DNA from: Candidatus Hermodarchaeota archaeon
GTDB taxonomy: Archaea > Asgardarchaeota > Thorarchaeia > Thorarchaeales > Thorarchaeaceae
DNA: 22,002 nt
Assembly: GCA_048885865.1 (NCBI GenBank)
Contig: JBHLLF010000042.1
Location: 1 to 22,002, forward strand
Direction: 5' to 3'
Part shown: positions 1-22,002 of the stretch, piece after piece
Position numbering within the stretch: the first letter of the stretch is position 1
Layout: every line of letters begins with the position of its first letter
Position numbers and translations under genes: made by a program
Notes under the pieces: generated by a model
Databases searched by the model: none
Seen by the model: the letters and a program-made list of their open reading frames with translations, nothing else
Told to the model about the DNA's origin: nothing

Positions 1-519
1 TACAACTCTGCGGCAATCTTTGGCGCCGGCAAGCATCTCACTACTTATCGCAAGATTCAGCTATTCGACAAAGAGAAGGAATGGTTTCTTCCTGGTAGTG
101 AAGAGCCCCCAGTAATTGAGCATAATGGATATCGTTTTGGAATAATGATATGTTTTGATTGGGCATTCCCTGAGATTTCTAGGATATTAGCAATCAAAAG
201 GGCTCAGATTATCCTGCATCCAGCAAATCTTGTCCTCCCATTCTGTCCAGACGCGATGATCACAAGATCAATAGAGAACCGAGTGTTTACAGCCACTTCA
301 GGAAGGACCGGCGAGGAAAGAGATGTGCATTTCATTGGCGGCTCTCAGATAACAACGCCAAGAGGAGGAGTTCTTCTTCGTATGGGCGAGGGAGACAGCG
401 GTCTCCAGTGGGCAGATTTGGACCTCATCGAAGCAGATGATAAGAGAATGACTGCACGTAATGATGCAATCGCTGATAGACGCCCAGGCCTCTACAAACG
501 GCTTAGCGAGGTTCCTTAG
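1..519 (+). CDS. Nitrilase / carbon-nitrogen hydrolase family protein, 5' end outside window
   Basis: Frame 1 is open from base 1 (YNSAAIFGAGKHLTTYRKIQLFDKEKEWFLPG...GIMICFDWAFPE...HPANLV). It carries the catalytic Lys (YRK) and Cys (ICFD) motifs of the nitrilase superfamily. The ORF-track start at 145 is internal. Confidence 0.9.
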   Translation, partial: YNSAAIFGAGKHLTTYRKIQLFDKEKEWFLPGSEEPPVIEHNGYRFGIMICFDWAFPEISRILAIKRAQIILHPANLVLPFCPDAMITRSIENRVFTATSGRTGEERDVHFIGGSQITTPRGGVLLRMGEGDSGLQWADLDLIEADDKRMTARNDAIADRRPGLYKRLSEVP

Positions 520-874
520 TCTTACTCGGGATTCGCGAATGCCATTCATCTGACGGATATTTCTTCTCATTTTCTTTCATCTTATTGAGAATGGCATCAA
601 AAGGATTGATTCCTGTAACATCTGCCAGCCTCAGTATGTAAATCATGACATCTGCTATCTCCGAGGCAAGCTTGGACCGATAGTGTTCGTCTTTGAGGTA
701 TTGGTCAATCTCATCATCGTTGAGCCATTGGAAGAGTTCCAGTAATTCTCCAGTCTCTATAGATGCCGAAACAGCCAATGACCCTGGCTTTTGGTATTTC
801 TCCCATCCGCGTTCTTCAACGAATTCACGTATTCGCAAGATTAGGTATTCTAGTGAGCGCTCGTCTTGGCTCAC
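503..874 (-). CDS. MazG-like nucleotide pyrophosphohydrolase (all-alpha NTP-PPase, DCTPP1-like)
   Basis: FVEERGWEKYQKP..LAVSASIETGELLELFQW...SEIADVMIYILRLAD...NKMKENEKKYP matches the ExxE..ExxD MazG-like pattern. GTG start; 17-nt convergent overlap with the nitrilase gene. Confidence 0.9.
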   Translation of the reverse strand: MSQDERSLEYLILRIREFVEERGWEKYQKPGSLAVSASIETGELLELFQWLNDDEIDQYLKDEHYRSKLASEIADVMIYILRLADVTGINPFDAILNKMKENEKKYPSDEWHSRIPSKTKEPR

Positions 875-884
875 CCTACAACAC

Positions 885-1451
885 CTAATCCTCAGCGTCA
901 GGTGCCATAAACTGACTACGCATAATCCACAATGTGTAGATCAGAAAGACCTCAACAACGATGAATAAGACCACCAGGGGTGTTTGGAGGACAGGAACGA
1001 ATGAATAGCCAGTTAATGCCCATGCAATAGTGTCAATGAATCCAACGACCAGACTTACAATCGAGATTATGATGAATAGCATACCTATGAAGCGAATTCT
1101 AGTGCTAGAGGTTATCCATGCCTTCAACGAGTAGATAATTGCAACGACACCTAATATGCTAAGCCCGTATAGAGCAATTATGTGATACAACCATGTGAAC
1201 CAGATAGCCGCAGGCCACGGAAGAATGATGCCAAAGCCGACAAGAGTCAGAATGAATGCAGTCTTTGGCCAAGGATCCTCCAGGAACCCAGTGAAACGAG
1301 ACTCTCGCTGCTTTATGAAGGCTTGTTCTACTTCTTCAGGAAAGTCCTCTTCATCTTCATAGTACTCATCGTCTTCATCATCGTAGGACTCGTCGTCTTC
1401 ATCCTCAAACTCGTCGTACTCATCCTCGGAATCGAACTCTTCACTTGGCAT
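885..1451 (-). CDS. Hypothetical membrane protein with highly acidic N-terminal tail and about 4 TM helices
   Basis: About 40-aa D/E/Y-rich N-terminus followed by four hydrophobic segments. GGAG upstream of the ATG; the gene ends 10 nt before the MazG-like gene. Confidence 0.8.
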   Translation of the reverse strand: MPSEEFDSEDEYDEFEDEDDESYDDEDDEYYEDEEDFPEEVEQAFIKQRESRFTGFLEDPWPKTAFILTLVGFGIILPWPAAIWFTWLYHIIALYGLSILGVVAIIYSLKAWITSSTRIRFIGMLFIIISIVSLVVGFIDTIAWALTGYSFVPVLQTPLVVLFIVVEVFLIYTLWIMRSQFMAPDAED

Positions 1452-1597
1452 TTTGCTCCCTCACAGGTTGAGTGGACTGTCGAGGTTGCGTGTGGGTTAA
1501 AACAGTTGTTGTTTGTGGGTTCAGGATTCGAGGTTTGTCATTCTCTTCGTTGTCCACAGGAAATACCATTAAAACATGAAGATTCGGGAGAAGGTGT

Positions 1598-2176
1598 ATG
1601 TCATCCAGTGCGGAACTCCTTGACAACGCAAGAGCATTGCGTCAGCAAGGAGAATATCAGAAAGCACTGGATGCATACAGGCAGGTAATGGAACTGGATA
1701 ATTCCAACCTCGAAGCGTTGAATGAGATGGGACTCGTCCATATTCTCATAGGAGAACAGACATTCGCGCTAAACGCCTTTGATCTTGCGATTTCTATTGA
1801 TCCCAGCGACCCTAGAGCGTATAGCCATAAGGCCGAGGCATTTCTGACTCTGAGTGAGTTTCAAGAAGCCTTGACTGCGGCAGAAAAAGGACTTGCAGAG
1901 GCACCAGAGGACCCTGACCTTTGGGCAAAGAAAGCCAGAGCTCTTGAAAGCGTAATGAGAATCGATGATGCAATAGCGGCATACAATGAATCAATCAAGT
2001 ACGACTCGGAGAATCCAAAGACTTGGAAAGCACTTGCGCTATGCCTTGATGCTCAGGAGAAGTGGTCCGAGGTTGCTCGTGCGTATAGGATAGCAGGAGC
2101 TCTCCATGAGAAACGCGGGGAAACTCAGGATGCTGAGAGCTGCTATAAATTCGCAGAATTTGCAGAGAATTCATGA
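1598..2176 (+). CDS. Tetratricopeptide repeat (TPR) protein
   Basis: About five 34-aa repeats with A..A/G..Y..A...DP patterns; AAGGTG upstream of the ATG. Confidence 0.9.
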   Translation: MSSSAELLDNARALRQQGEYQKALDAYRQVMELDNSNLEALNEMGLVHILIGEQTFALNAFDLAISIDPSDPRAYSHKAEAFLTLSEFQEALTAAEKGLAEAPEDPDLWAKKARALESVMRIDDAIAAYNESIKYDSENPKTWKALALCLDAQEKWSEVARAYRIAGALHEKRGETQDAESCYKFAEFAENS

Positions 2177-2242
2177 AAAAGAGAGGAACATGGCCTCGCT
2201 CCCTGCGGGAAGCAGAGTGCAGAGACCAGTTCTATGCGGGTC

Positions 2243-3967
2243 CTAGCGTCTTCTGAACACCACAGCCAAGACCAATGCAGCAACGGCAGCTATGATATAG
2301 ATGCCATATTCAGCTAACAGCGAAACTATTCCATCAGGCGGTGGTGGAGGAGGAGGTGTGGTTGTGGGAGGGGGTATTGAACCAAGCGAATCACGAACAC
2401 GAATCACGCGCTCCATACTTTCATGCCAAATCGTGTGCGTACCATTAGTCCACTCGACATAAGCCTTGACAGTTATGTTTGTCCCATCAGCCTGTTGAGG
2501 AATCACATAGTCATAATTCGCAGTTGTCCCCTGGTAGTTCTGGGGTGTAGTGTAGACACTCGAGGTAATCGTATGATTGGTCCATTGACCGTCAGCGATT
2601 TTAACTCCGAGCTTGACTTCTTCAACATCACCTGTATCATTCAGCATATGTGCATACACAGTGACTGTGATATCTGCGTCACTAGCAGGAATATTGGGGT
2701 TCCAATCAAGATTCACTTCATCGGAGTTGGCAATCTCTCCCAGCTTCCAGTCATAATCGAAAACATCCAAGTACCATTGAGCGACCTCTTTATTCTCAAT
2801 GATGACTCCTGCTTCTCTATTATCTCCAATGCTTCCATCACTATAGTTGATGCTGCTAATCAGAACTAAACGGCCATCAACTATAATGCCTTTGTTGTGC
2901 ATGGCTGTGAACCAGGTTTCATATTGATAGACTACCGGAATACCATGCGTTTCGAACTCGATTACAACATCCTCGATGTCAGGCTTGGCATTTTCTTCGG
3001 TTATGACTCTCACTGTGACTCCTCTGTTCTTCGCGGCAATGATAGCGTCAATGACTTGGTCAACCTCACCACCGTCACCAACAGAAGTGAAGTAGGCAAT
3101 TTGGATATCTAGTGTTGCTCGAGCTGAGTTTATGCAATAGAGAATGCCCTGCAGACTTGTAACGGGGCTGAAGATTGGAGTCACATTCATTGGACCAGAG
3201 AATTCGCCTGGCGTACTGAATGGCCTGGGATAAGAGCTTCCGCTTTGAGTATAAGACAGGGGATTTCCAGTCCCGTCACGGACTTCATCATAAGCAACTC
3301 CATTCCGCCAGTCATAATCGAAGACCGATCTGTAGACAGCAGTAACTTCTACGTCAGTCATAGCGATGCTCCATTCCCTGTTGGCCTTCTTTCCAGCCTC
3401 AGGAAAGCTTGTCTTCGCCCAATTCCCAGAATGAACTATTGTAGTTTTGTTGTCAATAATCACGAATTTCTGATGTGCGTATGTGAATTCGGTATCACTG
3501 GTCCATCTAAAGGGTACACCTTCTTGTGTAAGGTTATACGCCACATATGGATTAGGAAGATAAGGTTCCATGTAGCCAAGACTGTCCCACCCCATCATGA
3601 CCTTGATGTCAAGTGATGGATTCGCATCTCTCAGGGTGTAGATATGATCTAGGATATACGGATTGTTAATTCCATATATCTCAACGTAGATACTCTCCTG
3701 AGCGCTGCTCAGAAAATGCCAGAGCTCATCGCGACTACCATCTGGCCCCACGAATGCTGTTACATTCATGTTTCTGTTGAGAGTTTCCCAAGTGATCTCT
3801 GAACTAGTGAATTGCATTTCAGGCTTGGCATCAGCTATCGGAATAAATGCCAATGGGATGATTCCAGAAAGCATCAGCGTGGCCATGAATAAACCTAGCA
3901 ACTTGTGGCGGTTTGTATTCAAGTAAGTAATCTCTCCCGTTAATCGTTGGGTGGTCAGGCTGTCCAT
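2243..3967 (-). CDS. Phospholipase D superfamily protein (two HKD motifs), predicted secreted and C-terminally membrane-anchored
   Basis: HQKFVIID..SGN and HNKGIIVD..SSIN motifs. N-terminal hydrophobic signal; C-terminal Pro/Thr linker, TM helix and RRR tail. Exact start codon uncertain. Confidence 0.9.
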   Translation of the reverse strand: MDSLTTQRLTGEITYLNTNRHKLLGLFMATLMLSGIIPLAFIPIADAKPEMQFTSSEITWETLNRNMNVTAFVGPDGSRDELWHFLSSAQESIYVEIYGINNPYILDHIYTLRDANPSLDIKVMMGWDSLGYMEPYLPNPYVAYNLTQEGVPFRWTSDTEFTYAHQKFVIIDNKTTIVHSGNWAKTSFPEAGKKANREWSIAMTDVEVTAVYRSVFDYDWRNGVAYDEVRDGTGNPLSYTQSGSSYPRPFSTPGEFSGPMNVTPIFSPVTSLQGILYCINSARATLDIQIAYFTSVGDGGEVDQVIDAIIAAKNRGVTVRVITEENAKPDIEDVVIEFETHGIPVVYQYETWFTAMHNKGIIVDGRLVLISSINYSDGSIGDNREAGVIIENKEVAQWYLDVFDYDWKLGEIANSDEVNLDWNPNIPASDADITVTVYAHMLNDTGDVEEVKLGVKIADGQWTNHTITSSVYTTPQNYQGTTANYDYVIPQQADGTNITVKAYVEWTNGTHTIWHESMERVIRVRDSLGSIPPPTTTPPPPPPPDGIVSLLAEYGIYIIAAVAALVLAVVFRRR

Positions 3968-4027
3968 CTACACCACTTATAACTTACTAAGCAGCATAAG
4001 AACTCAGATGCAAAGAGGTCTGCCATT

Positions 4028-4285
4028 ATGAAACTATTCTATCGAATTGACCCTGCTGTGTACCGTTCCTGCATGGATAGAATTCGTGAGGAGTTTGGAA
4101 TGCACGAGGAGGTCGATGAGGATAAAATAATCCTTTTACTAGATGATGAATCAAGAATTGTGAAAGTGACAGGTAGCTATATGCCGGAACAAGATAGTGT
4201 AGCTTCTGTGAAGGTGATACTTGAAGATCGAACTCTGAGGGATTTCTTCAACTCCGTATTAGGCCAACCCTACAAGGAGAAATAG
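4028..4285 (+). CDS. Small hypothetical protein (85 aa)
   Basis: GAGGT RBS upstream of the ATG, globular composition, fills the gap between flanking genes. Confidence 0.75.
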   Translation: MKLFYRIDPAVYRSCMDRIREEFGMHEEVDEDKIILLLDDESRIVKVTGSYMPEQDSVASVKVILEDRTLRDFFNSVLGQPYKEK

Positions 4286-4355
4286 AATGTCGAAGACAGG
4301 GAAGCATCCACAGGATTCGTAGAGCCCCCCTGTCGGATTCCTAGCTGCACCAGCG

Positions 4356-4538
4356 CTATGCTTCTTCGATAGCGCCCTCTGGGCAACTGTCGACACAAGC
4401 GTAGCACTCAGTGCATTCATCAGCACGAGCTTCCTGATAGACTGCTTTGTCGTTCACAACATATAGAGTTGGATCGACCGGGCAGACGTCGGCGCAAGTG
4501 CCGCATGCAGTGCATGCATCAGTTACTTTCCACATCAT
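4356..4538 (-). CDS. 2x[4Fe-4S] ferredoxin
   Basis: CTACGTCADVCP and CTECYACVDSCP, i.e. two CxxCxxCxxxCP motifs. Confidence 0.93.
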   Translation of the reverse strand: MMWKVTDACTACGTCADVCPVDPTLYVVNDKAVYQEARADECTECYACVDSCPEGAIEEA

Positions 4539-4730
4539 GGCCAGTCACTTCGCGATTGGACTATTCTGTAAGTCCTACACGTGAGTGCCGCCACATGTTA
4601 CATTTAAACTTCGGGGTTGGACAACTCGCCTAATTGGCGACTTCGCAACTTTCAAAAGCATTCCTCAAGGTCGCGCAGAGAACAATCAAATACGCTGAAT
4701 GAGGGCGAAAATGAAGGTTTTCAGGTGAAG

Positions 4731-6212
4731 ATGATGTCAGAAGTAGTCGGGCAAGACACCTCAGATGAGAAATTTGCTCGACGACTTGGTCTCATAGGAG
4801 CAACCAACCTTGGCCTGGGAGCTATGCTCGGCGGCGGAATCTATGTCATCTCAGGCATCGCAGCAGGCATGGTTGGACCTGGACTCATTATTGCATATCT
4901 AGCAACTGGACTTCTCACCATCTTTACCGCAGTCAACTATGCGGAACTGTCATCATCCATCCCAAAGCAGGGAGGCGGCTACACATTTGTCCATGATACA
5001 TACGGTGGACTCCCCGCTTTCCTGACTGGATGGTATCTATTAATTGGGAATATTGTTGCGTGTGGTTTGTATTCTCTCGCTGTTGCCCATACTCTCGCTT
5101 TATTCATTCCAACAGCGACTCCTGAGATGGTGACTACAATTGCAGTAGTTATAATCGCGCTCACTTTGACCACGAACATCTTGAGTGTGAAAGGAGTCAG
5201 CGGAGTTTTGGGTGTGTTCAACATTGCTCAGTCGGTTGTGCTCTTCTCCTTCATCGGACTGGGACTGTTCTTTGTCCAACCGACTAATCTCGATCCATTC
5301 TTTGCGCCGGGAACTGGATTCATCGAGCTGATGGCTACCGTCGCGTTTATCTATATCAGCTTCATAGGATATGAGCTCATCACCACTGCTTCAGAGGAAA
5401 TCAAAGAACCGGCGAAGAACATACCAAGAGCCATTCTCCTGACCCTATTGATTGCTACAACAATCTATGTCACCGCAGCTTTTGTCATGGTAGGGGTGGT
5501 CCCCTACAATGATTTGGCGAGCCTCGAATCACCGGTTCCTGTTGCTCATGTATATGGCTCAATGTTCGGAACTGGTGCATTCTATTTTGGCCTGGCAGGA
5601 ATGGCAGCCTCCAACTATGCTGCTCTCAATGCCACATTCCTATCCACAGCTAGGGTGGCATATGCTCTAGGCCGAGATCGCTTCTTACCTGGATTTCTCG
5701 AAAGAGTAAGTGCGAGATTCAAGACTCCAATTCCAGCGCTTCTTGTTACTTTTATCGCTGTGAGTGCATTCGCATTAACTGGAAGGGTTGACCTAGTGGC
5801 ATCCCTTGCGGGGCTAGCTTACCTTGTAGGACAAGCCATTGTGAACTCCTCCGTGATAGTGATGCGTATCAGAAGGCTAAATGTTCCAGGTACTTTCAAG
5901 GCTAGATTCTTTCCTCTATTCCCAATACTGGGCATAGCAATCTGTTTGCTTTTCATTCTGTATCAATCATTCGAGGCTCTTTCAATGGGATTCTGGTTTG
6001 GGCTGATTGGACTCCTGATTTACATCGCCTATGGACGCGGACAAAGCATAAAGAAACTGCGTGAGAGTCGACCCGAAAGAGTAGCAAGATCAGTATTCGT
6101 GATTCAATTGAATCTTGAAAGTGACAACACTGTTGGGCACTATACTCCGATCACTGAATCAGAAATGCCAATGGTTGAGAAGATAACGGAATCCAATAGA
6201 GATGATGATTAA
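4731..6212 (+). CDS. APC-superfamily amino acid permease
   Basis: GAMLGGGIY (TM1), YAELSSSIPKQGGGY, FIGYELI..SEEIKEPAKNIPRA, about 12 TM segments. Start moved from 4617 to ATG 4731, which follows AGGTGA at 4723-4728. Confidence 0.92.
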   Translation: MMSEVVGQDTSDEKFARRLGLIGATNLGLGAMLGGGIYVISGIAAGMVGPGLIIAYLATGLLTIFTAVNYAELSSSIPKQGGGYTFVHDTYGGLPAFLTGWYLLIGNIVACGLYSLAVAHTLALFIPTATPEMVTTIAVVIIALTLTTNILSVKGVSGVLGVFNIAQSVVLFSFIGLGLFFVQPTNLDPFFAPGTGFIELMATVAFIYISFIGYELITTASEEIKEPAKNIPRAILLTLLIATTIYVTAAFVMVGVVPYNDLASLESPVPVAHVYGSMFGTGAFYFGLAGMAASNYAALNATFLSTARVAYALGRDRFLPGFLERVSARFKTPIPALLVTFIAVSAFALTGRVDLVASLAGLAYLVGQAIVNSSVIVMRIRRLNVPGTFKARFFPLFPILGIAICLLFILYQSFEALSMGFWFGLIGLLIYIAYGRGQSIKKLRESRPERVARSVFVIQLNLESDNTVGHYTPITESEMPMVEKITESNRDDD

Positions 6213-6213
6213 A

Positions 6214-8028
6214 TCAGCCATGTTCGTCAAACCACTTCCTGAGAGATTCGGCAGACTTCTGGGTCATTCCCTCTACCTTTCCAATCTCTTCAACTGTTGC
6301 CGCCTTTACTGCATCGAAACTTCCGAATGATTCGAGAAGTGCCTGACGTCTCTTTGGTCCTATACCTGGAGCCTCTTCTAGGATTGAGCCCGTGAATCTC
6401 TTCTCTCGAAGCTTGTGATGATATCTCTGAGCAAATCTATGAGCTTCATCTCTGATTGATTGAACTAATCTCAACGCCGCTGATGAAATCTCCAACTCGA
6501 TCCCATCCTTTGCATCCCTTGTGAATAGCATCTCCTCTCTCTTTGCCAGAGCAACAAGAGGCAAGTACTCTAGTCCATGCCGGGAAAGAGCCTTATGAGC
6601 TGCGCTTAGCTGCCCCTTCCCACCATCAACTAGTATCAGATCTGGCAAAGGATCGCCACGCATCAGCACTCCCTTATATCGACGAAATATGACTTCATTC
6701 ATCATAGCGTAGTCATCAGGTGTGGTTTTCCCACGCACCTTGAACATTCTATACTTGGAATTATCCGGATCCCCATTGATGAAGACAACACAAGAACCAG
6801 TTGGGTCTGTTCCTTGGATATTTGCGATATCAAAGCCTTCGATGTGCATTGGCGCTTGGGTCAGCCGAAGGGCTTCCTTCAACTGCTTCACACCATCATG
6901 AACAATCTCCTCGCTGCTTTCTCCAAGAATCAGAATCTTCCTTAGAGCGCGGTATGCATTCTTGTTGGCCATTTCCACCAAGTCTTGGGATTTCTGGTCT
7001 GAAGGAAGCAGGAACTCTACTGCATGCTCGTCCGTTTCTGTAAGCCATTCACCGAGCTCATCCATCTCAGGAATTTCTGCTGGGAGAATAATCTGGTCGG
7101 GGACTCGTGGAATCGTGAAATAGAATTGCCCAATAAACGCAGTCAATATATCCTGGTCAGGAGTATCCAAGTCCACATCGAAGTAGAAATTGTCTTGACC
7201 TATCAGTCGACCATTTCTGATTATTAGCATCTCTACCAAGGCAGCTTGTTCGGTTCGTGAAATCCCTAGGACATCGCGGTTGGTACCTTTGAACTCTACA
7301 ACCTTCTGGCGACTCATAAGAATCTGCATGTCAGTAAGTCGGTCCCTCAATTCTGCGGCTTTCTCGAATTCCATGTTCTGTGAAGCTTCTTTCATTTGAT
7401 CCTCTAGCATCTCGGCTACTTCATCAGATCGACCTTCCAGATACATACACATCTGTTCTACTAGAGAACGATAGGCTTCTTCGCTAATGTGTTCCTCACA
7501 TGGACCTGTACATCTATCAAGATGGAAGTCCATACACGCCCGCTTGACTTTGGTGGGATCCTTGCACATGGCAATTGGAATGAATTTCCTTATTGTGTCC
7601 AAGAACCGTTCAAGACGCTTCGTACTTCCATATGGTCCAAAATAGACTGCTCCGTCTCTTTCAGCATCACGAGTAATTTCAAACACAGGGTATTTTGAAC
7701 CGAGATCGACTCTAATCCAAGCATGCCGCCGATCATCTTTCAGTTTAATGTTATACGGTGGTCGATGCTTCTGAATCAATGTAGCTTCAAGTACAATGGC
7801 TTCCTTTTCGGTGTTCGTGACTATAGTATCAAGGTCTCTCGCGGCAAACATCATTTCAGCTGTTCTACGATACTGACCATTAGGATTCAGATAGGAGCTT
7901 ACCCTTCGCCTGAGATATTTGCTCTTGCCAATGTATAGTATCTGCCCATTCTCGTCCTTCCAGAGATAGACTCCTGGAACATCCGGCAGGTCATTTACAA
8001 GCTCGGCAAGATCAACCATCGTGGTCAC
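6214..8028 (-). CDS. uvrC: Excinuclease ABC subunit C
   Basis: GIY-YIG N-terminus (PGVYLWKD..ILYIGKSKYLRRRV, PPYNIKLKDD), Cys cluster, UVR domain (EFEKAAELRD), RNase H-like domain (EGFDIAN, DDY, PDLILVDGGKGQ, RDEAHRFA) and C-terminal HhH (PGIGPKR). Start may be ATG 8019. Confidence 0.97.
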   Translation of the reverse strand: MTTMVDLAELVNDLPDVPGVYLWKDENGQILYIGKSKYLRRRVSSYLNPNGQYRRTAEMMFAARDLDTIVTNTEKEAIVLEATLIQKHRPPYNIKLKDDRRHAWIRVDLGSKYPVFEITRDAERDGAVYFGPYGSTKRLERFLDTIRKFIPIAMCKDPTKVKRACMDFHLDRCTGPCEEHISEEAYRSLVEQMCMYLEGRSDEVAEMLEDQMKEASQNMEFEKAAELRDRLTDMQILMSRQKVVEFKGTNRDVLGISRTEQAALVEMLIIRNGRLIGQDNFYFDVDLDTPDQDILTAFIGQFYFTIPRVPDQIILPAEIPEMDELGEWLTETDEHAVEFLLPSDQKSQDLVEMANKNAYRALRKILILGESSEEIVHDGVKQLKEALRLTQAPMHIEGFDIANIQGTDPTGSCVVFINGDPDNSKYRMFKVRGKTTPDDYAMMNEVIFRRYKGVLMRGDPLPDLILVDGGKGQLSAAHKALSRHGLEYLPLVALAKREEMLFTRDAKDGIELEISSAALRLVQSIRDEAHRFAQRYHHKLREKRFTGSILEEAPGIGPKRRQALLESFGSFDAVKAATVEEIGKVEGMTQKSAESLRKWFDEHG

Positions 8029-8101
8029 ATCTAGGGTTCTATCTATCCATAGAAAAAGACCTGCAAATCAGTGATTCGGAAGGTGCCAGTTCACTCAGCT
8101 T

Positions 8102-8557
8102 TCATTCCGATGCTCGGAGCAATTGGGCACGCCAACTCAGAAGTGTGTCACAGGACTGCCCCTTTGAACATCCATAGTAAGTGTAGTGCTCGCATGATAC
8201 ACAAGGTGAAACATCTGAGGATGCGCGAGAAGGTTTCGCTCCATCCACGCTCTCTTCGAGTTTCTTCAATCTGTCAATTCTCCGATCTAATTCATCAACA
8301 ATAGTAGTCTGCCTGAGGACTGATAGGACTTCTTCGAGTTCTTCCCAGTATTGTTTGGGTTGAGGATTAAGGGATATTGCTTTCCGAATAGCTCCTTCAG
8401 CCTCGCGATGCCGTCCTCTAGTGCTGAGATATTTACCTAGGGAGAACCACGTGTGTGCATCTCTCGGAAAAGTCGCTATGCGTCTACGAAGGTCAGATTC
8501 GTAGGCTGACATTTTGAGCGGCGAGACAGAGTTCACTCTTCTTCTACTTGAAGTCAT
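8102..8557 (-). CDS. TPR-containing protein with C-terminal four-cysteine cluster
   Basis: One TPR-like unit (AHTWFSLGKYL..GRHREAEGAIRKAISLNP), a coiled-coil-like segment, then PCVSC-x7-C-x5-C-xx-LxxW. GGGAGG upstream. Confidence 0.8.
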   Translation of the reverse strand: MTSSRRRVNSVSPLKMSAYESDLRRRIATFPRDAHTWFSLGKYLSTRGRHREAEGAIRKAISLNPQPKQYWEELEEVLSVLRQTTIVDELDRRIDRLKKLEESVDGAKPSRASSDVSPCVSCEHYTYYGCSKGQSCDTLLSWRAQLLRASE

Positions 8558-8672
8558 TGATGCCTGTCCTCCCGACGGACTAGAAACACTCTGGATTTTC
8601 CACTAATATAAGATTTGGAGACGTATGATAATTTGAAAGGGTCTACGAGAAATCGGCAACGGTTGGCGCGGT

Positions 8673-11531
8673 TCAATTCAGGGGCCCATACCTGACCCTA
8701 CCGCCATACAAAGCATCGCGCAGATGATTGCCTGTATACGACTCCACTGAATCACAGAGGTCTTCCGGCGTGCCCACTGCAACGACCTGACCTCCGGCAT
8801 CTCCGCCTTCGGGTCCAAGATCAACCAACCAGTCTGCGGTCTTGATGACCTCAAGGTTATGTTCAACCATGATGACCGTGTTGCCACCCTCCACTAGTCT
8901 ATTCAACACTCGGAGCAGTACATGCACATCTGATGCTGATAGCCCTGTCGTGGGCTCGTCAAGCAGATACAGCGTCTTGCCTGTGCTTCGCCGTGAAAGT
9001 TCTGAGGCGATTTTCATTCGCTGCGCCTCGCCACCAGAGAGAGTCGTCGCAGGCTGTCCCAGTTCCAGATATCCAAGACCTACATCGACGAGTGTCTGGA
9101 GCTTGTCTGCGATTCTTGGAATATCACGGAAGAACTCTAGAGCCTCCTCGATTGTCATTGAGAGGACTTCTGTGATGTTCTTGCCCTTGTAGGTCACTTC
9201 AAGAGTCTCTCTGTCAAAGCGATCCCCCTTACACACATCACAGGTCATGAAGACATCACTCATGAAGTGCATCTCAACCGTAAGCACGCCACTTCCCTGG
9301 CACTTCTCGCATCGACCTTCACGTGTATTGAAAGAGAATCTCCCTTTACTGAATCCCCTGGCCTTTGCTTCAGGCATCTGAGCAAAGAGTGCTCTTATCG
9401 ATGCGAACGTCTGTGTATAGGTCGCGGGATTGGATCTAGGTGTGCGTCCAATTGGCGATTGGTCAACTAACACCAATCTATCGATATGTTCTATGCCCTC
9501 AATCCCGTCATGAGCCCCCGGAGGTGGCCCGGTTAAGCCCATTCTCCGCTGAAGTGCTCTATATAGTGTTTCATAAGTCAGGGTACTCTTCCCACTGCCG
9601 GAAACCCCTGTCACACAGATGAGCTTACCAAGCGGGAACTCCACAGTGATATTCTTGAGATTGTGCTGACTCGCACCTCTCAGTACAATCTTGGCCCCAT
9701 TCCCTTCTCGCCTCTCATTAGGCACAGGAATCTGCTTCTTTCCTGCAAGATATTGCGCAGTGAGCGACTTTGGATCTGCAAGGACATCTGTTGGAGGCCC
9801 CTCAGCCACTACGCGGCCTCCATGTATGCCAGCCAGCGGACCGAGATCTATGATATGATCTGCCGCTTGAATCGTATCCCGATCGTGCTCTATCACCACA
9901 ACAGTATTCCCGAGAGACCTCAGGTGATAGAAGGTCTCGATGAGGCGGTTGATGTCACGTGGATGGAGCCCGATCGAAGGTTCATCTAGACAGTAAAGGA
10001 CTCCAGTCAGTGCAGAGCCGATCTGTGTTGCAAGTCGTATTCTCTGGCTCTCGCCACCAGAGAGACTCATTGAGAGTCTATCTAGATTCAGATATTCAAG
10101 ACCTACAGAGATAAGGAACTTTAGTCGAGCCCGAATCTCCTTCAACACGAGTTCTGCAATCTTCATCTCACGTTCGGTGAGGTCAATCCTCTCGAAGAAG
10201 TCGGCAGCCTCTTCAATCGTCATTGATGTAACAGCGTCAATTGGCTTGCCACTTACTGTTACTGCGAGACTCTGAGGCTTCAGCTTTCTACCACCGCATG
10301 ACTCGCATGCCATCTTCCTAGAGAGAACATTGGCTATGTAGCTTGCTCGATACTGATACCACTGCTTCTCGCTTGTCCTCCCGTCCTCAAACACCTTTTC
10401 TATCCAAGGAATAAGGCCCAACCATTTCCGTGTAATCTCCCACTGTGATGACTCAGTATATTGAATGTAATGAAGCGTAATCTCAGGTCTTCCCCACAAC
10501 AGGGCCTCGCGCTGGGACTTGTTGAGCTTTGAGTAAGGAGTTTCTAGTGTGAAGCCCAAATGTTCACCTAGCGCCTCAAGACGACGAGTGAACCATGGCC
10601 TATCGGACCCGTTTACCCTCCTGCTAATGTCATGGATGGTCATTGACTTGCTGGGTATCACCAAATCAGGGTCAACCGCCATAGTGACTCCAAGACCATT
10701 GCATTCTATGCATGCTCCATCCGGACGATTGTAGGAGAACGCCTTGGGACCAAGCTTCTCATACTGAAGGCCACATTTCGGGCACATCAGCTGCTCAGCA
10801 AACATGAGGTCAGGTTCTCCTTCTCGTGCAATGACAGCCGCACCCTCACCGGTCTCCAGTGCGGTCTCTAGAGACCCTATGAGCCGTTCTCGAACTTTCT
10901 GGCTTATCTCAAGACGATCAACAACGACCTCGATGTCATGCTTCTTTCGACCATCAAGCTCAATGCCATCGATGTCATGTATATCACCATCCACCCGCAC
11001 TCTGGCAAAGCCATTCTTGAGAAGCCTCTCAAAGACTTCCTCGTGCTTCCCCGCATCGCCTCTCACGACAGGCGCTAGAACGAATACGCGATGACCACCA
11101 TTCTCATCCAAGAGAAGTCGTGCTGCAGACTCTGCGGTCAGCTGTTCCATTGCACGACCGCACTCCACACAGTGAGGCACACCAATGTTGGCGTATAGAA
11201 GCCGCAGATAGTCGTGAATCTCTGTTGACGTACCAACGGTCGATCTAGGATTCTTTGTCCTTCCTTTCTGCTCAATCGAGATAGCAGGAGGAAGTCCCGT
11301 GATCTTGTCTACCTTGGGCTTGTCCAGCCTGCCTAGGAAGCGTCTGGCATATGAGGAGAGTGACTCAACGTATCTTCTCTGCCCTTCAGCAAAAATGGTG
11401 TCAAAGACCAGAGTAGACTTGCCTGAGCCCGAAGGTCCGGTCACGACAACAAGACGGTCTCGAGGGATGTCTACATCTATCTTCTTGAGGTTGTGTTCCT
11501 CAGCCTTGCGGACTTTGATGTAGCCAGTCAT
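8673..11531 (-). CDS. uvrA: Excinuclease ABC subunit A (downstream paralogue, 952 aa)
   Basis: Two Walker A motifs ([18 protein letters not shown]), two LSGGE signatures, DEPS/DEPT Walker B motifs, three CxxC..CxxC zinc modules, [16 protein letters not shown], UvrB-binding and insertion domains present. Confidence 0.97.
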
Positions 11532-14416
11532 CCCCTTACACCTTCCTCCGCAAGCAAGTCCTTCAGATATCTCCCTGTGAAGGAGTTCTTCTTTGCTAAG
11601 ATGTCCTCAGGAGTCCCCTCTGCTACAACATATCCCCCCTCATCACCTCCCTCAGGTCCAAGGTCTATCACCCAATCACTGGTCTTCACGACATCCAACT
11701 GATGCTCAATCACAAGAACGGTGTTCCCTAGATCGACTAGTCTGTGCAGGACCTCAAGGAGCTTCTTGATGTCCGCAAAATGAAGCCCAGTTGTGGGCTC
11801 GTCTAGCATTATCAGAGTTTGTCCGGTTGCAGGTCGCGAGAGGAACTTGCTCAGCTTCACACGTTGTGCCTCGCCGCCCGAGAGAGTTGTTGCAGGCTGC
11901 CCAAGTTTGATGTAGCCCATCCCAACTGCACATAATGTCTCGAGTCGTCTATGAATCGAAGGAACACCTTCAAAGAACTTCACTGCCTCGTCGATCCTCA
12001 TGTCTAGGATGTCTGCTATGTTCTTCCCCTTGAATCGGACCTGAAGTGTTTCTCTGTTATACCTCCGCCCTTTGCACTCAGTGCATGTGACCTGAACAGG
12101 AGGGAGAAACTGCATCTCAATTATCTCGACACCAGCGCCTTGGCACTTCTCACATCGACCTCCTTTCACGTTGAAAGAGAAGCGTCCAGGCTTGTATCCG
12201 CGTATCTGTGACTCAGGAAGACCGGAGAATAGCTCTCTAAGTGGAGACCACAGTCCAGTATACGTCGCAGGATTCGACCGGGGTGTCCTGCCGATCGGAC
12301 TCTGGTCAATCACGATCACTTTATCGAGCTGCTCTGCTCCAACGATATCATCATGGTCGCCGGGCTTCTTCTCAGCCTTGTGGAACCTGTGCGCCAGCTC
12401 TCTCTGAAGAGTTTCAACAATAAGACTTGACTTGCCGCTACCTGACACACCAGTCACTGAGATAAACATCCCAAGTGGAAATCTGACATTGATATTCTTG
12501 AGGTTGTTATGTCGAGCACCACGCAACTCGATGAAGCGGCCATTGGGTCCTCTTCGCTTCTTGGGGACTGGAATCGCAACTTCTCCACGGAGATACTTGG
12601 CTGTGATCGAGTCCTTTGCATTGAGTATTTCACTCAATTCTCCAGCAACAACAACCTCTCCACCCTCAGCCCCAGCACCCGGTCCGAGATCGACGATATA
12701 ATCTGCGCTCTTCATGGTCTCTTCGTCATGTTCGACCACTAAGACAGTGTTTCCGAGGTCTCTCAGCCGCATCAACGAGTTGAGTAGACGCTTATTGTCA
12801 CGTGCATGAAGCCCGATCGAAGGTTCATCGCATACATAGGTCACTCCAACAAGATTCGAGCCAATCTGACTGGCTAGTCGTATGCGCTGTGCCTCGCCAC
12901 CTGCGAGAGACGGAGCGGTTCGGTTCAGAGTCAGATAGTCGAGGCCTACATCTCTCAGGAAGCCTATTCTGCCCATAATCTCTCTGAGTATTGGTTCGGC
13001 TACCGGTTGAAAGCGAGGATCTATCTTGACACTCTTGAAGAACTCATGCAGCCCCTTCACTGACAAGACATCAATCTCGGCAATGGACTTTCCCCCAAAG
13101 GTCACGGCGCGGGACTCGGGGCGCAAACGGCTACCATTGCATGATGGGCACGTGAGCTCCGACATGTATAGGGACTCAATCTGCTTCCTGCTGTATTCAG
13201 ATTTTGTCGTGCTATAGACTCGCAGCGCTCTCTGCATCCAACCTTCGAAGGGCCGCTGGAATTTCCCAGAGTAGGTAACACCATAGTCCTCATTCCCACC
13301 CTCCCACGTCGACTCAAACCGTTCTTCACCAGATCCATGAAGCAGGACGTGTTTCTGTTTCTTAGTTAGGTCGTTCCACTTTGTATCGAGGGTGAAGCCA
13401 TACTTCTCAGCGACTTTCTTTAGGCGAGTCCGCTTCAGCTTCCACTCGTAGCCCCTTAAAGCACCTTCACGGATGGTGAGTTCAGGATTCTCAATGAACC
13501 TGTCAGGATCGAACTCGCGGACTGAACCGATGCCTGTACATTGGGGACATGCACCCTGAGGTGTATTCCATGAGAAGATACGTGGTTCCATCTCAGGCAG
13601 ACTGATACCGCAGTCCACGCAGGCGAACTGCTCTGAGAGAGTGATATCGCCATCTGGCTTTGATATGACCACGACACCATCAGCCATGTTCAGGGAGGTT
13701 TCTACAGCCTCAGAGATTCTTCCCCGTTCAGATGGTTTGACACGTACTCTATCAATCACAACCTCAATGGTGTGTTCAAAATAGCGGTCGAGTGACATTC
13801 CTTCCTCAATGTCCTTTAGCTCGCCATCCACACGTGCTCTGATGTAGCCCTTCTTCAGAAGGTCCTTGAACTCCCTACGGTACTCCCCCTTTCGACCCCT
13901 CACAATGGGAGCCATAATCATAATCCGGGTGCCTTCCTCAAGCTGCAGGACGATGTCCACCATCTGTTGTGATGTCTGTGGCTCAATTTTCTTTCCGCAT
14001 TCGGGACAGTGCGGCTCGCCCACTCTAGCGTACAATAATCTCAGGAAGTCGTAGATCTCCGTTATTGTGCCAACTGTCGAGCGAGGGTTCCTCCCTACAC
14101 TCTTCTGGTCTATAGATATCGAGGGAGAAAGACCCGACATGAAGTCCACCTTTGGCTTCTCAAGCATACCAAGAAACTGACGGGCATAGGGTGAGAGCGA
14201 TTCAACGAATCTTCGCTGGCCTTCTGCAAAGATGGTATCGAAGACCAAGCTGGACTTACCGCTGCCTGAGACCCCAGTTACGACTGTTAGGGTGTTCTTC
14301 GGAATCTCCACGTCGATGTGCCGCAGATTGTTTTCTGCTGCACCCATAACGACGATAGACCTCGGTCCGTCGAACTCAGTCGGGTCACCATTGCGCTTCT
14401 TTGTCGCAGCCTTCAC
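11528..14416 (-). CDS. uvrA: Excinuclease ABC subunit A (upstream paralogue, 962 aa)
   Basis: GVSGSGKSS twice, LAGGEAQRI and LSGGEAQRV signatures, CDEPS/LDEPTT, three zinc modules, [19 protein letters not shown] start overlaps the uvrB stop (GTGA). Confidence 0.97.
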   Translation of the reverse strand: MKAATKKRNGDPTEFDGPRSIVVMGAAENNLRHIDVEIPKNTLTVVTGVSGSGKSSLVFDTIFAEGQRRFVESLSPYARQFLGMLEKPKVDFMSGLSPSISIDQKSVGRNPRSTVGTITEIYDFLRLLYARVGEPHCPECGKKIEPQTSQQMVDIVLQLEEGTRIMIMAPIVRGRKGEYRREFKDLLKKGYIRARVDGELKDIEEGMSLDRYFEHTIEVVIDRVRVKPSERGRISEAVETSLNMADGVVVISKPDGDITLSEQFACVDCGISLPEMEPRIFSWNTPQGACPQCTGIGSVREFDPDRFIENPELTIREGALRGYEWKLKRTRLKKVAEKYGFTLDTKWNDLTKKQKHVLLHGSGEERFESTWEGGNEDYGVTYSGKFQRPFEGWMQRALRVYSTTKSEYSRKQIESLYMSELTCPSCNGSRLRPESRAVTFGGKSIAEIDVLSVKGLHEFFKSVKIDPRFQPVAEPILREIMGRIGFLRDVGLDYLTLNRTAPSLAGGEAQRIRLASQIGSNLVGVTYVCDEPSIGLHARDNKRLLNSLMRLRDLGNTVLVVEHDEETMKSADYIVDLGPGAGAEGGEVVVAGELSEILNAKDSITAKYLRGEVAIPVPKKRRGPNGRFIELRGARHNNLKNINVRFPLGMFISVTGVSGSGKSSLIVETLQRELAHRFHKAEKKPGDHDDIVGAEQLDKVIVIDQSPIGRTPRSNPATYTGLWSPLRELFSGLPESQIRGYKPGRFSFNVKGGRCEKCQGAGVEIIEMQFLPPVQVTCTECKGRRYNRETLQVRFKGKNIADILDMRIDEAVKFFEGVPSIHRRLETLCAVGMGYIKLGQPATTLSGGEAQRVKLSKFLSRPATGQTLIMLDEPTTGLHFADIKKLLEVLHRLVDLGNTVLVIEHQLDVVKTSDWVIDLGPEGGDEGGYVVAEGTPEDILAKKNSFTGRYLKDLLAEEGVRG

Positions 14417-16398
14417 GTTCCGTTGCCCTCAACCTTCTTTCTCAAATCCAAAATCTGATCTCGCAGTTTCGCCGCTCTTTCGAACTCAAGGTTCCGAGCA
14501 GCCTCTTTCATCTGTTCCTCCAGGTCGATGATATAGTCCATCATGTCTTCAATTTCAAGCGGGTCGAAATCCCCGATCTCAGTCTGCACCGTCTTCTCCA
14601 GTCTAACAATGCCTTCAGCAATGTCACGAATGTCCTTCACAATGGTACGAGGCTCGATGTTGTGTTCCTCATTGAACTTGATTTGATAGCTCCGTCTGCG
14701 ATTTGTTTCATCTATTGCACTCTGCATGGCATTAGACACATGATCTCCATATAGGATAACTCGACCTCGAACATTGCGAGAGGCTCTACCCATTGTCTGA
14801 ATAAGTGCCCAGTCAGTACGGAGGAATCCTTCCTTGTCTGCATCAAGAACCGCTACTAGACCCACTTCTGGAAGGTCGAGTCCCTCACGCAGTAGATTGA
14901 TCCCAACAAGGACATCGAACTTACCTTGTCTGAGCTGCCGTATTATCTCAATCCTCTCGACAGTGCCAATGTCTGAGTGGAGATATCTCGCCTTGATACC
15001 AGCCTCTACAAGATACTCTGCCAACATCTCAGCAGTCTTCTTAGTGAGAGTGGTCACTAGGACTCTGTCACGGTCTGCAGTAGTCTGCTTTATCTCGCCC
15101 AACAGATGGTCAACCTGTCCTACGACTGGACGAACTGTGATGTCTGGATCGAGGAGACCTGTGGGTCTGAGGAGCTGCTCAACAATCTGTCCACTCACTT
15201 TGCGTTCATGAGGGCCAGGTGTTGCGCTCGTGTAAACAACGTGCTTCATGTACTTCTCGAACTCTTTGAACTTCAGGGGTCGGTTATCAAACGCCGATGG
15301 TAGTCTGAATCCATAGTCGACCAAGTTCTGCTTTCGAGAGAGGTCTCCGTGGTACATGCCCCGAACCTGTGGAATGGTCATATGGGACTCATCGATGATC
15401 ATTAGGAAGTCCTCAGGGAAGTAATCCAGCAATGTATATGGCTTCTCACCCTTCTTTCTTCCATCTATATACCGTGAATAGTTCTCAATCCCTTGAGTTT
15501 TGCCGGTCTCCCTCATCATCTCCATATCATAAAGGGTGCGTCTCTTGAGTCGATCAGCCTCAACAAGCTTTCCTTGCTGTCTAAACCGCTCAACTCGTTC
15601 TCTCATTTCCTGCTCGATGGCATCTAGTGAATCGGTGATTCTTTCATACCGTGCGATATGATGCCTGGCCGGAAACAGCTCAATCCACTTCAAACGCTCT
15701 AGGTGTCTTGAGGTCAGAGCTTCGAGTACAGAGATTCTTTCAACTTCATCTCCATCGAGTTCAATCCTGATGAGGTTCCTTGAGGCAGCCGGACAGACAT
15801 CGATCACATCCCCCCTCACACGAAAAGTCCCTGGCTTCACTTCCATGTCATTCCGGTCGTACTGCATGGCCACGAGTTTCTCGAGTAGACTTCGTCTGTC
15901 TATCTCCTTGCCAACCTCCACCATCATTCGGAAGTAGTCATACTCTGAGGGGTTGCCCACTCCATAAATACAGGAAACAGAGGCAACAACGATGACATCA
16001 TCTCGAGACCTCAATGAGTGCGTTGCTGAATGTCTGAGGCGTTCAATCTCCTCATTGATGTCAGATTCCTTCTCAATGTACATGTCCTTTGATGGCACGT
16101 AAGCCTCTGGCTGATAATAATCATAATAACTCACGAAATATTCGACTGCCGCATCGGGGAAGAACTGCCTGTACTCTGAGGCCAGCTGTGCTGCCAGAGT
16201 CTTGTTGTGAGAGATGACTAGAGTTGGCTTGTTGTACTTCTCGATCACATTTGCCATTGTGAACGTCTTGCCGCTTCCTGTGACACCCAGCAGAGTCTGG
16301 TACTGAAGTTCGCTCTCGAGACCCTCCACTAGTTTATCTATCGCTTGCGGCTGATCGCCAGTGGGCTCGAAGGGGGCTTCAAGTTTGAACTCTGCCAT
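14413..16398 (-). CDS. uvrB: Excinuclease ABC subunit B
   Basis: PTGDQPQAI, GVTGSGKT, HNKTLAAQL, beta-hairpin YYDYYQPEAY, DESH, INLLREGLDLPEV, C-terminal UVR domain (LEFERAAKLRD). GAGGT RBS upstream. Confidence 0.98.
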   Translation of the reverse strand: MAEFKLEAPFEPTGDQPQAIDKLVEGLESELQYQTLLGVTGSGKTFTMANVIEKYNKPTLVISHNKTLAAQLASEYRQFFPDAAVEYFVSYYDYYQPEAYVPSKDMYIEKESDINEEIERLRHSATHSLRSRDDVIVVASVSCIYGVGNPSEYDYFRMMVEVGKEIDRRSLLEKLVAMQYDRNDMEVKPGTFRVRGDVIDVCPAASRNLIRIELDGDEVERISVLEALTSRHLERLKWIELFPARHHIARYERITDSLDAIEQEMRERVERFRQQGKLVEADRLKRRTLYDMEMMRETGKTQGIENYSRYIDGRKKGEKPYTLLDYFPEDFLMIIDESHMTIPQVRGMYHGDLSRKQNLVDYGFRLPSAFDNRPLKFKEFEKYMKHVVYTSATPGPHERKVSGQIVEQLLRPTGLLDPDITVRPVVGQVDHLLGEIKQTTADRDRVLVTTLTKKTAEMLAEYLVEAGIKARYLHSDIGTVERIEIIRQLRQGKFDVLVGINLLREGLDLPEVGLVAVLDADKEGFLRTDWALIQTMGRASRNVRGRVILYGDHVSNAMQSAIDETNRRRSYQIKFNEEHNIEPRTIVKDIRDIAEGIVRLEKTVQTEIGDFDPLEIEDMMDYIIDLEEQMKEAARNLEFERAAKLRDQILDLRKKVEGNGT

Positions 16399-16628
16399 CT
16401 GCTCGGACCTCTACATCAGTGTCGCTCACACCTGACTACAAGTAACTCTTTGGATTTGTACTATGCCTCGACAACATCTGGACGGCTCACACTTCTACTA
16501 GGAGTTTATCGTTTAGATGGGTTCGGTCGATGAAACATCAACGTCTGAGGGAGATGGTCGAAAGTATCAGGCGAGCAGAATATCCGCTGCAGAACCGAGA
16601 TATATCACTAAAGCTCGGAAAGTCCGAG
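16385..16628. repeat. Structured direct repeat, copy 1 (overlaps uvrB first 14 nt, RBS and upstream region)
   Basis: By manual alignment, about 18 differences over the first ~190 nt versus 21710-21898. Shares the core CTTCTACTAGGAG...GGTCGAAAGTATC and terminal GATATATCA-N6-CTCGG-N5-CCGAG with copies 2 and 3. Confidence 0.95.
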
Positions 16629-16734
16629 AGGAATATCAGTGTATACATCCAACCATTAATACAACCAGTTCACATAGACTGATTGATTGAGAGCGCTGCT
16701 CTTTGTAGCGCCGATTCCCGGGTTGCCAAATCCC

Positions 16735-17568
16735 TCACCCCAAACCCGTATGATGTTTGTCTTGAGACTGTTGTGTTTCATCCGGTACTCCAAAAGCTCT
16801 GTAGAATCCAGCTTCGATGATGTATGTGAGGACCAAGATTAGCCCTGCACAACTCAGAATCGGCAAGAATAAAGCTAGATCTTGAAACCCGCCAATGAAT
16901 GTCAAGAGGGTCATGAGTCCCATAACGCACAGACCAGGACCAAAAAGACATGCGAATGCCACATCTGTTCCTTCATCCTCTGAACCTGATGTCAATCGAA
17001 TGCGATCGTTATGACTGGCTGGAATGCCTGAATCAGGATTCAGCTTCTTGAATGCTCTATAATAGCCCTCACTTCTGAACTCAAGAGAACCTCTATGAAG
17101 GAAGAATGACACATCGTAGAAGCTATGAAACGGAGATAGCACATCGAAATATCGTGATAGCTTGAGTATTTTGAATCCAAGTGGCGCAGACAGAGCTACG
17201 AGCATTAACAGGAAGGTCATTATCGAAGGACTTGGAGCCAACATATTCAGGATGTATGACAATGTCAGAATCAGCACGAGTGCGGTCATTGCTCCTACCA
17301 TGTTTTTGATTCGCAATGCTTTCTGTTCAGTTCTTGCGAAGAGCTCACAGGAGGTACAGAGGTAAAGGTGTGCATTAACACTAAAACTCTGATGGCGTAC
17401 TGTATCCATGAGAGCACTGGATTCCTTAGTTTGTATCTCTCTCTCAATTGTATATTTCGTGCTAATGAGATCCACTTTTTCTTGTGTACCACAACCTATG
17501 CAGGCTTTTGGCTATGACATCTTCTGAAACCTAAGATTGAATGGACGGCGACCATCAAACAACTGCAT
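16735..17568 (-). pseudogene. Zinc-ribbon (CxxC...CxxC) membrane protein interrupted by an in-frame TAG at 17512-17514
   Basis: The frame of ORF 16735..17475 extends upstream as MQLFDGRRPFNLRFQKMS*PKACIGCGTQEKVDL..., starting at ATG 17568 after AGAGGGA. CIGC would pair with the downstream CTSC; about 4 TM segments follow. Confidence 0.7.
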
Positions 17569-17737
17569 TCCCTCTTTCTGGCCAAGAACCAAGATTGATT
17601 AAGAAAAATCTTTGGAGCTTGCAAGCATACAATCGGTGCGGAGAGACCTCTGCAGATTTGTGCCAAGGACGTTGGGATGAATAGTCAAGACTTATCAAAT
17701 CCTGCAGTTTGGAAGAAATGGTTTTGAGGAAAGAAAC

Positions 17738-18823
17738 ATGAGTATCGAACTGACCTACACTCTTGAGTTTGATGATGATTATCAATATCAAGACCCTGAC
17801 TTTGATGGGGAGTTTATAGTTCAGAGAAGGGAGGTGTTCTCTCAGGAAGACGAAAAGATAGAACTTGAAGATATGTTGTATATGACTCAGATTGACCTTT
17901 CTCCACTCAGCTCGTGCAAGAATCTGAAAAAATTTCGAATACATGGTAGCTACCTCACAACCATTGACATCACTTCACTCAGTTCTTGTACTGCCCTTGA
18001 GGTGCTAAATCTTGAAGGCAACCTGCTTCAAGACATTGACCTAGCTCCACTCAGTTCGTGCACTAATCTGAAAGAGCTGTGGTTGAATCATAACCGTTTC
18101 AAGAACATCGATTTGTCCCCCCTAAGTTCATGTGACAATCTTCAAAAGCTCTTGTTAGGTCGGAACTATCTATTGAACATTGACCTCTCCCCTCTCCGTA
18201 CTTGTACTAAATTGAATTGGCTTGCTCTCACAGAGAATCAGCTCAAGAACATTGATCTTGGTCCCTTATGTTTCTGCAGGCATCTTGAGCATCTCGACCT
18301 AAGCAACAACCGATTTATTGAGATAGATCTGGCTCCTCTAAGCGACATGGTTGACCTGAAACATCTATACCTGGGCCAGAATCAACTACAGAGTGTTGAT
18401 CTCACACCGCTGAGTACATGTGCGGCTCTTGAATTTCTCATACTGAGAGATAATCATCTAATGGACATCGACTTGACACCACTCAGCTCCTGTGTAAGTC
18501 TGAGATACCTCAATCTGGCGAGGAACCAGCTACCAAATATTGACTTATCCCCCCTTGGTCCTGATGTTGAGGTGCGGCTAGGTCCATCTCAAGACGTTGT
18601 TCCTATCGTGTCCCGAAAACCCTCTCAACTCACAAGAAGTGAACTGATTGAACGAATCAAACATGGTGAGACGATGGAAGATATTAGAGCGCGAGGTCCT
18701 GTGGAGGTCAAATGCGAAGGATGCAACACTGTCTATCATCATTATCCAGACCAATTCAGTAGTCTTGAAAAATGCGGCATTTGCGGTGAGATGATTCATC
18801 TTCCTCGATTATCTAAGGAATAA
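17738..18823 (+). CDS. Leucine-rich repeat protein with C-terminal zinc ribbon
   Basis: Nine complete 24-aa repeats (IDLxPLSSCxxLxxLxLxxNxLxx) plus a partial tenth; C-terminal CEGC...CGIC; GAGG upstream. Confidence 0.93.
   Translation: MSIELTYTLEFDDDYQYQDPDFDGEFIVQRREVFSQEDEKIELEDMLYMTQIDLSPLSSCKNLKKFRIHGSYLTTIDITSLSSCTALEVLNLEGNLLQDIDLAPLSSCTNLKELWLNHNRFKNIDLSPLSSCDNLQKLLLGRNYLLNIDLSPLRTCTKLNWLALTENQLKNIDLGPLCFCRHLEHLDLSNNRFIEIDLAPLSDMVDLKHLYLGQNQLQSVDLTPLSTCAALEFLILRDNHLMDIDLTPLSSCVSLRYLNLARNQLPNIDLSPLGPDVEVRLGPSQDVVPIVSRKPSQLTRSELIERIKHGETMEDIRARGPVEVKCEGCNTVYHHYPDQFSSLEKCGICGEMIHLPRLSKE
17891..18556 (+). repeat. 72-bp-period coding repeat underlying the LRR units
   Basis: ATTGAC/ATCGAT/GTTGAT (ID/VD) recurs at an exact 72-nt period from 17891 to 18539. 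Confidence 0.85.
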
Positions 18824-19003
18824 TTGAGCGCGCTGAGAAACTGACTGTGGGATATAACAAGATCTCTCCCTGATTCTGACGTATATGAGAGTGTAGAGAC
18901 CTCTGTCTTATCGATTCTGTAGCGATTACTCCAGCTGGAGTCTGCCTCGGTGTGAGATAATCTTGCGCGCTTGAAGGTCACCATATACTGCTTTTAACGC
19001 CCA

Positions 19004-19205
19004 GCCATCAAATCCGGAATTGAGTGCTTCACTAGCTTTCTCATAAAAGTCCCTGTAACTTAGTTCTTCTACTAGGAGTTTATCATTCAGATGCGTTCGG
19101 TCTATGAAACATCAATGTCTGAGGGAGATGGTCGAAAGTATCAGGTGAAGCATCATCTAGAATTGAATAAGGTCGATATATCAGTGCCACTCGGAAACGC
19201 CGAGT
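19004..19205. repeat. Structured direct repeat, copy 2 (core 19066-19205 highly similar; 5' arm diverged and shorter)
   Basis: 19066-19152 differs from 21816-21902 at 5 of 87 positions. It has the same GATATATCA-N6-CTCGG-N5-CCGAG end, and its 5' GCCATC...CGGA matches the start of copies 1 and 3. Confidence 0.9.
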
Positions 19206-19216
19206 TTTCTTTTTTG
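19189..19216 (+). terminator. Possible terminator: hairpin followed by T-rich tract
   Basis: ACTCGG-aaacg-CCGAGT followed by TTTCTTTTTTG at the 3' end of repeat copy 2. Confidence 0.35.
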
Positions 19217-19272
19217 CTTATACAGCGGAAAACCTGGGCTATTCTGATCAGAATCGTGAAGGATATGCGAAA

Positions 19273-19737
19273 CTACTGAGTAAGAGAACCATAGTGCCTG
19301 AAGACTTCCATCCATAGAAAGGTCAAGGCTGACATGCCTATGGCCAAGGCAAACACATTGTGTGCGCCAAAATCGAATGGTGTTGTGACAGCATATACAA
19401 TTACCAACACCGTCACAAATGATGCATAGAATGTCATCCGAGGGACAGCACCATGTTCAAAGAAGAGATAGTTTTCAAGAAAGCCAAGGTCGGCATCAGG
19501 ATTGACGATGAAATCGCCCTCAGATGTCTTAAGTGAGAGTTTCTGTTGGGTTAACTTCTCGAGATGGTAAAGCCCAACACTTGGACTGCTTAATTTGAGT
19601 CGCTTCGTTAGTTCTCTGGGTCCTATGGGTCGCCGAATACTAAGTAGAACCATGAAGACCTTCCAAGTGGTTTCACCCAACTGAAACACGATTGGCAACT
19701 TTTTCGACCTTCTTAGATATGACACCATCCAAACCAC
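19273..19737 (-). CDS. Membrane-tethered winged helix-turn-helix transcriptional regulator (wHTH + 2 C-terminal TM helices)
   Basis: GETTWKVFMVLL..RPIGPRELTKRLKLSSPSVGLYHLEKL....GDFIV (archaeal wHTH) followed by two hydrophobic helices. True start probably a few codons downstream of 19737; overlaps the end of the upstream gene. Confidence 0.85.
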   Translation of the reverse strand: MVWMVSYLRRSKKLPIVFQLGETTWKVFMVLLSIRRPIGPRELTKRLKLSSPSVGLYHLEKLTQQKLSLKTSEGDFIVNPDADLGFLENYLFFEHGAVPRMTFYASFVTVLVIVYAVTTPFDFGAHNVFALAIGMSALTFLWMEVFRHYGSLTQ

Positions 19738-21622
19738 TTCGCTTCTTTATCCTCTTATGCCCTTGATATATCAGTATCTGGAAACCCCAAAGAACTGGGG
19801 CAGCTGCTGCAAGAATAAAGCCAATTGATATCCCAAGCGGAAATGGAGTAAAGATAAGGGTCAAGACTCCAAGACAGAGTGGGAGTAAAATGTATGCTGC
19901 ATAATAGAAATTCAATTTCCACTTGCTAGACCATCCAATATGCATTGCTGCTCCGTATAGTGGAAACCAGAAAATGATTACTCGAATTAGACCATCTATT
20001 AGAATGGTGTTTCGTATCAGAGGCAGTGCAAGAGAATTCGCAGTGAAATCAATGCTAATTGCAATTGGAGGGTATAAAGCTCTGACAAGCATAAAGGAAT
20101 CACCTGCATAGAACGATCCTTCGGGATTCATGGGGAAGAATGAAATAAACCAAGGAAGGAAGATGCTGATGCCAATGAGCAATGTTGGCCAAAAACGTGT
20201 ATCTCTCACAATCCGTTCCCAATTCCTGCTCGCCCCAGGCCTTCGTAGATTCAGAATCGCACCACCTAGGAGCGCCAAACCAAAGACTGATAGAAGCAAT
20301 TCCCCTGTTGATAGCAGAATGCCAAAAAAGGAGAATAAGGGCATATGAAGATGAATATCAATGTTCATGGGTCCAGAAATGGATATTGTTTCTCTACCAG
20401 CATAATCCATTCTGGGCAGCATATAATCAGCATAATTCATTCTGGAAGGAATCTGTAGAGTAATGATTAGTATGTCACCACGGTTCGGAATGCAAATAGT
20501 CTGAGGAAAGGGAGAGGGCAACATGAAGCTATGGTAAAGACTGATATCGTATAAGAGGACCCCAGGTTGCTCTAGATTGACTACTAGATAGGGGATATCC
20601 GGAGTTATCAAGAGATTCACGAAAACCATTTCGAATCTCATGCTCAGGTGTGTGCAAGTGTTTGGTGCTATATTGATTGAAATTGGATATGTCTGATTAA
20701 CCCAACCAAATCCATAGGTGCCCGCTATGCCTGAATAGTTACCTGCAGAAACATATACTGTGTCATTGGTCCTGAAAGGCAGAAGTAAACCCCAACGTTC
20801 TGGGTCTCCTTGAGTGGTCAGGTTAACCGCGGGCCATTCTGCTATGCCCTTCTCAATCTTTGCTTCATAGATGCTAGAGCCTTCAGTATTTTGAACATCT
20901 ACGCGCAATAACGAAAGAGGAGTGCTTGAAGAAGCTGTAATGGTTACATTGTTAATGATGACAGATGCCATGTTAGGCAAATTCGTGCCCATTGGAACTA
21001 TACCAATCCTCAATCGAGCCTGCACAAGCCACACGGAGGACCAGTGATTGTATATCCAGTCTGCATCCAGATCCAGATTGAACTGGGTTGAGTCACCGGT
21101 AGTGAGGCTGTATTCTCTCTGAGAACCACTATAACTTGGATGATCAACCGCGCGATAATAGTGGACTCCAACACGAACCTCAACGGGACCACGCAGGACA
21201 TCCAAATCTAGGGAGAATGTAACTTGCTCATAATCCCGGGTATTGAGGTTGAAGTGATAATCTGAGATGATAGCAACATTGGAGAGATCTATTTGAACCC
21301 CTGACATGTGTGGAGTCCTCTCGACTATTGGAAGACCCTCATTTATGGAACGGAACTCCGTTTGCCAACCAGAATCAGGATCAAAACTAGAGCCATTTTG
21401 AAGGGTCAATTCAGCACGTGACTGTAGTGAGGCAACAGTGACATTCGAACCTGCTGTTCCGGCTGCGGGAGTACTGGTAACATCAAAATGAGGCTCAACA
21501 ACATCAGGCACGGCAATATTGATTGCTACTCCTAGAAGGCTGGCTAATATAGCTCCAACTATTGCGGTATGAATGAGACGCCGGCCTAATCCAGGACGGT
21601 CTTGCGCCTTTTTGTGAGCCAT
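19673..21622 (-). CDS. Large membrane protein: N-terminal TM/signal, ~400-aa beta-rich extracellular region, multi-TM C-terminus
   Basis: Long ORF with likely ATG at 21622 (MAHKK...). Basic N-terminus plus hydrophobic helix, several N-x-S/T sequons (NVT, NGS, NIT, NLT, NDT, NYS, NQT), about 5-6 C-terminal TM segments. Confidence 0.85.
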   Translation of the reverse strand: MAHKKAQDRPGLGRRLIHTAIVGAILASLLGVAINIAVPDVVEPHFDVTSTPAAGTAGSNVTVASLQSRAELTLQNGSSFDPDSGWQTEFRSINEGLPIVERTPHMSGVQIDLSNVAIISDYHFNLNTRDYEQVTFSLDLDVLRGPVEVRVGVHYYRAVDHPSYSGSQREYSLTTGDSTQFNLDLDADWIYNHWSSVWLVQARLRIGIVPMGTNLPNMASVIINNVTITASSSTPLSLLRVDVQNTEGSSIYEAKIEKGIAEWPAVNLTTQGDPERWGLLLPFRTNDTVYVSAGNYSGIAGTYGFGWVNQTYPISINIAPNTCTHLSMRFEMVFVNLLITPDIPYLVVNLEQPGVLLYDISLYHSFMLPSPFPQTICIPNRGDILIITLQIPSRMNYADYMLPRMDYAGRETISISGPMNIDIHLHMPLFSFFGILLSTGELLLSVFGLALLGGAILNLRRPGASRNWERIVRDTRFWPTLLIGISIFLPWFISFFPMNPEGSFYAGDSFMLVRALYPPIAISIDFTANSLALPLIRNTILIDGLIRVIIFWFPLYGAAMHIGWSSKWKLNFYYAAYILLPLCLGVLTLIFTPFPLGISIGFILAAAAPVLWGFQILIYQGHKRIKKRSGLDGVISKKVEKVANRVSVG

Positions 21623-21709
21623 GATTCTTTCATGCAACCCAGTAGCCGCAGTTCACTTCAATCTAGAGTTTAGAACACCCCAGAATTCCTCAGTCTATCG
21701 GAAAATCTG

Positions 21710-21955
21710 TTGAACTCTGCCATCTGCTCGGACCTCTCGTCAGTGTCGCTCACACCTGACTACAAGTAACTCTTTGGATTTGTGCCATGCCTTGACAACA
21801 TCTGAACGAGATGCACTTCTACTAGGAGTTTATTATTCAGATGCGTTCGGTCGATGAAACATCAACGTCTAAGGGAGATGGTCGAAAGTATCGGGTGAAG
21901 CAGCATCCGAAACAGATGAAGGTCGATATATCAATGACACTCGGAAATTCCGAGT
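21710..21955. repeat. Structured direct repeat, copy 3 (includes duplicated uvrB RBS and first 14 nt)
   Basis: TTGAACTCTGCCATCTGCTCGGACCTCT is identical to 16385-16412. Ends in GATATATCA-atgaca-CTCGGAAATTCCGAGT. Confidence 0.95.
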
Positions 21956-22002
21956 CTACTCAGGAATCTTTTCTATCACAGCTCTCATCGCTTTCCGGTA
22001 TT

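Follow-up and report, generated by a model that had tools for sequence, protein, structure and literature searches.

A Probable Promoter-Anchored Displacement Array at the 5' End of uvrB in Thorarchaeota

The Array in Outline

Upstream of the DNA-repair gene uvrB there is found, in Thorarchaeota, a 5'-end, promoter-anchored displacement array, that is, two cargo modules set among three direct copies of a sequence (R) which comparison among genomes identifies as the host's ordinary uvrB promoter region, not as a mobile-element site. These repeats most likely were left behind by the successive addition of accessory blocks from related lineages. The route by which those blocks were added is probably, although by no means assuredly, a stacking of sister-lineage alleles, via recombination which is anchored by homology at one end and illegitimate at the other.

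The window considered here comprises contig C42 in its entirety, with a length of 22,002 nt. It belongs to a MAG of 3.58 Mb (G000) which is 87% complete with 5.3% contamination, and relatives carrying the same locus are labelled Ca. Thorarchaeota. The left part of the window contains, on the minus strand, uvrC, a TPR gene, two uvrA genes, and uvrB. The last of these (14413..16398, minus strand; 661 aa, with Pfam UvrB domains) is the anchor gene of the array as well as the head of a uvrB-uvrA-uvrA'-TPR-uvrC operon.

Three Repeats of Differing Origin

An earlier note on this DNA had described uvrB as the anchor of a hotspot, to which cargo had been added in series, with units bounded by copies of a repeat, a description which stands, as do the three direct repeats themselves. 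The note had also proposed BLASTN of the repeat against its own genome, and this finds exactly three copies, co-oriented and all on C42. Two of these are of full length: R1 (16385..16628), which is the working uvrB 5' end along with its promoter region, and R3 (21710..21954), a displaced full promoter copy. Both open with the first 14 nt of uvrB, and they are 85% identical to each other over 248 nt (E 7e-73). The middle repeat, R2, exists as had been noted, but as a 140-nt left-truncated copy (19066..19205), rather than one starting at about 19004, with its left 105 nt gone (29/107 identity). Core-to-core spacing is 2574 and 2750 nt.

R1 and R3 have diverged from each other as much as is seen between species, so these copies are not recent duplicates. 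In relatives, which have only one copy, that copy is 88-91% identical to R3. R1 by contrast looks to be a chimera, with a left portion and middle resembling those of a close clade (72-76 of 77 positions identical across the middle) but with a last segment of about 60 nt resembling instead that of a distant clade (G004/G005/G011/G012), i.e., 42-45 of 62 positions identical versus 34-38 of 62 for the close clade. To judge from these comparisons, then, the three copies derive from different lineages. Their right end is constant while their left end is variable, falling at uvrB +14 or at -105 here, at -40 in G114, and at about -190 in G032.

The Repeat as Promoter Region

Same-genus genomes carry one copy of R, directly upstream of uvrB, with the closest four being 90-91% identical to R3. 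A family-wide search, using a sequence model derived from 43 such upstream regions, similarly finds R nearly always once per genome and at uvrB, as based on strong matches. In collections of metagenomes and genomes, true matches again are at uvrB, except for one found at a contig start (L078), with others being chance matches, and a pattern search of viral contigs for the repeat returned none. Among RNA data sets no holder was listed, from which nothing follows as to expression. The earlier note had allowed that a genome-wide, MITE-like scatter would count against its reading. No such scatter is seen: dispersed repeats of the MITE or REP type can be set aside given only three copies, all on one contig, along with the finding of neither Y1 nor IS110 enzymes.

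What R consists of are short blocks of conserved DNA, these being a BRE/TATA-like box, a central motif, and a palindrome. The box, a conserved alignment block (16440..16453, minus strand), is located 42-55 nt upstream of the uvrB start. It is present as well in R3 (21764-21777), is absent from R2, resembles boxes found upstream of this genome's tRNA genes, and presumably serves as a promoter element. The palindrome, CTCG-N7-CGAG (16614..16628, 19190-19204, and 21940-21954), is near-invariant across the 43 sequences, is without compensatory change, and marks the right limit of conservation within genus g1. It is probably a protein-binding site, as its conservation suggests. A role for the palindrome as a genome-wide operator was considered and rejected, as there is only a weak excess of it (10 intergenic copies versus 1-7 for other spacers). 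So too was a role as a recombination point, since duplicated homology in G114 continues for about 35 nt beyond it.

The repeat had been described also as 'structured', and as a dedicated recombination element, neither of which survives. MFE z-scores run from -0.9 to +1.4, the SCI is 0.05, and the 43-sequence alignment yields merely four base pairs, none of them compensatory. With no covarying fold and no Rfam match, a structured ncRNA or riboswitch is rejected for either strand. A hidden small ORF is rejected as well, as there is no family-wide open frame, with stops found in 22-40 of the 43 sequences. Rather than a dedicated element, R thus would be a normally single-copy uvrB promoter, one lacking both a fold and attC cores.

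A Possible Damage Regulon

Within each of the three copies is a DDRE-like element, TA(G/C)TTTCR-N5-CTC (minus strand; 16549..16568, 19123-19142, and 21873-21892), as recognized by a PWM and by its match to the DDRE of Sulfolobus, which is an Orc1-2-bound element (PMC6061795). This element and the palindrome are all that remain in R2. When a PWM trained on uvrB sites only is used to rank this genome's 3082 ORFs, the top ranks are taken by uvrB, the R3-preceded cargo gene, a tfb paralog, nreA, a DHS-like gene, and an AAA/Cdc6-like gene. Against the Sulfolobus DDRE 20-mer, the nreA site matches at 18 of 20 positions and that of the tfb paralog at 16 of 20. The R1 site of uvrB matches at 12 of 20, which by itself is chance level, the link in this case being made through the PWM. 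Among other genomes, weak model matches to the central motif precede nre at 9 of 17 loci inspected, and the motif is found also before dinB (3, probably 4), deoxyhypusine synthase (3), and a GTPase/polB pair (1). Divergent Cdc6 paralogs are present in the genome, with those at C12:28657-29850 and C2:11073-12263 as candidates for binding R, and the AAA protein bears the motif at its start.

The likeness to the Orc1-2/DDRE regulon of the Sulfolobales includes the core ANTTTC with the same spacing to a downstream CTC, sites located before a tfb paralog and before repair genes, and the encoding of Cdc6-like paralogs (PMC6061795). Unlike in Sulfolobus, the site is found about 150-170 nt upstream of uvrB, versus 23-55 nt for most Sulfolobus genes (PMC6061795), and targets here include uvrBAC, nreA, and dinB. 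R therefore probably carries a damage-responsive element, with binding of an Orc1-2 type and damage induction at R being what the motif would imply. These data more generally support the existence of a Sulfolobus-type damage regulon in Asgard archaea, one that would consist of uvrBAC, nreA, dinB, and a tfb paralog. As R3 is a complete promoter copy found 73 nt upstream of the large gene of module B, and on the same strand, that gene too may be damage-inducible.

The Cargo

The content of the array is as had been claimed, i.e., two two-gene modules, A and B, with one of the genes broken and with no recombinase between the repeats. The broken gene is the first of module A (16735..17568, minus strand), for a membrane protein with CxxC and four TM segments, which is interrupted by a TAG stop at 17512-17514 where homologs instead have Trp. 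It is 61-67% identical to two intact homologs, both of which are found away from uvrB. Directly behind it is a 37-nt remnant of the 3' end of uS19 (16692..16728, minus strand), suggesting by this placement that the gene came from a uS19-anchored array. The second gene of module A (17738..18823, plus strand) encodes an LRR protein with C-terminal CxxC pairs, a member of a large Thorarchaeota family.

Module B contains a gene for a 154-aa protein (19273..19737, minus strand) and a gene for a 654-aa multi-TM membrane protein (19673..21637, minus strand), the latter now downstream of the complete promoter copy R3. The two are paired across the family, and a 57% homolog of the larger protein is found at the same hotspot in GCA_048882765.1. 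The smaller protein had been called a membrane wHTH regulator. Two TM segments and, by eye, an HTH-like N-terminus are indeed present, but with no Pfam HTH match.

The cargo had been judged AT-richer than the uvr genes, and this is so in direction, with a GC of 0.437 and 0.442 for the cargo versus 0.496 for the uvr genes. The departure is only mild, however, at about 1.5 SD under the genome mean of 0.463 +/- 0.016.

Joints, Assembly, and the End of the Array

Misassembly had been named as something which would undo the reading of this locus as an array, but the junctions are genuine. Unitigs with zero differences cross the joints of module A with R2 and of module B with R3 in 3-4 samples, with the confirming runs all from one study and one of them possibly the source of this assembly. 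A second MAG (GCA_048937605.1), from that study as well, matches positions 11793-19879 at 99.9%, and holds uvrB, R1, module A, R2, and module B in one contig. That the array is an assembly artefact, or that modules A and B exist solely as an extrachromosomal circle, has some appeal in that unitigs break inside 29-44 nt stretches which are common to the copies (positions 16416-16459, for instance, are identical to 21740-21783), such that none spans the whole array, and in that the modules have less depth than their flanks. With both novel joints recovered as above, however, and with the right end of R1 itself joined to module A, this is a highly improbable account. Depth in X1 is 28.3 for uvrB, 20.7 and 20.3 for the modules, and 27.3 for R3 along with the wHTH gene that follows it, with a similar ratio seen in X2 and X3 but not in X4. 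Such a ratio would fit a minority lacking both modules, which is a hint only, as contig depth is no share of cells.

At its far side, module B meets uvrB position +14 at a non-homologous joint (21700..21715) with about 1 nt of microhomology. R3 then leads into the 3' end of a wHTH gene (21955..22002, minus strand), the same gene that in G008 and G015 is found next after their only copy of R, such that the sequence returns there to what would be the resident allele. About 1.2 kb beyond this point the G015 backbone is taken up again by another contig of the same genome, C86, with an identity of 91%. Though the array had been thought perhaps to continue beyond 22002, on these grounds it most likely ends at R3.

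A Hotspot Shared with Relatives

As the earlier note had advised, regions upstream of uvrB were compared across relatives, and their cargo varies. Within genus g1 there are 10 different flanks beyond the palindrome among 16 copies of R, with the outer backbone held in common. Most cargo exchanges at uvrB in these relatives leave no repeat copy. For module B, a sister genome (L236) is particularly informative: it has a homolog of the large module B gene beside the same backbone genes but without R, and its flank is nearly identical to the window up to 21710, continuing then with backbone instead of R3. Module B, by this comparison, is a sister-lineage allele of the same hotspot. A donor having module A next to uvrB was not found.

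The uvrB gene itself points in the same direction. Mismatch to G015 at third codon positions is 0.40 before and 0.18 after codon 207 (0/500 permutations), such that the first roughly 200 codons look mosaic, i.e., as though recombined in. G015 compared with m81 displays a similar 5' excess, and uvrB 5' ends therefore are mosaic in several lineages.

Extra copies of R or of the uvrB 5' end are found in G017, G032, G082, and G114. In G032 a 37-nt piece closes a 2.6-kb transporter gene which is missing from G017. G017 and G082 have uvrB fragments with R, as does G114, which has in addition a further copy of 203 nt at a distance of 7 kb and a piece of 22 nt at 11 kb. The R of G114 resembles that of an other-genus genome, so its bin label may be wrong, though it is still a separate lineage.

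It is these fragments which give weight to a different reading, namely that integrative elements have accreted and decayed at codon 93/94 of uvrB, in the manner of CIMEs. An integrase, whether the element's own or trans-acting, would in that case have supplied a new uvrB 5' end and promoter while displacing the old, with later deletions then taking the integrase end along with part of the displaced copy, thereby leaving R2 and R3. The fragments of G017, G082, and G114 share an end point at codon 93/94, to within about 5 nt, adjoining cargo of a defence type (CRISPR array, type II methyltransferase, OLD TOPRIM). The intact uvrB of G017 has altered codons at that place, and in one pair of uvrB genes a mosaic boundary falls exactly at codon 95. 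The fixed break in three genomes, together with that mosaic, points to a site-specific enzyme, and to that extent argues against stacking. Accretion also predicts that copies should agree at their right ends, vary at their left ends, and be of mixed origin, as they do here. Yet there is no integrase beside the fragments in the flanking DNA fetched (short contigs), nor was any found in G017 (94% complete), G032, G015, or G000. The mosaic boundary of uvrB here is near codon 200 rather than codon 94, module B in the sister genome adjoins backbone genes instead of lying within a recognisable element, and viral contigs give only 55-81% matches to the uvrB N-terminus. None of the CRISPR spacers of the G017 island target uvrB. 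Accretion accordingly strikes us as possible but rather unlikely as an account of this array, though both it and stacking may operate within the family.

Similar Arrays Elsewhere in the Genome

The earlier note had suggested a search for recombinases, and in this genome, as far as its 87% completeness goes, none was found of the tyrosine, serine, IS110, Y1, Cas1, or RT enzymes (PF00589, PF00239, PF07508, PF02371, PF01797, PF01867, and PF00078). Of the 17 genomes in the genus, all of them incomplete, 4 have tyrosine recombinases (PF00589).

Comparison of the genome with itself reveals about ten similar arrays, in which 1-3 variable genes are found between repeated ends of a conserved locus. Anchors include uS19, acyl-CoA dehydrogenase (ACAD; 3' end plus promoter), mvhD-like and iscU-like genes, 16S and tRNA ends, and promoters. 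Copies number as many as 9-10 per array, and in G014 the matches to the uS19 end come to nine, that of the gene itself included. Tail copies differ from the anchor mainly synonymously (44 vs. 8; 22 vs. 5), and differ also from each other, so that each was formerly a working allele. Many of the uS19 and ACAD tail copies have a common left boundary. A Cas1-like duplication of host sequence was rejected, since the copies differ as separate alleles do and no Cas1 was found.

This abundance could be explained by a host-encoded factor, of an unrecognised family, which captures gene blocks at many locus ends and duplicates the end each time, with the uvrB promoter then serving as but one landing site. 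The number of arrays in one genome, their copy number and small units, the common left boundaries at some anchors, the lack of any known recombinase, and the apparent movement of cargo between anchors (as with the uS19 remnant in module A) are all as such a factor would have it. The copies nevertheless are donor-like alleles, not host duplicates, most exchanges at uvrB are without a repeat, no joint motif is common to the anchors by eye, cargo-side arms are not conserved, and there is no candidate enzyme. Capture of this sort is quite improbable. A broader conception would have a general Thorarchaeota capture system, based on a factor of unknown family that cuts at fixed points such as codon 93/94, using the ends of housekeeping loci as landing pads and, through a damage-inducible uvrB promoter, placing module B under control of an Orc1-2 type; this we hold to be unlikely, if a little less so.

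Stacking of Alleles as the Probable Route

The reading preferred here, the stacking of sister-lineage alleles, starts from the DNA outside of R being a variable slot, whose content differs by lineage, with an array then consisting of a stack of such alleles. Incoming DNA from a related lineage would bring the donor's uvrB 5' end and promoter together with its cargo. It would recombine homologously on the uvrB side, while its far end would be joined non-homologously inside of the recipient's uvrB start or promoter. The donor promoter and cargo would in this way be installed beside uvrB, with the old promoter, now left-truncated, and the old cargo pushed outward. Module B would have been added first, leaving R3, and module A thereafter, leaving R2. 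Host recombination between copies could then loop modules out again. This recombination route and order of events, like promoter activity and damage induction, are what we infer from the sequences at hand.

Seen at the locus are a homologous anchor to one side (the mosaic uvrB 5' end and R1) and about 1 nt of microhomology to the other (at 21710). Also favoring stacking are R being single-copy, R1 being chimeric, the L236 configuration, variable left ends, a piece of a uS19 array within module A, no recombinase family found in this genome, and tail copies in the other arrays that were once working alleles. The layout recurs, moreover, at about ten unrelated anchors, which are too many for one site-specific enzyme. 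The same route has been proposed for T6SS arrays of Vibrio and for Rhs arrays (PMC5361080).

Against stacking, beyond the codon 93/94 breaks, are the common left boundary of many uS19 and ACAD tail copies, and there being no module A donor at uvrB. Homology-facilitated illegitimate recombination usually deletes rather than duplicates. With the genome 87% complete, a recombinase could also be missing from it. Such recombination was, in addition, rare in the bacteria that have been tested (PMC5361080).

Comparison with Known Systems

An integron-like but non-canonical recombination site had been proposed for the repeat. As with integrons and CALINs, archaeal ones included, the array is polarised and has small units between related repeats (PMC9668308). 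Unlike them, there is no IntI, there are neither attC cores nor a conserved bottom-strand, single-stranded hairpin, the repeat is a host promoter, and units have two genes each, those of module A being oppositely oriented. No attC core pair (RYYYAAC ... GTTRRRY) is present in R1, R2, or R3, with one isolated match at the joint of module B with R3. There being no PF00589, the IntI family, in G000 is by itself no bar to CALINs, which lack IntI by definition. It is for the missing attC features, as judged by core pattern and fold, that an integron is excluded.

CIMEs of Streptococcus salivarius (at rpsI, rpmG, fda, and rplL) are alike in being integrase-less tandem units, of 1-13 kb, with direct repeats of the target end (PMC7563491), and the present modules likewise lie between direct repeats of a target gene's end and have no recombinase inside. 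CIMEs differ in having defined att sites and in occurring in tandem with ICEs or IMEs at 3' ends (PMC7563491), versus the variable left ends, use of a 5' end, and no parent element found of the present case. A fixed att crossover does not describe R2 and R3, as their left ends differ, though it does describe the three codon-93/94 fragments found elsewhere.

No paper on either allele-stacked arrays or a damage regulon in Thorarchaeota was found within a literature coverage that is incomplete. The closest likeness in layout is to the T6SS effector-immunity arrays of Vibrio cholerae and to Rhs/CDI orphan modules, in which a new module is installed beside a conserved anchor while old content is pushed outward along with a truncated remnant, and without an integrase (PMC5361080). 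What is seen here differs in its anchor, which is the 5' end of a DNA-repair gene plus its promoter, in having a promoter as its remnant, in its cargo of unrelated membrane and LRR genes, and in being found in an Asgard archaeon, where there are many such anchors. The evidence at this locus is unusually direct, consisting of a donor configuration in a sister genome, the sequence of a joint, and chimeric repeats. If stacking is indeed the route, then integron-like arrays can be built by stacking alleles behind conserved loci, in an Asgard lineage with no detectable integrase, much as is proposed for those bacterial systems.

Arrays of Gene-End and Promoter Repeats

Within the window's genome (G000), the acyl-CoA dehydrogenase gene (L279, C14:1-19000) is followed by about nine copies of its own 3' end and is preceded by two copies of its promoter plus first codons, with each of these copies, downstream as well as upstream, bounding cargo. 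Copies of the uS19 3' end, approximately 80 nt each, lie between blocks of one to three variable genes, giving an array that has four copies in G000 (L280, C13:1-11000), with nine matches seen in the related genome G014 (L261, C84), among them the gene's own end. Most uS19 copies share a left boundary, with differences found at synonymous sites. More arrays of gene-end or promoter repeats are present in G000 at C56:11760-14600, C27:16400-19150, C21:34400-48600, C19:7500-11430 and C20:77-3500, and on contigs C106, C50, C23 and C54, their anchors being mvhD-like, iscU-like, a 16S tail, tRNA ends and others. A third type of intergenic repeat, about 100 nt long, flanks a homolog of the first gene of module A (L232).

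Truncation and Variation of uvrB

The truncated uvrB 5' copies of three genomes (L140:568-852, L150, L151:642-929) each break at codon 93/94, a candidate att site inside uvrB. Fetched flanking DNA in these three genomes revealed no integrase beside the copies. G017 carries an intact uvrB with altered codons at this same point of breakage. Adjoining that uvrB is an island (L065, C9:1-15900) encoding NurA, HerA, Mre11, Rad50, PLD, an SF1 helicase, CARF-HTH and Cas6, along with a CRISPR array (L177). One over-long, 47-nt spacer of the latter has 16 of 17 bases in common with the uvrB promoter box of the window's genus, a likeness that is probably due to chance.

The window itself possesses two diverged uvrA genes (8673-14416), both full-length and coupled to uvrB. 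With G030 (L198, C15:258-7241), two genes are inserted between uvrB and uvrA, and the promoter region R stands before uvrA rather than before uvrB. In G048 (C1:1471972-1475517), uvrB is broken up near residue 46, inside a 1243-aa open frame, with the interruption possibly an intein. The G016 uvrB promoter (L061) combines a distant left part with a right end like that of the close clade, and is without the central DDRE block.

A Candidate DDRE Regulon

That block resembles the DDRE, that is, the Orc1-2-bound damage-responsive element of Sulfolobus. Motif matches (L208, L209, L276, L278; G000 C50:6317) suggest as candidate regulon members a tfb paralog, nreA, a DHS-like gene and an AAA/Cdc6-like gene, with a divergent Cdc6 gene preceded by a weak DDRE-like site, and with nre, dinB and DHS genes as candidates in other genomes.
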